Below are positions 1-64,000 of a stretch of DNA of 64,000 nucleotides, piece by piece. The notes under the pieces were generated by a model, which saw nothing but the letters and a program-made list of their open reading frames with translations, made no database searches and had not been told where the DNA came from. Every line of letters starts with the position of its first letter. Positions within the stretch are counted from its first letter, which is position 1. The DNA is taken from positions 1-64,000 of the IMG/VR virus record IMGVR_UViG_3300026549_000029; one strand, written 5' to 3'. Origin of the DNA: a virus (taxonomy: Duplodnaviria; Caudoviricetes). The position numbers and the translations under genes were made by a program.

Positions 1-1
1 T

Positions 2-100
2 ACTAATACAACATATTGCAATTTTGAATGTTATGTTAGAAATAATGCTTATGGATATGTAGAATGCAATATAACTATAAAATCAATTATTTTTTCTTAA
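2..100 (+). CDS. 3' end of an upstream paralog of the KWGNT-repeat adhesin/fibre genes (partial)
   Basis: Open frame ...CNITIKSIIFS* resembles the C-terminus of 153..704 (ITATITSIEFS*). Confidence 0.6.
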   Translation, partial: TNTTYCNFECYVRNNAYGYVECNITIKSIIFS

Positions 101-113
101 TAATATTATATTT

Positions 114-145
114 TTTCTATGACGCTTACTAGTATTATGCTATAT
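114..145 (+). repeat. 32-nt direct repeat upstream of adhesin-like cassettes (copy 1; copy 2 at 707-738)
   Basis: tttctatgacgcttac[t/c]agtattatgctatat occurs before both ATGs with one mismatch. Confidence 0.9.
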
Positions 146-152
146 ATAATAT

Positions 153-704
153 ATGGCAATAAAATGGGGTAGTACATATGTTACTGTTGTTAAATGGGGT
201 AATACAGTATGTACTCAAGTTAAATGGGGAAATACAGTAGTATTTCCTACCGGGGGATATGCTGGTAGTGAATTTTCTCCTCCTTTAATTGGGGGAATGA
301 CTTCAAAAATCGTATATAATAGTACCGATTATTATCAAAAAACTATAACATCTGGAACTTTAACAAATTCCGGATATGTTACTGTAAGAAGTAGTGGTTA
401 TTGGGCAAATATAGTTTTTACAGCTATAAATAAAGCAGATTTTACAAAATATAATAATTTAAAATTAACTTTTTCTTGTACAAAAGATACAGCTGATACC
501 AGATTTTATTTTTCTCGTATTGATTGTTATTCATCTAGTAATTCAATTAGTTTTTATAGTGGTGATAGTGGTACAACAAAATCCATTTCTGGTTATACAT
601 CTGCAGATTATAATTTTCAAATAATTGCACGATTTACAATATCTAAAGGATCAAATATTTCTTCTACAATAACTGCTACAATAACTTCGATAGAATTTTC
701 ATAA
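153..704 (+). CDS. putative receptor-binding/fibre accessory protein, 3x KWGNT N-terminal repeat with variable beta-rich C-domain
   Basis: Shared N-terminus with 744..1490, S/T-rich, lies next to tail-fibre genes. Confidence 0.5.
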   Translation: MAIKWGSTYVTVVKWGNTVCTQVKWGNTVVFPTGGYAGSEFSPPLIGGMTSKIVYNSTDYYQKTITSGTLTNSGYVTVRSSGYWANIVFTAINKADFTKYNNLKLTFSCTKDTADTRFYFSRIDCYSSSNSISFYSGDSGTTKSISGYTSADYNFQIIARFTISKGSNISSTITATITSIEFS

Positions 705-743
705 TATTTCTATGACGCTTACCAGTATTATGCTATATTATAT

Positions 744-1490
744 ATGCTAAAATGGGGCAATACTGAAGTTACTATTGTTAAATGGGGTAATACTAATTGT
801 ACAGTAGTAAAATGGGGTAATACTGTAGTATTTCCTACTAATAATGGATTTGATGTAAATAGCGGTACATTTGTAGCGCCTATTGCTAGTGGATTATATT
901 ACTTTCCAAATTTTGGTGGGGATAGTACATTAACAACAGGAACAGCATTTACTGGAAATAAAACAAGTTTGGCATATACTGGTTCTAACCGTGTTACTTT
1001 TGTAAGTAAAACAGCTTTAACAGCAGCACAATGGAATCAGATAAAACAAGTAAGAATTGTTGCAAGATGGATAGTATATAATGCTAGTATGGTACTAGAT
1101 TCTGATATGTATTTTTCTGCAGCATCTAGTAGTGGTATGGGTATATATATGAATAAAGATTCAAATACAAGTGCTTTTACTAGCAATAGCAGTAATGGCT
1201 ATAAATGGGCAAACTGTAGTGGATGGCTTCATCCATGGCAAGCAGAGTGGTATTATAATGCACTTGATTGGTGTGGACAAACTCAATCGACTACAGGTAG
1301 TAGACCTCAAGGAAGTAATGTTATAGTTACTCATACACAAACGATTGATAAAGTATCTCGTTTTCAAGGTACTGCATATTTAGGAATAGCTCAATATCCT
1401 AATGTTACTGGTTGCCCTGGTGTTGGTGCATATAAATATTTTAGAGTAGAATTGCAATCAATCGAAATTTTAACATCTATAAAATATTAA
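744..1490 (+). CDS. putative receptor-binding/fibre accessory protein, paralog of 153..704
   Basis: KWGNT x3 followed by VVFPT, divergent C-domain. Confidence 0.5.
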   Translation: MLKWGNTEVTIVKWGNTNCTVVKWGNTVVFPTNNGFDVNSGTFVAPIASGLYYFPNFGGDSTLTTGTAFTGNKTSLAYTGSNRVTFVSKTALTAAQWNQIKQVRIVARWIVYNASMVLDSDMYFSAASSSGMGIYMNKDSNTSAFTSNSSNGYKWANCSGWLHPWQAEWYYNALDWCGQTQSTTGSRPQGSNVIVTHTQTIDKVSRFQGTAYLGIAQYPNVTGCPGVGAYKYFRVELQSIEILTSIKY

Positions 1491-1529
1491 TTTATATCAT
1501 TTTTATTATATATAAAGGAGACTCTTTAT

Positions 1530-2513
1530 ATGGCACAAATTAATAAAGTAAATGTATCTGATACTACATATGATATAAGTCAATCACCAGATGCTACATT
1601 TACTGCTACAAGTAATGATAATGCATCTCCTACTAGTTGGACCGATGTAGCAGTATTAGCATCAGGAGAAACTAATAGTAGTATATTCAGTAAGATATCT
1701 TCTATGTTTAAGAATATAAGATTTTTATATTCTAAATTAGGTACTAGTGATTTCTCTTCTGCTGGTGATACAGTATCTGCTGCATTAGCAGCATTAGAAT
1801 CTGGCAAATCAGATACTGATCATACACATACGGCAGCAACTACTGCTGCTGCAGGATTTATGCCTGCATTAAATGGTAATTCTGATACATGTTTATTAGG
1901 TGATGGTACATGGGGTACAGCAGGTTCTACATATGCTAATGTATCTACTGCTGCTCCTGGTTTAGCTCCTACATTATCTGGTACTGCTACACAATATCTT
2001 AATGGTAATGGAGGATGGACTACACCACCTGATAATAATACTACTTATGCTAATTTCGGTTCTGGATCTGCTGGTTTAGTACCTGCTCCTACTGCAACCC
2101 AAGCTACTACAGGTTATGTATTAACAGGTGCAGGTTGGCAGGCTGGTACTAAGTATAATACTGATACTAATACTACATATAGTTTTTCCAATACTGGACC
2201 CACATTAGCTTGGAATACTCAATCTACTGTTGGTACTGTAGGTGGAGTAGCATTAACAGTTAAAATGCCTGCTAACCCTAATACTAATACTACATATGCT
2301 AACTTTACATCAGCTGCTGCTGGTCTTGTTCCTGCTGCTAAGTCTGGATCTACTAATATTGCTACTTCTGCATATGTATTAACAGGTGCAGGGTGGGCTG
2401 CTGGTACTAAGTATAATACTGATACTAATACTACATACGGTACTAATGTTGGATGTTATGGTACTCTTAGTGGTACTACACTTGTTCTTAATACTAGAAA
2501 CTTTAGAGTATAA
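1530..2513 (+). CDS. tail fibre-like protein
   Basis: HTH(T) fibre motif, AGLVPAP / GYVLTGAGW repeats, G/T/A-rich, good SD. Confidence 0.7.
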   Translation: MAQINKVNVSDTTYDISQSPDATFTATSNDNASPTSWTDVAVLASGETNSSIFSKISSMFKNIRFLYSKLGTSDFSSAGDTVSAALAALESGKSDTDHTHTAATTAAAGFMPALNGNSDTCLLGDGTWGTAGSTYANVSTAAPGLAPTLSGTATQYLNGNGGWTTPPDNNTTYANFGSGSAGLVPAPTATQATTGYVLTGAGWQAGTKYNTDTNTTYSFSNTGPTLAWNTQSTVGTVGGVALTVKMPANPNTNTTYANFTSAAAGLVPAAKSGSTNIATSAYVLTGAGWAAGTKYNTDTNTTYGTNVGCYGTLSGTTLVLNTRNFRV

Positions 2514-2530
2514 GAAAGGAGGTATATTGT

Positions 2531-3589
2531 ATGGCTCAAGTAGATAAAATACAGATTGGTAATACTACATATGATATACTTCAATCTGCTGATTCTATAT
2601 TTACTGGTGTAAGTAATGATACAGATGATCAATCTGCTACTAGTTGGACTACAGTAACTGCTTTAGCGTCATCAGAAACTAATGGTTCTATATTTACTAA
2701 ACTCTCTTCTATGTTTAAGAATATAAGATATTTATATTCTAAAATAGGTAATTTAGATGTAGGAGATATAGGTACATCTATTAGTGATGCTATTAATAAT
2801 TTAGCAGAGAATAAAGCAGATAAGAATCATACACATGATACATCTACATTAGATGCTGCTGATGGTACACCATTAATATCTACAACACAGATAGCAGATA
2901 ATAATCATGTACCATCATCTCTATTAGTCAAGAATATGAATGATCAGTTATCTGAATTAATAACTTCTGTATCTAATAAAGCAGATGCTAATCACACACA
3001 TAATAATGCTACTACTGCAGCACCTGGTTTTTTACCTAAGTTAAATGGTGAAGCAACTAAATGTTTATTAGGTAATGGTACATGGGGAATAGCAGGTTCT
3101 ACATATGCCAATTTTAGTTCTGCAGCTGCAGGATTAGCTCCTGCTGCTAAATCTGGTACAACTAGTTTAGTTACTACTGGTTATGTATTAACTGGTGCAG
3201 GTTGGCAGGCTGGTACTAAGTATAATACTGATACTACTTATAATACTTTTACTTCTGCAGCTAACGGTTTAGTACCTGCTGCTAAGTCTGGTAGTACTAA
3301 CTGGGCTACTACTGGTTACGTATTAACTGGAGCTGGTTGGCAAGCTGGTACTAAGTATAATACTGATACTAATACTACTTATGCCAACTTTAAATCGGGT
3401 TCTGCTGGATTAGTACCTGCTCCTACTGCTGCTCAAGCTACATCTGGTTATGTATTATGCGGTAATGGCTGGCAGGCTGGTACTAAGTACAATACAGATA
3501 CTAATACTACTTATGGTACTAATGTTGGATGTTATGGTACTCTTAGTGGTACTACACTTGTTCTTAATGAAAGAAACTTTAGAATATAA
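2531..3589 (+). CDS. tail fibre-like protein, paralog of 1530..2513
   Basis: Same N-terminal module, three GYVLxGxGWQAGTKYNTDT repeats, near-identical C-terminus. Confidence 0.7.
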   Translation: MAQVDKIQIGNTTYDILQSADSIFTGVSNDTDDQSATSWTTVTALASSETNGSIFTKLSSMFKNIRYLYSKIGNLDVGDIGTSISDAINNLAENKADKNHTHDTSTLDAADGTPLISTTQIADNNHVPSSLLVKNMNDQLSELITSVSNKADANHTHNNATTAAPGFLPKLNGEATKCLLGNGTWGIAGSTYANFSSAAAGLAPAAKSGTTSLVTTGYVLTGAGWQAGTKYNTDTTYNTFTSAANGLVPAAKSGSTNWATTGYVLTGAGWQAGTKYNTDTNTTYANFKSGSAGLVPAPTAAQATSGYVLCGNGWQAGTKYNTDTNTTYGTNVGCYGTLSGTTLVLNERNFRI

Positions 3590-3707
3590 TATATTTTTTA
3601 TTTATATCAGTAGAGGATTTCCTCTACTGATATATTTTTATTTTTTATCTCTCTTTTCACTTTTTATTATAAAGCTAAAATTATATTTATATATTAAGGA
3701 GATTATA

Positions 3708-4322
3708 ATGGCTAATAAGAGACATAATGTAATTTCAAAAAATGAAGTTTATATGCTTATTGCTAGAATTATTGCTAAACGTTCTAAAGATCCTAATACT
3801 CAAGTAGGTGCAGTTATTGTATCTGAAGATGATAGAATTCTTTCTGTAGGTTATAATGGTTTTCCTAATGGCATTTCTGATGATGATCCTTCTTATGACT
3901 GGGCAGATAGAGATATTAATTCTTCTAATAATAAATATTTATACTCTACTCATGCAGAAGCTAATGCTATTCTTAATTATAGAGGAGATATTAGAGATCT
4001 TAAAAATGCTACTCTTTATGTTACTCTTTTTCCTTGTAATGAATGTGCTAAAATGGTTATTCAGACTGGTATTTCTCATATAATTTATCTTTCTGATAAA
4101 TACCATGATTCTACTTCTTCTGTTGCTTCTCGTAAAATGTTTGGTACTACTCATACAAAATTTACTCAATACGAATCTTCTATTGATGATAAAGCTGATA
4201 TGATTAATTCTATTATGGTCTTAGGTTCTTCTCCCAAGTATCGTAATCTTTCTGCTGATCAAGAGAATCTTAATTCTCTTATTGAAGATTGGTATAATGA
4301 TATTTTAAATTATATTAGGTAA
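3708..4322 (+). CDS. dCMP deaminase
   Basis: RSKDPNTQVGA, GYNG, HAEANAI and PCNEC zinc-deaminase motifs; SD-supported start at 3708. Confidence 0.92.
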   Translation: MANKRHNVISKNEVYMLIARIIAKRSKDPNTQVGAVIVSEDDRILSVGYNGFPNGISDDDPSYDWADRDINSSNNKYLYSTHAEANAILNYRGDIRDLKNATLYVTLFPCNECAKMVIQTGISHIIYLSDKYHDSTSSVASRKMFGTTHTKFTQYESSIDDKADMINSIMVLGSSPKYRNLSADQENLNSLIEDWYNDILNYIR

Positions 4323-4376
4323 AATTAACTTTAGATATATATTATAAAATTGATAATATATTTGGAGGATTCATAT

Positions 4377-4577
4377 ATGAATCAATTTAATTTATCTAAT
4401 TTTATTGATAATTATATTAAAAAGATTTCTAATAATATTAAAAAACCTATTGTTAAAGAATCTAATATTCCTAAGAAATATAAATTATCTAAAGAAAGTG
4501 GCATTATAGAAATTAAAGATGATAATAAATCACCTTATGAAATTGATGAAGACTCTAAAGTTGAGCCTATTCATTAA
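4377..4577 (+). CDS. hypothetical protein
   Basis: GGAGG SD before ATG 4377. Confidence 0.5.
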   Translation: MNQFNLSNFIDNYIKKISNNIKKPIVKESNIPKKYKLSKESGIIEIKDDNKSPYEIDEDSKVEPIH

Positions 4578-4604
4578 TAAAAATATTATTTAAAAGGAGG
4601 TAGT

Positions 4605-4985
4605 GTGTATATGACTAAACCTAATAATACTGGTCTTTCTTGGAGACAAGTATGGTTTGAATTATTGAATGGACGGAAGATTAAACGTCCTACTTGGAAA
4701 GGGTATTGGATTTGGGAAAATAATACAATTATGATGTATTGTGCTGATGGAAATATTCTTGATATTAGAGAAACAGAGAATCCTGCTTATACCTTTACTA
4801 ATATTGCAAGTAATGATTGGGAAATTCTTCCTGATAATTATGAGTATAAGCCTTATGCTTCTCCTAATAAAAAGAAAGAAAAAGAAGATGCAGATAAAGC
4901 TGTTTCCGAATGGCTCAATAGTTCTATTGATTCATCAGCAACAGCAAATTGTACTATTGATAGAGAATCTATGTCTGGAGATTGA
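4605..4985 (+). CDS. DUF2829-like (Tad2-like) protein
   Basis: L-x-x-G-R-K-I-K-R-x-x-W-x-G...IASNDWEI pattern typical of DUF2829. Confidence 0.55.
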   Translation: MYMTKPNNTGLSWRQVWFELLNGRKIKRPTWKGYWIWENNTIMMYCADGNILDIRETENPAYTFTNIASNDWEILPDNYEYKPYASPNKKKEKEDADKAVSEWLNSSIDSSATANCTIDRESMSGD

Positions 4986-4989
4986 TAAT

Positions 4990-7333
4990 ATGTCATTAGA
5001 AAAAATTAAATATGGATCTTTATTTCAGGATTCTCATAATAAAAATAATTTTCTTCATTATGATGATAAAGATATAGTATCTACATCTTTTACTTATCCT
5101 CATAGTGATGAATATGAATATGAATCTTATATAGAATATATTGATTTTGATGCTGAACGAAAACTTGATATTGATTCTGGTAATGGATTTGAAGTAGCTC
5201 CTTCTGGAAGAAATATTAAGAAAGATTTGAAAGCAGAAGATGGATTATTCTCTAGAAGATTTGGACAAACATTAGCAGATGTTAATCCTTTTATTGATAG
5301 ATATCGTTGTCATTGTACAGATGATGGTGGATTAAGAGGAAGAATTAATGCTGGATTGCGTTGTCCTAGATGTGGTCATTTATGTGAATATGTAGATGAT
5401 AACTTTAGTTATTTTGGTTGGATGGTCTTAAAAGATCCATTTGTAATTATTCATCCTGCATTTTATAAGAAAATAGATACTTTCTTAGGAAGAGGAATTA
5501 CTATACAGGGAGTAAAAAGAACTAAATTAGAAAATATTCTTGATATTTCAGATATAGTAACTCCTTTATCTAGTAAAGCTATTGAGACTAAGATGAAGGA
5601 CGAACCCTATTTTGGAATTGGTATGGTTGAATTTGTAAAGAAATTTGATGAGATTATGGATTTTTATTTGCGAAAAAGACCTACTAAAAAAGAAAATTAT
5701 GATGATATTTATGAACACAGAAATATAGTATTTACACATAGTATACCAGTATTTACTACGTTATTAAGACCATTTGATATTAAGGATGGTAATATGACAT
5801 ATGAACCTACTAATGCTATGTATACTATGATGAATAAATTAGTTACTACTATAAATAAGAATCAAACTAAGATACAAAGAGAACCAAAAATTAAGAATCA
5901 GCAATTATATAATTTACAGAAGAAATTCATGGAATTATATACAGAGCTGGAAACAATATTAAGTGGTAAAAAAGGAGACTTTAGATGTTTATTAGGGGGA
6001 AGATATAACTTTAGTAGTAGAAATGTTATAGTACAGAACCCTGATTTAAGAATTGATGAGGTGACATTACCTGTCATAGGACTCAGTATTATGCTTGAAC
6101 AGAGAATAAAAAATATACTGTGTAGATTATATAATATGAGTCCTAATGAAGCCCATCAATTATGGTATAAATCTACAATAGAACCTGTAGATAGAATAAG
6201 TAGTATAATACAGAGCATAATAGATAATGAAAAAGCCAAGGGATTACCCGGCTTAATAGTACTAATAAATAGGAACCCTAAATTGTGGGGCATTAGGGGG
6301 AAACTCCTAAATGAAAACTGTGTGAATTGCTGGAAGTAGCTAATGCCTCTATGCCTATATGGAGAGAAATCAGAAATAAGTTAGAGGATTAGAGAAGGAT
6401 AAAAAATAATTCCTAACTCTTGTACAATGCTTAATCAGCAGCCAAGCTCTATATAAAAATATAGAGAAGGTTCAACGACTATCCAAGAGGAGTAGAGTTA
6501 GCAAATAACTCGAAGTGCATAGTACCTAAGTCTAATAATATTAGATATGGTAAAGATATAGTCTAAAAATAAGATAAATGACAATTTCATATGGATTATA
6601 ATATTAGTCCCATTTAATATGAAAATATTAAATGAAAACTGTGTGAATTGCTGGAAAATCCTAAAGCTCTCTTGCCTATATATTAGGAGCGAAAGCAGAA
6701 ATAAGTAGAGAGATGATCTATGCTGAGATAAAAGCTATATTATTATATAATATAGTGCTAAGGATTATTAACAATGGATAATCAGCAGCCAAATCTTTAT
6801 AATGTAAAGAAGGTTCAACGACTATCTCTGATGAATGTAAGAGAGTAGGGCTTAAGTAAGCTCGAAGTGCACAGCACCTAAACTAAATATATTTAGCATG
6901 GTGATGATATAGTCTAGTCTCTATTGAAAGAATAGAGTAGTTCATAAAAGAACAGTATAAAGCTAACAACTTTATATGACTTAACGCAATATTATGCATG
7001 TTCTGTATTGGTTTTACTGAGACTTATACCATGGCATTACCGCTTCAGATTTTGCCGCTATTGGCTGCAGACTTTGACGGCGACGTTCTCAATATTCTTC
7101 TTCCTATAAATCAAACTTTTATTAAGCTTGCTTGGGAGAAATTTAATCCTAGAAATGTTATGTATATATCTAGGAATGATGGTTATTTTAACTCTGCTGT
7201 ATCTATGCAGAGAGATACACTTATTAATGCTAATACATTAGCTCGTTGTGGTAGAGATACTTATACTCAAGAAGATTTAGAGAATTTTGATAAACTTTTT
7301 AAGCTTAAAGAATCTCTACTTAAATCTTATTAA
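4990..7333 (+). CDS. multisubunit RNA polymerase beta-prime N-terminal subunit, join(4990..6279,6581..6596,6987..7333)
   Basis: Zn-finger CHC...CPRC, GKKGDFR...GGRYNFSSRNVI; spliced product reads NRNPTISYGSILCMFC...LAADFDGD (catalytic motif). Confidence 0.93.
6280..6580 (+). mobile_element. group I intron 1 in RNAP beta-prime gene (no ORF)
   Basis: Exon ends in U, intron ends in G; core GAATTGCTGGAA, AATCAGCAG, TTCAACGACTA, AAGATATAGTC; 6280-6286 AAATTGT is exactly complementary to the next exon ACAATTT (P10). Confidence 0.92.
6597..6986 (+). mobile_element. group I intron 2 in RNAP beta-prime gene (no ORF)
   Basis: P1 GGAU/GUCC with U-G pair at 6596; same core motifs as intron 1; ATAATATT pairs with exon 3 AATATTAT; terminal G 6986 restores the frame (T+CA = Ser). 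Confidence 0.92.
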
Positions 7334-7337
7334 TTTT

Positions 7338-7368
7338 AAGAGGGAGAAATTTCTCCCTCTTATTTTTT
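7338..7368. terminator. intrinsic terminator, representative of a family of purine-rich/AT-loop/pyrimidine-rich hairpins
   Basis: AAGAGGGAGA-AATT-TCTCCCTCTT plus T-tract; related hairpins near 3610, 8665, 10009, 12508, 17086, 21428, 23725, 25740, 27134, 30320, 31457, 37024, 40761, 42020, 44408, 46027, 49727, 53739, 54057, 54894, 61470. Confidence 0.85.
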
Positions 7369-7378
7369 ATTTTAATTA

Positions 7379-7388
7379 TATATTATAA
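7379..7388 (+). promoter_or_regulatory. putative early (virion RNAP) promoter motif TATATTATAA
   Basis: Recurs intergenically, with a variable first base, at 4338, 21404, 22815, 29580, 31546, 37102, 42101, 44456, 62482; resembles the phiKZ early motif TATATTAC. Confidence 0.65.
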
Positions 7389-7428
7389 TATTGAAATAAT
7401 ATTTAATTATTAAAAAGGAGGTTTTGTA

Positions 7429-8019
7429 ATGGATCTTGGTGCTTATATACAAATTGGTAATTTATCTAAATTGGCAAAACTTAATAATATTAATGTAGCA
7501 AGACTTCGTGGTTATCGGTATATGAAATATGAAGATAAACCTATTGATATTAATGAAGAAATAAAAGGTCTTAATAGATATATTGTTGAAGATTTAGTTA
7601 CTAGTTTACCAGCTTGGTCAATAAATTATAATGTGCATAGCTGGAATTCTGAATCTGATAAGAAAGTACGTAAATTTTATGATTTTAAAAATGAAAGAAT
7701 TAAATGGGAAAATATTCATGGTAAACACAGAAAGAATCTTAAATATGTTTTAAAAATTAAAAAATTAGAAGTTAAAGAACAGTTTAATCTTTTTAATAAA
7801 TATTTAGGAAGAGAAGATATACTTTATATTCATGCTAGACTTGGTAGTAGAAATTGGTCTGGTATTCATTATTGGGATTATAAAAAAGAACCTTGGTATA
7901 TTGATGGAATAGATGATTGTTTTGATGATAGTTATTGTGATATCTATGCTAAAATAGATCCTGATACTCTTAAATATGTAACAGATATAAAGGAAGATAA
8001 TATAGATGAGGAAAGTTGA
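7429..8019 (+). CDS. hypothetical phage protein
   Basis: Strong SD, 196 aa ORF. Confidence 0.75.
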   Translation: MDLGAYIQIGNLSKLAKLNNINVARLRGYRYMKYEDKPIDINEEIKGLNRYIVEDLVTSLPAWSINYNVHSWNSESDKKVRKFYDFKNERIKWENIHGKHRKNLKYVLKIKKLEVKEQFNLFNKYLGREDILYIHARLGSRNWSGIHYWDYKKEPWYIDGIDDCFDDSYCDIYAKIDPDTLKYVTDIKEDNIDEES

Positions 8020-8449
8020 AATAAAATTATCTGAATTACCTAAATATAAATTTGATTCTATAATAAATAATATGGAAAAAGAATTTGGAGTAGATATTGA
8101 TAAAAATAATAATATTACAATTGATATTTTTATTGATAGAAATTCTGGTATTAATGCTACTATAACTAATAAATTTAATGTAAGTAAAAAGAATAAAGAT
8201 GAATTACTAAGATATAATTTAATAGAATTTTTAAATGCTCATATATCTTATAATTTTGGAAGTCAAATAGATGTAAGAACTTTATATGAAAATTATAAGA
8301 ATTGGTGTACTTACAGAAATATTTCATATTATCAAAATATGTCTTTCATTAAGACAGACTGGTTTACAAAATTTTTATCAGACAGAGGTATGTCAACAAA
8401 TAATAATGTTATATTCAATGCTATATATGGTATAGTAACTAGAATATAG
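8006..8449 (+). CDS. hypothetical protein, possible C-terminal winged-helix (LYENYKNWC)
   Basis: Motif like the C-terminal domain of D5-type primase/helicases. Confidence 0.4.
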   Translation: MRKVEIKLSELPKYKFDSIINNMEKEFGVDIDKNNNITIDIFIDRNSGINATITNKFNVSKKNKDELLRYNLIEFLNAHISYNFGSQIDVRTLYENYKNWCTYRNISYYQNMSFIKTDWFTKFLSDRGMSTNNNVIFNAIYGIVTRI

Positions 8450-8459
8450 GAGGATGTAA

Positions 8460-8660
8460 ATGAAAATACTTGCTTATGTAATGATGTTTATAATGATATT
8501 TATATCTCCTATAATCACATTAATAGCAGTTGGAATATTTATATTCGAATGTACCGGTTTTATACCTTTTGTAGTGATAGGAAGTATTTTTGATTTTATT
8601 ACTATTCTTATAATAGCATTAGTAACTTCTTATCATTTAATTTTAAGTATAGAATGGTAA
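8460..8660 (+). CDS. small two-TM membrane protein
   Basis: Hydrophobic, GGAGG SD. Confidence 0.65.
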   Translation: MKILAYVMMFIMIFISPIITLIAVGIFIFECTGFIPFVVIGSIFDFITILIIALVTSYHLILSIEW

Positions 8661-8701
8661 AAATAAAGAGGGAGAATTTCTCCCTCTTTATTTTTTTGTA
8701 A

Positions 8702-8715
8702 AACTCATTAATAAT
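8702..8715 (+). promoter_or_regulatory. putative late (non-virion RNAP) promoter AAC[AT]-N6-TAA(T)
   Basis: Same spacing at 10038, 16776, 18166, 26232, 28183, 30663, 37064, 37363, 45578, 46086, 50389 (+) and 16743-16756, 28149-28162, 62441-62454 (-), mostly before structural or lysis genes. Confidence 0.75.
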
Positions 8716-8742
8716 ACATTTATTATATATGGAGCTTAATAT

Positions 8743-10002
8743 ATGGAATATACACAGCTTAATGAGTTATATATAGGAAGAAAACCTATAGAGCCTTTAC
8801 AGAATCAATTTACTATTGTTAGAAATAAATTTAAAGGAAAACCATTTTCTTTATCAATGAATACTGATAAAGATGTATTAAAATTTAATAGAATAGTTGA
8901 GAAATTATTTGGGTTTTCTTCATTTGCTTTAAATATTTCTCCTAATCAAACTATTAATGCTTATACATGGGGAACTACTGTATTTAAATCTAAAGAAGAA
9001 CTTAAGAGAATGATTAATTCTCTTAAAGCTTCTGCTAATACAGGGTTTTATCATGATTCATCTAGTGGATTAGTTACTGGAATATGTACTTTAAATATAG
9101 GTCTTATTAATTGCAGTGATTTTACAGATGAAGAAATTATTGCATGTATATTACATGAGATTGGTCATAATTTCTTTGAAGCTGTAACGGATAAAAATTG
9201 TGTATATAGTTTAGTATTTAAAATTATTAAAGTCTTATCTAATATTAATAGAAAAATCAATAATAATATTATAACCGGTAAAGAAATAAATTCTGATGTT
9301 ATAAAACAAGATGTGGATAATACTATTAAATCTTTTGATTTAATAGGACAACTCAGTAATGTATTTACTAAAGTAAAAAATAGAATCTTTTCTATTCCTC
9401 ATGCTATTACTAATACTGCTAAAAATGTTATGAAATATATGTCTTCTAAATTCTTTAGAGAATCAATGGAAGATAATATGAGAAGAACAAGATTCGCTTA
9501 TACTAATGAAAAGTTTGCTGATTCTTTTGCTGTAATGTATGGATATGGAACAGAGTTACATTCATTTTTACAGAAGATTACGGATTACTATGTAAAAGAG
9601 CTTAATATTAAGCAAAGTAGAAATAGTGTAATAATTGCATATAAAGTATTTGACTATATGCTTACAAATGCTCTCTTATATATACTTAATCTTATGGATG
9701 AACATCCTAGCGATCTTGCAAGAATTAAAGTAAGTATTGAATATTTAAAGAGAGAATTAGCAAAAGAAGGATTAGATCCTAAAGTTAAGTTAGAATTAAT
9801 GAAGCAAATTAATGATATGCAGAAACTGATTGATGATTATATTAACTTCCCTAAAGATGAAGATAATATAGCTATAATAAGAGCATATTATAAAGAACTC
9901 TATAGAAGATTTGGTGGAGACAGAAGAGAACAAGATACTGATAATAAAGCTTTATTTAATGCTATTGATAAGAGATTCGATGAGATATTAAATGATAAAT
10001 AA
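8743..10002 (+). CDS. zincin-like metallopeptidase, probable virion protein
   Basis: ILHEIGH...EKFADSFA..YGYG...HP motifs; late promoter. Confidence 0.7.
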   Translation: MEYTQLNELYIGRKPIEPLQNQFTIVRNKFKGKPFSLSMNTDKDVLKFNRIVEKLFGFSSFALNISPNQTINAYTWGTTVFKSKEELKRMINSLKASANTGFYHDSSSGLVTGICTLNIGLINCSDFTDEEIIACILHEIGHNFFEAVTDKNCVYSLVFKIIKVLSNINRKINNNIITGKEINSDVIKQDVDNTIKSFDLIGQLSNVFTKVKNRIFSIPHAITNTAKNVMKYMSSKFFRESMEDNMRRTRFAYTNEKFADSFAVMYGYGTELHSFLQKITDYYVKELNIKQSRNSVIIAYKVFDYMLTNALLYILNLMDEHPSDLARIKVSIEYLKRELAKEGLDPKVKLELMKQINDMQKLIDDYINFPKDEDNIAIIRAYYKELYRRFGGDRREQDTDNKALFNAIDKRFDEILNDK

Positions 10003-10076
10003 TGTAAGTCTGGTAGAGAGAAATCTCTACCAGATTTAACTTTATATTAATTATCATATATATAAGGAGTATTATT

Positions 10077-12497
10077 ATGGGACTTAACTTGAATTATACC
10101 CTTCTTAAAGAGGGTTCTAATTCTTATTTCAAGATTCCTAAATATAGACAAATGGATTCTCATTATAATGTTTATTCTAATACTTATGTATTAGAACAGA
10201 TCTCTCAATTTAATCAGGTTATGAGAGAAGCTTCTATTGAATTAACTAATATTAGTATTAATAATGAATATATTACTGAAGCATCTTTCTTTGAAAATAT
10301 TGCTACCACTTTTTCTGCTATTATTAGAAAAATAGTAGAAGGATTAAAGAAAATAGCTGGAGTTATTATTGGTGCTTTTAAAGAATTATATAAGAGGGTC
10401 AAAGATAGATTTGCTAAAAAAGATCCTGATTTAGTAGAGAAAAAATATAGAGAAAATGAAAGAATTAAACTTCTCAGAAAAGCTTTATATGAAACTCCTG
10501 CTGAAGAAACTGTTCTTCTTATCTCTGATATTAAGCCTACTGAAGAATTAATGGATAAAGATTTTCCTGATTCTTCTCTTATTGGATCTAAATTAGTTAA
10601 TCTTGTTAAAACTAACTTAGATAATTTTGTATATAAAAATATTCATAATTATGGATATGGTCCAACCGGTAACGTTGATCCTAGTACTATTGCAAAAGAT
10701 ATTGAAGCTAATGAATCTCTTGCTGATGTATTAGAAGATCAGAAAGAAGAAATCCTTTCTAAAATGTTTGGAAGATATTCATATGATATTACTAATATTC
10801 CTGCATCAATAGAAAGTGTAGCTATTAAAGCTTTTGGTAATGCAAATGATATTAAAGCTACTAAACTTACTATTGATCTTTATCTTCTTGCTTTAGATAA
10901 TCTTACAAGAGGAAAAGAACTTTCTGATAGTATTATAAAAAATATTGAAAGTATTGATAAAAATTATAAAGAAATTATTAAATCTCTAGAGAAAGCTGAT
11001 AGTGAAGTTAAGTCTATTAAACCTACTAAATCTGCATCTGGATATGATGAAATAACTAATAGACTTATTGCTAGTATTAATAAAATTATTAATGCTACTC
11101 AGATTGTTGTTAATGCTAATATGAATCTTCTTAGATATAAGCAGAAGAGGATTGATCAGATTTTTGGTATTCCTGGAGATTCTTTCAAAGTAAAGAGATT
11201 TGCTCATAATCTTATTCTTAAACAAATTGGAATGGAGGATGAAATCTCTGAAAATTATAGTCCTTTAGATGATACTTTGGAAGCTGATATTCTTAGAGAA
11301 CAGTTTGAATCTATTCTAATTATGACAGAAGAGTATTGGTTAGAGAATGAATTTAATTCTAGACTCACTCAGTATTTAACTGAAGATGATACAGGTGCAG
11401 CTACTCCTAATGTTACTTCTGGAACCGATGCAGCTAAAGCAGATTCTACTCAGACTACAGTTACTACTACTGCTAATATTGGTAATACTAATACTAAAGT
11501 AGCAGGAGCTCCTAATTTTGTTGATAAATTCAATGCAATGTTTGAAAGTTTTAAAACTGCTGTACAAGAGCATTTAATTAAATTAGGAGATACCAATTTC
11601 TGGAATAGGAATAGAGGCAAGATTAGAACTCTTGAATTTGCTTCTACTACTGTCTCTGATTGGAAGAATTATGATTTCTCTCAATTTGAAAAAAGGCTTA
11701 ACACTATTAAATATGATGATAATGCTGAGTATTTAAATACTGATGAAGGAATGCAAAATGAGATTCTCAAGAAATTTGATGCAATTCCTAATGATCAAAG
11801 ATTTGGAGAAAATGATACTTTTTCCCAAAAGATGACAAAAGTATTTTATACTAATATGATCCCTAAAGATAAACCTACCCCTATTGCTCAAGCCGGATTT
11901 AAAAGAGAACAAACTTTTAAATTTATTGATGAGATTGTAAGAAATGGTTTTAACGGTGCAACATTCGGTAATATTAGAGAAGATAGAAAATTTATTAATG
12001 AATCATATAAACAAGCTTCTCAAAATAAACAAGCTACTGCAGATAAAGTAGAAGATGCTAAAGCTGATTATAGAGCTCAAAGAATGCAGCAAAATGCTAC
12101 TCCTGAGAAAAATGAATCTACATATGATTCTGATTTTAGATTTAATCTTGCTGAACATTTTGGTTTAGTTACTGCTGAAAGAATTATTAATTTAAATGAA
12201 GCTCAGTATAATATTGGAGCTGATGATGCTCAAAATAGTCAAGGTGGAGCAGGAGCTGGTGTTAAAGAAGCAAATGCAAGAATTAATAGATATTTCAAAT
12301 TTATGACATTTGCATTATCTGCTAAGATGACTTCTGCTTTAGCTGCTTATAAACAATATATGGGTCTTTATAAAGCTGCTTATAAAAAGCCTAAAGCTAA
12401 TAATGAGAATAATAATCAACAACAGCAGAATCAAAATCAACAAAATAATAACCAGCAGCAAGCACAGCAAAATAATCAGCAGTCTACTGCAACTTAA
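10077..12497 (+). CDS. large putative internal head protein with Q/N-rich tail
   Basis: Late promoter, many hydrophobic-x-E motifs (ITEA, LTED, INES, LNEA), helical composition. Confidence 0.55.
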   Translation: MGLNLNYTLLKEGSNSYFKIPKYRQMDSHYNVYSNTYVLEQISQFNQVMREASIELTNISINNEYITEASFFENIATTFSAIIRKIVEGLKKIAGVIIGAFKELYKRVKDRFAKKDPDLVEKKYRENERIKLLRKALYETPAEETVLLISDIKPTEELMDKDFPDSSLIGSKLVNLVKTNLDNFVYKNIHNYGYGPTGNVDPSTIAKDIEANESLADVLEDQKEEILSKMFGRYSYDITNIPASIESVAIKAFGNANDIKATKLTIDLYLLALDNLTRGKELSDSIIKNIESIDKNYKEIIKSLEKADSEVKSIKPTKSASGYDEITNRLIASINKIINATQIVVNANMNLLRYKQKRIDQIFGIPGDSFKVKRFAHNLILKQIGMEDEISENYSPLDDTLEADILREQFESILIMTEEYWLENEFNSRLTQYLTEDDTGAATPNVTSGTDAAKADSTQTTVTTTANIGNTNTKVAGAPNFVDKFNAMFESFKTAVQEHLIKLGDTNFWNRNRGKIRTLEFASTTVSDWKNYDFSQFEKRLNTIKYDDNAEYLNTDEGMQNEILKKFDAIPNDQRFGENDTFSQKMTKVFYTNMIPKDKPTPIAQAGFKREQTFKFIDEIVRNGFNGATFGNIREDRKFINESYKQASQNKQATADKVEDAKADYRAQRMQQNATPEKNESTYDSDFRFNLAEHFGLVTAERIINLNEAQYNIGADDAQNSQGGAGAGVKEANARINRYFKFMTFALSAKMTSALAAYKQYMGLYKAAYKKPKANNENNNQQQQNQNQQNNNQQQAQQNNQQSTAT

Positions 12498-12540
12498 AAA
12501 ATATAATAGTGGAGCAGATTATTCTGCTCCACTATTTTTT

Positions 12541-14178
12541 TTAATTTAATAATATCATAGCTTTATTATATAATTTATCAAATGTATTTTCTTCTATATC
12601 TTCATATTGTTCTAATGGTAAAGTAACAATAATTTTCTTAATCATATTATCTACTACTTTACTTTTATAATCAATTAATCTACCTTCATACATACAATAA
12701 AATCTATCATCATTACTTAATTTATCTATATCTGCAGGGGTTACTTCTTTATCTCCTTTTGTAGTCTTTATTTTAAAATTAGCCAATTTTAAAATAGAAT
12801 ATACAAATTGACTACAAATCATTTTATCTTTATCTTCACTATATTTATGATTTCTAATAGCGATATCAAAAATATTTCCAAAATTATATTTTGTTTTATT
12901 TTGATTTTCTATATACCATATTATAGTATCAAGCATCATACTTTTTTGTTTAGGAGTAACAAATAAAGAATATACTTTAATCCTTACATCTCTATTTTGT
13001 CTTAAATATAACTCTTTTCCTTCTATAGAAAAACCATTTACTAAATTATATCCATCTTGATAAAGATTAAATGAATATAAAATATTTAATGATGAATCAA
13101 ATCCCATAGATGCATGTGACCATTTAGAATCTGTAAACCATTTTATAGCAGATCCAGCAGGAGAATTACCAGATACTAATACTACAAATACTGGAACAAT
13201 TTTATCTTTGAGATTCTCATAAGTAGCATTATTAGGAATTTCTTCTATAGCAGGTTTGCTAGCTTCTTTTATATAAGATTCTCTTAAATCAAAAAACCTT
13301 GTTGATTCAAATTTTGGATATCTTATATAAGTTTTATTAGCAGCTTCTAAAGAGAAAGGAATTTCTGGATTCCATCCAAGATTATAAATAGATTCTTTAA
13401 TAGCAGATCTTTTTTCTCTATTTGAAGTAGAGTTAAGTTTTACATAGAGAGTTTCTAACATTCTAGACCATTTATATGGCCCACCTGCTTCTTTAATTGG
13501 ATCTGTAGATTTAAAATCAGAAGCCAATTCATAAGGAGTATAATATGGCCTAGCTTTATCTAAGATATCAAGATCTTCTTCAGGATTATCATCTGAAGGA
13601 GTAGGTTCAATATCATTTTCTATTCTTTTAATATGTTTATTTAAAATTATATCATAAAGAGCATAATTATCAAATCCTAAAATATCTCTAGCAGTATCAT
13701 TAGATAATTGTCTCTTATCATAAGATAATGATTGAAATTTATTCCATTTTTCTTTAAGTTTAGCAATTGCCTCTTCTGAATAATCTTCAAAAAAGCCAGA
13801 TTCTGTATCTATCATAATAACTAATCCTTCAGATTCAGCTTTTTTCACTTTAATAATTTTATCTTCTATATCATTTACTACTAAAGTTTCTATATCAGAA
13901 GAAGATTCATTCAAATCTTTTAATATATCTTCTAAAGATATTCTAACATCTTCAGGTGTTATATCTCCTAAATTTTTATTAGGATCTATTTTATCTAATA
14001 GAGCAGTCTTAAGTTTATTATATCTTGTAATATTATCAGAGCCAAAATTATCAATGGAAATATCATTAGATACTTTTCTCTGGTAATATGTCATTGAATC
14101 AAATTTAGATTTCCAATATTCTAAATCTTCTAAATTATCAATATCTGGAGGTAATACCATATACATATGATCATTCAT
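12541..14178 (-). CDS. virion-type protein with C-terminal permuted papain-like NlpC/P60 (YiiX/YebB-like) domain
   Basis: IKWFTDSKWSHAS...KYNF...MICSQFV, with His preceding Cys as in permuted NlpC/P60. Confidence 0.7.
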   Translation of the reverse strand: MNDHMYMVLPPDIDNLEDLEYWKSKFDSMTYYQRKVSNDISIDNFGSDNITRYNKLKTALLDKIDPNKNLGDITPEDVRISLEDILKDLNESSSDIETLVVNDIEDKIIKVKKAESEGLVIMIDTESGFFEDYSEEAIAKLKEKWNKFQSLSYDKRQLSNDTARDILGFDNYALYDIILNKHIKRIENDIEPTPSDDNPEEDLDILDKARPYYTPYELASDFKSTDPIKEAGGPYKWSRMLETLYVKLNSTSNREKRSAIKESIYNLGWNPEIPFSLEAANKTYIRYPKFESTRFFDLRESYIKEASKPAIEEIPNNATYENLKDKIVPVFVVLVSGNSPAGSAIKWFTDSKWSHASMGFDSSLNILYSFNLYQDGYNLVNGFSIEGKELYLRQNRDVRIKVYSLFVTPKQKSMMLDTIIWYIENQNKTKYNFGNIFDIAIRNHKYSEDKDKMICSQFVYSILKLANFKIKTTKGDKEVTPADIDKLSNDDRFYCMYEGRLIDYKSKVVDNMIKKIIVTLPLEQYEDIEENTFDKLYNKAMILLN

Positions 14179-16717
14179 AAATTATCTCCTCCAATTCTTT
14201 TACTTGTTCAGATAAGGTATTTAATTTATTTTCTGTAGAAGAACCATGAAGAAGATAATTATAAAGATTAGTACTTTCATAATTAATAGATTCTTCAAAA
14301 CTTCTAACTAATTCAAATCTTGTATCAAATAAAATCTGATCAGGAGAAATAATATTATTTCCATTTGTTAGATAAGAATAAATATAATTTTCATTAACAT
14401 CTGATGTCAATCCATGATCCATAAAAGTAAGATTTCTATTATAAAGCTGAACAAGATTTTCATATAATTCTTTAGCTTTTCGTTTATCTTTAATTTTAAA
14501 AGTAAGATAATTTTTAGAAATCTTTCCTTTATCAGATTTAAAAACTTTATAAAATCCTTTTTCTTGTGGATCTACAGAATAAAGGGTATATTGAAGAGGA
14601 TCTTTAGTAATAGAATAAGAAAGTTTTTGATCTTTTGGATATACTACTGCGTAATAATTTTCTGGATCACTTATATAAGGAGTAGGTAAAGGCATTGGCT
14701 TAATAATATTTGAATTATTAGCAGTGGGTGCTAATGCTGCTCCTATAGTGCCAGACATATCTTCATTCATATTAGCACTCTCATTTTTATTCATTAATTT
14801 AGAATAATAATTATACCATTTATTTAAATCTTTTTCATATATTCTATAAGCTTTGAGTCTCCGTAAATCAAATATAAGATCTAAATATCCTAATATTCCT
14901 GGATCTTGATCTCTTTTGGCTGCTCTATGCATAGATATAAGAGCAGAAGTTCCTTTTATACATACTGCATAATCTTTTAATTCTTCAGGTTTTATACACC
15001 AGAATAATTCTACACCTTCAATAATATGCTTTCTATCTTTATGAGAATTAGCATATGTTTTAGAATAATCTATAAAAGCTTTAGTAATTTTAATATCATA
15101 ATCTTTATATCTATCATTAAAATTATGAGATTCAAATTCTTTTCTAGAAGTGAATCTATAAGATTTACCAGGTCCTTTAAAGAAGGAATAAATTAAATCT
15201 CCATATTCTTTAAGATTTTCATCAGAAAAATTATAATTTGCTACTAAATCATCAAGTTCATAATAATCTACTTTTTCTCCAGATAAATTTCTACCCATTG
15301 TAGATTTACCAGAGCCAGAATGACCAGTAATAAAACAAAGATTAATTTCTCCAGAATTAAATTTATCTTTATTCCAATAAATATCTTTTCTATTGAATAT
15401 TACATTTTCTAATAGAGAAGATTCATTAGTGACTTTTCTTGCACCTTCTCTACTCATAATATATTGATCATATTTTTTATATTTCATTGTATCAGATATT
15501 TTAAATCCGAGATTTTTATACATATTTATAGCAATCTCATTATCTTTCGATACGAATAATAAATTGGCATTATATTCTTTTATTGCTTTCTCCACTAATA
15601 ATTTGCCTAATCCATATCCTCTATATTTAGCTTTAACTTCTATAGGAGATATAAGATTACCATGCCAATGATTCATTACCCAATTAGGCCAAATTCTAAT
15701 AAATCCAGCAAAATTATCAGTATTTTTTTCAAAAGCAGCAAAACCTTTAAAATAATCTTTATACTTTCCTTTTAATTCATCTATATTTCCTTTTACTTTA
15801 GGATCTCTAATATCTATAATATCAAACTCAATACCAGTTTTCTTTTTAAAATTTTTATCAAGAGTAGATTTATCTTGAGATTCTAATAAAGTAAATTCAT
15901 TAATTCTCATTACAGGATCATATACTTCATTTTGTAAATTATATTTAAGAACAGCCATAATACTCATTAATTGAGAAAAATCATTATTAGTCTGTCTAAT
16001 ATAATTATATTTACCACTTGCTTTTACAGCAGCTTCTTTAGCTTCCTGTCTTTCAGTTTTATATCCTCTCATAGCAGGATTTGCATTAGGATTATCTCCA
16101 CCATCTTTAATTTCAATAATAAGATTATATGGTATATAATAAAAATCGGGAATATATAAATGCTCTTTTCCCTGATACATATAATTCATACTAGGTCCAG
16201 GAGCTAATATATCTTCAGATTTGCAATTCATAACTTTATCCATGAATTCTAATAATCTTCTTTCATAAGCTCCTAAATATTCTATTTCACCACCATCAAT
16301 GAATTTATATTTACCAGCAATCCTTCTTCCTTGCATAGCTTTTCTTTGCACTTCTTCTGCATATCTAGGATCACTTTGTAATCTTTCTACACCATATTTA
16401 TTTTTATTTCTTTCTGCTGCCATTTTCTTATATGCTTCATGGCATTTAGGATCATTGCATAATCTTTCATATCTTCCTTTATCTTCATTCCAGTCAGATA
16501 CTTTACCACACATTATACAATGACCTTCGGTTTTATTATTTATAGTATTAAAGGCTACTCTAAGAGCAGTATATCCTTCAGGAATTTGTTCTTCATGTTT
16601 ATTCTGAATATGAATATGAAGTTTATTCCTTTCAAATTTCTGTTCACAATAAGGACACTTATACTTTCTCTGATAAGTAGACTTGCTAGCAGCTTCTATT
16701 AAGACTACATCTTTCAT
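14171..16717 (-). CDS. multidomain protein: C2H2/Cys Zn fingers + TnsA-N/head-completion-like PD-(D/E)xK nuclease + GNAT acetyltransferase + P-loop kinase + C-terminal domain
   Basis: CPYC..H..H; YLGAYE..YIPDFY..IIEIK; YRGYGLGK..N..A..MYKNLGF; ITGHSGSGKST..IIEG. Confidence 0.75.
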   Translation of the reverse strand: MKDVVLIEAASKSTYQRKYKCPYCEQKFERNKLHIHIQNKHEEQIPEGYTALRVAFNTINNKTEGHCIMCGKVSDWNEDKGRYERLCNDPKCHEAYKKMAAERNKNKYGVERLQSDPRYAEEVQRKAMQGRRIAGKYKFIDGGEIEYLGAYERRLLEFMDKVMNCKSEDILAPGPSMNYMYQGKEHLYIPDFYYIPYNLIIEIKDGGDNPNANPAMRGYKTERQEAKEAAVKASGKYNYIRQTNNDFSQLMSIMAVLKYNLQNEVYDPVMRINEFTLLESQDKSTLDKNFKKKTGIEFDIIDIRDPKVKGNIDELKGKYKDYFKGFAAFEKNTDNFAGFIRIWPNWVMNHWHGNLISPIEVKAKYRGYGLGKLLVEKAIKEYNANLLFVSKDNEIAINMYKNLGFKISDTMKYKKYDQYIMSREGARKVTNESSLLENVIFNRKDIYWNKDKFNSGEINLCFITGHSGSGKSTMGRNLSGEKVDYYELDDLVANYNFSDENLKEYGDLIYSFFKGPGKSYRFTSRKEFESHNFNDRYKDYDIKITKAFIDYSKTYANSHKDRKHIIEGVELFWCIKPEELKDYAVCIKGTSALISMHRAAKRDQDPGILGYLDLIFDLRRLKAYRIYEKDLNKWYNYYSKLMNKNESANMNEDMSGTIGAALAPTANNSNIIKPMPLPTPYISDPENYYAVVYPKDQKLSYSITKDPLQYTLYSVDPQEKGFYKVFKSDKGKISKNYLTFKIKDKRKAKELYENLVQLYNRNLTFMDHGLTSDVNENYIYSYLTNGNNIISPDQILFDTRFELVRSFEESINYESTNLYNYLLHGSSTENKLNTLSEQVKELEEIIYE

Positions 16718-16818
16718 TTATTAGAGACTCCTCTTATAATAGATTATTGGGATGTTTTTCTAATATTACTGATTAAACTAGCAAATAATATTATATATAG
16801 AAAGGAATATATATAAAT

Positions 16819-17100
16819 ATGAATAATAATATAGAAATGCCAAATGATGATGATATTATTAGAATTAAATCTGAACAAGATGAAAAAATAGATAATAGTA
16901 CAGAAATAACTGAATTTAGAAACGAATTAGTAAGAACAATAAATAGTAAAGCTACTAGATACTCATTAAGAGAAATTGCTAATTTATTAGTTTATAATGA
17001 TAAAAATACATTTGATAGAGAATTTTTTGATGTTAATGATATATTTGAAATTATAGATGAATTATTTATTAAATATATAAAAAATAAAGAGGGAGATTAA
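16819..17100 (+). CDS. hypothetical protein
   Basis: ORF between an AACT-N6-TAAT motif and a terminator. Confidence 0.55.
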   Translation: MNNNIEMPNDDDIIRIKSEQDEKIDNSTEITEFRNELVRTINSKATRYSLREIANLLVYNDKNTFDREFFDVNDIFEIIDELFIKYIKNKEGD

Positions 17101-17119
17101 TTCTCCCTCTTTATTTTAT

Positions 17120-18085
17120 TTATTTTAATTCATTTATATTTGATTTTTCCTCGACAGCCATATTTGCCAATTTAAGTATAGCATCAAGACCTTTGGCTGC
17201 TGTTAAGAAGCCATTATCTTTATAACAAAAAGTTGCCTCTTCTACACTAGTTACTTCAGCAAGGGTAACTTCAGACTTAGTGTCTTTCCCCCACCAAACC
17301 TGGGGAACTGGATGTCTTAATTCTCTGGTATTTGTATTTGCAGGGACAGCCTGCATATTCCATTCATCCTCTTCCCTAGTAGACGGGAAAATTACATACC
17401 AGATATCATCTGTATTTTTTGTTACATATCCGATCCATGGAATGAACTTATCCAGAACCAAAATGTGTTTATTTTTTCTCGTTCTGATTAGTTCCTGTAG
17501 TATAGCTTCACTATTTGCTCCATCGATATATTTCCTAATGAGAGCAATTAAAATTTGGCTACAAATATCTACAGCCTTTTTAAAGTTTAACTCCTGCTTA
17601 AGTACATTTTTTACTCCACCATCATAAGAGATAGTGTTAAATGTAAACACCATATTACTAATGGTGAAGTAATTTATACTTCCTTTCACATCAGGAGATT
17701 TGTAGCCATTATCATTAGCATCAATCCCTTGAATAAGAATAGTATCAATGACATTAAAGACTCTATTAACAATATTAAGATCATTGATACCCATCAGAAT
17801 AGCTCTCTTGTTTATAAGATCTTTTCCAAAATCTTTCCAGATTAATCCAATTGAGGAATAAGGAATTCCATTATTCCTCTTAATAGTCTGATTATGATGA
17901 TTATATTTGCCATTGCCAATATCATAGATAATGGCATTTTCATCATTTATATATTTATCTATTTTATTGACACTGGTTCTGACAATTGCTACATTGTCTT
18001 CCCCATATAAATTTAGCAAAACAGCCGTAGCCATTACCTCATCTGCATGGAATACACCATCATGGGTAACTAAAATTTTCTTCAT
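17120..18085 (-). CDS. MYG1 (UPF0160) family DHH-like exonuclease
   Basis: THDGVFHADEV, YDIGNGKYNHH, SSIGLIW, IDANDNG. Confidence 0.88.
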   Translation of the reverse strand: MKKILVTHDGVFHADEVMATAVLLNLYGEDNVAIVRTSVNKIDKYINDENAIIYDIGNGKYNHHNQTIKRNNGIPYSSIGLIWKDFGKDLINKRAILMGINDLNIVNRVFNVIDTILIQGIDANDNGYKSPDVKGSINYFTISNMVFTFNTISYDGGVKNVLKQELNFKKAVDICSQILIALIRKYIDGANSEAILQELIRTRKNKHILVLDKFIPWIGYVTKNTDDIWYVIFPSTREEDEWNMQAVPANTNTRELRHPVPQVWWGKDTKSEVTLAEVTSVEEATFCYKDNGFLTAAKGLDAILKLANMAVEEKSNINELK

Positions 18086-18230
18086 AATTAATTCTCCTTC
18101 TTTATAAAATATATTATTAATATCTTTATATAATTATTATACGTTTATAAATATTCTAATTTTTAAACTCATCATTAAAGTAATTCTTAACATGTTATAC
18201 TATATTATAATCTTAAGGAGGGTTATCCTT

Positions 18231-18605
18231 ATGAAAGAATATTTATTAACTACTAATGAATTTATGGTACCAGATTCTGTAAAAGGATCTGATGCTTATG
18301 GGCTTTTATTATTAAGACTCTTATTGCTACAACCAGGACAGAATCCTTTACATCCTGGTATGGGAGTTGGTTTAGGTCCTAAATATAGATTCATTACAGA
18401 AGATAATATGAATATGCTTCAAGATAGAGTACAAGAGCAAATTGATACTTATCTTTCTCAGGATTTTACTGTAAAGACTACTGTATATATGGAAATTAAA
18501 CCTTCTCATTATCTAAAAATTATTATAACTGCTAATGATACTGATTATATTTATGATACAGAAGATAGTGATACACCAATAGAGTTATCAGATCTTTTAA
18601 AATAA
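18231..18605 (+). CDS. putative baseplate wedge protein (T4 gp25-like)
   Basis: LLLLQPGQNPLHPGMGVGL motif, size, late promoter. Confidence 0.6.
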   Translation: MKEYLLTTNEFMVPDSVKGSDAYGLLLLRLLLLQPGQNPLHPGMGVGLGPKYRFITEDNMNMLQDRVQEQIDTYLSQDFTVKTTVYMEIKPSHYLKIIITANDTDYIYDTEDSDTPIELSDLLK

Positions 18606-18637
18606 AATTAATTATATTCCCCAGGAGGAAATAAATA

Positions 18638-20872
18638 ATGAATAATGTTAATGATCTTAATAGAACTGATATTACTAAAGCACCTCCTACTCAAACAGTA
18701 AGCCTTAATGCTGTTAGGAGACCTCAGCCTACTAGTAATATCAATATTGATACTACTAATGGTCTTACAGGAGTAGAATCAAATCAATCTAATGAAACTA
18801 CAGGAGGAATTAGAATAGATCCTAACCTTCGAAAAAGACCTAGAAGAACTGTTGAAAGACCTTCCGATGTCAAACAAGTCAATCCTAATGATTTCATTAG
18901 GAAGGAGGTCAGGAAAGAGGCAGATTTTAGAACTACTATTCAGGAAAATGCAATGTCACAGTTAGATGCTACTGTTAGAAGAAAGCAGCAAGAATTTCGT
19001 GACTTTGTTAAATATGCCGAAGAAGCTGATAAGACTAATAGAGAAAAGATAGATAATGGTCTTGAAAAAATTGAAGGTGAAGTTGATTACATGCCTACCG
19101 AAGTTTCTCAAAAAGAAAAAGAAGAAGAAATTAATAAATCTAAAGAGAAAGAAGAATTCTCTTACAGTGAGCCTGTAGTATATGAAGATGATGATGTAGA
19201 AAAAGATCTTGAAGCAGAACTTAATTCAGATCAAACTGGTCATTCTGATAATATTAAAACTACAGTTACAGTATCAGCTAATCCTTTTGGATTTGAAGAA
19301 GATACTTTTTCTAATCCTTATGCTAAAGAATTTGAACAGGCAAAAGAACCTACTCCTGCATCTACTATAAATGACAATGATGGTCTCTTTAATGATGGAG
19401 AATATGAAGATGATTTCAGTGAAGATGAAATCTTTAATGATGAAAAAGAAGAATCTGAGTCTATAGCAGAAGAAGAGGCATTTACTCCTATTGATTCTAA
19501 AGAAACTCCTTTTGGAGAAGAAGAAAAAGCAGTTGAAGTAGAGTCCATAAAAGAGAAAGAACCTACTAAGAGTGCCAATATTATTGATAAGACTGATGAA
19601 GAGATTAGAAATACTTTAATGGATAGAGCAATTTCTGTATCTTCTAGTATTGAATATGATACTGAGACTACTAAGAATACTATATCTAATTCATCTTCTT
19701 CTGACTTTGAAATTGATGAAGAAGATTTTGATGATGTAAATAGTACAGAAGATTCTGCTCAAACTGAAGAAGATGCTGTAGCATTATCTAGTGAGGAGAT
19801 TGAAAAGATCAGAGTTGCTGGAGAGAAGAATCTTAAAAATGAAATTCTTAAGAAGATCATCAATACTGGTAAGAAGTTAGATGCTACTCAGTTTACTATT
19901 TCTACTAAGATTATTCCTATTAAAGATGCTATTAGAAATAGAACTACAGAAGTAGTTAAAAGAACTGCTAAATGGCCTATGATGTATTCTGAAAGACCAT
20001 TTATTGCATCTGCTCTTAAGGGTCCTGAGATTGCTCTCTTATTTGATTATGATGACTCTTCTAATGAAAATAGTATAGGTATTACTCAGCAGCAGCTCAA
20101 GATTATGTATGAGCATGATGCTAATGAATTTAAGCCTGCTACTATAGAGAACTGGGCTAAGACTATTCCATTCCTTGATATTGAATCTATTTTTGCTGCT
20201 CTTTATTTGGCTTCTATGAAGGGTTCTAATTATCTTCCTATGGCTTGTAGAGAGCAGAAATGTCAGCATCAGTATCTTACTGATAATATTGATATTGATA
20301 AGATTGTCAAATATCCTAATGATACTATTAAAGCTAAATTTAATGAGATCATGGCTATGAATCTTACTTCAGATAATACGGCTAAGTATGAATCTGTAGT
20401 AAATGTTATTAATGAAGATTTTGCTATTGGTCTTAAGATTCCTTCTATCTTTACAATGGTCTATGAACTTAATTCTGTTGATAGACCATTTATGGAAAAG
20501 TATAATACTATTATTTCTATTATTCAATATATTGATTATATCTATAAGATTAATCATGAAACTATGAGTTTTGAGCCAATTGGCTGGAAAGCTTATGTAG
20601 GAAACTATGGTAAGACCTTTAAGTCTAAAATTGCTACTTATGCTAAGATTCTTAAAGATCTTGATAGTAAGGAATTTTCTGTATTAATTGCTCTTATTAA
20701 TTCTATGCTTACGAAAGCAACAGAGACTAGAATGGTAGAGTATGAGATTCCTGCTGGTAAGTGTCCTAAGTGTGGAGCTGAAATTGCTGCTGTCCCGTTA
20801 GCTCCTAGACAGCTGCTTTTTATGCAACAGCGATTGGTGGAGTTAGCGACTACACCTACAGAAAGATCATAA
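18638..20872 (+). CDS. tail/baseplate hub assembly chaperone (T4 gp26-like C-domain) with long acidic N-terminal region
   Basis: C-x4-C and CPKCG Zn ribbons, GLKIPS; followed by a -1 frame extension. Confidence 0.6.
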   Translation: MNNVNDLNRTDITKAPPTQTVSLNAVRRPQPTSNINIDTTNGLTGVESNQSNETTGGIRIDPNLRKRPRRTVERPSDVKQVNPNDFIRKEVRKEADFRTTIQENAMSQLDATVRRKQQEFRDFVKYAEEADKTNREKIDNGLEKIEGEVDYMPTEVSQKEKEEEINKSKEKEEFSYSEPVVYEDDDVEKDLEAELNSDQTGHSDNIKTTVTVSANPFGFEEDTFSNPYAKEFEQAKEPTPASTINDNDGLFNDGEYEDDFSEDEIFNDEKEESESIAEEEAFTPIDSKETPFGEEEKAVEVESIKEKEPTKSANIIDKTDEEIRNTLMDRAISVSSSIEYDTETTKNTISNSSSSDFEIDEEDFDDVNSTEDSAQTEEDAVALSSEEIEKIRVAGEKNLKNEILKKIINTGKKLDATQFTISTKIIPIKDAIRNRTTEVVKRTAKWPMMYSERPFIASALKGPEIALLFDYDDSSNENSIGITQQQLKIMYEHDANEFKPATIENWAKTIPFLDIESIFAALYLASMKGSNYLPMACREQKCQHQYLTDNIDIDKIVKYPNDTIKAKFNEIMAMNLTSDNTAKYESVVNVINEDFAIGLKIPSIFTMVYELNSVDRPFMEKYNTIISIIQYIDYIYKINHETMSFEPIGWKAYVGNYGKTFKSKIATYAKILKDLDSKEFSVLIALINSMLTKATETRMVEYEIPAGKCPKCGAEIAAVPLAPRQLLFMQQRLVELATTPTERS

Positions 20873-21045
20873 TTTCTCAACGCTTTAAAGGTGCAGCTAG
20901 TATGCATGATATTGATTTTTTGCCATTTTATGAAGTTCAGACTCTTTACTATGCTTATTGGAAAGAGAAAGAAGCAGAAAGTAAAATGACTCAAGAACAA
21001 AAAGGTGCTGCTGCATTAGGAAGAGCATTAGAGAATGGTATGTAA
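20821..21045 (+). CDS. -1 frameshift extension of the chaperone (not in ORF track)
   Basis: Frame opens at 20809 just before CTTTTTA and reads YATAIGG...MHDIDFLPFYEVQTLYYAYWKEKE...GM*. Confidence 0.65.
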   Translation, partial: YATAIGGVSDYTYRKIIISQRFKGAASMHDIDFLPFYEVQTLYYAYWKEKEAESKMTQEQKGAAALGRALENGM

Positions 21046-21064
21046 AGGAAGAGGTATACATCTG

Positions 21065-21388
21065 ATGGATAGATTAGAATTCATTGGACAGACATACCGA
21101 GGATTTACTTCATCAATAGATGATATCGTAAACTTCTTTGACCATACTATGGCTGTATATGAGATTGTAGGTGATACAACAGCTGCTAATGTGCATGGTA
21201 TTACTGATAATGCTAGACAAACTCTTAGAATTCAAGCTACATTTAGTAGTGAAGAAGAGTTAAATAATTTGATTAATTTTATCAATAATACCCTCCACAA
21301 TCGTAAAAGCATATATGGTAGAAACTTTCTCGTAAATGCACATACAGAAGGTTGTTATGTTGAATTGTCTGTTCATGAAGAATATTAA
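21065..21388 (+). CDS. hypothetical protein
   Basis: SD GAGG before ATG 21065. Confidence 0.6.
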   Translation: MDRLEFIGQTYRGFTSSIDDIVNFFDHTMAVYEIVGDTTAANVHGITDNARQTLRIQATFSSEEELNNLINFINNTLHNRKSIYGRNFLVNAHTEGCYVELSVHEEY

Positions 21389-21503
21389 AAATGGAATTAA
21401 GAATATATTATAATTATGATATACGTATACCAGAAGAGATTAAATCTCTTCTGGTATTAATTTATTACATTATAAACAAAATGATAAATCAAAAGGAGAG
21501 AAT

Positions 21504-21707
21504 ATGGAGATTAAGAATTCAAAATATATTAAACTTGAAGAAGTAGAGAAGATAATTAAAAAATATAGTTCTCAATTTTCTGGTTCTAAAGACTTGATTT
21601 CTGTTTCAGTAAATGCAATATTGACATGTGTTGAATATGAAGTAGCTAATAATTTACATCCTATTATTGTGCAAGAAGTAAATATGAAAGGATATTATAA
21701 TGAATAA
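21504..21707 (+). CDS. hypothetical protein
   Basis: AAGGAG SD. Confidence 0.55.
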   Translation: MEIKNSKYIKLEEVEKIIKKYSSQFSGSKDLISVSVNAILTCVEYEVANNLHPIIVQEVNMKGYYNE

Positions 21708-22791
21708 TATCAGTACAGAATTAGGAAAGATTTATTCTAAATATAATTCTGAAGAAGATAAATTTGAATTATATAGAGTAGCAAATATAATAAATAAAGA
21801 TGATGATAAAGAATATGTAATATTTCCTATAGATGATAAATCTTATCATTTCTACAGAGATGAATTAGATTGTAAAGTATTAAATCAAGATGAATATAAT
21901 CAATTTAAAATTGATTATGATGCTTTAAAATCAGAAGGGATTGTATCTTTATCTAATATAGTATCTATTAAAAATGATATTAGATCTATTAAAGATATTT
22001 TAGTAATCTATTTTCCAAATAATAAAACAACTAAAGTACCTGATATTAATCAGCCTTATATTGTAGCTAGACAAGGTATAAATAATATCTTTGCTGAAAT
22101 GGCTGGAGAGATAGATACTGTAGGATTGTCTGTTAGCTTAGATACATTACCAACTGGATATGCTTTATCTGATTTTATTGCTAATGAATCTGTAGAAGAT
22201 TCCAGATTATGTCATGTATATAAAACAGATTCTTCATTTGATCTTGATTTATTATTAGGAAATGAAAATACAGAATCTATATTAAAAGAATTATTTGATC
22301 AAAGAGTTTATTTTCTTAGTAATACTAGAATAGATTTTGTAAAAGAAAAATATGAAGGTGAAAATATTTGCGTAGATGGATATTGTAATTCTTTTAGAAA
22401 ATTTTTAATTGAGTCTGGTTTTATGGAAGACTTATTAAATAAAATGGGAATTACAATTGTTGATTTTGAATTAGAAGACAATAAACCTTTAAATGATGAA
22501 GAAAAGTTAATTTTAATTACTTTATATGGTGGAATTAGAATTAATAAAGCTGTACCATTAAGATTCTCCTATGAGATTAATCTTAGTGGAATTAAGATGA
22601 AGTATTTATTAATATCTACTAAAGATAGTACAGATAAAGAAACTGAATTATTTATAGTGCCTTATACAGAATTTTCTAATGAAGTAGATGTATATTCTCT
22701 GTATAAATTAACAGAAGAAAGAACTATACAATTACAGGAAAGATTACTGAACTGTGTAAAAGCTTATGATATTAAAAAGCCTGAATTTTAA
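21700..22791 (+). CDS. hypothetical protein
   Basis: 363 aa ORF with phage-like codon usage. Confidence 0.7.
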   Translation: MNNISTELGKIYSKYNSEEDKFELYRVANIINKDDDKEYVIFPIDDKSYHFYRDELDCKVLNQDEYNQFKIDYDALKSEGIVSLSNIVSIKNDIRSIKDILVIYFPNNKTTKVPDINQPYIVARQGINNIFAEMAGEIDTVGLSVSLDTLPTGYALSDFIANESVEDSRLCHVYKTDSSFDLDLLLGNENTESILKELFDQRVYFLSNTRIDFVKEKYEGENICVDGYCNSFRKFLIESGFMEDLLNKMGITIVDFELEDNKPLNDEEKLILITLYGGIRINKAVPLRFSYEINLSGIKMKYLLISTKDSTDKETELFIVPYTEFSNEVDVYSLYKLTEERTIQLQERLLNCVKAYDIKKPEF

Positions 22792-22910
22792 GGTGCTAAA
22801 ATTAAAATTAAGAATATATTATAATAATGATAAGGGTAAAGAAATTTATCCTTATAATTATACATCTTGCAAGATGCTTGTAAACAAATTTATTTTAAGG
22901 AGGTTTCCAT

Positions 22911-23696
22911 ATGGAACAGAATGTAACAACAAACACAGGAAATGATGAGAAAGTTGTAGAAAGGCTTAAGATTAGCATGGATGCCCATACTGATTTTAAT
23001 GCTGTAGCAGATGTAGTTATTACAAACACTGATGATCTTGGAAGGATTATCAACACAATTTTCGGTGGAGTATTCAAAGATTATTATGGCTGCAAGCTTG
23101 AAGTGATCTATATGCAGAATAACTTCTCCTATATGGTTGTTCCGAGACTGTATTTCAAGATTCTTGATAAGAGTCAGTATTCTGATAATGCTATTACAGC
23201 ATTCATTCCGATGTCTGAGATTTCTTCTAGTAGTGTGCTTACAAGAGTTCAGAGAGTTGCAATGACTTCTGCAACTGTTGGAGTTAAAGTAGACATTACT
23301 GATAATGGTAAGTCTATTCTTGAAGATTTTATTATCAAGAATAAGATTAATGATCAGATTATTAAGCTTGAGGATGGTCCTGAAAAGTGGAATCAGGTTT
23401 ATCGTTCTGTAGTAACAAATAACGGTACTTTCGTTGAAGTATTTAAGCTTGATATCTTTGAGCTTCTTCGTATGATCTATGGAGCTAAGTCTGAAGATGG
23501 TGGAAAGTATTTCTATCAGATTACTCCAAATGGTTCTATTGGAGCTGTTAATCAGTATCAGAAACCTACTAACTGGAATCTGATCATCATGAGGCTTAAT
23601 AATAATAACCTCAATCATGCTGCTAAGCAGCTTGGTATGGCATATATTCCTGATTATGATGGAATGCCCAATATCAATACTGAGAGGCTTGGTTAA
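22911..23696 (+). CDS. hypothetical protein, probably highly expressed early gene
   Basis: Early motif, AAGGAGGT SD, more C/G-ending codons than neighbours, own terminator. Confidence 0.75.
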   Translation: MEQNVTTNTGNDEKVVERLKISMDAHTDFNAVADVVITNTDDLGRIINTIFGGVFKDYYGCKLEVIYMQNNFSYMVVPRLYFKILDKSQYSDNAITAFIPMSEISSSSVLTRVQRVAMTSATVGVKVDITDNGKSILEDFIIKNKINDQIIKLEDGPEKWNQVYRSVVTNNGTFVEVFKLDIFELLRMIYGAKSEDGGKYFYQITPNGSIGAVNQYQKPTNWNLIIMRLNNNNLNHAAKQLGMAYIPDYDGMPNINTERLG

Positions 23697-23828
23697 TAAA
23701 TAAAATTAATCAAGTAAATTTAATAGAGATCAGGAGTGAAATAATCTCCTGATCTCTATTTATTTTTTACAATATAGATAATATAAATATAAAAAATAAT
23801 ATTATCTATATAATAGGAGGAAATAAAA

Positions 23829-24224
23829 ATGGCTTTTAAAAAGAATGGAGAATTTAAATATTCTTTTAGAGGTATTAATAGAATTGTAGAAGAAAGAGGT
23901 AATCAATTTATTCGATTTGCTCAGATTGCTTGGAAAGGTGAAGATGAAGAATGTGAACCTAATGAAATTAAATATGATCTAAGGAAATATACTACAGATT
24001 CAGATGGAAAAGAAAGAATGCTTAAAGGTGTAAGTTTTCTTTCTGAAGAAGGTCCTACTGAATTAACTCATATTCTTCTTGAAGAAGGATTTGGTAAAAC
24101 TGAAAATGTTATTGATATTATTAAAAATAGACAAGATTTCAAAGATGCTGTAGAAGCTTCTTATGGAATTCATACTGATAATATTGATGATGGTACATTT
24201 GATTTAAGGGATATTATAAAATAA
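23829..24224 (+). CDS. PC4/YdbC-like single-stranded DNA-binding protein
   Basis: IAW...KYDLRKY...MLKGVSF pattern, acidic tail. Confidence 0.6.
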   Translation: MAFKKNGEFKYSFRGINRIVEERGNQFIRFAQIAWKGEDEECEPNEIKYDLRKYTTDSDGKERMLKGVSFLSEEGPTELTHILLEEGFGKTENVIDIIKNRQDFKDAVEASYGIHTDNIDDGTFDLRDIIK

Positions 24225-24225
24225 T

Positions 24226-24450
24226 ATGAGAGAAGAATTGATATTAAATTTAAAAGAAGAAATTGATAAATTATTAAATGGAAAAATCAATAAAAATACT
24301 GAATCTGAAATCTTAAAACTTCAGAATGAAATTAAAGAAGTAGAAAAGAAAATGGATAGATTAGAAAATAGAATTATTGAACTTGTAGATGTTCTTATGC
24401 AACTTGATTTTATTAAAATCAAAGAAAATAATGATAATAAAAGTGAGTAA
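24226..24450 (+). CDS. small coiled-coil protein
   Basis: Heptad pattern, operon spacing. Confidence 0.55.
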   Translation: MREELILNLKEEIDKLLNGKINKNTESEILKLQNEIKEVEKKMDRLENRIIELVDVLMQLDFIKIKENNDNKSE

Positions 24451-24455
24451 TTAAT

Positions 24456-24647
24456 ATGCTTGATGATGTAAAAGATTTATTAAAAGAATATAAAAAAGAG
24501 ACTTCTAAATATATTAGAATTTTAGATAAAATGGCTTCTTTAGGATTTATGTCAGATGATGATAGTGAATCATATAAAGAAATTAAAGCAGCATCTGATA
24601 AATTATTAGAAGTAATAGATTTTCATATGGAAGAGAAAAATGGCTGA
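24456..24647 (+). CDS. hypothetical protein
   Basis: Operon spacing, overlaps next start. Confidence 0.5.
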   Translation: MLDDVKDLLKEYKKETSKYIRILDKMASLGFMSDDDSESYKEIKAASDKLLEVIDFHMEEKNG

Positions 24648-25722
24648 ATTCACTATAGAACAAATGATAGCTGGATCATTTGTAAAGTATAATCGACTTT
24701 CTAAAATTATTGAAGAAACTTATTTTGGTTCTCAAGCTACAGAATTAAATTTATTTATAGATTTAAATTCTGTATTAAAACCTTTATATTCTATAGATGC
24801 TTGGTCATACAAATATAAGCATATATATGAAATAGCTGCTACTATAATAAATATGTGTGGTCATTATAGATCATTCTTTAAATATTTAGGAGTATCTACT
24901 AATATATATCTTATATATGGACTAAACTGTCCTGCAATAAATGATACTTTTGTTAAAGGATATAATTCTAAATTTATTAATTCTTATATTAAGAAACCTG
25001 ATATAACTGAATTGATAAATAACAATTTATTTATCTTAAAACTTATTACTCAATATATACCTAAAGTGTATTTCTTTGATATTGGTAATAATGAAGTATC
25101 TGCTATGGTAGATTATATAATAAATTACACTAAAGCAGAACAAAATGGCATAGAAAATTTAGTAATAAGTAAAGATATATTAATGCTTCAATTAGTATCA
25201 GAGCATAATGTAAGAGTATTAAGACCTAATAAAACTAAAGATGATGGTGATCTATCATATATATCTGATAAGAATAATTTAATCAGAAGATTATGTGTAG
25301 AATATAGAAAAGGAAAAAATCCTGAGTATAATATTCATCCTTGTTTTCTTCCAAATATTCTTACATTAGTAAGATTACCAGAGAGATCTATATTTGGTGA
25401 TACTAAAATAAGTATCCCAAAAGCTTTAAAGATAATTGATCAAGCTGTAAAAAATAAATTTCTAAATGAAGGAGAATTATATTCTCAAGCTTCTATGAAT
25501 ACCGTTTTAGAAGCTATGGATATACCTTGTAATAGAAATGAGCTTGATATGAAATTTAAAGCTATCAATACACATTATCAATCTACATTTGTCTTATTAA
25601 TGGAAAAGCCAGAATTTAAGAGGTTAAGATTAATAGACTTAGAAGATAATGTAAGTTTAAAAGAAATAGTATCTAAATATTTTGATAAAATACCAATTGA
25701 TTTAGATAGGTTAAATTTATGA
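24640..25722 (+). CDS. 5'-3' exonuclease / flap endonuclease (T4 RNase H-like PIN fold), divergent
   Basis: LFIDLNS, E-V-S, ISKD-x-LMLQL motifs. Confidence 0.55.
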   Translation: MAEFTIEQMIAGSFVKYNRLSKIIEETYFGSQATELNLFIDLNSVLKPLYSIDAWSYKYKHIYEIAATIINMCGHYRSFFKYLGVSTNIYLIYGLNCPAINDTFVKGYNSKFINSYIKKPDITELINNNLFILKLITQYIPKVYFFDIGNNEVSAMVDYIINYTKAEQNGIENLVISKDILMLQLVSEHNVRVLRPNKTKDDGDLSYISDKNNLIRRLCVEYRKGKNPEYNIHPCFLPNILTLVRLPERSIFGDTKISIPKALKIIDQAVKNKFLNEGELYSQASMNTVLEAMDIPCNRNELDMKFKAINTHYQSTFVLLMEKPEFKRLRLIDLEDNVSLKEIVSKYFDKIPIDLDRLNL

Positions 25723-25908
25723 AAAATAAAAATATAATAAAGGCTAGAGATTAATCTCTAGCCTTTATTTTTTCTATATCAGGATCTTTATGATCCTTGT
25801 TTTTGATCCATTCAAGATCTTTTCTGGAAAGCATATTTGGATTCACAAAAATCTGTGAACCCTCTTTTGTAAAATTACCTATACATAGCTGAACCCTTTT
25901 TCTTTTTT

Positions 25909-26145
25909 TCATTTCCAATTTTCCCTCCAATCTTCTAAAAATACTTCTATGAGCCTGCAAATACTTACATCTTTGCAGACTTTTGGACAGAACCAAAGAA
26001 CTGTAATTATTGGTGCTAATAATAGCATATGGGTATTGTCATGAACTGAATCTGTTACAGTTACCCAAGTACCAAATGCAAGTAAAATAATACCTAAAGA
26101 AATCTGAAAAATCCGATCAACAAGTCTCTTTTCTTTTTTACTCAT
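25909..26145 (-). CDS. small two-TM membrane protein
   Basis: Two hydrophobic segments, GGGGGA SD. Confidence 0.6.
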   Translation of the reverse strand: MSKKEKRLVDRIFQISLGIILLAFGTWVTVTDSVHDNTHMLLLAPIITVLWFCPKVCKDVSICRLIEVFLEDWRENWK

Positions 26146-26451
26146 TTTTTATATCCCCCTGAAAAATTATTATTACATTAACTTCATTTTTATATTTCTT
26201 AATTAAAAATATTAACTTTTAAATTATATACAACACATTTATAATCAGATGAAGATTATCCTCTTAGGTGTGCTAACTACCTTTGTTTTCTCCTTATTCA
26301 TGATTCAAGATCATGTTTCTCTCTTAGGGTTCTTCTTCTGATACTCATGTTGCCGCCTCTGTTAGTACTCCTAGCAGAGGAATGATTATTATATTCAGTA
26401 GGTAGGTTTACTACCTACTGGATTTTATTATAGTAGGAGGAATTTTATTAC

Positions 26452-26937
26452 ATGGAAAAAGTACTTATTAAACCATCTAAAAATGCAGATTCAAGAACAG
26501 CAGATAAAGATAGAAAAATATCTTTTGATGAATTTATGGAAGATACTGCTTCTCATAGAGATGATGTAAAAAGAACTATGGAATCTATTGCTAATGAAAT
26601 TATTCAAAGAGGAAAAGATCATGATTGGACAAAGATTTCTAGAGCTAGAGAATTCTTTACTCAATTTACATTAGCAAAAGAACAAGGAACTAGTTTTAAA
26701 GATTCTGATTGGTATAAATATCACACTACAGAAGAGAGACATCATTTAAATACTAGAATTCCTGATGATATAAATTTAATTGATATTATTGAATATCTTT
26801 GTGATTGTATTTGTGCTGGATATGCAAGAAGTGGAGATGTATATCATATTGATATTACCAATGATGATTTAAGAGAAGCTTATGAAAATACACAAGAGAT
26901 GATTAAGAATAATATAGAACTTATCAAGGAAGAATGA
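26452..26937 (+). CDS. DUF5662-like HD-domain protein
   Basis: H..V...HDWTK...H...RHH...DIIEYLCD. Confidence 0.65.
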   Translation: MEKVLIKPSKNADSRTADKDRKISFDEFMEDTASHRDDVKRTMESIANEIIQRGKDHDWTKISRAREFFTQFTLAKEQGTSFKDSDWYKYHTTEERHHLNTRIPDDINLIDIIEYLCDCICAGYARSGDVYHIDITNDDLREAYENTQEMIKNNIELIKEE

Positions 26938-26938
26938 T

Positions 26939-27127
26939 ATGGAATGGGAAGAATTTGTAGATCAAAGAAGAAATTCATTTTATATTCAAGATAAACTTAG
27001 TATTACAGATATTAAATGTCCTGTATGTAAACAATATATATTCGTAGATAATAGTATGATTTTAGCAAGTAATCCTCCACAAAGAAGATATATATGCAAA
27101 AAGTGTGGTTGGAAAGGAACAGCATAA
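26939..27127 (+). CDS. small Zn-ribbon protein (paralog of 37127..37324)
   Basis: CPVC...ILASNPPQRRYICKKCGW. Confidence 0.7.
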   Translation: MEWEEFVDQRRNSFYIQDKLSITDIKCPVCKQYIFVDNSMILASNPPQRRYICKKCGWKGTA

Positions 27128-27168
27128 AATATACCCAAGAGAGTTATTTAACTCTCTTGGGTTTTATA

Positions 27169-28104
27169 TTATAATATCATTCCAGGATAGTGTAAAGCTC
27201 CATTATCATCAGGAGTTAATACAATAGGTTCTGTAGCCATATCTCCTTCAGGATTTAAGAAATAATATTTACCATCTATATTTTGTAATCCTGTAAGCAT
27301 AGCTCCATCTGCACCAAGATAATACCATTTATCTTTATACATATACCATGTATTAGTTACCATAGTACCAGATTGGTCAAACCAATACCATTTATCATTA
27401 TCTTTATACCAATCATTAGAAACAAATTTATTTGGAGATAAATAAAATCTCCAAGTCCCATCTTTTTCTTGATACCAACCTGTAGAGTGAGCTAATACGC
27501 CATAATCTTTATAAAAGATAGACATATCAACATTACCTCTGATACCATCTACTTTACCTTTTGATGTATATTGCCATCCTACCATATCAATATTAGGTTT
27601 AATAGATTCATCATATATTCCTGTATCTTTACCATACTTAGCAATCCAGAAATCATATTTACCTAATCTATTTAAATCAAATTTATTAGCATTATACCAA
27701 TGAGCTCCAGTATAAATTGCAGGTATATAATTACTTCCTTGCTCAATAGTTTTTAAAAAAGCTTCAGCTATATCTGTTAATTCTTTTTTAGACATAGATT
27801 CTTGCTTTTCCCATTCTAAATCATAAAATATTGGAAGGTCTAATAATTTAATTCCTAATACATTAAGCACTAAAGATCTAGCTTCCATAATAGCTTTTTC
27901 TATTGTATCAGCATAACAGAATTTATATACACCTACTTTAATATTAGCAGCTCTAGCTTCTCTATAATTATATTCAAATTCAGAATCTACAGAAGTTCTT
28001 GTAGCTATTCTTAAAATAGCATAATCTATTCCAGCAGCTTTTACTTTTTTCCAATCTATACTAGATTGATATGAACTTACATCCACAGTTTTTATAAATG
28101 ACAT
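27169..28104 (-). CDS. endolysin: GH25 muramidase with C-terminal cell-wall/choline-binding repeats
   Basis: DVSSYQ, YDLE, WQYTSKG..VD; repeats WYWFDQSG, WYYLGADG. Confidence 0.93.
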   Translation of the reverse strand: MSFIKTVDVSSYQSSIDWKKVKAAGIDYAILRIATRTSVDSEFEYNYREARAANIKVGVYKFCYADTIEKAIMEARSLVLNVLGIKLLDLPIFYDLEWEKQESMSKKELTDIAEAFLKTIEQGSNYIPAIYTGAHWYNANKFDLNRLGKYDFWIAKYGKDTGIYDESIKPNIDMVGWQYTSKGKVDGIRGNVDMSIFYKDYGVLAHSTGWYQEKDGTWRFYLSPNKFVSNDWYKDNDKWYWFDQSGTMVTNTWYMYKDKWYYLGADGAMLTGLQNIDGKYYFLNPEGDMATEPIVLTPDDNGALHYPGMIL

Positions 28105-28216
28105 ATAAATACCTCGCTAAATAATAAACTAGTTGATTAGATACCTATATTATTAGCATGTTTAAAAATAAATTATCTAAAAAACTCCTTTATAATATCC
28201 GAAGGAGGATACTTAA

Positions 28217-29575
28217 TTGGGTAAATCTTTTGTTTCTACTTTTCTTTATGATTGTGAATTGCATTTTAATGATAAAGATGGTAAATCTACAGATATTATT
28301 AAAGAAACTGTAAAATATATATTAATTTCTCATGATTATAAAAATAAAATAATGCCTGTTATTTATCTCAAAGTAAATTTAACTCCTTCTCTTTATAATA
28401 AAATGGTTCCTCAGCAAGGAGTAGGAAAAATTATACTTACTTTATCTCGTATAAGGGATTCAGGTTCTACTTCATCTATTGCTAAGCATGTAGTAAATGG
28501 AGAATTTGATTATTATATGACAGATGATCCTAATGCATATAAAGCTCTTGATGAAGTAGCAGAAGCTAATGGTAATATTGCATATAAAACTTGTACTATT
28601 GGATTAATTAAGTCTGATATAATATCCAAAAATCAAAGAAGTTTTGAAGGAGTATATAAAAATACTAATACTCTTTCATTAATTCAATCTGCTACATCTA
28701 ATATGAATATTATTATTCAACCCTTTACAAATAATACAGATATAGAAACTTTTACTTGTCCTGCTGTTACTTCTGTTGGACAATTCATAAATTATGTAAA
28801 TTCTAAATATTCTTTCTATTCTGGTAATTATATTTATTATATAGATTTTGATAAAACTTATTTAAGATCTAATGATGGATCTTATATAGATATGAAAGAT
28901 AATGATTTTAGATATATAGCATTTGATGTAGAAGATTTAACTCAGTATCAATCTCTCTCTTCTGGTATGGTGGAAGATGAAGCTCAGAATGCTTACATAA
29001 TTTATGTAAATGCTAATGATGCTAAAGTAAATACTGATAGAGTAACTAGTGATTTAAATAGTATTATTACTTCTGTAGATACTTCTCAAGGTGGAGAAGC
29101 TACAGATGTTTCTATTATAGATACATCTGCTATTACTAATATTACAGGTAATACTAATGCTGCTGTTATTATAAACAGTACTGATCCTAATGCTGCTAAT
29201 AATGCAGCTACAATAGTATCAGAAAATGCTAATACTTTAACTATTACAAAAGCAGATATGAATAGTAAAGTATTTACCCCTAATAAACAATATATGCTAA
29301 GCTATTATCATGACAATCCTTCTTATTGTGGATTATATTATTTAGTAGAAAAAACTGAAATATATTTGCTTACTGGAACTAATTTAAAATGTCAAATGAC
29401 TATAACTTTAAAAAAATGTGCAGATTTTGTATCTACTATTCAAGCTAAAGTTAATGCTAGATCTAGTAAAGTTGCAAGTGCTGAAACTACTACTGGTACA
29501 GTTACTGGAGATATTAGTACAAATAGTAATGTAGCAGAAGGAGTAACTTCTTCATCTGCTGGTATAACAAAATAG
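28217..29575 (+). CDS. putative tail/baseplate hub structural protein
   Basis: Late promoter, beta-rich, TTG start with GGAGG SD. Confidence 0.45.
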   Translation: MGKSFVSTFLYDCELHFNDKDGKSTDIIKETVKYILISHDYKNKIMPVIYLKVNLTPSLYNKMVPQQGVGKIILTLSRIRDSGSTSSIAKHVVNGEFDYYMTDDPNAYKALDEVAEANGNIAYKTCTIGLIKSDIISKNQRSFEGVYKNTNTLSLIQSATSNMNIIIQPFTNNTDIETFTCPAVTSVGQFINYVNSKYSFYSGNYIYYIDFDKTYLRSNDGSYIDMKDNDFRYIAFDVEDLTQYQSLSSGMVEDEAQNAYIIYVNANDAKVNTDRVTSDLNSIITSVDTSQGGEATDVSIIDTSAITNITGNTNAAVIINSTDPNAANNAATIVSENANTLTITKADMNSKVFTPNKQYMLSYYHDNPSYCGLYYLVEKTEIYLLTGTNLKCQMTITLKKCADFVSTIQAKVNARSSKVASAETTTGTVTGDISTNSNVAEGVTSSSAGITK

Positions 29576-29600
29576 TTATTATATTATAAAGGAAAATAAA

Positions 29601-30314
29601 ATGAAAAAAGAAGAAAATAAAAATGAATATAATATAACACTTGAAAAAATTTTATTACATATTAAGACTATATTAATACATAAATATTGGGTAGGAAAAT
29701 ATTGTTTTAAATGCGGTTTATATTGGAGAGGTATTAAACATGACTTAAGCAAATTCTCTCCTGCTGAATTTATTCCTAATATAAGATATGTAAAACCCGG
29801 TATATCTCCAATAGATGTACAAAGACAAGAACTTGGTTATGCTAAAGCTTGGTTTCATCATAAAGGATACAATTCTCATCATTGGGTACATTTTGCTGAT
29901 AGATTTGATGAAGGATGTTATATGACAAGAATGCCTTTAGATGATGCTATAGAATGTATATGTGATCTTATTGGAGCTAATAGAGCCTATAATGGAAAGA
30001 ATTATAGCCCTAAAACTCTTATAGATTATTGGGATAATAAGATTAAAAATAGAGAAGCTATTCATTATGATACAAGAGATTTTATAGATACAATATTACA
30101 TGGTTTATATGACATTTGGGATTATAAACGTACAGGACGAGTAACACAAATATTAGATATATATTGTTGCCACAGATATTCTGATATATTAAATTATAAA
30201 TTCTTAAAGAAAGTATATAATACTATTATTAAGAATTCTAAAAATCCTGTACAGATAAAATTATCTGATATTATTTATAATAATTATAGATATAGAATGG
30301 GATTAATTAAATAA
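29601..30314 (+). CDS. DUF5662-like HD-domain protein
   Basis: HK..V...HDLSKF...HHKGYNSHH...ECICD. Confidence 0.75.
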   Translation: MKKEENKNEYNITLEKILLHIKTILIHKYWVGKYCFKCGLYWRGIKHDLSKFSPAEFIPNIRYVKPGISPIDVQRQELGYAKAWFHHKGYNSHHWVHFADRFDEGCYMTRMPLDDAIECICDLIGANRAYNGKNYSPKTLIDYWDNKIKNREAIHYDTRDFIDTILHGLYDIWDYKRTGRVTQILDIYCCHRYSDILNYKFLKKVYNTIIKNSKNPVQIKLSDIIYNNYRYRMGLIK

Positions 30315-30331
30315 AAAATAAAGAGAAGGAG

Positions 30332-30601
30332 TTAATCCTTCTCTTTATTTTCATCTTTTAAAACAGATTTGGCATCTTTAATCTCCTTAAAAATTTGTTT
30401 ACAATCCTTAAAGAGATCAAACATATTTTTATCTTCTTTTATATCAAATCCATCATTGCACCAGTTTAATACATCTTTAGTAGGATCTGTATCGACCCCA
30501 TGATATCCTAAAAATATTATAATATCAAGTACTTGAGATCTTGTAAAGACTAACCCTTTTTTAACATCTCTTGCAATATCTTCATTAGTATAATTTTTCA
30601 T
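30332..30601 (-). CDS. hypothetical protein
   Basis: AAGGAG SD on minus strand. Confidence 0.6.
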   Translation of the reverse strand: MKNYTNEDIARDVKKGLVFTRSQVLDIIIFLGYHGVDTDPTKDVLNWCNDGFDIKEDKNMFDLFKDCKQIFKEIKDAKSVLKDENKEKD

Positions 30602-30723
30602 TAACCATCTCTCCTTTTTAAGATATATTTATATTGCTTCTTATTGATATAATACTTAATTCAACTTTTTAATAATTAACGTTAATTATTTACTTTTATA
30701 CTGTATAAAGGAGATCTCCTAAT

Positions 30724-31449
30724 ATGAATGCATTCGATATCTTAGAAGCTAAGACTATTTATCAGACTGATATAGTTAAAAAATGTGTACAAGAATCTGC
30801 AAATTACTCAGAAACTAATAAAGATGTGCCTGTTCCTGATACAGTATTTGAAGCTATGAAAATTAATGCTTCTAATCCTGCTAATCTTAAAATTGTTGCT
30901 TTAAGAGGAGAACAGCCTGCTCTTTATATTGAAGCTTTTGAATTCTTTACTTTCTGTGAAGCCACAAATAAACCTTTTGATGAAGCTGCTAATAGTATTC
31001 TTAATGAATATCTTGTATCTAATCCAGAATTAGAAAATGCTGAATTTCATGTAGTATTTCCTAGTGATTGTGTAAGTAAGAATATTCTTGGTGGAGATAA
31101 TTTAGGAGTAGAAGTTAAAAGTGATTGGGCTATGAAGCTTATCAGAGGATGCAGAAGATATGGATTAAAAGTCAATATTGGTAAAACTTCTGATTATCCT
31201 GAAGCTGAAGGTAAAGATGAAAGTAATAATAAAGAAGAAACTGAATCTAATGTTAAAGAGGGAGCTATTGAAACTTTAGAAAATATGATTAATAAAGCAG
31301 CAAATAAAGTAGACAAAGAATTTTCTGATAGAAAAGCTGTAATAGATAAATTAGAAGATGCAAAAAAAGCTGTAGAAAAGTTTAATGATAGAAATAAAAA
31401 GAAAAAACAAGAGAAATATTCTGAGATTAAAGATAAAAAGAAAGATTAA
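30724..31449 (+). CDS. putative virion/head protein
   Basis: Late promoter; ILEA, VQES, VKEG motifs. Confidence 0.5.
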   Translation: MNAFDILEAKTIYQTDIVKKCVQESANYSETNKDVPVPDTVFEAMKINASNPANLKIVALRGEQPALYIEAFEFFTFCEATNKPFDEAANSILNEYLVSNPELENAEFHVVFPSDCVSKNILGGDNLGVEVKSDWAMKLIRGCRRYGLKVNIGKTSDYPEAEGKDESNNKEETESNVKEGAIETLENMINKAANKVDKEFSDRKAVIDKLEDAKKAVEKFNDRNKKKKQEKYSEIKDKKKD

Positions 31450-31595
31450 TAAAATAAAGGGAAGAGTATTTACTCTTCCCTTTATTTATCAAAATATAAT
31501 ACACATTCTACTACAAACTAAAATAAAAATTATATTTTTCAAATAAATATTATAATCATGAACTCAGACATAATATTTTTAAGAAAGGAGATAAT

Positions 31596-33389
31596 ATGAA
31601 AAAAGTATCTAAACACCCAATGAAAAAATCTGAGTTAGATCGATTAAAACCGATTATACAGGAGAAACTGGTTATGAAAGGAGTGTCAAACCGAGCTATG
31701 AGAGAGATTGCTAATGAACTTGGTATAGATGCCGGATTAGTTGTAAAAATTAAACAGAGAACTGATTCTAATTTTTATAAGAAAGAACCAGTTCCAGTTG
31801 CAACTGAGACATCTATTCAGACAGTAGCGATGCCAGTTTTGACAGAAGCTATACCTGTTCCAGAACTGGAGGATGCAAAAGAAGAAAAAGAAAAAGATCT
31901 TAATGAAAGAAAAAGATTACAACTCGATAAAGTAAGAGAAAAAGCTATTACAGCAAAGAAGCATTTTTTAACAGCAGAAGAAAAAAAGAACCTTATTAGA
32001 GATTATAAAAGTGGTAAATATTCTCAGCAGAAACTTGCAGACATTTATGATGTCTGTACTGGTACAGTAGGAAATATTCTTAAGAAAGCAAAAACGAAAG
32101 AGGGTGAGGGAATGAAAAGAAAGGGTAAGATTACAACTAAGAGGAATAGAGATAATAAGAAACGGCAGCCTATCATTCCCAAATCAAATACTTCTATTGT
32201 AACTACAAATACTACTGCAGAAAATGCTGAAATTTATGCAGTAGTTAAGTTTGTCACTGACATCCCAGTATATGAAAAAGAATTGATAAATAAAAAGAAT
32301 ATTATCTGGGCACTATCGAAAAATAGGGATATTAGTGATCTTGGACCTGATCTTTATATTAACTCAAAAAATGATATGAGGAAAATCAATGATCTGAGAG
32401 GAAGATATTATTTAGTATCTTTCTCAAATAATAAGCTGCAGTTAATTGATTTCTTTGATGAGACAAATAAAGAAATCATTCCATATGCTCAGGAGACATC
32501 TATCCTTTATGAAAATGAGGATGGGATTATTAGTAATAGTCAGATTGTAGAAGCAATTAAAATCATTTTAAAGTATGATAAATCCATTGAAAGAAGTAGA
32601 CTTAGATTAGATGATTTTGTACTTGATCCTTCTAAGTTCACTAATCTGCAGAGAATTTTCGGTTTTGATAAATTCTCTTTCAATCTTGCTTCTAAAAATA
32701 ATTCAGTAACTGTAGAAGCAGGATTGGTAGCAGATAGGCATAATATGCCTGTTGGAAGATTCATTTATCCTGAAGCATTATCTCAGGATTTGATGTTTAA
32801 CTATCCTGAGCAGGAAAGAATTGCTCAGGATTTTCTGAAAGCAAATTTCGATTTTGATCCTGATAGTAATGATAAAAGGATCAAAGTTTTAAAATTGTAT
32901 ATTACTGGAATGCAGTGTGCTTTTGCTGCTGTGATGAAGGTGTGTACAGAGATGGGGGTTAATCTAGTTGCAATGCATTATAACTCTGCAACTGGAGGGT
33001 ATGTTCCCCAGTATATTGTGGGACAGGCAGAAGAAACTGGAGCATATGTGAAAGGATTTGATAGAATTCTTTCACAGAAAAGTCTTAATGGAGACATTCT
33101 TCTGTTTAATTGTACTTATGAAGATTTCTCTGAGACTAATATTGACAACTTTTATATCATGGAAGCTGCCAAAATGAGAAATACAAGTAGTACAGATAAC
33201 CAGAAGGATGAAAGCATTATAATTGTGATTAAGAAAAGGGAAGATATTTGGAAGATCTATCCTACTGTATTAGATCACATTATAGATAATGATGGACTTA
33301 ATCTGGCAGTATGGGTAACCACTGCTCGGATTAAGGAGAATAATCTTCAGTGGGGAATGAATATAATTAAGTCATTTAATTATAAATAA
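31596..33389 (+). CDS. multi-HTH protein with C-terminal CARF/Csx3-like Rossmann domain (tentative)
   Basis: HTHs SNRAMREIANELGI and SQQKLADIYDVCTGTV; GL...RH.MP...LYITG...HY motif. Confidence 0.5.
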   Translation: MKKVSKHPMKKSELDRLKPIIQEKLVMKGVSNRAMREIANELGIDAGLVVKIKQRTDSNFYKKEPVPVATETSIQTVAMPVLTEAIPVPELEDAKEEKEKDLNERKRLQLDKVREKAITAKKHFLTAEEKKNLIRDYKSGKYSQQKLADIYDVCTGTVGNILKKAKTKEGEGMKRKGKITTKRNRDNKKRQPIIPKSNTSIVTTNTTAENAEIYAVVKFVTDIPVYEKELINKKNIIWALSKNRDISDLGPDLYINSKNDMRKINDLRGRYYLVSFSNNKLQLIDFFDETNKEIIPYAQETSILYENEDGIISNSQIVEAIKIILKYDKSIERSRLRLDDFVLDPSKFTNLQRIFGFDKFSFNLASKNNSVTVEAGLVADRHNMPVGRFIYPEALSQDLMFNYPEQERIAQDFLKANFDFDPDSNDKRIKVLKLYITGMQCAFAAVMKVCTEMGVNLVAMHYNSATGGYVPQYIVGQAEETGAYVKGFDRILSQKSLNGDILLFNCTYEDFSETNIDNFYIMEAAKMRNTSSTDNQKDESIIIVIKKREDIWKIYPTVLDHIIDNDGLNLAVWVTTARIKENNLQWGMNIIKSFNYK

Positions 33390-33481
33390 TAACATTTAAA
33401 GGGTGGGTATAAAATAATAATTTACTACTCCTGTAACTAATAAATACAAAGTTGCAGGAGTAGTAAAGTAAAAGATAAAAA

Positions 33482-33893
33482 GGTCTTATTGGATATTATA
33501 CATATATTTTATGTATAGGTAGTTTCGATTACTGTCAAGACTATTAGTATCACAGAGTTATTTCCGAAATATGAAGTAGGATAGTAATAAAGGTTTTGGT
33601 TATAAGCAATAGCTCTGGCTAACCAATTTATTATTTATTATAAAATAATAAGCCTTGTTATAAAGCTGTGATGCAAAGAGCTTTAGGAAATGAGTTTTGA
33701 TATATTTTGTAATTTCCTAATATAATGATGGAAAAAATATATCTGGGCAAAGATTTAATATTTATTAAAACTCTAATAAGTATTAAATTGTCCACCACTT
33801 GAGTAACCTATTGAAGAGTGGTATCTAGTATTTATTATGGTACTAGATGTTTTTATATATAATAATAGACTGATCAACTAATATTATATATAG
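33482..33893 (+). ncRNA. candidate large structured ncRNA A (pseudoknotted)
   Basis: ORF-free, nested helices and two crossing pairings (see findings). Confidence 0.55.
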
Positions 33894-33914
33894 ATAAAAA
33901 TACATAATACAATA

Positions 33915-33988
33915 CGGGGTGTAGTTCAGCTCAGTAGAACGCTTGATCTGGGATCAAGAGGCCGTGGGAGCGAAGCCCACCACTCCGA
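33915..33988 (+). tRNA. tRNA-Pro(UGG), atypical (C33, T-loop AGCGAAG), no encoded CCA
   Basis: Full cloverleaf: CGGGGTG/CACTCCG, CTTGA-TCTGGGA-TCAAG. Confidence 0.8.
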
Positions 33989-33989
33989 T

Positions 33990-34270
33990 GCCTAGCATAT
34001 AAAAATATTTTATATAGCTAACCTGGAGGGCCAGGCGTTTGGGTTAATACGACATAACCCATTATTTAGTGAAAGAGTGATTGGGCAATACTTCCATTAT
34101 CATGGTGCAGACATGCATAGTATTTATAGAGGAGGTCCCTATAAATATAAAAGGCCAATCTAGGATAGAATCTTCGGATAATCACTGCAGGATACAGTGT
34201 GAACTGAGCATGATAAGACTATCTGAAATTCGGATCATGAGTTAGTCATGGTGGATGCATCATGCAGTAT
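33990..34270 (+). ncRNA. candidate structured ncRNA B between tRNA-Pro and tRNA-Ile2
   Basis: GC-richer than the genome, several hairpins and long-range pairings. Confidence 0.5.
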
Positions 34271-34279
34271 ATTAATTTT

Positions 34280-34353
34280 GGAGCATTAGCTCAGTTGGTC
34301 AGAGCAGTCGGCTCATAACCGATCGGTCCCAGATTCAAATTCTGGATGCTCCA
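34280..34353 (+). tRNA. tRNA with CAU anticodon, likely Ile2 (lysidine) rather than Met
   Basis: Cloverleaf GGAGCAT/ATGCTCC; arm GTCGG-CTCATAA-CCGAT resembles Firmicute tRNA-Ile2. Confidence 0.85.
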
Positions 34354-34362
34354 CTCTATCTA

Positions 34363-34435
34363 CTCATGGTAGTCAAGCAGTAAAACACAGGACCTTAAAT
34401 CCTGCATTTTGATGTTTCGATTACATCATACCCTA
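34363..34435 (+). pseudogene. degenerate tRNA (Gln-like) with UUA anticodon and unpaired acceptor stem
   Basis: CAGGA-CCTTAAA-TCCTG and GATGT-TTCGATT-ACATC arms intact; 5' acceptor strand does not pair. Confidence 0.55.
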
Positions 34436-34466
34436 TTATTTTTTGTAATTAAAAAGGATAATAAAT

Positions 34467-35057
34467 ATGTCAGAATATAAAAGAGTTTCTTGTCCAAAAG
34501 ATCATCCAAAATATAAAAATAATGGAAAAAGACAAAGAATAGGTGAACATATTTTAATAGCAGAAAAGAAGATTGGAAGATATTTAAAAGATAATGAAGT
34601 TGTTCATCATATTGATGAAAATAAAAAGAATAATAATCCTAATAATCTAATTGTATTTAAAAATGGATCATATCATACATCTTTTCATGATGGAGCAAAA
34701 TTAATACAATTAAATGATGGAACATATATAACAGAAAGAAAAACTATAACAGTAAAAACGGAAAATAATAAACGTGGTGTAAAAGTAATTTGTCCAGTAT
34801 GTAATAAAAATTATATGAATAATTTATCATCTATGTGCAGAGAATGTTATATTAAATCAAATAAAAATTTTAATTATGATATTCCAGAAAAAGAAAAATT
34901 AATAAATAATTTTGTGGAAAATGATTTTAATAAATCTAGAATAGCAAGATTATATAATGTATCTCAAAACTCAATAAGAAAATGGTGTAAAAAATATAAT
35001 ATAAAAGATGTTATAATTAATATTAATATGAGTAAACCTACTAAAGAACGAAAATAA
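34467..35057 (+). CDS. free-standing HNH homing endonuclease (HNH + Zn ribbon + HTH)
   Basis: EH..IAE...VVHHIDENKKNN..NNL...H..FH; CPVC..CREC; IARLYNVS..SIRKW. Confidence 0.88.
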   Translation: MSEYKRVSCPKDHPKYKNNGKRQRIGEHILIAEKKIGRYLKDNEVVHHIDENKKNNNPNNLIVFKNGSYHTSFHDGAKLIQLNDGTYITERKTITVKTENNKRGVKVICPVCNKNYMNNLSSMCRECYIKSNKNFNYDIPEKEKLINNFVENDFNKSRIARLYNVSQNSIRKWCKKYNIKDVIININMSKPTKERK

Positions 35058-35074
35058 ATATTAATATTTATTTA

Positions 35075-35792
35075 AGGAGTGATCTGGTAATACCTTCCTA
35101 TCAATATAGGTTGCTGATGAGCGTAAAAAGGCAGATCTTAGTGTTGATAGTTTAATAAAATCTCCTCCTGTGAATTTTTATTAAACTATATCTTACTATC
35201 TAGAGTATAGTAAGGTTGGGACCCATATACCTATACATGAAGACTGGATATGGAGTTAATGGCAGACATGTCATGCTTATTATGTTTTTCTATTATAGAT
35301 GTCAAAGTTTATAATAGAATTTAGTAACTTCTAATGGTAATCTGGCCAATTACTATTACCTTGTTTCTGCAAAACATATGAGAAAGTACAACTCATAATA
35401 GGGTTTAAAAGAAGTTGCAAGCAGAATATACTGAGATTTTATGAGTTTGATCAGTATATAATGTAAAACTCCTCAAGGGTATAAACAAAGACTGTGTAAT
35501 CTTTGGTAGATATACCCTCTCTTGATTTGCCAGGTTAATGTTAATAAAGGTTTCATCCTAGGCATAGATAGAGTTGGGATGTGAGAAGTCCCTGGAAAAC
35601 TTCGAGAGCAACTAAGCTACTAGATCGTAGTTATAGGCTTGGCTAAGAATCAAGGAGTACTAGCTATCTTAGTAGGGTATAGAAGAATGGGAGAGGCCCA
35701 TCTACTAAAACCGGAAGAGGCAGTAGCTTCTTAGATTGCTTAGATGTAGAAGTATAAAAAATCTGCTGGCAATATATAAAAGTATTGCCAGT
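35075..35792 (+). ncRNA. candidate giant structured ncRNA C (~720 nt)
   Basis: ORF-free, continuous multi-branched helices, directly upstream of tRNAs. Confidence 0.65.
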
Positions 35793-35802
35793 ATTATTTT
35801 TT

Positions 35803-35873
35803 GCCCCCTTAGTATAAAGGTAGTACTATGGCCCTTGAAGCCAGTGGAAGTGGATCGTTACCACTAGGGGGTG
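35803..35873 (+). tRNA. tRNA-Gln(UUG), atypical (C33, T-loop ATCGTTA)
   Basis: GCCCCCT/AGGGGGT, TGGC-CCTTGAA-GCCA, AGTGG/CCACT. Confidence 0.75.
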
Positions 35874-35878
35874 CTTCT

Positions 35879-35950
35879 CTCCGATTAGCTTAATGGTAGA
35901 GCACTGAACTTTTAATTCAGCTTATATGGATTCGACTTCCATATCGGAGA
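35879..35950 (+). tRNA. tRNA-Lys(UUU)
   Basis: CTCCGAT/ATCGGAG, CTGAA-CTTTTAA-TTCAG, TTCGA loop. Confidence 0.88.
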
Positions 35951-35954
35951 TTAT

Positions 35955-36036
35955 GCTCGGCTGGTGGAATTGGCAGACACAGCGGATTTAAGCTCCGCTT
36001 CCGGAAGGAGTAAGAGTTCGAATCTCTTGCCGAGCA
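35955..36036 (+). tRNA. tRNA-Leu(UAA)
   Basis: GCTCGGC/GCCGAGC, GCGGA-TTTAAGC-TCCGC, long variable arm. Confidence 0.92.
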
Positions 36037-36296
36037 TTAATATTTAATTCCAAGATTTGAAGATATAGGTATTTCTAAAATTAAATATTAATTATATTTC
36101 TATAAGAGATTAATCTCTTATAGAAATAATTTATTAAAAAACTATTTTATTTTTTTTTTTGAATACTTCTATATAATATAAATTCTTATAATCTTATTTT
36201 ATTAAATAAAAAGGTGAAACAAATAATTTAAATAAATTTATGAAATCATTATTATAATTTTATTATATAATATATAAAAAGGGGAGTAAATATATT

Positions 36297-36794
36297 ATGG
36301 CTATTTTTAGTGTTAATGATAGTAGTTTAGGTGAGTATTTGAATGAGCATGGTGGTGCTCATAATAAATATGCAAAAATGATTGCTGATAAAGATAAAAA
36401 ATTAAAAAATAGAGAAGAAGCATTTAGAAATATAGGAACAGATGCTGCTAATGAAAAAGCCGATAAAGCTAGAAGAGAAAGAAACGAGCTTGCTGATAAG
36501 AATTTAAAATACATTGATGATTACGGAAATGATTATATATCTAATGTATATAAAAAGAAAAAAGAAGATGAAAAAAGTGGAAAAACTGTAAACTATTTTC
36601 AAAAGAATCAAAGAACTAGCTATGCAGAAGGTAAAAAGAGATTTAAAAGAGATTTTGGTAGTAAATCTAAAGATACTACTAATACTAATGATAGAAGGCC
36701 TGGAACTTATTTAGATGCTCAAAAGAAACTCAGAGAAGCAGCAGAATATATTCTTTCTGTTCTTGATGAATCTGAAAAAAAAAATGATAGATAA
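36297..36794 (+). CDS. putative internal head protein with MAIF leader
   Basis: MAIFSV...YLNE, highly charged body, LREA/LDES near the C-terminus. Confidence 0.55.
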   Translation: MAIFSVNDSSLGEYLNEHGGAHNKYAKMIADKDKKLKNREEAFRNIGTDAANEKADKARRERNELADKNLKYIDDYGNDYISNVYKKKKEDEKSGKTVNYFQKNQRTSYAEGKKRFKRDFGSKSKDTTNTNDRRPGTYLDAQKKLREAAEYILSVLDESEKKNDR

Positions 36795-37126
36795 TAAGGA
36801 ATTAAATAATGCATTTAAAAATGCAGTTAAATCTAAAGCTAAAGAATTATCTAATAAAGGAAAAGTTGTAGATATAAATTCTCTTCCGGATAATGATGAT
36901 AATTATATAAAAGATAAAATTAAAAATAGATTAAATAAATAATAAAAATAAAATCAAAAATTAGATAATATTTGTCTAAACTTAATGATCTTTTATAATT
37001 AATATTATTTTTATAATATACTAAACCCAATAGGTTATTCCTATTGGGTTTAATTATCTAAAAAACTCTTTTATAATATTTGATAAAATATATTTATACA
37101 ATATATTATAATAAGGAGAAAATAAA

Positions 37127-37324
37127 ATGGAATGGGATGAATTTAAAAACCTTAAATTAGGATCAAGTTCTAAATCTAATTATGAATATAAAGAAACATT
37201 AACTGATATTAATTGTCCAGTATGTGGTGATAAAATATATAGAGATGATAGTGTAATATTGACAAGTATTCCACCAAAATATAGATATTTTTGTAAAAAA
37301 TGTAAATGGAATAGTTATGCTTAA
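37127..37324 (+). CDS. small Zn-ribbon protein (paralog of 26939..27127)
   Basis: MEWDEF...CPVC...ILTSIPPKYRYFCKKCKW. Confidence 0.7.
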   Translation: MEWDEFKNLKLGSSSKSNYEYKETLTDINCPVCGDKIYRDDSVILTSIPPKYRYFCKKCKWNSYA

Positions 37325-37396
37325 ATATGTTATTAGGGAGAAATCCCTAATGACATATTTTAAACTTCTTAATAATTAATATAAAGGAGGTATATC

Positions 37397-38887
37397 GTGA
37401 AAGCACCTCTGAAAGGTAAACAAATTTTATCAGATAATCAAGTATTAGAAATCATTAATGTAGATCGATTTAGACCTACATTAAAATGCGATTTATTTGT
37501 TCCATCATATATACAATCTTTATCTGTTGCTACAGAATTTATCTATTCTTATGTATTAGAAAGATTTCCTAAAGACTTTTTTGAATCTATTCATGTTTCT
37601 GGTAAGAATATTATAGATGATTTTCGTAGATTTAATAAAGGAGAATATCCAGTTAGAGAAAATCCTGCAGTTAGTATTGCTTATAATTTACAATATGATT
37701 TTAATGATAATAACCTAGATTGGAACTGGTTATCTACTAATAAATATCTTCGTACTTCTGCTTGGCAAAGATCATTCTTTAAATGTCCTAAGAGAGGACT
37801 TTATATTGGAATGGATCTTGAAGCTATGCTGATTAATTATAATTTTAAATTCAGAGTAAATACAAGACCAGAACAGTTAGATCTTTATAATAGAATAAGA
37901 AAAGTATTTAGATTAGGTTGTACTGAAACAAATGATATAGATTGTGATTTCCATTTAGATAGAAAACTTATGACTAAAGTAGCAGAAGCTGCTGGATTTG
38001 CTATAGATACAGATGGACAAATTTTAGACCCATGGAATTTTACTCGTTTTTTAAATGCTCATTCTCAAATGCCTATATTATATAAACTTAGATTAATTAA
38101 TCAACATTATGAATGGTTTTTAAGAATGAGAAATCTTCCTGTACATTTAGATTTCCAAAATCCTTTAGATGTAGATGATGGTCAGCAGACTGGAATGGAT
38201 ACTACAGATTATACTATAGAATTTCAAATTGCTGTAAGATTTCCTGCACCAAGAACTTTTGCTTTCTATAATGAAGGTAACTGGAAACACGAAATATATA
38301 CTGAACCTAATGAAGGTATTACTATATATTCTATGAAACTTTTTGATATACCAGAAGAAAATTATAAGGGATGGCCTTTATATGGACATTCTAATTATAT
38401 GGCAGAAAAAGAAGAAGTAGTAGTTAAATATATAGATATAAAAGAACTCTTTGTAGCTCCAGTAGATATTAAAGTAGGAACATCTTTAGATGATTTAATT
38501 CAAGATAGTTTAAATAATTTTGTTAGTCCAGATGTATTTGTAGAGATTGCTGTATACACTAATGATTTATTAGTACATGGATCTGGTAGAGTTCCTATTG
38601 TAATGGATTGGGAAAAGAGAAGAATTATATTACCAGATGGAATACCAGATTCTTATTTCTATTTAGCTATTTATGTAGATAGAAAATATGTAAATGATAA
38701 AATAGTAGAAATTACTAATGCTAATTATAATAGAGTAATGCTTAGTAAAATGAAGAGTGATGAAATTCTTGAAAAGAAAGTACAAGAATATTATAATCAT
38801 GATCATATAATTGAGAAAGAAAAATTCCCAAATGGAAATTTAAAGAAAAAGAAAAAAGCACAATTTATTATTAAAATAGGTGAATAA
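37397..38887 (+). CDS. putative virion structural protein
   Basis: Late promoter, strong SD, 496 aa. Confidence 0.55.
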   Translation: MKAPLKGKQILSDNQVLEIINVDRFRPTLKCDLFVPSYIQSLSVATEFIYSYVLERFPKDFFESIHVSGKNIIDDFRRFNKGEYPVRENPAVSIAYNLQYDFNDNNLDWNWLSTNKYLRTSAWQRSFFKCPKRGLYIGMDLEAMLINYNFKFRVNTRPEQLDLYNRIRKVFRLGCTETNDIDCDFHLDRKLMTKVAEAAGFAIDTDGQILDPWNFTRFLNAHSQMPILYKLRLINQHYEWFLRMRNLPVHLDFQNPLDVDDGQQTGMDTTDYTIEFQIAVRFPAPRTFAFYNEGNWKHEIYTEPNEGITIYSMKLFDIPEENYKGWPLYGHSNYMAEKEEVVVKYIDIKELFVAPVDIKVGTSLDDLIQDSLNNFVSPDVFVEIAVYTNDLLVHGSGRVPIVMDWEKRRIILPDGIPDSYFYLAIYVDRKYVNDKIVEITNANYNRVMLSKMKSDEILEKKVQEYYNHDHIIEKEKFPNGNLKKKKKAQFIIKIGE

Positions 38888-38888
38888 T

Positions 38889-39407
38889 ATGGCTATATTT
38901 AATGAGGGTTATATTAAAGACTTCTTTAATAAAAAGAAAAAAGAAGATACTAAATATAATAAAGAATCTGATAAAATAAATGAAAATAAAAAAGCAAATG
39001 TAATTAATGTAAAATTATCTGATAAGAATATTTTTGATAAGTTATATCATAATGAGGCATTAACTGCTGAAGGAATTATTATTAAAGATAATAATTGTGA
39101 TATAATAGAAAAATGGTTTAGAGAACGAAATAATTGTACTTCTAATAATTTAAATATGTATATAATTACAGGAAAAGTAATGAATGATTTTTATCATCTT
39201 ACTACTGATAATAAATATCCAGAAAATAATTTTAAAATATTATGTATCGATTGGATAACTGCTGGAGTTAGATCTCCATTTAAATCTAAATGGAGATGGT
39301 TCAGTGATGTTGTAGATAATAATGCAAAACGAGAGATTGCTAAAAGAAATCCTTATTATAAACACTATAATTCTATTTATTATGGTGATATTGGTTTTGA
39401 AGATTAA
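38889..39407 (+). CDS. putative internal head protein with MAIF leader
   Basis: MAIFNEG start. Confidence 0.55.
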   Translation: MAIFNEGYIKDFFNKKKKEDTKYNKESDKINENKKANVINVKLSDKNIFDKLYHNEALTAEGIIIKDNNCDIIEKWFRERNNCTSNNLNMYIITGKVMNDFYHLTTDNKYPENNFKILCIDWITAGVRSPFKSKWRWFSDVVDNNAKREIAKRNPYYKHYNSIYYGDIGFED

Positions 39408-39425
39408 TATTTTGAGGTAAATAAT

Positions 39426-40259
39426 ATGGCTATATTTACTCTTGATTATTTACAAGAATCTAAACAGAAATATGATCCTAAAATTGTAGATAGAGCTGCA
39501 GATGTATTTAGAAAATTACAAAAGATTTTATCTAATTCTAATAATGCTTTCTTTACACTTTATCCTATTAGACAAGATAAGATTTCTTTTAAAAAGAAAG
39601 ATGATAATAATTTAGTTGCTTCTTGTTCAATAGGAAAAGTAAATAATAAGAAAGATTATGAAGAAGATATAAGAAAGATTATTACTAATGCTAGATATAT
39701 TATTAATGATACTACTAGAGACTGTAGAGTTGCTTTATATGCTCAAGTAGATTCTAATATTTATTCTACTATAACTTTCTTTAACTGTGCTAATAAATAT
39801 ATTTTATCAGAAGCTTCTAAATATAATACTTCTCAGTATCTAGAAGATGATGATATAGAAAGACCCTCTAAAACTATCAAACATTTATCTAATTCTGAAA
39901 TACGTAGATGTAGAGATATTATTAAATCTTGTATTAATAAATATCCCAGAATTAAGAAATGTTGTGATTATATAGATTTATATGATAATGAAGAATTTAA
40001 TGATGAAGGTGAAAGATCATCTGCTTTAGATAGATATAAATCTAGAAAAGGAAGTTCTTATTTAAGATTAGTAGAAGGTGATGTATATTCTGGATATCCT
40101 GATTTTAAAGAAGAAGGATCAGAAGTTTTTCATGATGATGTAAGTGATTTAAAAGAAGATGTAAATGAGAAATTTAAATCATTTAATATTCCTGCTGAGT
40201 TTATGGTAAAATTAGATTATGATGCTATAAATTTTGGAGTTATAAGTAAAAAGACTTAA
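39426..40259 (+). CDS. putative internal head protein with MAIF leader
   Basis: MAIFTLDYLQES, internal ILSEAS. Confidence 0.55.
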   Translation: MAIFTLDYLQESKQKYDPKIVDRAADVFRKLQKILSNSNNAFFTLYPIRQDKISFKKKDDNNLVASCSIGKVNNKKDYEEDIRKIITNARYIINDTTRDCRVALYAQVDSNIYSTITFFNCANKYILSEASKYNTSQYLEDDDIERPSKTIKHLSNSEIRRCRDIIKSCINKYPRIKKCCDYIDLYDNEEFNDEGERSSALDRYKSRKGSSYLRLVEGDVYSGYPDFKEEGSEVFHDDVSDLKEDVNEKFKSFNIPAEFMVKLDYDAINFGVISKKT

Positions 40260-40284
40260 TTTTATAGAAAGGAGATAATATATC

Positions 40285-40743
40285 ATGGGTATTAATCCAC
40301 ATTTTGTTGAATTGACTAAATTAATTGCAGTATTATATGCTGTAGTGGTTGGTTACATTCTTACTGGTATTGCTAATAATTGTTTAGTTAATGGTGAGCC
40401 TTTTGATATTAAAGTATTAATAAAAGGCATTGTTAAAACTATTACTGCATGTGTAAGTTTAATTATTGTTGCTTATGTATGTACTATTATTGATTTAAGT
40501 AGTTTAGGATTTGAACCTCAGACTGCTATTACTTCTGGTATTATTGTATATACTGCTAAGCTTATTAGAAATGCAATGGGATTACTTGGATTAACTAAAG
40601 CTGGTAAAGAGAATAAAGAAGACGTATTAACTAGTAGTCCTATTCTCTATAATAAAGCTGAAGAAGAGCTACAGAAAGAGGATAATGATTTTACTGAAGT
40701 AAATATAGATGATAATGATGAAGGTCCTAAAGCTGTTGGATAA
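40285..40743 (+). CDS. putative holin-like membrane protein
   Basis: Three TM segments and a charged acidic tail. Confidence 0.5.
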   Translation: MGINPHFVELTKLIAVLYAVVVGYILTGIANNCLVNGEPFDIKVLIKGIVKTITACVSLIIVAYVCTIIDLSSLGFEPQTAITSGIIVYTAKLIRNAMGLLGLTKAGKENKEDVLTSSPILYNKAEEELQKEDNDFTEVNIDDNDEGPKAVG

Positions 40744-40849
40744 TTATATAAATAAAATTTGAGTAGGAGATTATTATCTCCTACTCTATTTAATTAAACA
40801 AATATATAAAAAATCAAATATAATTTCTTAAAGAAAGGATCTTATTATT

Positions 40850-41710
40850 ATGTTATTTTATTTATTTGAATCATCTTTAAATAATTTTAATCAATTATTA
40901 TTAGAAAAGAAAACTCAAGAACAATATTCTAGAGAATCATTTAAAAAGAAATATAATTTTAATCCTGATAAACCAGGAGCAGATACTGGTACTATTACTA
41001 AAGATGGTAAAACATATAGAATAGATATGAAAAAAGATAAAATTATAAATTATAATAATGAAAAAGTATTAAGAAATTTATCTGCTAATTCTGAAAGTGA
41101 AAAATCTACTATATATTTAGATGATAAATTTTTTAAACTTAAAGGATCTAATAAAGGTGAAAGAAAAGATGCTTTATTAAATCATGAAATAGGACATCAA
41201 AATTTACACAATATAAATTCAAATAATAAAACTGTAGATAAAAAGAATAGAACTGAAAAAGTATTTAAAACTGTTATAGATAATGAGCTTAAAGATAAAA
41301 ATATAAAATATGATCCAATAATAAAACATCTATACTATAAAAATAAAGGAATTGATAATTATAATAAATCTGGAACTTCTAATGCTTATGAAAAACAACA
41401 AAGAGATAAAAGTTTAGAAATAGCTAAAAAATATGAAAAGGACGAACCTCATTATAATGCTATAGAATATGAAGCAGATAGATATGCAGCCAATAAAACT
41501 TCAGAAAAAGCATTAAAAAGAGGACTTAGAAATTATCATAAATTATCTAATTCTAATAAAGCAATTAAACAATATAAAAAGATAACTAAAAATAATATAC
41601 CTACAGAACATATTAAAAAAGTTGAAAATAAATATTTTAATGATGAATTTAAAAATAGAACTAAAGTTTTAAAAGATAAAGATATGAAAAAATCTGATAT
41701 TTATAAATAA
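40850..41710 (+). CDS. zincin (M48-like) metallopeptidase domain protein
   Basis: LLNHEIGH...EYEADRYA; leader MLFYLFES...LLLE. Confidence 0.7.
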   Translation: MLFYLFESSLNNFNQLLLEKKTQEQYSRESFKKKYNFNPDKPGADTGTITKDGKTYRIDMKKDKIINYNNEKVLRNLSANSESEKSTIYLDDKFFKLKGSNKGERKDALLNHEIGHQNLHNINSNNKTVDKKNRTEKVFKTVIDNELKDKNIKYDPIIKHLYYKNKGIDNYNKSGTSNAYEKQQRDKSLEIAKKYEKDEPHYNAIEYEADRYAANKTSEKALKRGLRNYHKLSNSNKAIKQYKKITKNNIPTEHIKKVENKYFNDEFKNRTKVLKDKDMKKSDIYK

Positions 41711-42152
41711 TATTTGGTGAAAATTATGGATAAGATAAAAAAAGATATATTAAATTCTTTATTTAATATTGGTATTATATATGAAACACCAATATTTCAT
41801 AGAACTATACTATATCCTTTTCATTTAGTAGATATTTCTATTGAAGATACTAAAGAATATATTTTAGAAAATAATAAAAATAATATGTCAGACAAAGAGA
41901 TTAATGAATTATCATATTGGTATAAAACAGAATTTGATAAAATTAAAAAAGAAACTATTGAAAAAGAAAATAAAAAATATTATAATTGTAAAAATAAAAA
42001 AAAATAAAAAGAGATTTAGAAGGTAGAGAGCAATTCTCTACCTTTTTATTTTTATTTATTCTTAAACATTTAAATACTAATTTAAAAATGAAATTATACA
42101 TATATTATAATTATGATAATAAATATTTATATTATATAAGGAGGTTTTATAT

Positions 42153-43385
42153 ATGGGATTACTAGCTGATAGATTTAGAGCTTTAATTGCAAAAGAAAAA
42201 GATCCAAGAATGAATGAAGCAGATTCAGATATTTTATATTCTACAGGATTTCTTACATTAGATTTTTTAAATGGTTATAAAGCTTTTGTTAAGAAACCTA
42301 ATAATGAAGAATATTTTTATAATGCTGTAGGTTTTGTAGATGGTTCCAGTACCACATTCATCGGAAGGCCGTCGTCGGGCAAGACTACCATTGCGTTGCA
42401 AATAGCTGCGAATATTATTAGAAAATTTCCAAATGCAGTTATGTTTTATGATGATATTGAAGGTGGTTCTAATATAGCAAGAAGACAGATTCTTACTAGA
42501 TTTACATTAGAAGAAATGGATAATAGAATTATATATAGAAATAGTTCCGTTAGTGCAGAGAATTTTTATAAAAGAATTGCTATGATTTCTGATGAGAAAT
42601 TAAATCATAGAGATGAGTATGAATATAACACAGGTATTTTAGATTCTAAGGGAAAAGAAATTTATAAATTAATCCCTACTGTATATATTCTTGATTCTCT
42701 TGCTATGTTAACTCCTGAAAAGATTACTGAAGAAGAAGAGTTATCTGGACAGATGAGTACTACTGCTGCAGCTAAAACTAATACAGCAGTATTCAAAAGA
42801 ATAGTTCCTAAACTTAAAGCAGCAAATATTATATTATTTGTAATTAATCATATTAATGATAAGATTGAAATTAATGCTTTTACACATACTAAATCACAGG
42901 TAGGTTATTTAAAACAGAATGAAACATTGCCTGGTGGTAAAGCAGCATTATATTTAGCAAATAATATGATAAGAGTAGATGATGGTGCAGTACTTAAACC
43001 TGAGAAAGATCTTGGAGTGTCAGGAAAGATAGTAGATTTTACTTATATTAAATCTAGAACAAATGCTTCTGGTAGATCTATCCCTATGGTATTTACATAT
43101 GATAATGGATTTGATAATATGCTTTCATTATTTATGTTTCTTAAGTCAAATGGGGCTATAGAGATGAAAGGAGCATATTGTAGTCTTAGAGGATATCCTG
43201 ATATGAGATTTACTCAGAAAGGATTTAAAGATAAATTGCTTAATGACAGTGAATTTTCTCAGGCATTTTTAAATGTTGCTAAAGAAGAATTAGAAACTTT
43301 ATTAGCAAAGCCTATTGATAATTTACAGATCGATAATAATAGTTCTTTTGATAATTTATCTAATTCTTTATTAGGATTGAATTGA
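42153..43385 (+). CDS. uvsX: RecA/UvsX-like recombinase
   Basis: STGF..LD, Walker A GRPSSGKTT, Walker B YILDSLA, INH, PGGKA. Confidence 0.9.
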   Translation: MGLLADRFRALIAKEKDPRMNEADSDILYSTGFLTLDFLNGYKAFVKKPNNEEYFYNAVGFVDGSSTTFIGRPSSGKTTIALQIAANIIRKFPNAVMFYDDIEGGSNIARRQILTRFTLEEMDNRIIYRNSSVSAENFYKRIAMISDEKLNHRDEYEYNTGILDSKGKEIYKLIPTVYILDSLAMLTPEKITEEEELSGQMSTTAAAKTNTAVFKRIVPKLKAANIILFVINHINDKIEINAFTHTKSQVGYLKQNETLPGGKAALYLANNMIRVDDGAVLKPEKDLGVSGKIVDFTYIKSRTNASGRSIPMVFTYDNGFDNMLSLFMFLKSNGAIEMKGAYCSLRGYPDMRFTQKGFKDKLLNDSEFSQAFLNVAKEELETLLAKPIDNLQIDNNSSFDNLSNSLLGLN

Positions 43386-43405
43386 TAAAATAAGGAGTTT
43401 ATTAT

Positions 43406-43849
43406 ATGAATAAAGAGAAAATATTTAGATTCTTTGCAATATCTTTTTTGATATATGCTTTAATGTATTACTATTGTGATGTAGTAAAAGCTGAAGAAAT
43501 TCTCTGCAATCCTCCTCTTATAACAGCAGAGGATTCTTATATAGGTAATTCTCATATAAGTCAAAAAGAAAATATAGAAGAAATTGTTCCTCTATATACT
43601 TTATATTCTCAGCCATTTTCTGAAGATTTATATAATACATATCAAGTTATAACTACAACTGAACTTAATGTGAGAAAAGGTCCTGGAGTAAAATATGATA
43701 TTTATACATCTATTCCAGAAAATGAACCAGTAGATATTATTATAGAGGAATATCCAGAAACTGGATGGATAAAAGTCTGGGTAGATTGTGGAGAATATTT
43801 TGTTTATACAAAATATTTGAAAGTAATAAAAAGGAATATATATGAATGA
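43406..43849 (+). CDS. secreted/membrane SH3b-domain protein
   Basis: Signal-like N-terminus, LNVRKGPG...GWIKV. Confidence 0.75.
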   Translation: MNKEKIFRFFAISFLIYALMYYYCDVVKAEEILCNPPLITAEDSYIGNSHISQKENIEEIVPLYTLYSQPFSEDLYNTYQVITTTELNVRKGPGVKYDIYTSIPENEPVDIIIEEYPETGWIKVWVDCGEYFVYTKYLKVIKRNIYE

Positions 43850-44409
43850 TACATTTTATTATTGATATGATAATGATTTTTATAATAAGTATTTTTGTTT
43901 TAGGACATGCATTTATAATATCATTATTAATAATAGATGCTATTGAAAAACATAAAAAGAAAAAACAAAAAGAAATAGAATATAAAAGAAAACATAGTGG
44001 TTATTATAAAATAATGGCTCCAAGATTAGATTTAATTGATAAACCTGCATATAAATATAATTATGATTCATATCCTGAATTATATTATACTTATGGAATT
44101 GGTTTTACTTATAAAGGAACACAGCCATATCGTAAAAAAGGAACAAGTTTTGAACTTCTTCCTTCAGCAGGATGTAGTTTTGTAGAAATGACTCAGGATG
44201 AATATGATGAATTTGAAATTAAATATAGAATAGATCCCGATCTCATAAAGGTTGATTGTATATCTGCACCTAATTCTACTAAATTATCCAGTATAAAACT
44301 AATAGAAGATATATTAAAATTACCCGAAAAGAAATATGATGAATTTTTAGCTAAATATCGTATTACTTATCAGGATTTAGATATAGCTTATAAAAAATTA
44401 ATAAAATGA
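43846..44409 (+). CDS. membrane-anchored hypothetical protein
   Basis: N-terminal TM segment followed by a basic patch. Confidence 0.6.
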   Translation: MIHFIIDMIMIFIISIFVLGHAFIISLLIIDAIEKHKKKKQKEIEYKRKHSGYYKIMAPRLDLIDKPAYKYNYDSYPELYYTYGIGFTYKGTQPYRKKGTSFELLPSAGCSFVEMTQDEYDEFEIKYRIDPDLIKVDCISAPNSTKLSSIKLIEDILKLPEKKYDEFLAKYRITYQDLDIAYKKLIK

Positions 44410-44509
44410 AGAGGATAATTTATCCTCTTCATTTATTTTTTACAAAAATAAAAAAGATATTATAATAATGAAACTGTAAAAATATTTTTATTTAAAAGGA
44501 GAAATAGAA

Positions 44510-45517
44510 ATGAAGGTTAAAAAGTATTATAGTAAAGATGTTACCAGAAATATTGAAGATATATTGAGTGGTGTAGAAGAAGAAAATATATCTTTAGATA
44601 TTCCTATCCAAAGAAGATTCATTTGGACACTTGATCAAATGTGTTTATTTATTCATTCATTAATTATAGGTTTTATTCCATATATGTTATTTGCTGTAAC
44701 TGTAAATGATATAGATTATATTATAGATGGAAAACAGAGATTAAGTACTATATTAAAATTTTGTAATAATGAATTTTGCTTTCCTGCTACTAGTGATTTA
44801 TCTGTAGAATATACATATGGAAAAGCAAAAGAAAAGAAAGAAATTTATTTAAGAAATATGTATTTTAAAGATTTACCAGAAAAATTAAAACGTAATATTC
44901 GTCATAATTTAGTAATTTATATTACATATAATAGATTATCTGAGGATGATATCTGTAATCTTTTTAAAAGAATAAATAATGGTACAGGATTTGGTGCTAT
45001 TGATGAAACTAGACTTTTATCATATATAAATAATCCAGAAATGTTAGAAGCTCTTACAAATCTTTGTGATGAAAATGAAGAATTTTTTAAAACATTTATG
45101 TCAGAGAAAAGTCTTATGTCATCTGAAGATATTATTCAAATTATTAGAGCAATTATTATGCTCAAAGAAAATTATGATACAGATATTGATATGCGTATAA
45201 TAAATAGAGAAATTGTTAATATTACAGTTGATGATATTAATGATATTTCTGTTCTTATTAAACGATTAAGAGTAGCAAATAAATTTAATCATAATAGTAT
45301 AGCAAAAAACTTTTCTTATATTTTAGCATTATCTCTTGAAATTAAAGATAAAAATATTGAAGCATATTGTACTGATATTAATAAATATTTCAGTAGCGAT
45401 AATAAAGAGAAAATAACTGATACTTTTAATAAATTTAAATCTTGGACAAATAAAAGTAAAGTAGTGCTTCATAGATATAATATATTAAAAAATGAATATT
45501 TAAAATATATTATATAA
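44510..45517 (+). CDS. DUF262 (ParB/GmrS-like) domain protein
   Basis: QRRFIW, IIDGKQRLST, FKRINNG. Confidence 0.85.
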   Translation: MKVKKYYSKDVTRNIEDILSGVEEENISLDIPIQRRFIWTLDQMCLFIHSLIIGFIPYMLFAVTVNDIDYIIDGKQRLSTILKFCNNEFCFPATSDLSVEYTYGKAKEKKEIYLRNMYFKDLPEKLKRNIRHNLVIYITYNRLSEDDICNLFKRINNGTGFGAIDETRLLSYINNPEMLEALTNLCDENEEFFKTFMSEKSLMSSEDIIQIIRAIIMLKENYDTDIDMRIINREIVNITVDDINDISVLIKRLRVANKFNHNSIAKNFSYILALSLEIKDKNIEAYCTDINKYFSSDNKEKITDTFNKFKSWTNKSKVVLHRYNILKNEYLKYII

Positions 45518-45626
45518 AATAATATATTATATTAAATAAAGAGAGACATAGAAATGGCTCTCTTTATTTTTTATCAAAACTCATTAATAATAATATTAAA
45601 TAGCTGTATAAGGATGGCTAGAAAAT

Positions 45627-46028
45627 ATGAGAATATTATTAGTTGAAGATGTTGAAATTTCTAGAATGGTAACAGAAAATATATTAAGACAATTTTCTGA
45701 AGTTACATTTATAGATAATGCTAAAAATGGTTTTGAAGCTATTAAGAAAACTTTAGATTTGTATAAAAAAGGTAAAAAATATGATGTCATATTTATGGAT
45801 ATTATAATGCCTATTACTAGTGGATATCAAGCATTAGAGAGTATTAGAAAATATGAAAAAGATAATTATATTGAAGAAAATAATAGAAGTAAAATTGTAA
45901 TATTAAGCTCTCTTAATACTAAAGAAGAAATAGAAAATGGATTAAGAATGGGTGCTAATAAAGTTTTTATAAAACCTATAAATTATGAAGATATAAAATC
46001 TTTATTTAAAGAATGGAATATGATATAA
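45627..46028 (+). CDS. stand-alone response regulator receiver (CheY/Spo0F-like)
   Basis: ILLVED, IFMDIIMP..SG, ILSS, GA..FIKP. Confidence 0.9.
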   Translation: MRILLVEDVEISRMVTENILRQFSEVTFIDNAKNGFEAIKKTLDLYKKGKKYDVIFMDIIMPITSGYQALESIRKYEKDNYIEENNRSKIVILSSLNTKEEIENGLRMGANKVFIKPINYEDIKSLFKEWNMI

Positions 46029-46133
46029 GAAGAGGAGAAATCCTCTTCTTATTTTTATTTTTTTTTCAATATTATTGTATTCTTCAACTTTTTATTAATT
46101 AAGCAATATCCAATAATATGGAGGATTAATAAA

Positions 46134-47027
46134 ATGCCTGATAATAAAATTGGTTACATCATAAATGAATCTGGATATCAAATGGAATATATTAATACTA
46201 CTCCCACTTCTAATATTAAAAATCATAAATTCTATAATCCTGATAGAATTGCTGGTTATGGTATTCTTCAGACTGGTGGTATTAAGAATAGAAATGGAAG
46301 AATCTATAGAACAGAAGATCTTGATAGAGAAATTCATGCTCCTAGACAAAGAGAATTATTAGGTACTGGTACTATGTTAGGACATTTATCCCATCCTGTA
46401 AGTGGAGATCTTGTTGTACAACAGACTATTGATCCTAAACTCTGTTGTGTAAGATTTCTTGATCTTTGGATGGATGGAGATAATGTAATGGGATCTTTCC
46501 AAGGTACTAATAATGAATATGGAGAGATGTTTGATAAAGATCTTAGGATTGGAGTTAGACCTGCATTCTCTCTTAGGGCTCTTGGTACTATAAGAGCTAC
46601 CCCTGAAGGAGCAGTTGTTGAGAATTTAAAAATGATTACATATGATGCGGTGGTATATCCATCTAATCCCGGTGCATATATGTGCGGTGTAATATCAGAA
46701 TCTGCAAATTTAATGGATGCTCCTATTTCTAATTTTAAACTTACTAATGCTAATGATGCTACTAAGTCTGCTATTTATCCTTTTACTAATGATGATGTAG
46801 TATCTGCTATGAAAGCTCAGCATACTAATGAATCTGCTATAGCTTTTGATATAATTAAAAATAAATCTTTTAATTATCAATTACTTAAAGAAGCTTTTGA
46901 TATGACAAAGATTAATATGGTAGATCTTATTTCTCCTAATAAAATTGCTCTTACAGAATCTGGTAAATCTACAATTGTGATGAATATTGAAGATTATATT
47001 GCTAAAGAGCTTCAAAATTATAAATAA
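46134..47027 (+). CDS. prohead core protein protease (T4 gp21-like)
   Basis: NRNGRIY, GHLSHP, FSLRALG, YDAV..PS. Confidence 0.88.
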   Translation: MPDNKIGYIINESGYQMEYINTTPTSNIKNHKFYNPDRIAGYGILQTGGIKNRNGRIYRTEDLDREIHAPRQRELLGTGTMLGHLSHPVSGDLVVQQTIDPKLCCVRFLDLWMDGDNVMGSFQGTNNEYGEMFDKDLRIGVRPAFSLRALGTIRATPEGAVVENLKMITYDAVVYPSNPGAYMCGVISESANLMDAPISNFKLTNANDATKSAIYPFTNDDVVSAMKAQHTNESAIAFDIIKNKSFNYQLLKEAFDMTKINMVDLISPNKIALTESGKSTIVMNIEDYIAKELQNYK

Positions 47028-47058
47028 TATTGTTAATTACCACCTTAGGAGGTGTATT

Positions 47059-47772
47059 ATGTTTATTATCGATTTCTTCAAGAGATTATTTGGATTAAAT
47101 AAGAAGGAAGAAAATAATGCAAATAATAAAATAGAAACTATAGAGGGAAATACTATTCCTAATATAGAAAAAGAAGATATATTAGTATCCTCTGTAAATT
47201 TAAATAAAGAAGAAATTTCTAATAAAAATGATGACAATTCAAATATTCTTGTAAATTCTGTATCTCACTCTCCTGAATATAATGATGAGCATAATAATTA
47301 TTGGGAAAATTCTACAGAAGAGAAAGAGTCTGATTCTATATCTACAGAAGCTATACAAAATTTTGTAGATAATCCAGTAGATGAAGAAAAGGAAGAAAAT
47401 TTAGAAGAATATGAAGAGATTCCTGATGATCCTTACTCTTATTATCTTGATCCTATTTTTTCTGCTGATTTAATTGTTGGTATTAAAAATATTTTACGTC
47501 CTATAGTTAGATCTTATAATTATGAGAAAAAAGATACTTATGCTGCTTGTACTACATCTATTAAAACTCTTAAATGTTTTATTACAGTAGCACAAGATTC
47601 TGAATTATTAATATTTAGACCTACACAATCAGATACTTATAATAATAGCATTGCTATTTTTGTAAGAGGATTTATTTATAATGATTTTAAATCTGCTTTA
47701 ATTAAGAATAAATTTACAGGTTTATTGCTTGATTGCTATGGTGGTAAAATCTTTATTCGAAAGAAAATTTAA
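47059..47772 (+). CDS. hypothetical protein with acidic low-complexity N-half
   Basis: AGGAGGT SD at 47047. Confidence 0.65.
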   Translation: MFIIDFFKRLFGLNKKEENNANNKIETIEGNTIPNIEKEDILVSSVNLNKEEISNKNDDNSNILVNSVSHSPEYNDEHNNYWENSTEEKESDSISTEAIQNFVDNPVDEEKEENLEEYEEIPDDPYSYYLDPIFSADLIVGIKNILRPIVRSYNYEKKDTYAACTTSIKTLKCFITVAQDSELLIFRPTQSDTYNNSIAIFVRGFIYNDFKSALIKNKFTGLLLDCYGGKIFIRKKI

Positions 47773-47808
47773 ATTACCAATCAAAAGAAAGGGTTGGTGA
47801 AATAATAT

Positions 47809-48585
47809 ATGGCTGGTTATCAGAATAATATGTCAAAATTAATTGACAAAATAGAATGGAGACTTGGTTTAATCCCATTAACTAAGCATTTACCAGAGGA
47901 GTTCGGTAAGAATGCTTGGGCAACTGTCATAAAAGAGGATTCTCTTTTAACATATTCAAGATATGTACCAAGAAGATTTTCTTTCAAAGTTACTCCACAG
48001 ACTGCTCCTAAGAAAGGACCGTGGTACTATATAGATGAAGACTATGTTGGATCTCAATCTATATTAGGAGTAGGAGATATTGACTGGACTAAATTTGGAA
48101 ATAGATCAATTGGATTGGCACAGACTTTTGGATATGGTACAATAGATGCTGGACTTGCTGCTAATTATACTATTGATGATATTATGGGAATGAAACAAAG
48201 AGCAGACTATGCTTCTATGTTTTCTAATCAAATTATTCCAGAATTCGAAGCTCCTAATAAGATAAGATTAGTAGCAGCAGGAAATTATGATGTTAATATT
48301 GGTGAATTTAATATTATACTATTTCTTAAACATCTTGATTCTTTAACTAGTATTCCTGCAACAGCAATGGAAAAATTTGAGCAATTAGCTCAAGCTGATG
48401 TGGCAGGCTTTCTTGTAAATAATTTAAAGTACTGGGATGGATTCGAAACAGTATTTTCTACTATAGACTTAAAGATGAGCAATCTAGAAAGTGAATATGG
48501 AAAAAGAGAATCTATTATAGATTATCTTGAACAGAATTATGTATCTGCTAATAATAGAGCTATTCCATTAATAATGACAATATAA
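47809..48585 (+). CDS. putative head-tail/neck structural protein
   Basis: Lies in the protease operon; no firm motif. Confidence 0.4.
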   Translation: MAGYQNNMSKLIDKIEWRLGLIPLTKHLPEEFGKNAWATVIKEDSLLTYSRYVPRRFSFKVTPQTAPKKGPWYYIDEDYVGSQSILGVGDIDWTKFGNRSIGLAQTFGYGTIDAGLAANYTIDDIMGMKQRADYASMFSNQIIPEFEAPNKIRLVAAGNYDVNIGEFNIILFLKHLDSLTSIPATAMEKFEQLAQADVAGFLVNNLKYWDGFETVFSTIDLKMSNLESEYGKRESIIDYLEQNYVSANNRAIPLIMTI

Positions 48586-48596
48586 GAGGTATTATT

Positions 48597-49562
48597 ATGG
48601 CCGGATTAATTAAATTTAATTCTGATAATTCAATTGATACTACTAATCTTTCTGAATCAGGATTAAATGAAGAATATAGAAAAATCAAAGCAGTAGTAGA
48701 ATCTAAAGATTGGAAAGCTGCTGTAAGAGAGAATTTTAGTGAAGATTATGATCAAGTACTTCTTAAAGAAGATTTTAGTGTAATTGCAATGGGAGTTTTT
48801 GCCATTGGTATTGTTATTGCTAAAATTATCTCTTGGCTTAAAGGTAAATATTCTCTTACTGTTAAGAAGCTTCTTACTCAATCTAAAGAGCTTAATGATA
48901 TTTATACTAAAGTAAATGCTCTTCTTGCTAATGATAAGATGGCTAGATTCAGACATAGAAATGATAGAATCAATGCTGAAGTTCATTCTATTGTTATGAT
49001 TGATAAGAAGACTGGTACTGCATATAAATTATATATTGATAATCTTATATACAATGCTGATGCTTGTATTACTAGACTTAATGAAATTATAAGATATTCA
49101 TCTACTAAAGCAACTCCAGAAGAGAAAGTTAAAACTCTCAATAATATGGTTGATAATCTTATTGCAGAAGTAGATGAATCTATGATGAAATATCATGGAT
49201 TTGTTCTTACTTGTGATCCTTTTATGAAGATTACTAAGTTTACTAATCAGAGATTAGAAGATGTCTTAATGGCTTATAAAGATTGGATTGAATTTATTTA
49301 TACTGCTACTAATAGTATTAATAATAATATTACTGCTCAGCTTCAATATTTCCAGTTATTAGAAACAGCTTATAAGAAGATGTCTGTTGAGTATAGTAAA
49401 GATAAAGATGCTAAAGAAGTAGTAGATAAATTATTTAAATATTTAATTAAGAATGCTACAGCATCTATGGATTTTAATACAAGAGCTATGGTTATTTTTA
49501 ATGATATGATTAAGTACTATTCTGAAGAACTGCATAAGATCTATGATATCATTAGATCTTAA
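48597..49562 (+). CDS. putative internal head protein
   Basis: Propeptide-like N-terminus rich in x-x-E sites (LSES, LNEE, LLKED), then a hydrophobic helix. Confidence 0.5.
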   Translation: MAGLIKFNSDNSIDTTNLSESGLNEEYRKIKAVVESKDWKAAVRENFSEDYDQVLLKEDFSVIAMGVFAIGIVIAKIISWLKGKYSLTVKKLLTQSKELNDIYTKVNALLANDKMARFRHRNDRINAEVHSIVMIDKKTGTAYKLYIDNLIYNADACITRLNEIIRYSSTKATPEEKVKTLNNMVDNLIAEVDESMMKYHGFVLTCDPFMKITKFTNQRLEDVLMAYKDWIEFIYTATNSINNNITAQLQYFQLLETAYKKMSVEYSKDKDAKEVVDKLFKYLIKNATASMDFNTRAMVIFNDMIKYYSEELHKIYDIIRS

Positions 49563-49582
49563 TATAAACTGGAGGTTAAATT

Positions 49583-49720
49583 ATGAAGAATAAAGACCTT
49601 GAATTTGGAGTTATTACAGAACAGGGAGATCTTGGATTAGGTTTTAATGTTCTTAATGAATCTGATCAAGAAGTAATGAGACGTAATAAAGAAAAAGAAG
49701 ATAAAGAAAAGAATAAATAA
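49583..49720 (+). CDS. 45-aa protein missed by the ORF track
   Basis: GGAGG SD; MKNKDLEFGVITEQGDLGLGFNVLNESDQ...; followed by a terminator. Confidence 0.65.
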   Translation: MKNKDLEFGVITEQGDLGLGFNVLNESDQEVMRRNKEKEDKEKNK

Positions 49721-49841
49721 TTATATACCCAGCAAGATATTTCTTGCTGGGTGATTTTATTTTAAAAAGTTAATATTTTTAATTATATGATATAAACTTG
49801 AATAGAAAGAGTAAATAATAATTTTTGGAGGTATAAATAAT

Positions 49842-50333
49842 ATGAAGAAAATTATTGATATTGGGTTTGTAGGATATGGTAACTATGTAACTGATGATGC
49901 AATTTTTAAGCCGTTGCCTCATAATTATAAGCATGGACTCAAGACCCCCATTGTTCTTGTAAACAACATTTCTGATGTGCATCGTAAGTCATATGATGCC
50001 ATTAGAAATAGGGATGGCTATGATGTTCTTGAAGAATGTCATAGTTCTGGTCTTTTGACCAGAAAAATTGGAACTCTGGATTTCTATAATGAGATTTCAG
50101 GATTCCTGCATGTGAATGTAACATTTGGCCATAGCTTGTATGATGCATCTTCAGGAATTTGCTGTATTCCTGAAGATCTGGATGTTAAGTCGATCCCGAA
50201 GTATCATGAAAGCAAGAACAGTTTTCCTGGATGCGTTGGGGCTATCATTATTGATAGTAATTTTGACGTATATATCTGTTATGGATTTGAAAAGTCTGAT
50301 GGAGGTATGGATATTTACTTTGATTGGACTTAA
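49842..50333 (+). CDS. hypothetical protein
   Basis: GGAGG SD, own terminator. Confidence 0.7.
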   Translation: MKKIIDIGFVGYGNYVTDDAIFKPLPHNYKHGLKTPIVLVNNISDVHRKSYDAIRNRDGYDVLEECHSSGLLTRKIGTLDFYNEISGFLHVNVTFGHSLYDASSGICCIPEDLDVKSIPKYHESKNSFPGCVGAIIIDSNFDVYICYGFEKSDGGMDIYFDWT

Positions 50334-50434
50334 AAATAAAGAGGCATTTAAGCCTCTTTATTTTTTTTCTACATTTCTTTTCTCTCAAAACTTTATATTA
50401 ATAATCCAAATATATTTGTGGAGGATATTCTACA

Positions 50435-51388
50435 ATGGCTGATAATAAAAAGTACATGGCCAGAGTACCAATTATTCCTGATGATTTCGAGAATAAAGAT
50501 GAACATAAAAATCATGAACTAGTAATGGATTTTATAGAGAATGATATTTATGTTAAAGAAGGTTCTGGTTATGTTTCTATTACAGGACAAATCAAAGAAG
50601 AAATTAAAAGTATTCAAGATGGTTCTGTAGTTGTTCATATTGTTACGGAAAGTACATTACCAGCACTTAAAGATAGACCTGAAAATCATTGGTACTATGT
50701 AATTACTAGTTCTGAGACTGTAAAATCTGGTGCTGTTGGTTTAGCTAATTATGTTTATTATGGTCTTATTGATACTACTGCTACAGATAGACTATATCAG
50801 TATATTCTTGTAGCTCAGAATATGATAGAGGATTCTTCTACTGTAAAGATTACTATAAGACCTGGATATAAAGCAGCTTTTTATGTTCCTATTAATATGA
50901 GTGCTACATTTGTTAATGAAGATACTGGAGCTGTTATTAATTATTCTATAGAAGATAGATTATATGCAATTAATAATGCTGATGGGTCTTATGTAGCTTA
51001 TGATGTTTATATTCTTAATCTTATAGATGAAGGTGAATATAATGTAACAATAGACTTAACAGGTTCAGATTATTATAATATTCACTTTGATACTAATATT
51101 TCTGTTGGTGGATTAGAATTACCTGAAGATATTAAAATCAGAATTGGAAGTTCTATTGGTAATGCTTTGCCAGATGAACCTAATAAAACTGATGCTAGAT
51201 ATACATTTGTTGGTTGGTCAACAAATAAAATAGCTCAATTAATTATAGATGGTTCATATGTTCCTGAAGGAAATATTACTTTATATGCATTTTATGTATA
51301 TGAATCTGATCCTTCTTTGTTATCATATTATTCTACTTATGAATCCACTACTGGTGATGACAGTAGTGATAATGGTGAGGGGGAATAA
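50435..51388 (+). CDS. virion surface protein with C-terminal InlB B-repeat (Listeria-Bacteroides repeat)
   Basis: LPDEP....YTFVGWST...ITLYAFY; late promoter. Confidence 0.6.
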   Translation: MADNKKYMARVPIIPDDFENKDEHKNHELVMDFIENDIYVKEGSGYVSITGQIKEEIKSIQDGSVVVHIVTESTLPALKDRPENHWYYVITSSETVKSGAVGLANYVYYGLIDTTATDRLYQYILVAQNMIEDSSTVKITIRPGYKAAFYVPINMSATFVNEDTGAVINYSIEDRLYAINNADGSYVAYDVYILNLIDEGEYNVTIDLTGSDYYNIHFDTNISVGGLELPEDIKIRIGSSIGNALPDEPNKTDARYTFVGWSTNKIAQLIIDGSYVPEGNITLYAFYVYESDPSLLSYYSTYESTTGDDSSDNGEGE

Positions 51389-51391
51389 GAT

Positions 51392-52537
51392 ATGAGTATT
51401 ATAATTGGTAAATATTGTGGTGTAGCTAGAAGAGATACATATATTTATCCTAAACAGATTGAAGGATATACTACCCCTGAACCTCAGATATTAACTACAG
51501 ATGGTCAGAATTTTACTTTCAAATATACTCCTATTGATTATACAGTTTCTTATAATTTAAATGGTGGAGAATTTGATATAAGTGATAATCCTAGATCTAC
51601 TTATAATATTGAGACTGACTATATTCCTCCTGTACCTCATAAAGAAGGTTATACTTTTATTGGATGGAGTCCTAATGCTATTAAACCTGGATTTACTGGT
51701 AATATGACTTTTACTGCTAATTGGTCTGATAATGCTATTTTATTACCAGGAGCTACATTAAATTCTACAATCAGTGCAGCATATGATAAGACTACTATAA
51801 TGGCAATTAAGATATCCTCTACTAGACCTGATGTTAGTACTATTAATTTATCTAGTACTAATACTCCTATTCAGGCATGGTATTCTAATGGAACTTTATT
51901 CTTCTATAGTACAGTAAATATTTGCTGTAATCAAGATATGTCTTCTGCTTTTGAAGGGTTTGAACTTCTTAGAGATATTGAAGATCTCTCTAGATTTACT
52001 ACTAAGTCTAATATGAAGATTACAAATCTCTTTAAAGATTGTAGATTATTAGGAGATGTATCTGCTGTAGAGGATTGGGCTGATGGAGTATTTTCTGATT
52101 TTACAGATGCTTTTACTAATACTCCTGCATTAGATGCTGGAAGAGTTCCTAGTTGGTATTCTTGGACAGTTGTAGTTCATTATATTTCTTCTACTGGTAG
52201 AACTATTGAGACTGTTAACACTACTTGTATTCCTGGACAGACATTATATGCTAAAAATATTACTGCTTATAATGCTGATACTCAAAGTGTTGTAATTACT
52301 AGTAAAGATCTTGAATATAGCTTAACTTATATACCAGTAAACTATTTAATTAGTTATGATACAGATGGTGGTACTATTCCTTCTTCTGCTAAAACTTCTT
52401 ATACTATAGAAGATGGAGCATATACTCCTCCTGAAGCTGTAAAATCTGGATATAGATTTGTAAAATGGAATCCAGAAAGAATTGAAAATGGTGATTATGG
52501 TAATATAAGATTTATTGCTAACTATGTTTCTGAATAA
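51392..52537 (+). CDS. surface/adhesion protein with InlB B-repeats, MucBP-like and BspA-like segments
   Basis: YNLNGG...PHKEGYTFIGW, YDTDGG...KSGYRFVKW, DMSSAF..LF. Confidence 0.65.
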   Translation: MSIIIGKYCGVARRDTYIYPKQIEGYTTPEPQILTTDGQNFTFKYTPIDYTVSYNLNGGEFDISDNPRSTYNIETDYIPPVPHKEGYTFIGWSPNAIKPGFTGNMTFTANWSDNAILLPGATLNSTISAAYDKTTIMAIKISSTRPDVSTINLSSTNTPIQAWYSNGTLFFYSTVNICCNQDMSSAFEGFELLRDIEDLSRFTTKSNMKITNLFKDCRLLGDVSAVEDWADGVFSDFTDAFTNTPALDAGRVPSWYSWTVVVHYISSTGRTIETVNTTCIPGQTLYAKNITAYNADTQSVVITSKDLEYSLTYIPVNYLISYDTDGGTIPSSAKTSYTIEDGAYTPPEAVKSGYRFVKWNPERIENGDYGNIRFIANYVSE

Positions 52538-52560
52538 TATAAGAGAGGTTGATAACTATT

Positions 52561-53727
52561 ATGGATAGTAGAGTAGAAACTTTAGTGAGAGCAATTGATA
52601 ATTTACGCAACTTCTCTCATAGACAAGAAGACTTAGTTGCAGTAAAGGATGCTCTTAATTCTATTTTCTTAAAAGATGCTAAATGTGAGAATTTTATCTA
52701 TACTATTAATACAGACAAAGTTCCTTTTGGGTGCATTGTAATGCCTAAGATTCCTTCTGATACTATTAATAATCTTATGATTGTTGGTGATAGTGCTAGA
52801 TTTGATTCTTATGAAGTAGAAATTGATAGTAAAGTATTTGATTATGGTTTAACTAATGAAGATGTAGCAGCTATTATGCTGTATAATATTTATCATTTAA
52901 TTTGTGATTATTCTCCTGCTACTAGAGTAAGAGAAATGATCGATGCTTGGCTTGCAAATAGAGGAACAAATATTATTATTAAAGACTCTATTCAGTTCCA
53001 AGCCATTTTAGCATTTGGTTTATATGATGCAATTAATCAGATTACATCTTGCTTATATTTACCTGATGATGTTACAAATGATCCATTTCTTGATTCTTTA
53101 GAGCTTGATAATTTTGAATCTGCAATACAAAAACTCTATAAAGAAATTCCTGGTTGTGAAAATGAAATAACTAGACAACCTAGATTAAGTATGCTTAACT
53201 GGTGCTTAAGGCTCTATAGTGATGTGGATAAGGAAAGAGTTCCTGCATTACATCTATTAGATAAAGCTAAGAAACTTACTGCTTCTGTATTATATATTAA
53301 TAAAATGAATGCTGTTATTAATGCTCTTAATAGAATTGATACAAGTTTATATACTGAGTCTACTAAATTGTATATAACTGAAGCTAAGAAGAGAGGATTC
53401 TTTGTTGGGCTTAAATATGCAGGTTTACAAGCTATAGAGGATGATTTATACGAATATATTATCAGAGCTAAAAATAGTGAAAGTGAAGAGGATATATTCT
53501 ATTGCTTAAAGCAAATAAATGCTCGTTTGGCATTGATTTCAGATTATATCAGAGAAGAAAGAGAAGCTGGTACTAGTGAGAGAGAATTAGAAAAGTGGAT
53601 AACCTTAAAGATTCAATATATGGAAATTAGAGATAAGCTTGTTAAAAATGCTAATTATAAAAGAAAAGCTAAATATGGAATTTTTATAGATTATGATGCT
53701 TTAGATAAATTAGATGATGAGGAATAA
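52561..53727 (+). CDS. putative virion protein
   Basis: Late operon, LYTES/YITEA motifs. Confidence 0.5.
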   Translation: MDSRVETLVRAIDNLRNFSHRQEDLVAVKDALNSIFLKDAKCENFIYTINTDKVPFGCIVMPKIPSDTINNLMIVGDSARFDSYEVEIDSKVFDYGLTNEDVAAIMLYNIYHLICDYSPATRVREMIDAWLANRGTNIIIKDSIQFQAILAFGLYDAINQITSCLYLPDDVTNDPFLDSLELDNFESAIQKLYKEIPGCENEITRQPRLSMLNWCLRLYSDVDKERVPALHLLDKAKKLTASVLYINKMNAVINALNRIDTSLYTESTKLYITEAKKRGFFVGLKYAGLQAIEDDLYEYIIRAKNSESEEDIFYCLKQINARLALISDYIREEREAGTSERELEKWITLKIQYMEIRDKLVKNANYKRKAKYGIFIDYDALDKLDDEE

Positions 53728-53824
53728 TTTTATTTATATACAGGTAGGAATAATTTCCTATCTGTATTTTATTTTTTATATTTATTATAACAAATTTATT
53801 AAAATAATAAAAGATAGGTATGAT

Positions 53825-54049
53825 ATGACATTACAAGAGTTTAAAGATCAGAATAAAAATATTCCAGTAGTAACCAAAATTGGAGCTTATGATAAAAATT
53901 ATAAACTTAATGAATTTAGTGCATTTATTATTGTTGATGAAGGAATATTAATCCCAGAAGAGCAAGAATTATCACGTACCATATATGTTAGATTTTTATC
54001 AAAAGAAAAAATTAAAGAAATATATAAAAAATTTATTTTAGAAGAATAG
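53825..54049 (+). CDS. small protein of the V(D/E)EG(I/L)L(I/V)P family
   Basis: IIVDEGILIP, shared with 56056 and 56308. Confidence 0.55.
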   Translation: MTLQEFKDQNKNIPVVTKIGAYDKNYKLNEFSAFIIVDEGILIPEEQELSRTIYVRFLSKEKIKEIYKKFILEE

Positions 54050-54136
54050 ATAGATATTACAGATAGAGAATTCTCTATCTGTAATATTTTATTTACTATA
54101 CTTTAGTATAATATTTTATATTATAAGGAATTAAAT

Positions 54137-54907
54137 ATGATTATAAAAGAAAAAGATTTGCAATCTATTTTAAATAGATTATCTGAAATTGAAATACAAT
54201 CTAAGTCTAAATATGAATATATTGGAAAAAGAGTTCCTAGAGTAACAGAAATATTATCTGCTATGCTTCATGAAGATTTTTTAATGAAATGGGCTAATAA
54301 TTTAGGATTTAAACATATTTCCTATAGAGCTTTTATGAATGATGCTGCAGATAGGGGAACTTATTCTCATCTTGCTATAGAAAAATATCTTAAACAAGGT
54401 TTTTTAGATTTAGATACTATGAATGAGATTCCTAATGATAAAATTAGAAATACAGTATCTTCTGTTATGACAGGATTTCATTCTTGGTGGATAAATCTTC
54501 ATAAACAATATAAAAATATAGAAATTATATATCTTGAAGCGGCTCTGGTTCATAAATACTTTGCTGGTACTTGTGATTGTTTATTAAAGGTAGATGGTGA
54601 ATATTGGCTTATTGATTTTAAGACTTCTAATCATATGAGTTATAATTATGCTTTACAATTAGCAGCTTATAAATTTCTATTAAAAGAGTTAAAAAATATA
54701 GATATTTCTAAAGCTATGATATTAAGATTAGATAAAGAAAAATCTTGTTACTATACTTATGAATATGATATGAATAATGAGATTCATTTAAATTTCTTCA
54801 ATAATTGTTTACAAACTTTTATGTTATTGACAGCTGGATTTATTATGAGAATGACTACTAAAGAAGAATATGATAAACTTCTTAAAGAAATAACTACAGG
54901 AGAGTAA
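54137..54907 (+). CDS. PD-(D/E)xK exonuclease (Cas4/AddB-like phage nuclease)
   Basis: PRVTEIL, RGT..H, E...AGTCD...IDFKTS...QLAAY. Confidence 0.88.
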   Translation: MIIKEKDLQSILNRLSEIEIQSKSKYEYIGKRVPRVTEILSAMLHEDFLMKWANNLGFKHISYRAFMNDAADRGTYSHLAIEKYLKQGFLDLDTMNEIPNDKIRNTVSSVMTGFHSWWINLHKQYKNIEIIYLEAALVHKYFAGTCDCLLKVDGEYWLIDFKTSNHMSYNYALQLAAYKFLLKELKNIDISKAMILRLDKEKSCYYTYEYDMNNEIHLNFFNNCLQTFMLLTAGFIMRMTTKEEYDKLLKEITTGE

Positions 54908-54977
54908 AATCTCCTGTAGGGTTTTATTATCAAAAAAACCTCTTTATAAATTAAGTGATATATAATGAGGGTCCATA

Positions 54978-55541
54978 ATGAATAATATATATGTAATATT
55001 ACAATGCTGTGATATTGTAAGAGATCTATATAATGAATTTAATAAACCATTTGGATGGTTTAAATTTAAAGAAAGAAAAGAATATAAAAAATTAAAAGCA
55101 CAATTAATAGAAATGATAGATAATCTTATGTATGATAAATGGACAGTAGATTATCTATTTAATTTAGAAAGAATATTTCTCTTGTATTGGGATAAGTTAG
55201 AAGTATATTCAGAGAAAATATCTATAACTAAAGATACTACATATACTCAAATTATAAATAAATTTATTCCTATTTATTTTTCAGATTTAGAAAATGATAA
55301 GTTATATATATTAGATATAAAACCAGGTAACTCAATTATTTTTTCAATTATGCATACTAAAACTGGAAGAGTATTAGAGATATCTAGTGTTGATATTACT
55401 AATGATTCACAGAGAAAGGTAGAAATACAATGCAAAGAAAAAATAATAGATGTATTAAAAAATTATTTAGATGATATTACTATAAATAAAAATAATCCAA
55501 ATCAAAATATGATAAAAAAGGTAAAAGATATTCAAATCTAA
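54978..55541 (+). CDS. hypothetical protein
   Basis: 187 aa ORF with SD. Confidence 0.65.
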   Translation: MNNIYVILQCCDIVRDLYNEFNKPFGWFKFKERKEYKKLKAQLIEMIDNLMYDKWTVDYLFNLERIFLLYWDKLEVYSEKISITKDTTYTQIINKFIPIYFSDLENDKLYILDIKPGNSIIFSIMHTKTGRVLEISSVDITNDSQRKVEIQCKEKIIDVLKNYLDDITINKNNPNQNMIKKVKDIQI

Positions 55542-55636
55542 GGTATCAACTTAGAGTGAATACCTTAAGTATTATCAATCATATTGATAATACTTATATA
55601 AAAAATGCTACTTTTTAAAAAGGAGAGTTTGTTAAA

Positions 55637-56062
55637 ATGGAAACTATCACCTTTAGTGAAGCTTTAGAGAAATTAGGTTGTAGTAGAAAAACTATATTAA
55701 GTTTAATAGATGAAGGATCTCTATATGCTTTTAAAGATGGTAAGTCATGGAAAGTATCCAAACAAAGTTTAGATAATTTAATTGTTACAAATACAGAATA
55801 TACTAAGATAAAAAAGAGAATTAAAGATAGTATAAATTTTAGTATTAAAAAATATTCCAGTCTTCCTGATAATAAAAAATTTTGGAAGAAACAAGATATA
55901 AAAATAGATTGGGATTCTGCTTTAAAACAAGCTACAGATAGATTTTATAAAGAAAAAACAATAGATAGTGCTATATATTTACAAGAAGTGCAAAGACTAT
56001 ATAAAAGAGATGATATTAATGGTTATTTAGAATTATTAGAAAGAGGTTATGTAAAATGTTAG
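55637..56062 (+). CDS. excisionase-like (HTH_17) DNA-binding protein
   Basis: ITFSEALEKLGCSRKTI..LI..G.L.AFK.G.SWKV. Confidence 0.8.
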   Translation: METITFSEALEKLGCSRKTILSLIDEGSLYAFKDGKSWKVSKQSLDNLIVTNTEYTKIKKRIKDSINFSIKKYSSLPDNKKFWKKQDIKIDWDSALKQATDRFYKEKTIDSAIYLQEVQRLYKRDDINGYLELLERGYVKC

Positions 56063-56301
56063 ATAATCCCAAAAGTTATAAAGATTTAGATGAAGTAAAG
56101 AATGAAACGGTATATATTACTAGAAGATTTACTCATGGAGATTCTAATTATATCTATAAACCAATGATAGTAGAAGAAGGTTTATTAGTTCCTTTTATTT
56201 ACTATTCTGGTTTTGATAATAAAATTGCATATCTTCTTATTGAAAAATCTATAATAAAAGAAGCAATTAATTTAGTTAAAGATTTAGATGATGGGAGATA
56301 A
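56056..56301 (+). CDS. small protein of the VEEGLL family
   Basis: MIVEEGLLVP...IIKEAINLVK. Confidence 0.65.
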   Translation: MLDNPKSYKDLDEVKNETVYITRRFTHGDSNYIYKPMIVEEGLLVPFIYYSGFDNKIAYLLIEKSIIKEAINLVKDLDDGR

Positions 56302-56307
56302 TTAATA

Positions 56308-56613
56308 ATGGATAAACTTATAAGCAAATCTGAAAAAGAAGCTGGTTTTGAAATTCCTGCTCCTTTTGTACAAAAATTTAAAGAATATAAAAATGTAAAA
56401 GTTATAGATAATTTTAGAGCTCCTAGTAAAACGTGTGGAATTGTAACTGCTCAACCTACTGTAGTAGAAGAAGGTTTACTAATTCCAATTATATATACTC
56501 ATTTTGATAATTATAAAAAACGTGCAGAAGATTTATTATACTATATGATTATTAAAAAAGATGTATTAAAAGATGCATTAAATTTAATTAAGGAATATGA
56601 TGATGATAAATAA
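56308..56613 (+). CDS. small protein of the VEEGLL family
   Basis: VVEEGLLIP...VLKDALNLIK. Confidence 0.65.
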   Translation: MDKLISKSEKEAGFEIPAPFVQKFKEYKNVKVIDNFRAPSKTCGIVTAQPTVVEEGLLIPIIYTHFDNYKKRAEDLLYYMIIKKDVLKDALNLIKEYDDDK

Positions 56614-57760
56614 TATTAATCCAAATCTATTATATGATAATTATATTTTTAATAATACAACTATCATATCAGCTCATATATCAGATTTACATTTTCCAGT
56701 AATGGACCCATATAAACAATATTCTATATTAGAAGATCAGTTTATAAAGAAGATAGAAGTTATGCCTAGATTGGATTTAATCTGTATCAATGGAGATCTT
56801 TATGATCATAAAGTAATGACAGCTTCTGATGCTACTTTATATGCTTCTATGTTTATAGCTAGATTAGTAGAGATTGCTAAAATGAAAAATGCTACATTAA
56901 TCATTCTTCAAGGTACTATTTCTCATGATGCTAATCAGTTAAAAATATATTATCACTATATGCAGAGAACTGATGTAGATGTTAGAATAGTAACTAATAT
57001 CAGATTTGAAATGGTAAAAGGAATAAGAATTCTTTGTATACCAGAATTATATGGTATAGACGAAGATTATTATCAAAAGATATTATTTCATTCTGATTTT
57101 TATGATTTTTGTATAATGCATGGTACTATTAAAGGTGCTGTATATGGAGATAATGTAGGACAAGGAAGATTATTTACAATAGAAGATTTTTTAAATTGTA
57201 AAGGACCTATTATTTCTGGTCATATACATAAAGCTGATACTTTTTATGATCATTTTTATTATTGCGGGTCTCCTTATAGATGGAGATTTGATGATGACTG
57301 TTTTAAGGGATTCATATTAATGTCTTATAATTCTATGTCAAGGAAGTATTTCCTTGACTATGAAGAAATAATTTCTGATAATTATAAAACTATCACTTTA
57401 TCAGAATTAGTTAATAATAATCCTATAGATACTATAAACTATATCAGAGATCTTAAACAAAATCAAGGTATAGATTATATTAGAGTAAAGTTTGATAATC
57501 TTTTATCTCCTGCTAATAGAATGGTTATTAATAATACTTTTAGAAATGATGATACCGTAACTTTAGAATTTTTCTCACCTGAAAGAGAAATAGCTAGACA
57601 GGCAGAAGAAAAGATTAAAGAAGATAATGAAAAATTTTCATTTTTGTTAGATCCTAGATTGACAGATGAACAGAAATTTGTTATGTGGGTTAATCATCTA
57701 AAAAATGATGAAAAGTATCTTACTATAGAGGAACTTGAAAGTATTTTAAGAGAGGGGTAA
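56597..57760 (+). CDS. sbcD: SbcD/Mre11-like metallophosphoesterase nuclease
   Basis: SDLH, GDLYD, GTISHD, MHG, GHIH, YCGS. Confidence 0.85.
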   Translation: MMMINNINPNLLYDNYIFNNTTIISAHISDLHFPVMDPYKQYSILEDQFIKKIEVMPRLDLICINGDLYDHKVMTASDATLYASMFIARLVEIAKMKNATLIILQGTISHDANQLKIYYHYMQRTDVDVRIVTNIRFEMVKGIRILCIPELYGIDEDYYQKILFHSDFYDFCIMHGTIKGAVYGDNVGQGRLFTIEDFLNCKGPIISGHIHKADTFYDHFYYCGSPYRWRFDDDCFKGFILMSYNSMSRKYFLDYEEIISDNYKTITLSELVNNNPIDTINYIRDLKQNQGIDYIRVKFDNLLSPANRMVINNTFRNDDTVTLEFFSPEREIARQAEEKIKEDNEKFSFLLDPRLTDEQKFVMWVNHLKNDEKYLTIEELESILREG

Positions 57761-57766
57761 TTACAA

Positions 57767-58276
57767 ATGGGTATATTTACTCCCAAATCTAAATTTATGA
57801 AAATGATGAAAACTACTTTAAATACTAATAAGTATTTCATAGAGAATAAAAAAGAGGAAGATAAAATGGCAGAATACTCTACAATTAAATTAAATGATAC
57901 ATGTAATAGTTATATGACTAATACTATAACTGATAAATTTGAAGAGTTAAATGATAAATATGATGAATGTATCTCTTTCTCTGAACAACAAATTAAATTG
58001 AATAAACAGTTAAAGAATAATTGTGATAGATTTAATAAAAATTTGAGAAAGAATACTGATGATATTGTTATACATATTGATAGAACTTATGATAAGTTAT
58101 ATGAAGTTCTTGATAATCAGTATCGACAGGAATTAATTGAAATTAGGTATGCTTCTCAGTATAAAGATGAGATTCTTAATGAAATAAGAAATATTAAGAA
58201 AACTGTATATTTCTTTATGAAAATATATGGAGTATTATTACTTGCTACTTTTCTTTCAATATGTTTTTTAAGATAA
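57767..58276 (+). CDS. coiled-coil protein with C-terminal TM anchor
   Basis: Heptads followed by YFFMKIYGVLLLATFLSICF. Confidence 0.65.
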   Translation: MGIFTPKSKFMKMMKTTLNTNKYFIENKKEEDKMAEYSTIKLNDTCNSYMTNTITDKFEELNDKYDECISFSEQQIKLNKQLKNNCDRFNKNLRKNTDDIVIHIDRTYDKLYEVLDNQYRQELIEIRYASQYKDEILNEIRNIKKTVYFFMKIYGVLLLATFLSICFLR

Positions 58277-58298
58277 ATTAGAATAAGAGGTATATATT

Positions 58299-58607
58299 AT
58301 GAATAATACATATGGTGATTTATTATCTATTACTGAAGATGAAGAGAAAAAAGATAATGATAATAGGCAACTTAAATCAAGTATGGAAGATATTATGATT
58401 GATCTTCATAATAATTGTGAATTTATAGGTGGTAAACTTGCAAATATCACAGAATTAATTAAGACTACTGCTGATGAAGAGATAAAAGCTTCTACTAAAA
58501 ACTATAGAAAAGCTTATGATACTCTTATGAAAGTTGCTATTATTATTGGCGTTACTAATATAACTATCATTATATTACTTGCATCATTGCTTATCAATCA
58601 AATTTAA
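58299..58607 (+). CDS. coiled-coil protein with C-terminal TM anchor
   Basis: C-terminal VAIIIGVTNITIIILLASLLI. Confidence 0.65.
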   Translation: MNNTYGDLLSITEDEEKKDNDNRQLKSSMEDIMIDLHNNCEFIGGKLANITELIKTTADEEIKASTKNYRKAYDTLMKVAIIIGVTNITIIILLASLLINQI

Positions 58608-58630
58608 AATATATATTGGAGGAAATATAA

Positions 58631-59143
58631 ATGAATGAAGAAATTAAAAATGAAGTCAGCACAAATGAAGAAATGTCTACAAATAATCAGCAAGAAGAAT
58701 CAGATAATAATATTTACACCGATGGAACTTTGAATCTTAATATGTCTGGTATTGGTAATGCATCTGATTCTGATATTGTTGATGCACATGGAAAACATAT
58801 TGGTGATGATGAGGAAAATATTCCAGATACTCCTAGTTTTAGTGATGGTTTATCTGGAGAAGCAGATACTATCGATGATTATCCGAATCAAAATACTACC
58901 AATTTTCCCAATTATATGGAGCTTTTTAATACATATAAACAACTTTTTGAAAATCTTACTGATGATGTAGAAAATATTAATAAAAAAATTAATAGAATTA
59001 CAGAAGTTATAGATAAGGATAATAAAGAAACTAATGCCGCTATTAAAGCTACTCAGATTTATTCTAAATTATTTACTAAACTTAGTATGGGCATTAATAT
59101 AATTCTTATTATTCTTATCATTATTTTATTTATTATTAAATAA
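58631..59143 (+). CDS. acidic/coiled-coil protein with C-terminal TM anchor
   Basis: C-terminal MGINIILIILIIILFII. Confidence 0.65.
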   Translation: MNEEIKNEVSTNEEMSTNNQQEESDNNIYTDGTLNLNMSGIGNASDSDIVDAHGKHIGDDEENIPDTPSFSDGLSGEADTIDDYPNQNTTNFPNYMELFNTYKQLFENLTDDVENINKKINRITEVIDKDNKETNAAIKATQIYSKLFTKLSMGINIILIILIIILFIIK

Positions 59144-59160
59144 TAAGGGAAAATAATAAT

Positions 59161-59505
59161 ATGAGATTTGTTGCTATAGAATATAAAGATGGTAATAATA
59201 ATACTGATGTGAAAGGCTATTTAAGAATACCTGATAATATGCCACCTAATTGGGCTAATGGATATAGAAAATATTTAAAAGATGTAAAAAAAGTAAAAGA
59301 TTCTATTGATATTTATCCTTTGAATATTCATCTTAATAGTGATACTATGGGTAAACCCCCTACTGGATATGTAAATCTTGAAGATGATTTTAATCTTGCT
59401 TTAAGATCTACTAAGTATTATCCTATAGTACCTTATGAAGCTACTAGAAGAGCTTGGTCTATGATGGACCCAATGAGTCCTGACTTTGTTCCAAAAGAGA
59501 GGTAA
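59161..59505 (+). CDS. hypothetical protein
   Basis: ORF with SD. Confidence 0.6.
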   Translation: MRFVAIEYKDGNNNTDVKGYLRIPDNMPPNWANGYRKYLKDVKKVKDSIDIYPLNIHLNSDTMGKPPTGYVNLEDDFNLALRSTKYYPIVPYEATRRAWSMMDPMSPDFVPKER

Positions 59506-59572
59506 ATAGAATATTATATTTATCTTAACTATCTTATACTTTTTGATATAAAAGAGAGATGGTATTTTAATT

Positions 59573-61462
59573 ATGAATATTAGACGAGCATCTAATTATA
59601 AAAATCTTGAAAATAAAAAAGAGAAATTAACTCAATTATTTGATATAAAAACTTTGGATTTATACTGTAGATATATTATATCTAGAAATTCTAATATTAA
59701 AATGTCAAGTTTAATATTAGTAAAAAATTTATTTGATAAGGTATTAATTTCAGATTATGGAAGTGATACTGAAAGAGTAAAAAGAATTAATTTTATTAAA
59801 AAGGGTTTAGAAGCTAGAGTTGATAAACATCTTAAAGATAAAGATTTAATTATACAATATATAAATGGTGGTATTGGAGCAGAAGATTTATTAGATACAT
59901 CTGGATATGAAGAAATATCTGATGATGAATTAGCTTATATAAATAATGAATCTTGTTCCTTATCAGAAACATATTTTGTAGATGGAGATTTTAATGAAAT
60001 TGTAAGATTAGCTACAGATTTGCATAATAATACTGGAGTTAATAGAGCAAATACAATAAATGAAATTAAATATTTAATTCAAAAATTAAATTCTGGTTTT
60101 AATAAATTTGAAAGTGGTAAAAATATTGAATCAGAATTTAGTTTATATGATGATACTTTTGATAATACTTTTAGAGATATATTTTCAAAAGAGACTAGTC
60201 CATCTAGAATATTAAAAACAGGGTTATCTGGATTGAATCAAATGTTAAATGGTGGGTTTCAATCTGGTAGAGTATATATATTCTTTGGAACTGCTGCTAC
60301 TGGTAAATCATTCTTTGTATTGGATATAGCAATGCAGATTTCAAAATATAATTATATGTATAAAACTAAAGATCCAACCAAACAACCTTGTGTAATAATA
60401 TTAACGATGGAAAACTCTGTAAGAGAAAATGTGTCCAGAATGTTTACTATGATTACTGGTGAAGTAATGGCTGAACATACTCAATATGATGAAGCCAATA
60501 TGTTATTTAAAAATGCACTTGAAGCATATTCCGGACACAGAGAAGTAGATTTATTTATGGAATATCAACCTAATTTATCTCAGTCAACAAATTATTTATA
60601 TGCCCTTGTAGATAAAGTAAAATCTCAAAATAAAGAACCGATATGTATTATTATAGATCATATTAAAAGAATAAGATCTATAGATCCTGCGAAAGATATG
60701 AGATTAGATTTAGGTAATATAGTAAATGAATTTAAAGCATTTGCAAATATTCAAGATATTCCTATTATAACAATATCCCACTTAAATAGAGAAGCTGCAA
60801 AGAATATTGGTGAGAATAAAAATAAAAAAGATATTATCAGAAGTCTAGGGGTAAATAATGTTTCAGATTCATTATTGATGATAGATAACTGTGATATTGG
60901 TGTTATTTTAAATAAAGAAACTGATTCTAAAGGAAATTATTATATGGGATTTAGTTCTATTAAATCAAGAACTAAATGTGATGTTGAATTATTCTTTCAA
61001 CCATTTATGGAACATCATGGTCTTAAACTTATTGAGGATGCATATAGTCAATATCCTGCTTATAGATGGACTCTTATTGATAAAGAAGCAGGACCTTTAA
61101 GGATTAATAATAATGATTATGTAAAAACAGCTTCAAGGAGAATAGATGATGATGAGGATATGTTTTCAAGTAATAATATTGCTAGAGATGATAGTATTAC
61201 TATAGAAGATATAGATAATTCAAATGTTGTTGGATTACAAGTACAACCTCAGATTCAGCAACCTCAGCCATATAATAATTTTGAAATTCAACAACCAATA
61301 TTAGATTTACAACCATTACCAATACCAACAGAAGAAATGACAACCTGGGAACAAGAACTAGTTAATTTAAAATATAATACAGATGCTGTAGCAGTATTTA
61401 GTATATTGAATGATGATGGTATTGTTATTGGTGATAGTGTTGAAATGTTTACTGCTGAGTAA
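59573..61462 (+). CDS. dnaB: DnaB-like replicative helicase
   Basis: TGLSGLNQML.GG, Walker A GTAATGKS, TME, IIDHI, SHLNR. Confidence 0.88.
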   Translation: MNIRRASNYKNLENKKEKLTQLFDIKTLDLYCRYIISRNSNIKMSSLILVKNLFDKVLISDYGSDTERVKRINFIKKGLEARVDKHLKDKDLIIQYINGGIGAEDLLDTSGYEEISDDELAYINNESCSLSETYFVDGDFNEIVRLATDLHNNTGVNRANTINEIKYLIQKLNSGFNKFESGKNIESEFSLYDDTFDNTFRDIFSKETSPSRILKTGLSGLNQMLNGGFQSGRVYIFFGTAATGKSFFVLDIAMQISKYNYMYKTKDPTKQPCVIILTMENSVRENVSRMFTMITGEVMAEHTQYDEANMLFKNALEAYSGHREVDLFMEYQPNLSQSTNYLYALVDKVKSQNKEPICIIIDHIKRIRSIDPAKDMRLDLGNIVNEFKAFANIQDIPIITISHLNREAAKNIGENKNKKDIIRSLGVNNVSDSLLMIDNCDIGVILNKETDSKGNYYMGFSSIKSRTKCDVELFFQPFMEHHGLKLIEDAYSQYPAYRWTLIDKEAGPLRINNNDYVKTASRRIDDDEDMFSSNNIARDDSITIEDIDNSNVVGLQVQPQIQQPQPYNNFEIQQPILDLQPLPIPTEEMTTWEQELVNLKYNTDAVAVFSILNDDGIVIGDSVEMFTAE

Positions 61463-61512
61463 AAATAAATACAGTGGTAGGATATTCCTACCACTGTATA
61501 TTCTATTTATTT

Positions 61513-61983
61513 TTATTCTGTCCAGATATTATTTCCATCGTTATTTTTAAAGTCTTTCTTTAATTTGGATTTATTTTTATTTATATAATCCTCATTAATA
61601 GCACCTATTCTATTAATGATAGTAGTTAATTCATTATATCTTAATACTCTTATTTTATTATAATCAAACTCTTTAGGATCTATAATACCATTAAGCATCA
61701 TTATAATAAAAGCCATTTCTCTAGTACCATATAAATCATAAGCAAATAAGTATGGCTTATATTTATATCTAATTCTTTCCACATCTGTTAATTTTATAAA
61801 TACAGATAAATCCCTTAATTCTTCTTCATAATCATACAAGACATTTGTGATGAACATATCATAACCATTCAAGTATTCTACTATAGAAAAATTATAGTAA
61901 GTAATTTCATCTGAATTTCTCATAGCAATAAAATCTTGAACAGTGATAGTTTCATCAGACTTCATTGTTGTATATGTAGCCAT
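61513..61983 (-). CDS. baseplate wedge protein (T4 gp53/LysM-like)
   Basis: YKYKPYLFAYDLYGT...IMMLNGI.DP..F. Confidence 0.65.
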   Translation of the reverse strand: MATYTTMKSDETITVQDFIAMRNSDEITYYNFSIVEYLNGYDMFITNVLYDYEEELRDLSVFIKLTDVERIRYKYKPYLFAYDLYGTREMAFIIMMLNGIIDPKEFDYNKIRVLRYNELTTIINRIGAINEDYINKNKSKLKKDFKNNDGNNIWTE

Positions 61984-62420
61984 TATTCTATCACTCCTAT
62001 AACAACTGGATTATCATAATTTCCTGCTAAATTAGAAACTAAGAATTTTTGTCCTTTATAATATTCTACTCTTGTTATAGTAGCATTATTAGTAGATGAT
62101 TCATCTCCACCTGGATGATAAACTGAAATATTTGTAATATAAAATAAATGTCTAGGTACTTTTAATTCTACATAATTTGATGTAGTGATTGCAGATACAC
62201 CTAAACTTAATTGGTCTCTATTGATAACATTACTAGCACTCTGTCTAGGTAATTGTGTATCATATTCAGATTTAGATACATTAGGTGTTAAATATGACAT
62301 AACAAATTTACCAATATTATTTTCAAAAGTGACTTTATCACTTATTAATTCCACATAATGTAATCCAAGCATATTTGCTTTATTATTAGCAAAATTACTT
62401 TTCATTACAGTACTATCCAT
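61983..62420 (-). CDS. putative baseplate/spike-associated protein
   Basis: Late promoter; KGQKFLV...GNYDNPVVIG resembles the end of a gp5-type OB fold. Confidence 0.45.
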   Translation of the reverse strand: MDSTVMKSNFANNKANMLGLHYVELISDKVTFENNIGKFVMSYLTPNVSKSEYDTQLPRQSASNVINRDQLSLGVSAITTSNYVELKVPRHLFYITNISVYHPGGDESSTNNATITRVEYYKGQKFLVSNLAGNYDNPVVIGVIE

Positions 62421-62498
62421 ACTAATATCTCCATTTAATAATTATATAGAAGTTTCGGAATACTAAAATCATAAACGGTAAGATATTATAATAATGAT

Positions 62499-62717
62499 AT
62501 GGAAAATATAAGAAAAGAGGTTAAAAAACAAATGAGTATTAAAAAATGGAAAGTAATAGCCGAATTAGATTGGTGTGCTAATAATTTTAACAGTTGTATT
62601 GTAGAAGCTAATACAGAAAGGAAAGCTAGAATTATGGCTGAAAAATATTTCAAAAAGAAAATGAAAGCTTTTGCAATAAATATTCAAGATATTGAATTAA
62701 TTAATGAGGAGGTTTAA
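62499..62717 (+). CDS. hypothetical early protein
   Basis: Early motif upstream; VEA.TE..A pattern. Confidence 0.55.
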   Translation: MENIRKEVKKQMSIKKWKVIAELDWCANNFNSCIVEANTERKARIMAEKYFKKKMKAFAINIQDIELINEEV

Positions 62718-62719
62718 TA

Positions 62720-63136
62720 ATGAAAGTTAACATAGATATTTTTAATAAAGATAGTATACCTAAAGAAATTTATGATATTATCAAAAAATTTGAAGATGAT
62801 TTTGATGAACTTATTCATTATGATAAAATTTCTATAAATAATTATATGGATAATAAAAAAGAATATTTTAATGAATATATAAAAATTCGTTCTAAAAATC
62901 ATACATTAATTTATACATATTCTAAAACATATAAAATGAATTCTATTTGTAGAGAAAATAATTTTACAAAATATTCTTATCTAAATCATCATTATATATA
63001 TAATAATGATTTAGTTAACAAAACTAAAGAAAATAATATAGATAATTCTACATGCACAACATATGCTTCAACTAATGCACCTTTATATGTACCTATTGCA
63101 GAATATAGTTTTAATATAAGCCGTGTAATAATGTAA
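62720..63136 (+). CDS. hypothetical protein
   Basis: GGAGG SD. Confidence 0.55.
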   Translation: MKVNIDIFNKDSIPKEIYDIIKKFEDDFDELIHYDKISINNYMDNKKEYFNEYIKIRSKNHTLIYTYSKTYKMNSICRENNFTKYSYLNHHYIYNNDLVNKTKENNIDNSTCTTYASTNAPLYVPIAEYSFNISRVIM

Positions 63137-63154
63137 ATCGAAAGAAGGTTAAAA

Positions 63155-63646
63155 ATGTTTAATGATAAAGATGTAGCAGATATTACTAGAAATTTATTAA
63201 TCGCTTTAGGTATAGAAATACAAAAAGGTAGTAATATTTTATTTTATCAAGAATCTAAAAATACTATATTCTTTGATAATCATCCTGTAAAAGCTAATAT
63301 AGATTCTAACTCTGCTTTATTTATAGATAAGGATGATGTTAGATTTAATCCAATTGATCCTAGATGTACTAAATTAATGGATAGATTCTTTGCTAGATAT
63401 TTAGAAGATTCCAGTGAAGAGGGTAATCTTCCTGTTTGTTCTACTTATTTCTTTGATAAAGATAAAGATACAGGAAATTATATGCTTCATGTAAGATTTG
63501 AAGATGGATCTGAATATAAAGGAAATTGGTATATTAATAAAATAATATGTCTTATTGAAGCTGTATTTAGCTTAGATGGAACATTTGCTGATATTAATCT
63601 CAGACCTTATGATTTAGATCAATCAGAATGGATAGATGATGAATAA
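63155..63646 (+). CDS. hypothetical protein
   Basis: 163 aa ORF. Confidence 0.65.
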   Translation: MFNDKDVADITRNLLIALGIEIQKGSNILFYQESKNTIFFDNHPVKANIDSNSALFIDKDDVRFNPIDPRCTKLMDRFFARYLEDSSEEGNLPVCSTYFFDKDKDTGNYMLHVRFEDGSEYKGNWYINKIICLIEAVFSLDGTFADINLRPYDLDQSEWIDDE

Positions 63647-64000
63647 TATCATTTTAAATCAAGGACAACAGAAGATTTATGATGCTGCTATACAGTGGTA
63701 TTATAAATCTTCTAATCCTTTATTTCAAATAGCTTCTGAAGCAGGTTGTGGTAAGAGTGTATTAGTTGCAGAAATAGTAAATGGTCTTGGTTTAAGAGAA
63801 GATCAAATATTACCTATGGCCTATACTGGTCAAGCAGCTATGGTAATGAGATTACATGGTTTAACAAATGCATGTACTTGCCATTCTGGATTATTTATTC
63901 CTATTCAAGTTAAAGATACTGATGGAGAAGGAAATTATATTATAGATACAAGATTCAATACTGTAGTTTATAAATGGAAATTTATTCCTAAAGATTTTAC
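63639..64000 (+). CDS. Dda/RecD-like SF1 helicase (5' part, runs off the window)
   Basis: LNQGQQ...SEAGCGKS...MAYTGQAA...ACTCHS. Confidence 0.8.
   Translation, partial: MNNIILNQGQQKIYDAAIQWYYKSSNPLFQIASEAGCGKSVLVAEIVNGLGLREDQILPMAYTGQAAMVMRLHGLTNACTCHSGLFIPIQVKDTDGEGNYIIDTRFNTVVYKWKFIPKDF

Follow-up and report, generated by a model that had tools for sequence, protein, structure and literature searches.

Can two group I introns be spliced exactly when a mere 16 nt of exon separates them, and what would account for so close a spacing? The question is raised by a gene in the window (the whole 64,000-nt stretch of virus DNA analyzed here), which belongs to a 288-kb jumbo phage genome from bovine gut. 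An initial annotation, made from the sequence alone, had placed two introns around this micro-exon beside the active site of an RNA polymerase (RNAP) and had suggested that their splicing could gate production of the enzyme. With a probability of roughly 0.88, we read the locus as two independent, ORF-less, phage-type self-splicing group I introns lying 16 nt apart in the gene for a non-virion RNAP beta-prime N-terminal subunit, their spacing being a by-product of an insertion hot spot.

The interrupted gene and its setting

By sequence comparison, the interrupted gene corresponds, as an orthologue, to the AR9 gene for gp270, the N-terminal beta-prime subunit of the non-virion RNA polymerase. 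In tblastn searches the window gene matches AR9 g270 (27% identity, E 5e-14) and also phiR1-37 g274, and the product of its first exon, for which at least 120 homologues were found, matches PHROG 2987 “RNA polymerase beta subunit” (E 2.5e-33). One homologue of the window protein, P0019, matches PDB 7S00/7S01 chain d (E 1e-32) and 7OGP chain A (E 9e-13). The spliced product carries the catalytic motif AADFDGD, and the subunit is of the AR9 gp270/phiKZ gp55 type. A Pfam scan of the exon products taken separately gave a sub-threshold match to Rpb1 domain 2 as its sole result, and megablast of 4600-7400 against deposited phage genomes gave no match. The gene is laid out as follows, with all features on the + strand.

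4990..6279, +: exon 1, RNA polymerase beta-prime N-terminal subunit; ATG start at 4990, ending AAT AGG AAC CCT (NRNP), from translation
6280..6580, +: intron 1, group I, 301 nt, ORF-less, ending at G6580; matched by RF00028, missing from spliced RNA contigs, orthologue in the relative L079
6581..6596, +: 16-nt micro-exon ACAATTTCATATGGAT, which codes for T-I-S-Y-G plus the opening base of a Ser codon; supported by RNA contigs from three runs, a blind search, homologues and L079
6597..6986, +: intron 2, group I, 390 nt, ORF-less, P9 present, ending at G6986; matched by RF00028, removed in RNA contigs, orthologue in L079
6987..7333, +: exon 3, (S)ILCMFCIGF...LLAADFDGDVLNILL... to the stop codon, holding the catalytic Asp triad; joined to the micro-exon in RNA contigs
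7337..7372, +: terminator-like hairpin directly past the stop codon, an 11-pair stem followed by the T run TTTTTTATTT

Gene callers split the coding sequence into pieces of 449 and 111 aa and miss five residues completely, which is a warning for annotation. Among the three neighbors scanned, the upstream gene (4605-4985) has a PHROG of unknown function as its sole match and the two downstream genes (7429-8019 and 8006-8449) are without a family match; an endonuclease gene was not recognized in any of them.

Group I membership of the two introns

The proposal of two ORF-less group I introns of 301 and 390 nt holds at both places. Rfam RF00028, with a gathering score of 50 bits, matches over its full length (model 1-253) at 6270-6573 for intron 1 (61.1 bits, E 4.7e-13) and at 6587-6937 for intron 2 (73.2 bits, E 1.1e-16). 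A U precedes each 5' splice site and a terminal G ends each intron, with G6986 as the end of intron 2 fixed independently by the circle junction described below. Neither intron contains a + strand ORF of at least 30 aa, and the internal endonuclease ORF that marks a mobile intron is thus missing from both. The cores had also been called near-identical. This stands for the catalytic core, where the two introns have identical blocks 18-27 nt long, and does not extend to the whole: overall identity is 71-79%, depending on the aligner, and the differences lie in P2, in the extension of P5 and in the 3' domain. The shared elements are listed by their position in intron 1.

6309..6335, +: core block (J2/3 and the 5' strands of P3 and P4), identical to 6630-6656 in intron 2; from pairwise and Rfam alignment
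6466..6483, +: P6/P7 5' strand block GAAGGUUCAACGACUAUC, the same block standing at 6809-6826 in intron 2
6555..6565, +: P7 3' strand GAUAUAGUCUA, with its intron 2 counterpart at 6906-6916

Introns of the phage-type subgroup IA2 have extra P7.1/P7.2 helices between P7 and P3', and the Rfam alignment leaves about 30-40 unmodelled nt between P7 and P3' in both window introns, which may or may not hold such helices. Intron 2 has a conserved 72-nt 3' domain; intron 1 has almost none, ending 17 nt past the P7 3' strand. We infer that both introns splice without protein, and intron 1 could need help in doing so because its P9/3' domain is almost absent.

A micro-exon gripped by two guides

When the region was searched blindly for a pair of introns enclosing a small exon, with scoring by a profile built from homologues that lack interruptions, the best solution was exactly this micro-exon (150.9, with the runner-up at 134.8). 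A single intron spanning the 698-nt gap was also considered and leaves the poor junction NRNPKLWLNAILCMFC, so that two introns are preferred. Joining ..6279, 6581-6596 and 6987.. yields NRNP-TISYG-S-ILCMFC...ADFDGD, the product that had been predicted for double splicing, and it aligns without gaps to 21 uninterrupted homologues. These read NRNPTI[SA]YG[SG] at the micro-exon position, in keeping with the TISYGS-like segment expected after NRNP in intron-less homologues.

Each intron was further said to carry its own P1/P10 guide, and the micro-exon to serve as P10 partner of the first and P1 partner of the second. The pairings bear this out.

6280..6290, +: intron 1 internal guide AAAUUGU GGGG; GGGG pairs with exon-1 CCCU as P1, with U.G at the splice site, and AAAUUGU with micro-exon ACAAUUU as P10
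6597..6610, +: intron 2 internal guide; UAUAAUAUU (6597-6605) pairs with exon-3 AAUAUUAUG as P10, and GUCC (6607-6610) with micro-exon GGAU as P1, with U.G at the splice site

The intron 1 guide forms 11 contiguous pairs with CCCU and ACAAUUU across the ligated junction, a fit matched by 75 of 20000 shuffles, and seven of these pairs make up its P10. The P10 of intron 2 is 9 pairs long (exon-3 nt 2-10), and its P1, GGAU/GUCC, was read straight from the sequence. Nucleotides 1-7 of the micro-exon thus serve intron 1 and nucleotides 13-16 serve intron 2. Because these nucleotides are separate, P10 of intron 1 and P1 of intron 2 can form together and impose no order, contrary to the constraint on splicing order that had been suggested. 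Offered the exon 1-exon 3 junction instead, the intron 1 guide fits poorly, with 5 pairs at best. Skipping of the micro-exon would, as the initial annotation foresaw, move the frame off the catalytic aspartates: it would enter a short ORF at 7008-7109, whose product ends ...SIFFFL.

Splicing and circularization in RNA

Both introns are excised exactly and the exons ligated in RNA. Contigs of 938, 1360 and 1514 nt carry CAATTTCATATGGAT as the link between 6280 and 6987; this order, exon 1, micro-exon and exon 3, uses the junctions that had been predicted. The data come from three metatranscriptome runs on two bovine-gut samples in two studies, which share year and habitat and may be one campaign; being assembled contigs, they show presence and not proportions. 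The fully spliced form is the assembled RNA form in all three runs. Neither an exon-skipped joint (6279 to 6987) nor a partly spliced contig occurs among the RNA contigs, an assembly product that drops rare forms and may thus hide some. Since the mRNA retains the 16 nt that separate the introns, and these code for TISYG, a twintron was rejected in favor of tandem introns.

In a DNA run from the same habitat (X1), which keeps both introns, one contig runs unbroken through 5900-6675 without a difference from the window, and the spliced joint is absent from the contigs of that run. A second allele is also present in this run; its exon 1 is about 90% identical, and it diverges from the window at 6230. 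A further joint, from G6986 to A6600, is found in RNA only and in all three RNA runs; it corresponds to a circle of intron 2 lacking its first 3 nt. Such a 5'-truncated circle is a known group I reaction (PMC13168695).

Insertion sites in related phages

To judge by their sequences, paired introns around a micro-exon are not unique to the window phage. L079, an independent ENA assembly whose protein is 87% identical, keeps the same pair and 16-nt exon and adds two more introns, so that four lie inside 111 nt of coding sequence and leave exons of 16, 73 and 22 nt. All four have the U before the 5' splice site and the terminal G, and the spliced ORF is intact. At the shared sites, intron 1 is 89% and intron 2 is 86% identical to its L079 orthologue, and the micro-exon carries one change, a synonymous one.

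Across 76 related loci, 13 insertion sites were fixed in three conserved motifs. Intron number varies from 0 to 5 among relatives, in a patchwork spread over many neighboring sites, as is typical of selfish elements that insert into conserved motifs. The site of intron 1 (1278) is filled alone in L051 and L083 and that of intron 2 (1294) alone in L012 and L013, and sites 1275, 1283 and 1284 are occupied in yet other phages. Introns of L007, L081 and L083 carry HNH/NUMOD4 genes; the one in the close relatives L007 and L081, 1337 nt long with a 300-aa endonuclease, inserts downstream of where intron 1 does, at a distance of 5 nt, and thus inside the window micro-exon. Rfam at its gathering threshold missed many introns of the relatives, including those of L007, introns 1 and 4 of L079 and the tail-less ones of L089 and L090; these were placed by protein alignment, the U..G rule and core motifs. 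Small exons probably recur, with a 10-nt micro-exon in the same genome's gene for DNA polymerase, and an exon of only 7 nt is possibly present in a relative; small-exon ends in L024, L025 and L058 were set from homology and the U..G rule alone.

Origin of the close spacing

The reading we prefer is as follows. The intron pair sits in the most conserved stretch of the gene, NRNP^TISYG^S (^ marks an insertion site), and each ribozyme uses its own guide for its own junctions: intron 1 grips exon 1 through CCCU/GGGG and the micro-exon through its P10, while GGAU/GUCC ties intron 2 to the last nucleotides of the micro-exon and its P10 ties it to exon 3. Both are cut out in vivo with the 16-nt exon retained, restoring the frame through ADFDGD, and excised intron 2 circularizes via its terminal G. 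The stretch of 30 nt would be a hot spot, as would the DFDGD and GGRY motifs, in which mobile introns of related phages insert at many neighboring positions. The window phage has introns at two of them, and from the distribution of sites we infer that the close spacing is best taken as a by-product.

It is rather unlikely that the spacing is instead kept by selection, with two ORF-less introns cutting the conserved 30-bp stretch into islands of at most 16 bp and so removing the sites recognized by homing endonucleases that introns of co-infecting relatives carry. The endonuclease intron of L007 and L081 does insert inside the window micro-exon, a second allele exists in DNA run X1, the twin arrangement is conserved in L079, and an intron-encoded HNH enzyme in an RNAP gene mediates competition between the jumbo phages PhiPA3 and PhiKZ (PMC11620839). 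Any intron already protects its own site, however, so that an extra benefit is unneeded for persistence, and ORF-less introns may be mere remnants. Were the idea true, two sites 16 bp apart (in L079, four in 111 bp) would leave pieces too short for recognition by a rival HNH enzyme, and micro-exons would be traces left by selection to shred the target, with the 4-7 nt required by each ribozyme for P1 and P10 as the sole limit. We consider very unlikely the proposal of a regulatory gate, in which double splicing or a forced order would time or limit the polymerase subunit and skipping would yield a dead, frameshifted product. The frameshift is real, the alike cores make cross-reaction conceivable, and exon skipping by similar group I introns is recorded for phage Twort in a review (PMC3073962). 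Yet the pairings on the micro-exon do not overlap, the intron 1 guide suits the skipped junction poorly, the assembled RNA is fully spliced in every run, and close relatives hold 0, 1, 2 or 4 introns at differing sites, which argues against a conserved regulatory design.

Very unlikely indeed is a dependence of intron 1, which lacks a 3' domain, on the complete intron 16 nt downstream for folding or for choosing its 3' splice site. All three tail-less introns in RNAP loci (window intron 1 and L079 introns 1 and 3) do lie 16-22 nt upstream of a tail-bearing intron, and among the other introns measured 13 of 14 have a tail of about 70 nt, with 42 nt in the remaining one. These three do not count as independent cases, since the window and L079 copies of intron 1 are orthologous to each other and paralogous to L079 intron 3, and the 7-bp P10 could replace the missing domain. 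Moreover, L089 and L090 (another phage, of 249 kb) have two further tail-less introns of the same core type, identified from core motifs below the Rfam gathering score, followed by at least 290 nt of uninterrupted exon. As for an assembly artefact or a pseudogene, the chance is practically negligible: no point in support was found, the DNA contig is identical to the window, the independent assembly L079 has the same structure, and the spliced RNA gives an intact, conserved ORF.

Implications and comparison with known systems

The window offers a natural case in which a 16-nt exon is shared by two group I ribozymes and splicing in vivo is still exact, and short shared exons of this kind bear on the minimal exon context of ribozymes, on engineered splicing and on circular-RNA design. 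With 13 sites in three motifs and up to 4-5 introns per gene, RNAP active-site motifs of jumbo phages may be regarded as dense battlegrounds for mobile introns. The conserved pair and a rival endonuclease-bearing allele in the same habitat make intron-mediated phage competition testable in this group.

Among the closest known systems is Bacillus phage AR9; as the initial annotation stated for RNAP genes of AR9/phiKZ-like phages, a group I intron is present, and in the orthologous gene, g270, it lies near the active site. That single intron stands at DYDG^D, 37 codons downstream, and bears the HNH endonuclease gene g271, whereas DFDGD is uninterrupted in the window, whose two ORF-less introns occupy NRNP^ and YG+1^. 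PhiPA3 gp210 likewise has a group I intron at the catalytic residues of a jumbo-phage RNAP beta subunit gene (PMC11620839); it stands alone and encodes an active HNH endonuclease engaged in phage-phage competition, in contrast to the ORF-less window introns. Several similar group I introns per gene, whose neighboring ribozymes might cross-react, are also found in Staphylococcus phage Twort, where one gene has three and exon skipping occurs (Landthaler and Shub 1999, as relayed in PMC3073962 and PMC11878797); the window exon is 16 nt long, and its RNA contigs show the fully spliced and not the skipped form. The Jug phages, gut jumbo phages of a different group, have genomes in which numerous group I introns split essential genes, and their splicing was checked against metatranscriptome reads (PMC12880540); the genes are terL, nrdD and DNA polymerase, and the available portion of that report does not mention micro-exons. 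The excised Azoarcus and Tetrahymena introns form 5'-truncated circles when the terminal G attacks near the 5' end (PMC13168695), and the window circle, with G6986 joined to A6600 and 3 nt lost, agrees with this; it differs in being seen in environmental RNA rather than in vitro, and for intron 2 only.

A literature search combining micro-, mini- or short exons or tandem introns with group I returned organellar cases only and no phage case, which is weak evidence of novelty as much literature lies outside that search. In organelles, splicing is often helped by protein cofactors. Exons only a few codons long between self-splicing introns “occur regularly in mitochondrial genes” (PMC10352661); among the extreme cases, a 1-nt exon lies between two group II introns (PMC12308204), and a 1-bp exon is reported for placozoan cox1 (PMC5436844). 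Compared with these mini-exons of fungal and other mitochondria, the window case belongs to a bacterial virus, lies in an RNAP gene and is flanked by two group I ribozymes, probably of the phage type.

Gene identity and architecture of the intron pair

The product of the interrupted gene matches PHROG 2987. Among deposited sequences it is closest to phiR1-37 g274 and to AR9 g270, whose annotation names it the non-virion RNA polymerase beta-prime N-terminal subunit. An uninterrupted homologue gave matches to the structures of the AR9 subunit (7S00/7S01 chain d, E 1e-32) and of phiKZ gp55 (7OGP, E 9e-13). AR9 g270 is itself interrupted at DYDG|D, by an intron accompanied by the HNH gene g271, in line with the statement of the initial annotation that group I introns occur in RNA polymerase genes of AR9/phiKZ-like phages. 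The window covers the initial 64 kb of a virus record 287,868 bp long and contains the following features at this locus.

Features of the RNA polymerase subunit locus in the window
3705-4322: dCMP deaminase gene, upstream of the polymerase subunit gene
4990, + strand: ATG, start of the coding sequence
6279, + strand: end of exon 1 (...AAT AGG AAC CCT)
6270-6573, + strand: Rfam group I match to intron 1, 61.1 bits
6280-6580, + strand: intron 1, last base G
6581-6596, + strand: micro-exon ACAATTTCATATGGAT, 16 nt, last base U
6587-6937, + strand: Rfam group I match to intron 2, 73.2 bits
6597-6986, + strand: intron 2, last base G
6987, + strand: start of exon 3, CAATATTATGC
7337-7362: terminator-like hairpin after the coding sequence

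Both matches exceed the gathering score of the Rfam group I covariance model (50 bits), which upholds the initial class assignment, and the ORF listing shows no + strand ORF of at least 30 aa inside either intron. The two introns are 71-79% identical, varying with the aligner, and share identical core blocks of 27 nt (6309-6335 and 6630-6656) and 18 nt (6466-6483 and 6809-6826), while P2, the P5 extension and the 3' ends differ. The neighborhood of dCMP deaminase and polymerase subunit is kept in all 4 close relatives compared (upstream genes of L079-L085). A cluster of five tRNAs lies elsewhere in the window at 33915-36036 (Rfam tRNA matches at 33915, 34280, 35803, 35879 and 35955).

Splice junctions and guide pairings

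Joining exon 1 (through 6279), 6581-6596 and 6987 onward gives a product reading ...LINRNPTISYGSILCMFCIGFTETYTMALPLQILPLLAADFDGDVLNILL..., which 21 uninterrupted homologues (520-557 aa; consensus NRNPTI[SA]YG[SG]ILQMFCVGF) match without gaps. The double splice proposed from sequence thus stands, with a TISYG-like segment directly after NRNP in all 21. A single-intron model for the gap fails. We also enumerated blindly all exon 1 ends after T, all small exons that follow a G and end in T, and all exon 3 starts after G, scoring each against a profile of the uninterrupted homologues; the top solution was exactly the micro-exon 6581-6596 (score 150.9; runner-up 134.8).

Intron 1 opens with 11 nt (AAAUUGUGGGG, 6280-6290) that pair unbroken with the ligated junction CCCU|ACAAUUU, forming 4 P1 pairs, with U.G at the splice site, and 7 P10 pairs; only 75 of 20000 shuffles of the first 20 nt of the intron matched this pairing. 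In intron 2, GUCC (6607-6610) pairs with GGAU, the final 4 bases of the micro-exon, to form P1, a pairing read from the sequence by eye. The P10 of intron 2 pairs 6597-6605 with nt 2-10 of exon 3. These pairings agree with the earlier view of the micro-exon as 3' exon (P10) of intron 1 and 5' exon (P1) of intron 2. The further suggestion that this double role constrains splicing order does not follow, since the guides use separate micro-exon nucleotides (1-7 and 13-16), do not compete and imply no order.

Splicing and circularisation in RNA

The window stretch is found in bovine-gut metagenomes and metatranscriptomes. Over 5900-7400 we compared three RNA runs, from two studies and two samples (X3 and X5 from the first sample, X4 from the second), with a DNA run, X1. 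Each RNA run yielded one spliced contig (938, 1360 and 1514 nt, at depths of 18.6, 10.3 and 15), in which exon 1 continues through 6280 and is followed by 15 letters, CAATTTCATATGGAT, and then by 6987 onward. Since 6280 and 6581 are both A, these contigs consist of exon 1 joined to exon 3 through the 16-nt micro-exon. Words of 31 letters over the spliced joint cannot derive from the DNA, and no spliced contig occurs over this interval in X1, where a DNA contig covers 5900-6675 unbroken, reading through intron 1 and the micro-exon into intron 2. The predicted junctions were therefore reproduced in all three metatranscriptome runs, with the spliced form absent from X1.

A contig joining 6792-6986 straight to 6600-6681 was likewise recovered from every RNA run but not from X1. 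The 6986-to-6600 joint is the signature of circular intron 2, in which the terminal G6986 attacks after U6599 and the first 3 nt are lost; 5'-truncated circles are a known product of group I introns (PMC13168695). The circle joint establishes, independently, where the 3' end of intron 2 lies, and it shows ribozyme activity in addition to splicing. Summed contig depth is greater over intron 2 than over the exons.

Related intron pairs and other micro-exons

The same pair occurs in an independent ENA assembly, L079 (87% aa identity), where introns of 303 nt and 388 nt (89% and 86% identical to introns 1 and 2 of the window) flank ACAATCTCATATGGAT, a micro-exon that differs from the window's by a single synonymous change. 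L079 has two further introns downstream, giving four within 111 nt of coding sequence (L079 4285-5728). Its internal exons measure 16, 73 and 22 nt; the last encodes (L)LAADFDG, with two of the three catalytic aspartates. All four introns obey U|..G and leave an intact ORF. Its retention of the twin arrangement indicates that the arrangement is inherited and tolerated rather than a one-off.

Outside the window, the same phage has tandem group I introns of 366 and 315 nt in its family B DNA polymerase gene (G000 contig C1 119187-119877, equivalent to L002 1510-2200), around a predicted 10-nt micro-exon, ATTTACGGTT (G000 119553-119562). The joined product, KIDTNGIYGLIGLY, agrees with uninterrupted homologues of ~750 aa, which read KID.NGIYGLIGLY, exactly what the 10-nt exon predicts. 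Exons around INRNPTI measure 35 nt in L024 and 25 nt in L025. In L058, a 7-nt exon, GGTAGGT (5297-5303), probably lies between two introns (4892-5724) and would restore GGRY; this solution has a small score margin over alternatives, and the Rfam match to the second intron begins, as in the window, 10 nt ahead of the predicted splice site.

Insertion sites among relatives

We assembled 76 loci: the window, 71 from viral contigs and 4 from contigs encoding close homologues. About 36 of the 76 (window counted) are uninterrupted over their visible part, and the remaining loci fixed 13 insertion sites obeying U|..G, in three clusters at codons 333-334 (GGRY), 425-431 (NRNPTISYG) and 455-465 (LAADFDGDV).

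Loci with insertions in the NRNPTISYG stretch (sites in coding nucleotides counted from base 5002)
1275: L054, L066
1278, intron 1 site: L051, L083; also L044/L060 and L071; L056 and L074 by eye
1283: L007, L019, L081
1284: L025 (by eye)
1294, intron 2 site: L012, L013; also L024 (by eye)

Both sites of the window are thus filled singly in other phages. L007, the closest relative among the viral contigs (95% aa identity; ~90% DNA identity in exon 1), has neither window intron. Its site 1283, 5 nt downstream of the intron 1 site and therefore within the micro-exon of the window, holds a 1337-nt intron (L007 5284-6620) that encodes a 300-aa HNH/NUMOD4 endonuclease. A second L007 intron (6727-7056) lies at DFDG|D, where AR9 also has its intron.

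The Ser codon after TISYG is TCA, split T|CA, in intron-bearing alleles (window 6594-6596 and 6987-6988, L079, L024), and AGT in L007 (6633-6635), which has no intron at that site. The requirement for a splice-site U may constrain this codon, or the flanking exon may have been co-converted with the intron. In L083, a 283-kb relative, a reverse-transcriptase ORF (Pfam RVT_1; L083 1-930) lies ~2 kb upstream of the polymerase gene and could belong to a group II intron or a diversity-generating element.

Intron origin and the 3' domain

The window introns are closer to other introns of their own genome than to same-site introns of more distant phages; an intron at 155.5 kb shares 83% identity with intron 2 over 227 nt. 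Intron 3 of L079, a paralogue belonging to the intron 1 type, occupies a new site, and its guide has been completely re-fitted. Together these likenesses point to intron spread and recombination within these genomes.

A conserved 3' domain of ~70 nt (window 6915-6986; P9 hairpin, AGUUCAUAAGAGAACU-like motif, second hairpin, UGAAC...G) is found in most introns of related loci, across different genes and phages, and is missing from window intron 1. The tail after P7 is only 11-17 nt in window intron 1 and L079 introns 1 and 3; among other introns measured it is ~70 nt in 13 and 42 nt in one. In L090, from a 249-kb phage, a beta-prime-like gene has at least 3 introns (3012-4450), the last of them tail-less and followed by an NADFDGD exon.

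Probable autonomy of the introns and comparison with known systems

The best-supported reading is that two autonomous selfish introns occupy neighboring sites of an insertion hot spot and are both accurately spliced. Dependence of the tail-less intron 1 on its downstream neighbor would account for the position of all three short-tail introns, each 16-22 nt upstream of a tail-bearing one. However, a pattern search found two further tail-less introns of the same core type in the 249-kb phage of L089 and L090, identified from core motifs and both below the Rfam gathering score, that each precede at least 290 nt of plain exon, and these stand-alone examples lower the odds of dependence, which we consider improbable. 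Nor does anything in the data point to splicing as a gate on polymerase production, as the initial annotation had proposed.

Autonomous introns at this hot spot may plausibly bring an added benefit, in that the pair would shield the gene against rival homing endonucleases. This suggestion draws on the insertion point of the L007-type endonuclease within the micro-exon and on a precedent in PhiPA3 (PMC11620839). It also draws on a second allele in the X1 DNA sample, ~90% identical in exon 1, which departs from the window at 6230 and rejoins at the conserved intron core; alleles of differing intron content thus coexist in one bovine-gut sample.

In a partial coverage of the literature, we found no published case of a micro-exon between group I introns in a phage. 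Phage genes that contain group I introns, even more than one in a single gene, are already known from Twort (cited in PMC3073962), Bastillevirinae (PMC11878797) and Jug phages (PMC12880540). Mini-exons, too, are already known from organelles, where they are routine between introns (PMC10352661).

Follow-up and report, generated by a model that had tools for sequence, protein, structure and literature searches.

A conserved element between a phage gene and a tRNA island

The window analyzed here comprises the first 64 kb (64,000 nt) of a 287,868-bp IMG/VR virus record (IMGVR_UViG_3300026549_000029; ~27% G+C) that is estimated to be complete. Few of the window proteins matched Pfam or PHROGs, suggesting that the record represents a divergent uncultured jumbo phage. 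On the + strand, the gene of a 597-aa protein (31596-33389), which has no Pfam family and only a weak HTH/transposase-like PHROG match, is followed by an ORF-free gap (33390-33914) and then by tRNA-Pro(UGG) (33915-33988, called by ARAGORN and scoring 52.2 bits against Rfam tRNA), which opens a tRNA island. Next in the island come spacer B (291 nt), tRNA-Met(CAU), a gene for an HNH endonuclease, spacer C (745 nt), and tRNA-Gln, -Lys, and -Leu. The original prediction had placed in the gap a structured RNA of ~410 nt at 33482-33893, noncoding and with two pseudoknots. We found that these limits cover the structured core, but that the conserved element is longer. It spans ~490 nt of the + strand (33423-33914), from a hairpin (H0) to the last base before tRNA-Pro, and we refer to it as A. 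The noncoding status stands: there are zero + strand ORFs of at least 40 aa, none is conserved among homologues, and the short ORFs found in the homologues differ from one to another.

We collected homologues of A by identifying relatives of the flanking 597-aa protein and then their contigs; one lineage (L005) was found through a separate locus search with the same protein. The 12 relatives of the protein had 43%-95% identity, and the synteny of this protein family held even though identities dropped to 42%. The succession of gene, gene-free gap, and tRNA-Pro was seen in 13 out of 13 distinct lineages. A was present in nine distinct sequences (the window, L230, L308, L237, L232, L233, L235, L005, and L241), with tRNA-Pro directly after it in seven and a B-type element coming first in L005 and L241. 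It was absent from L236, L238, L239, and L310, in which a B-type element alone lies between the gene and tRNA-Pro; these phages retain look-alikes of the H0 5' arm and loop only. Since four related lineages lack A while retaining B and the tRNAs, we consider that A, as judged from this distribution, is an accessory module.

Beyond these loci, a blastn search against 50,697 phage records matched the tRNA-Met part only. Exact-pattern scans of IMG/VR, JGI metagenomes, and GTDB species genomes, filtered with blastn/nhmmer, recovered A in the L005 lineage alone; the remaining exact-pattern matches were discarded as chance or coding sequence. A is single-copy in the phage genome, where searching with an nhmmer profile returned no second copy. 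The conservation of A was 71%-96% overall, beside a protein at 50% identity, and the two were out of step: between the window and L237, A was identical at 88% of aligned positions (flanking protein 50%), compared with 85% for L232 (protein 86%) and 71% for L005 (protein 50%). This pattern suggests strong purifying selection, module exchange between phages, or both.

HNH homing-endonuclease genes occupy sites that vary by relative (window 34467-35057; L235 6040-6567; L237 3414-3917; L239 3841-4353; L308 3694-4242) inside the tRNA island, which thus looks like a hot spot where endonucleases insert and mosaicism arises. The slot of tRNA-Met(CAU) (34280-34354) holds tRNA-Ile(UAU) in five relatives (L236, L237, L238, L239, and L308), suggesting that the CAU tRNA of the window is probably an AUA-reading tRNA-Ile2 that needs lysidine modification, the relatives having switched to a UAU anticodon. 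A sub-threshold tRNA-like remnant lies at 34370-34427 (Rfam tRNA 24.7 bits, E = 0.018), and its anticodon-loop-like CCTTAAA would set UUA, an ochre-reading triplet, as the anticodon. Elsewhere in the window, two matches to group I introns lie side by side (6270-6937; scores of 61 and 73 bits), at and just past the 3' end of ORF 4741-6339, suggestive of an intron-split gene.

Predicted architecture of A

The predicted fold of A is a chain of ~15 helices on the + strand, comprising a tRNA-shaped junction, a multibranch domain, two pseudoknots, and four further hairpins. Every stem quoted in the original prediction was recovered by direct reading, with each strand at its position and complementary as claimed. 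We tested each hand-defined helix in each of the nine sequences. H0, H1, H1b, H2, PK1, PK2-S1, PK2-S2, H6, and H7 pair in nine out of nine, the lone exception being a C.A mismatch in H6 of L235.

A opens with H0 (33423-33465), a 16-bp hairpin (TACTACTCCTGTAACT / AGTTGCAGGAGTAGTA, one U.G pair, 11-nt loop) whose stem is invariant in nine out of nine sequences. It begins 34 nt past the stop codon of the 597-aa gene and is followed by A-rich sequence with no U-tract. H0 may serve as a 5' protective or processing hairpin, or it may mark a module boundary.

Domain 1 (33482-33542) is predicted to form a tRNA-shaped three-way junction of H1, H1a, and H1b. In H1 (GGTCTT 33482-87 / AAGACT 33537-42), L005/L241 have UA in place of CG and AU in place of UA, and H1a (33497-33517) is a variable hairpin with a loop of 3-11 nt across homologues. 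H1b (GGTAGT 33518-23 / ACTGTC 33531-36) is 100% paired, with double changes in three of its six pairs; its variants are GGTAGT/ACTGTC, GACAGT/ACTGTC, AGCAGT/GCTGCT, and AGTAGT/ACTACT. The heptaloop of H1b (TTCGATT 33524-30; UUCAAUU in two sequences) follows a T-loop pattern, and an ATTGG motif (AUUGG in RNA) is conserved in the junction. H1b meets the 3' strand of H1 without a linker, giving a stack of 6+6 bp. For all this resemblance, there was no Rfam tRNA match over A (E ≤ 10), and ARAGORN at default settings called a tRNA in none of the nine sequences; under relaxed settings (-ps80), it called domain 1 tRNA-like in four out of nine, with inconsistent anticodons. We conclude from these searches and the predicted pairing that domain 1 is tRNA-shaped, not a tRNA.

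Domain 2 (33547-33674) is a predicted multibranch domain that holds H3, H4, H4b, and H5 and is closed by H2, a 9-bp helix with one G.U pair (GTATCACAG 33547-55 / CTGTGATGC 33666-74) that is 100% paired, with two double changes and three wobble changes. H3 (33557-65/33579-88) has four double changes and H5 (33628-36/33643-51) has two, while H4 (33590-93/33653-56) and H4b (33596-602/33620-26) are 81%-88% paired. The interior of the domain is rearranged in L005/L241, making the peripheral helices H4 and H4b less certain. The first pseudoknot, PK1, pairs AGCTCT (33611-16) in an internal loop of domain 2 with AGAGCT (33677-82), which begins 2 nt past H2. All six pairs form in nine out of nine sequences. 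The outer pair is A-U in four, G-C in L232, and G.U in L233/L235; in L005/L241 the helix reads CGTTCT/AGAACG, with the 5' strand at a shifted position.

The second pseudoknot, PK2 (33683-33743), is of the H type, with window loops of 7 (L1), 3 (L2), and 13 nt (L3). Its stem S1 (TTAGGAAAT 33683-91 / ATTTCCTAA 33712-20) is 100% paired and has changed from G-C to U-A in L005/L241, from G-C to A-U in L230, and to G.U in L233; the variants are TTAGGAAAT/ATTTCCTAA, TTAGAAAAT/ATTTTCTAA, and TTATGAAAT/ATTTCATAA. The stem S2 (GATATATTTT 33699-708 / AAAATATATC 33734-43), which crosses S1, shows A-U to G-C in L232/L233/L235 and a matched 1-nt deletion on both strands in L005/L241 (GATAATTT/AAATTATC), so that its variants are GATATATTTT/AAAATATATC, GTATATTTT/AAAATATAC, and GATAATTT/AAATTATC. 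Across homologues, the stems measure 9 and 8-10 bp and the loops 7, 3, and 9-17 nt. With such dimensions, the simultaneous formation of both stems should be sterically feasible.

The hairpins that had been predicted to continue up to tRNA-Pro are also present. The H6 domain (33744-33794; 98%-100% paired) pairs TGGGC 33744-48 with GTCCA 33790-94 and, further in, GATT 33752-55 with AATT 33786-89. Its closing pair is C-G, U.G, or U-A, an inner pair changes from U-A to C-G, the tip varies in length, and the flanks TCTGGGYAAAGAT and RTCCACCA are nearly invariant. H6 directly adjoins both PK2-S2 and H7 (CCAC 33795-98 / GTGG 33818-21). The hairpin enclosed by H7 is almost entirely missing from the window, and one of the H7 pairs is C-G in four sequences and U-A in five, a split (CCAC/GTGG vs. 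CCAT/ATGG) that runs even between close relatives. There is no linker at the junctions PK1/PK2-S1, PK2-S2/H6, H6/H7, and H7/H8, suggesting continuous coaxial stacking.

H8 (TATCTAGTA 33822-30 / TACTAGATG 33841-49) has three double-change pairs and a nearly invariant loop, TTTATTATGG. It is followed by H9, a 16-bp A/U-rich hairpin (33852-64/33882-94 and 33866-68/33878-80) that is 100% paired; four out of four one-sided changes in H9 lead to U.G or C-G on the + strand, and one double change replaces G-C with A-U. The 9-nt loop of H9 (ACTGATCAA) contains an invariant palindrome, TGATCA (UGAUCA). A 3' tail, TAAAAATACATAATACAATA (33895-33914), links H9 to the first base of tRNA-Pro; within it, ATAAAAATACATAATA is invariant in nine out of nine sequences, and the invariant tail AUAAAAAUACAUAAUA reaches the tRNA.

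A could also be read as a cis-acting leader of the tRNA operon, possible in our view but on the improbable side. Such a leader would be a sensor or processing platform for read-through into, or maturation of, the downstream tRNAs, either with H8 and the U-run at 33850-54 as an attenuator or with a fold that presents the tRNA 5' end to RNase P. A is always directly upstream of a tRNA or a B leader, and a B-type leader occupies the same slot where A is missing. Domain 1 has a T-loop-like hairpin and a GG junction; T-loops and GG junctions of this kind dock tRNA elbows. TTTTT follows H8 in seven out of nine sequences. An intrinsic terminator scan listed neither H0 nor H8; the stem of H8 has two G-C pairs, and the TTTTT after it covaries as part of H9, where it serves as the 5' strand. 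Against the leader reading, a loop as nearly invariant as that of H8 is uncommon in terminators. In two sequences, L230 and L308, TTTCT replaces the U-run and improves H9 pairing (U.G to C-G), which indicates that what constrains the Ts is their part in a helix, not a U-tract. Moreover, ~330 nt of B separate A from the tRNA in L005/L241, A exceeds 400 nt and is far above known attenuator size, and no cis-regulatory model, T-box included, matched in the Rfam searches given below.

Compensatory changes and the functional strand

We quantified the support for the fold with a model of 129 pairs in 17 helices, with the pseudoknots encoded as crossing brackets, over a MAFFT alignment of the nine sequences (A3). 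Pairing was found in 96.0% of cells (91.5 ± 0.4 in shuffles), 26 pairs had double changes (13.2 ± 2.3 in shuffles), and the covariation score was 0.223 (0.140 in shuffles), with none of 500 shuffles reaching the observed value of any of the three, under a control that ignores relatedness among sequences representing ~4-5 independent lineages. With only nine distinct sequences from so few lineages, covariation has limited power; on the other hand, the model figures are conservative, owing to MAFFT gap misplacement for L005/L241 in PK2-S2, H1, and domain 2. When partners were slid by one to three columns, only 33%-50% of cells were paired and one to eight pairs had double changes. Independently of the hand-defined helices, RNAalifold run on eight sequences returned 111 pairs, 21 of which had compensatory double changes. 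We dropped its pairs 473-476/514-517, which compete with the covarying H7, and an ATTA/TAAT closing helix that is invariant throughout.

Covariation across the nine homologues backs both pseudoknots, as the original prediction would have it. By these comparisons, we regard the predicted helices H1b, H2, H3, PK2, H7, and H8 as well supported, and PK1, H4, and H4b as moderately supported. H0 and the 3' tail never vary, and covariation thus cannot place either in the RNA.

Folding energies are in line with a structured molecule. The + strand of the 412-nt core had a minimum free energy (MFE) of -103.9 kcal/mol (z = -4.87; 0 out of 100 shuffles were as good), compared with -76 kcal/mol (z = -4.20) for the - strand. 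The single-sequence MFE fold itself was set aside, as it conflicts with covariation-supported helices in domain 1 and at H7. AT-rich sequence makes many hairpins, and the - strand also folds better than its shuffles, in keeping with a well-folding spacer or the decayed remnant of a tRNA or gene. We find such a chance origin scarcely credible for an element that is 71%-96% identical beside a 50% identical protein, contains 26 double-change pairs, and gave no tRNA, tmRNA, or ORF signal at default settings.

The strand can be read from the wobble pairs. G.U occupied 98 cells (in 32 pairs) compared with 13 for A.C, the latter mostly in misaligned L005 columns. In H2, too, every one-sided change yields G.U. 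The excess of G.U indicates that the functional molecule is the + strand RNA, and neither double-stranded DNA nor antisense RNA.

This asymmetry also weighs on the notion that the hairpins act mainly on DNA, either as promoter or operator palindromes or as the borders of an exchanged cassette, with the middle simply carried along. Short regulatory cassettes known as PeSLs (promoter-early stem-loops), which combine a conserved stem-loop with promoter-like sequence at module boundaries, are documented in T4-type phages (PMC2839356). H0 and H9 resemble such boundaries: together with the tail, they are the most invariant parts of A, and the phylogenies of A and its neighbor do not agree, the mismatch in identity being suggestive of module exchange. 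Strings like TATTATATATAG also occur 22-30 nt before several start codons. A DNA-level role for all of A is nevertheless very unlikely in our judgment, because ~350 nt of covarying RNA structure lie between the conserved ends; this interior is densely compensatory and includes two crossing helices, none of which a DNA signal needs, and one-sided changes give G.U, not A.C. Sigma-70-like matches, too, were no commoner than in shuffles (18 vs. 18.9). The DNA-level reading may still hold for H0 and H9 only, alongside an RNA.

A look-alike of H9 is found elsewhere in the window (16751-16813; 77% identity over 63 nt), ~30 nt before a small + strand ORF at 16819. This copy may be a shared regulatory module or a promoter or operator palindrome, and its place before a protein gene means that H9 could be a DNA-level signal.

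From a sigma-70-like site at 33389-33418, transcription would begin at H0; given the shuffle counts, this site is a candidate alone. A search for a phage promoter motif by k-mer enrichment upstream of genes gave only the ribosome-binding site and a single family of repeats, which is unrelated to A. We also noted a repeat motif, CTATGACGCTTAC...TATGCTATATATAATATATGGC, upstream of a gene family starting ATGGCAATAAAATGGGG and present in at least eight gene upstream regions. It recurs at genome positions ~151, 284158, 286575, and 287778 (- strand), and L005 has a comparable string before a similar gene (8030-8090). The motif may be a strong promoter for a multigene family located near the genome ends.

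Known RNA families and a possible role for A

The original prediction had been unable to assign its RNA to a family, and our Rfam scans likewise gave no assignment. No family matched A at the gathering score (whole window), at E ≤ 10 (33300-34500), or at E ≤ 1 (L005, L232, L235, and L237); matches at those thresholds were tRNAs and chance hits alone. Neither the GOLLD covariance model, which represents the conserved 3' domain, nor the ROOL model had a match in the window (E ≤ 10) or in these four relatives (E ≤ 1). The same scans gave no match to tmRNA, for which ARAGORN -m was also negative in nine out of nine sequences, to the T-box with its specifier loop and antiterminator bulge, or to bacterial RNase P RNA (CR-I to CR-V, P4 pseudoknot), of which highly reduced forms could escape the models. 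In contrast to a T-box setting, the genes after A are tRNAs, not aminoacyl-tRNA synthetase or amino-acid genes. At the sequence level, the one feature that defines GOLLD, ROOL, RNase P RNA, tmRNA, or the T-box is such a match, which A lacked in these scans. Judged by sequence and covariation, A is a structured RNA family that is new and fits none yet described, and the jumbo phages that carry it form a small clade, AT-rich and uncultured.

The closest likenesses are to GOLLD and ROOL, RNAs of phages and prophages that are often found near tRNA islands and whose function is unknown (10.1101/2024.12.08.627333; PMC5737381). GOLLD is a large, multi-pseudoknotted noncoding RNA, often beside tRNA islands and sometimes tRNA-linked (10.1101/2024.12.08.627333; PMC5737381). 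A shares this setting, located in a 288-kb virus record and directly adjoining tRNA-Pro; such a context does not by itself make an RNA a GOLLD member, and at 410-490 nt A is about half the size of GOLLD (>800 nt) and has no embedded tRNA. ROOL (Rumen-Originating, Ornate, Large) is of similar size (mean 581 nt) and also has multistem junctions and pseudoknots. However, ROOL contains six multistem junctions, whereas A is a linear helix chain with an H-type pseudoknot, and ROOL is spread across several phyla, whereas A has so far been seen in nine sequences of one phage clade. Both GOLLD and ROOL self-assemble into a closed homo-oligomeric cage; the single hint of oligomerization in A is the palindromic H9 loop, UGAUCA.

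The tRNA cluster of phage T4 encodes two stable non-tRNA RNAs of unknown function, species 1 and species 2. They are expected to be cut from a tRNA precursor, as A would be, but at ~120-140 nt they are much smaller, have no known sequence relation to A, and are not reported to contain pseudoknots.

The original prediction had further proposed that A and B could form one ~800-nt GOLLD-like RNA with an embedded tRNA. The conserved core of B (34073-34279; AGAGTGATTGGGCAATACTTCC ... GAGTTAGTCAYGGTGGATGCA) was found in 13 out of 13 lineages, always ending at a tRNA 5' end, and had no match to an Rfam family. The B element spans 33989-34279 in the window, 6500-6712 and 6830-6950 in L005, 3046-3255 in L236, and 1898-2050 and 2215-2420 in L310. 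In phages without A, it takes A's place before tRNA-Pro. A, tRNA-Pro, and B follow one another without a break on the same strand, no recognizable terminator intervenes, and GOLLD linkers sometimes have tRNAs inside (10.1101/2024.12.08.627333). We nonetheless consider a single giant RNA highly improbable. B is present in all 13 lineages and A in nine, so that four have B without A, and the order varies, from A-tRNAPro-B in the window and its closer relatives to A-B-tRNAPro in L005 and L241; both observations suggest that A and B are independent modules. The negative GOLLD and ROOL searches point the same way, and RNase P normally would cut such a precursor at the tRNA. It is plausible, from their arrangement, that A, the tRNA, and B share one primary transcript.

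We lean toward a reading in which A is co-transcribed with the island, has its 3' end freed by RNase P, and accumulates as a free accessory RNA. A, which leads the tRNA island, would share a + strand transcript with tRNA-Pro just downstream. RNase P cleaves at tRNA 5' ends as part of general tRNA biology, and a cut at 33914/33915 would release the 3' end of A. The 5' end would be defined or protected by H0, or generated by RNase P-type cleavage ahead of domain 1, which is tRNA-like. Once released, A would be a free-standing stable accessory RNA, not a switch for a neighboring gene, with a lifestyle like that of GOLLD, ROOL, and the stable non-tRNA RNAs of the T4 tRNA cluster. Some relatives lack A, suggesting that it is probably not an essential part of tRNA expression; we think of it as probably a host-interaction or fitness factor, inessential to tRNA expression.

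An extension of this idea, decidedly unlikely as we see it, would make A a third independent class of tRNA-island-linked 'ornate' phage RNA, a self-associating RNA-only machine that engages tRNA factors as a decoy or scaffold. A would self-associate via the palindromic loop of H9, UGAUCA, which is laid out like a retroviral dimerization-initiation loop. The tRNA-shaped domain, with its 12-bp stack, T-loop, and GG junction, would engage a tRNA-recognizing host factor, candidates being RNase P, a CCA-adding or modification enzyme, and an anticodon nuclease of antiphage defense. As a decoy or scaffold, A would protect or channel the phage tRNAs.

Large, highly structured bacterial and phage RNAs without known function are rare, and GOLLD, ROOL, OLE, and raiA have each rewarded structural study. 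To these, A adds a jumbo-phage example that is compact, clearly bounded, and supported by covariation. Its size (~410 nt), zero-linker junctions, and H-type pseudoknot make it tractable for cryo-EM and chemical probing, and the presence/absence variants (nine lineages with A and four without, at otherwise syntenic loci) offer a ready genetic contrast. Finally, with A, another ornate RNA is found beside tRNAs, and the still unexplained association of such RNAs with phage tRNA islands gains strength.

Follow-up and report, generated by a model that had tools for sequence, protein, structure and literature searches.

A hairpin-rich 745-nt region in the tRNA island of a rumen jumbo phage: a probable composite leader or spacer RNA headed by a diverged copy of a small leader-RNA family

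What kind of RNA, if any, is specified by a long, hairpin-rich and ORF-free stretch of DNA directly upstream of phage tRNA genes? The question is raised by a window of 64,000 nt, being the first 64 kb of the 287,868-base IMG/VR virus record of a cow-rumen jumbo phage. The window is AT-rich (coding GC 0.275) and includes genes for a phage-type multisubunit RNA polymerase, UvsX and DnaB; the sequencing runs in which the stretch was found are all bovine gut metagenomes. The whole genome has five tRNA genes, located in a single island: tRNA-Pro (at 33915), tRNA-Met (34280), tRNA-Gln (35803), tRNA-Lys (35878) and tRNA-Leu (35954). Such phage tRNA islands are increasingly viewed as counter-defence loci, and enigmatic RNAs such as GOLLD, ROOL and the T4 species I and II are encoded there. 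The region under study, candidate C (35058-35802, + strand), is an ORF-free, GC-enriched stretch of 745 nt, which extends from the stop codon of a homing endonuclease gene to the tRNA-Gln gene. In the initial annotation, about 720 nt of it was taken for one ornate RNA, either a divergent member of the GOLLD or ROOL RNAs or a new class, and was counted as one of three such RNAs in the island.

The helices that had been read from the sequence are real as base complementarities, since all twelve pairs were recovered: AGGAGT (35075) with ACTCCT (35468), GATCTG (35081) with CAGATC (35132), a 14-mer at 35147/35176, CTTACTAT (35192) with ATAGTAAG (35207), and the pairs at 35288/35308, 35324/35411, 35332/35349, 35426/35451, 35476/35511, 35521/35648, 35669/35702 and 35766/35783. 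The helix AGGAGT/ACTCCT, which would close the first large domain (about 400 nt), comprises 6 bp and is by itself not significant. The absence of coding sequence was also confirmed, as no ORF of at least 40 residues is present in 35058-35802, with the exception of one spurious frame that opens with TTG and continues into the tRNA. A tblastn comparison with the ORFs of the fetched loci revealed no protein remnant in C, and the idea of a decayed gene was rejected on the same grounds, there being no similarity to any of these ORFs. The GC content along C is 0.30-0.42, compared to 0.16-0.25 in other intergenic regions of the window and 0.275 in its coding DNA.

Folding statistics are less telling than the list of helices might suggest. 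The minimum free energy (MFE) of C is -206.6 kcal/mol on the + strand and -167.7 kcal/mol on the - strand, with a z-score of about -5 for either strand relative to dinucleotide shuffles. Seven coding control windows of 745 nt gave z-scores from +0.3 to -5.95; as coding controls can reach values like those of C, the MFE z-score was rejected as proof of function. Likewise, the seven perfect local stems of at least 8 bp in C correspond to the 95th percentile of 745-nt windows and do not exceed it. The folding energy and hairpin density of C are thus high, yet not unique in this AT-rich genome. The control with the lowest value, 32000-32744, is coding sequence for a 597-aa protein and folds as strongly as C, which may either call for caution with z-scores in this genome or reflect a hidden, embedded RNA structure. 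Four contigs from other samples contain C with zero differences, so that its sequence is unchanged in all five samples, which come from several studies.

Known RNA families gave no match to C. When positions 33000-37000 were scanned with cmscan and permissive filters against the 4227 families of Rfam 15, tRNAs were the only matches at E<=10. Neither the ROOL model (RF03087, cut-off 99.1 bits) nor the GOLLD model (RF02032, representing the conserved 3' region, cut-off 150 bits) gave a match at E<=10 anywhere in the 288-kb genome; for the former, the control genomes lack ROOL and so provide no positive control. The proposed relationship to GOLLD or ROOL therefore lacks support, with these two models and all 4227 Rfam families silent at E<=10. 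Models of group I and group II introns had no match in C at E<=10, and the same group I model did detect two introns at 6270-6937 (61 and 73 bits); this agrees with the earlier impression that C has no hallmarks of an intron, RNase P or tmRNA, to which both Rfam and ARAGORN attest. The two group I introns are arranged in tandem, directly after an RNA polymerase beta-like ORF (4741-6339). At the nucleotide level, blastn with C produced no match among the 50,697 phage records of INPHARED, no match in the 274-kb relative G001 or any other fetched related island locus, and only C itself in its own genome. A new class of about 720 nt is accordingly not established, as homologues of C were found neither in related islands nor in INPHARED nor in the rest of the genome, and the strains are invariant.

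The island was compared with that of G001 (loci L002 and L041), with an unrelated 29-kb phage contig (L019), and with further relatives (L042, L055-L060 and L080-L084; 43-95% protein identity) that were found via the 597-aa protein encoded ahead of the island. RNA B (34071-34270, + strand), which ends about 10 nt before tRNA-Met, is the canonical member of a family of two-module RNAs of about 160-210 nt. The 5' module starts with an invariant AGAGU, followed by helix P1 closing a junction with the hairpins P2, P3 and a variable P4, and in this junction the strands CAAUACUU and AAAAGG are invariant. In the 3' module, UGAAA..C.GG lies within P5; next come GAGUUAGUCA and P6, a 7-bp hairpin whose loop is GAUG. 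Counted over 9 and 8 distinct sequences for the two modules, compensatory changes were found in four of the six pairs of P1, two of four in P3, three of six in P5 and three of seven in P6. Paired cells amount to 93-99% overall and to 100% in P1, whereas shuffled and slid controls came nowhere near these values. Judged from these alignments, B is a conserved structured RNA.

The position of the family relative to tRNA genes is nearly constant. In G000, G001, L019, L042, L055, L080, L082 and L084 the end of P6 is 7-16 nt from a tRNA gene (Met, Pro, Gln or Ile2). L057 and L058 are exceptions, as in both an inserted ORF of 75-81 residues (L057 7669-7914, L058 7676-7903) separates the B RNA from tRNA-Met. 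The island thus accepts protein as well as RNA insertions. In L019, a perfect TTGACA-17-TATAAT promoter is located a few nt upstream of the B-type element; the same contig carries, about 1.3 kb 3' of this element (13592-13660), a type II hammerhead ribozyme scoring 38.7 bits, just over the cut-off. The family is not in Rfam. Patterns of its motifs were found in IMG/VR only in G001 and L019, and gave only chance matches in 185,579 prokaryote genomes (the conserved upstream motif being absent, and without a model match). We conclude that this is a well-supported family, new with respect to Rfam, and that its distribution is narrow.

Some other properties of the family were noted. A small ORF in the 5' module was considered and rejected, since the GTG frame is open in B and L019, but closes after 3-19 codons in C and in the L042 and G001 copies. 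In every member an alternative pairing is possible between a conserved 5' GUGAUU, overlapping P1, and a 3' AGUCAY, overlapping P6; this pairing may hint at a switch, but both strands are near-invariant. The conserved 5' motif, UAAGGAGUGAUC in C (35074-35086) and AAAGAGUGAUU in B (34073-34084), is nearly complementary to the sequence at the 3' end of bacterial 16S rRNA, GAUCACCUCCUUA. This complementarity could be due to chance or could indicate a ribosome-directed role.

Covariance models of the 5' module (R1) and the 3' module (R2), both built without C, place the first approximately 210 nt of C in this family. R1 matches 35073-35143 with 35.7 bits, far ahead of its second match at 17.8 bits, and R2 matches 35213-35281 with 24.5 bits, its second match reaching 9.8 bits; the E-values, calculated for the 64-kb window, are 1.4e-6 for R1 and 5e-4 for R2. 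The matches are colinear, occur on the + strand only, and are separated by a 69-nt linker (35144-35212) with two perfect hairpins (35147-60/35176-89 and 35192-99/35207-14), at a position that is variable in the family and differs in length among its members. Within the 5' module, P1 (35081-86/35132-37), P2 (35097-101/35106-110) and P3 (35112-15/35120-23, with a GAUG loop) are present, together with the junction strands UAAUACCUU and AAAAAGG, while the variable hairpin P4 is missing. The 3' module has P5 (35223-28/35248-53) around UGAAGACUGG, then GAGUUA, and P6 (35259-64/35269-74), in which the loop is GACA and one pair is G-U. P1 (GAUCUG/CAGAUC) and P2 (CCUAU/AUAGG) are new compensatory variants, and the unconstrained MFE fold of C includes P1, P2, P3, P5 and P6. 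Sequence-only HMMs (nhmmer) barely see the two modules (E 3.9 and 8.6), showing that the match of R1 and R2 rests on structure. We conclude that 35073-35281 is a diverged paralogue of B.

C shares with the B family the order of P1, P2, P3, P5 and P6, the + strand, the same tRNA island and the junction strands AAUAC.UU, AAAAGG, UGAA..C.GG and GAGUUA. It differs in its lower scores, the lack of P4, the swapped loop types of P3 and P6, the 69-nt linker, and the presence of 520 nt extra instead of a nearby tRNA; moreover, its position is not orthologous in any relative. Orthologous B RNAs score 62-112 bits with R1 and 79-99 bits with R2, all far above the modules of C, so that the copy in C could be decaying. 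With its B-type unit ending at 35281 and the tRNA beginning only at 35803, C is well outside the spacing of 7-16 nt. C is the largest and oddest member of the B family, occurring in one lineage only. Several G-U pairs had originally been taken to fit RNA-level selection on the + strand; this view is supported for the first approximately 210 nt only, by the covarying family and the R1 and R2 matches; G-U pairs are found there in P3 and P6. As for the three RNAs supposed to occupy the island, B and the 5' part of C belong, as paralogues, to a single family, the third, candidate A, being a separate conserved element. Candidate A (33390-33914, about 525 nt, upstream of tRNA-Pro) has 68-84% nucleotide identity to most of the related islands fetched and the strongest folding z-scores of the island (-6.9 on the + strand, -4.9 on the - strand), with no Rfam match. 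If a large conserved RNA is sought, A may be a better choice than C.

The remaining 520 nt of C comprises a lineage-specific hairpin-rich segment (35282-35473, + strand) with a z-score of -3.6 on the + strand versus -1.5 on the - strand and no relative found, ending in the ACUCCU (35468-73) that is complementary to AGGAGU (35075-80). This is followed by a second predicted domain (35474-35763, + strand), the most GC-rich part of C, with a hairpin at 35476/35511, a helix at 35521/35648 that would close about 130 nt, and a helix at 35669/35702. The 3' end (35764-35802, + strand) is a terminator-like hairpin of 12 pairs followed by UUAUUUUUU, which directly abuts the tRNA-Gln gene. The pattern of an intrinsic terminator (35764-35793, 12 pairs, then TTATTTTTT) is present here, as a pattern match only. 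The part 35474-35802 as a whole folds better on the + than on the - strand. No relative of the 520 nt was detected with R1 or R2 run with filters off, in the fetched relatives, or elsewhere in the genome.

Long forms of a comparable layout do exist, as in G001 a B-type 5' module heads the 490-nt spacer between tRNA-Pro and tRNA-Met (z -5.3); the tails of this spacer and of C could not be aligned with MAFFT. G001 also contains two paralogous D elements, D1 before tRNA-Met (L002 10787-11279) and D2 before tRNA-Gln (L002 11354-11638), with crossing pairings (ATCAG/CTGAT and CCATA/TATGG) that form a possible pseudoknot. A model built from D2 (R3) recovers D1 at 27.7 bits. A resemblance by eye of the D elements to C 35470-35670 (CAAGG-hairpin-CCUCUCUUGA...UCAAGGAG-hairpin) was discarded, since R3 gave 4.5 bits at this site and 9.7 bits at best, neither being significant.

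The surroundings of C indicate how it was acquired. Directly 5' of C lies a gene on the + strand (34467-35057) for a free-standing homing endonuclease of 196 aa with HNH_3 and HTH domains (Pfam PF13392, E 9.5e-10). Directly 3' of C lies a divergent tRNA-Gln(UUG) gene, here called tRNA-Gln' (35803-35874, + strand, 43.9 bits), the body of which is unlike the tRNA-Gln of all relatives. In the 95% relatives L055 and L056, tRNA-Met, -Gln and -Lys follow back to back, without the HNH gene and without C; in L057 and L058, tRNA-Gln follows 13-30 nt after the HNH gene, and in L080 it does so after a 3' remnant of the HNH gene. The left junction is located at 35074/35075, with homology ending at 35074, after which the relatives continue with tRNA-Gln and the window with AGGAGUGAUC. 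On the right, the match to relatives sets in again near 35866, within the 3' acceptor strand of tRNA-Gln'. None of the related tRNA islands examined has C. Since C and tRNA-Gln' together fill the place of the ordinary tRNA-Gln of relatives, they arrived by recombination, and co-conversion with the endonuclease gene is most simply the route of arrival. Homing endonucleases in phage tRNA clusters, such as SegB of T4, are known to transfer flanking DNA of the tRNA region (PMC2330249). Homologues of the HNH gene occur in tRNA islands of relatives without C, and one (42% identical) in the tRNA island of an unrelated phage, again without C.

Other observations in this part of the window concern the tRNAs and their neighbours. 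A degenerate tRNA with anticodon UUA (34363-34435, + strand; partial tRNA match of 24.7 bits) is alignable to tRNAs of relatives; its acceptor stem is unpaired, its 5' part aligns with the tRNA-Gln of L055 and its 3' part with the tRNA-Ile(tat) found in L042 and L082. The gene looks as if it had been left to decay once C and tRNA-Gln' had arrived. The sequence pattern of tRNA-Gln' had no match in IMG/VR, and neither did a 165-aa protein encoded downstream have an IMG/VR relative. Six metatranscriptomic runs from four studies contain 21-91% of the sampled words of 34300-36100, bearing in mind that RNA libraries can carry DNA. Two short Logan contigs from different runs (L064 and L067) begin at 34300/34301, inside tRNA-Met, and one of them stops at 36124, in the terminator after tRNA-Leu; they are either transcript-shaped contigs or the result of assembly breaks at sequence common to co-occurring phages. 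Elsewhere in the window, 25723-26451 is another 729 nt without an ORF of 90 residues and with a GC content (0.30) above the spacer baseline.

On balance we lean, if only slightly, towards C being a composite, lineage-specific leader or spacer RNA of the phage tRNA transcription unit. Other readings of the same data have to be weighed against this. It is distinctly unlikely that the whole of about 720-745 nt forms a single large RNA, ornate and functional, that represents a new class and has the B-type module as its 5' domain. The GC enrichment over the full length, the z-score of about -5 on the + strand, the preference of both 35282-35473 and 35474-35802 for the + fold and the G001 spacer of 490 nt, headed by a B-type 5' module and with a z-score of -5.3, would all agree with such an RNA, and large RNAs beside phage tRNA islands are well established (PMC5737381; 10.1101/2024.12.08.627333). 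However, the 3' 520 nt is without a homologue anywhere searched, covariation evidence is nil with strains that are invariant, C is missing from all close relatives and thus dispensable for the clade, and AGGAGU/ACUCCU is only 6 bp long, its motif being conserved in the family for other reasons. Quite doubtful, too, is the more ambitious proposal that B and C make up a new class of structured leader RNAs in which C, as a 745-nt expanded form, acts as one large RNA; C would then be a third kind of large tRNA-island RNA beside ROOL and GOLLD in rumen phages, with a three-way-junction core sensing or binding something that controls tRNA supply. That C is instead a divergent GOLLD or ROOL RNA seems hardly credible, even though size, phage origin, cow-rumen source and tRNA adjacency are alike (PMC5737381; 10.1101/2024.12.08.627333). 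RF03087 and RF02032 stay silent at E<=10 genome-wide, no Rfam family is found in 33000-37000, and the sole part of C with relatives belongs to a different and much smaller family. ROOL and C have in common a length of several hundred nt, many predicted multistem junctions, a phage-borne location, the cow rumen and adjacent tRNAs; the length of C is ROOL-like and its MFE folds show several junctions, with no homologues or strain variants to compare. Unlike ROOL, with six junctions and three pseudoknots defined by covariation, C is without covariation and does not match the covariance model. GOLLD resembles C in being large, phage-borne, near or enclosing tRNAs, and modular with one conserved and one variable part, but the conserved part is at the 3' side in GOLLD, whereas in C it is small and located at the 5' end, and the model does not match. 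The location of C near phage tRNA genes is a feature that is not specific to ROOL and GOLLD.

A contrary possibility, which we regard as unlikely, is that C is a non-functional recombination scar, i.e. a decaying B duplicate with filler dragged in along with the endonuclease and the replacement tRNA-Gln. The confinement of C to one lineage, module scores far under those of true orthologues, the lost P4 and altered P6 loop, the adjoining degenerate tRNA, and a hairpin density and z-score within the range of this AT-rich genome would all fit with a scar. Filler would nevertheless be expected to drift to the 12-20% GC of other spacers, whereas C keeps 30-42%; moreover, the five family helices are intact, with new compensatory pairs, and C is identical across the five samples from several studies. 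The adjacent homing endonuclease gene, the insertion relative to kin and the two group I introns in the same window also bring to mind a self-splicing intron or other mobile RNA element tied to the HNH gene. We consider this very improbable, since the group I and II models are silent in C and yet detect 6270-6937, the HNH gene is present without C in relatives, and C interrupts no gene but replaces the 5' flank of a tRNA. Among the points against the favoured composite leader, a strong terminator-like hairpin just before a tRNA is a poor fit with simple co-transcription, and the B-type unit in C lies 520 nt from the tRNA, unlike in most members. Taken together, C is a probable composite leader or spacer within a new small family, and not a proven giant RNA.

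If C is such a composite leader or spacer, it would be transcribed on the + strand, with or just ahead of tRNA-Gln', -Lys and -Leu, and cleavage by RNase P at the 5' end of tRNA-Gln' (35802/35803) would set it free. The 12-bp hairpin at its 3' end may protect the RNA, or may partly terminate transcription and so attenuate read-through. The B-type module would be the functional core, possibly a protein- or ligand-binding three-way junction, which may influence how the downstream tRNAs are expressed or used. In that case the other 520 nt would be accessory hairpin-rich RNA. RNAs encoded among phage tRNA genes have a precedent in phage T4. The T4 RNA species I and II are about 120-140 nt long, shorter than C. 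They are small stable RNAs located among tRNA genes, co-transcribed with these and released by tRNA processing, and the homing endonuclease gene segB is present in the cluster. A map of the T4 tRNA gene region shows both RNA species (PMC2330249).

C is a variant among the already known structured RNAs of phage tRNA islands. It carries a caution, in that many hairpins in succession do not by themselves amount to a giant RNA where the phage genome is very AT-rich. What is added is a small, covariation-supported family outside Rfam, the members of which stand before tRNA genes in one clade of rumen jumbo phages; its junction module of about 90 nt is a concrete, testable object, suited to structure probing or to pull-down of a ligand or protein. 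The locus is also an example of an RNA of this kind being duplicated, enlarged and carried along with a tRNA beside a homing endonuclease.
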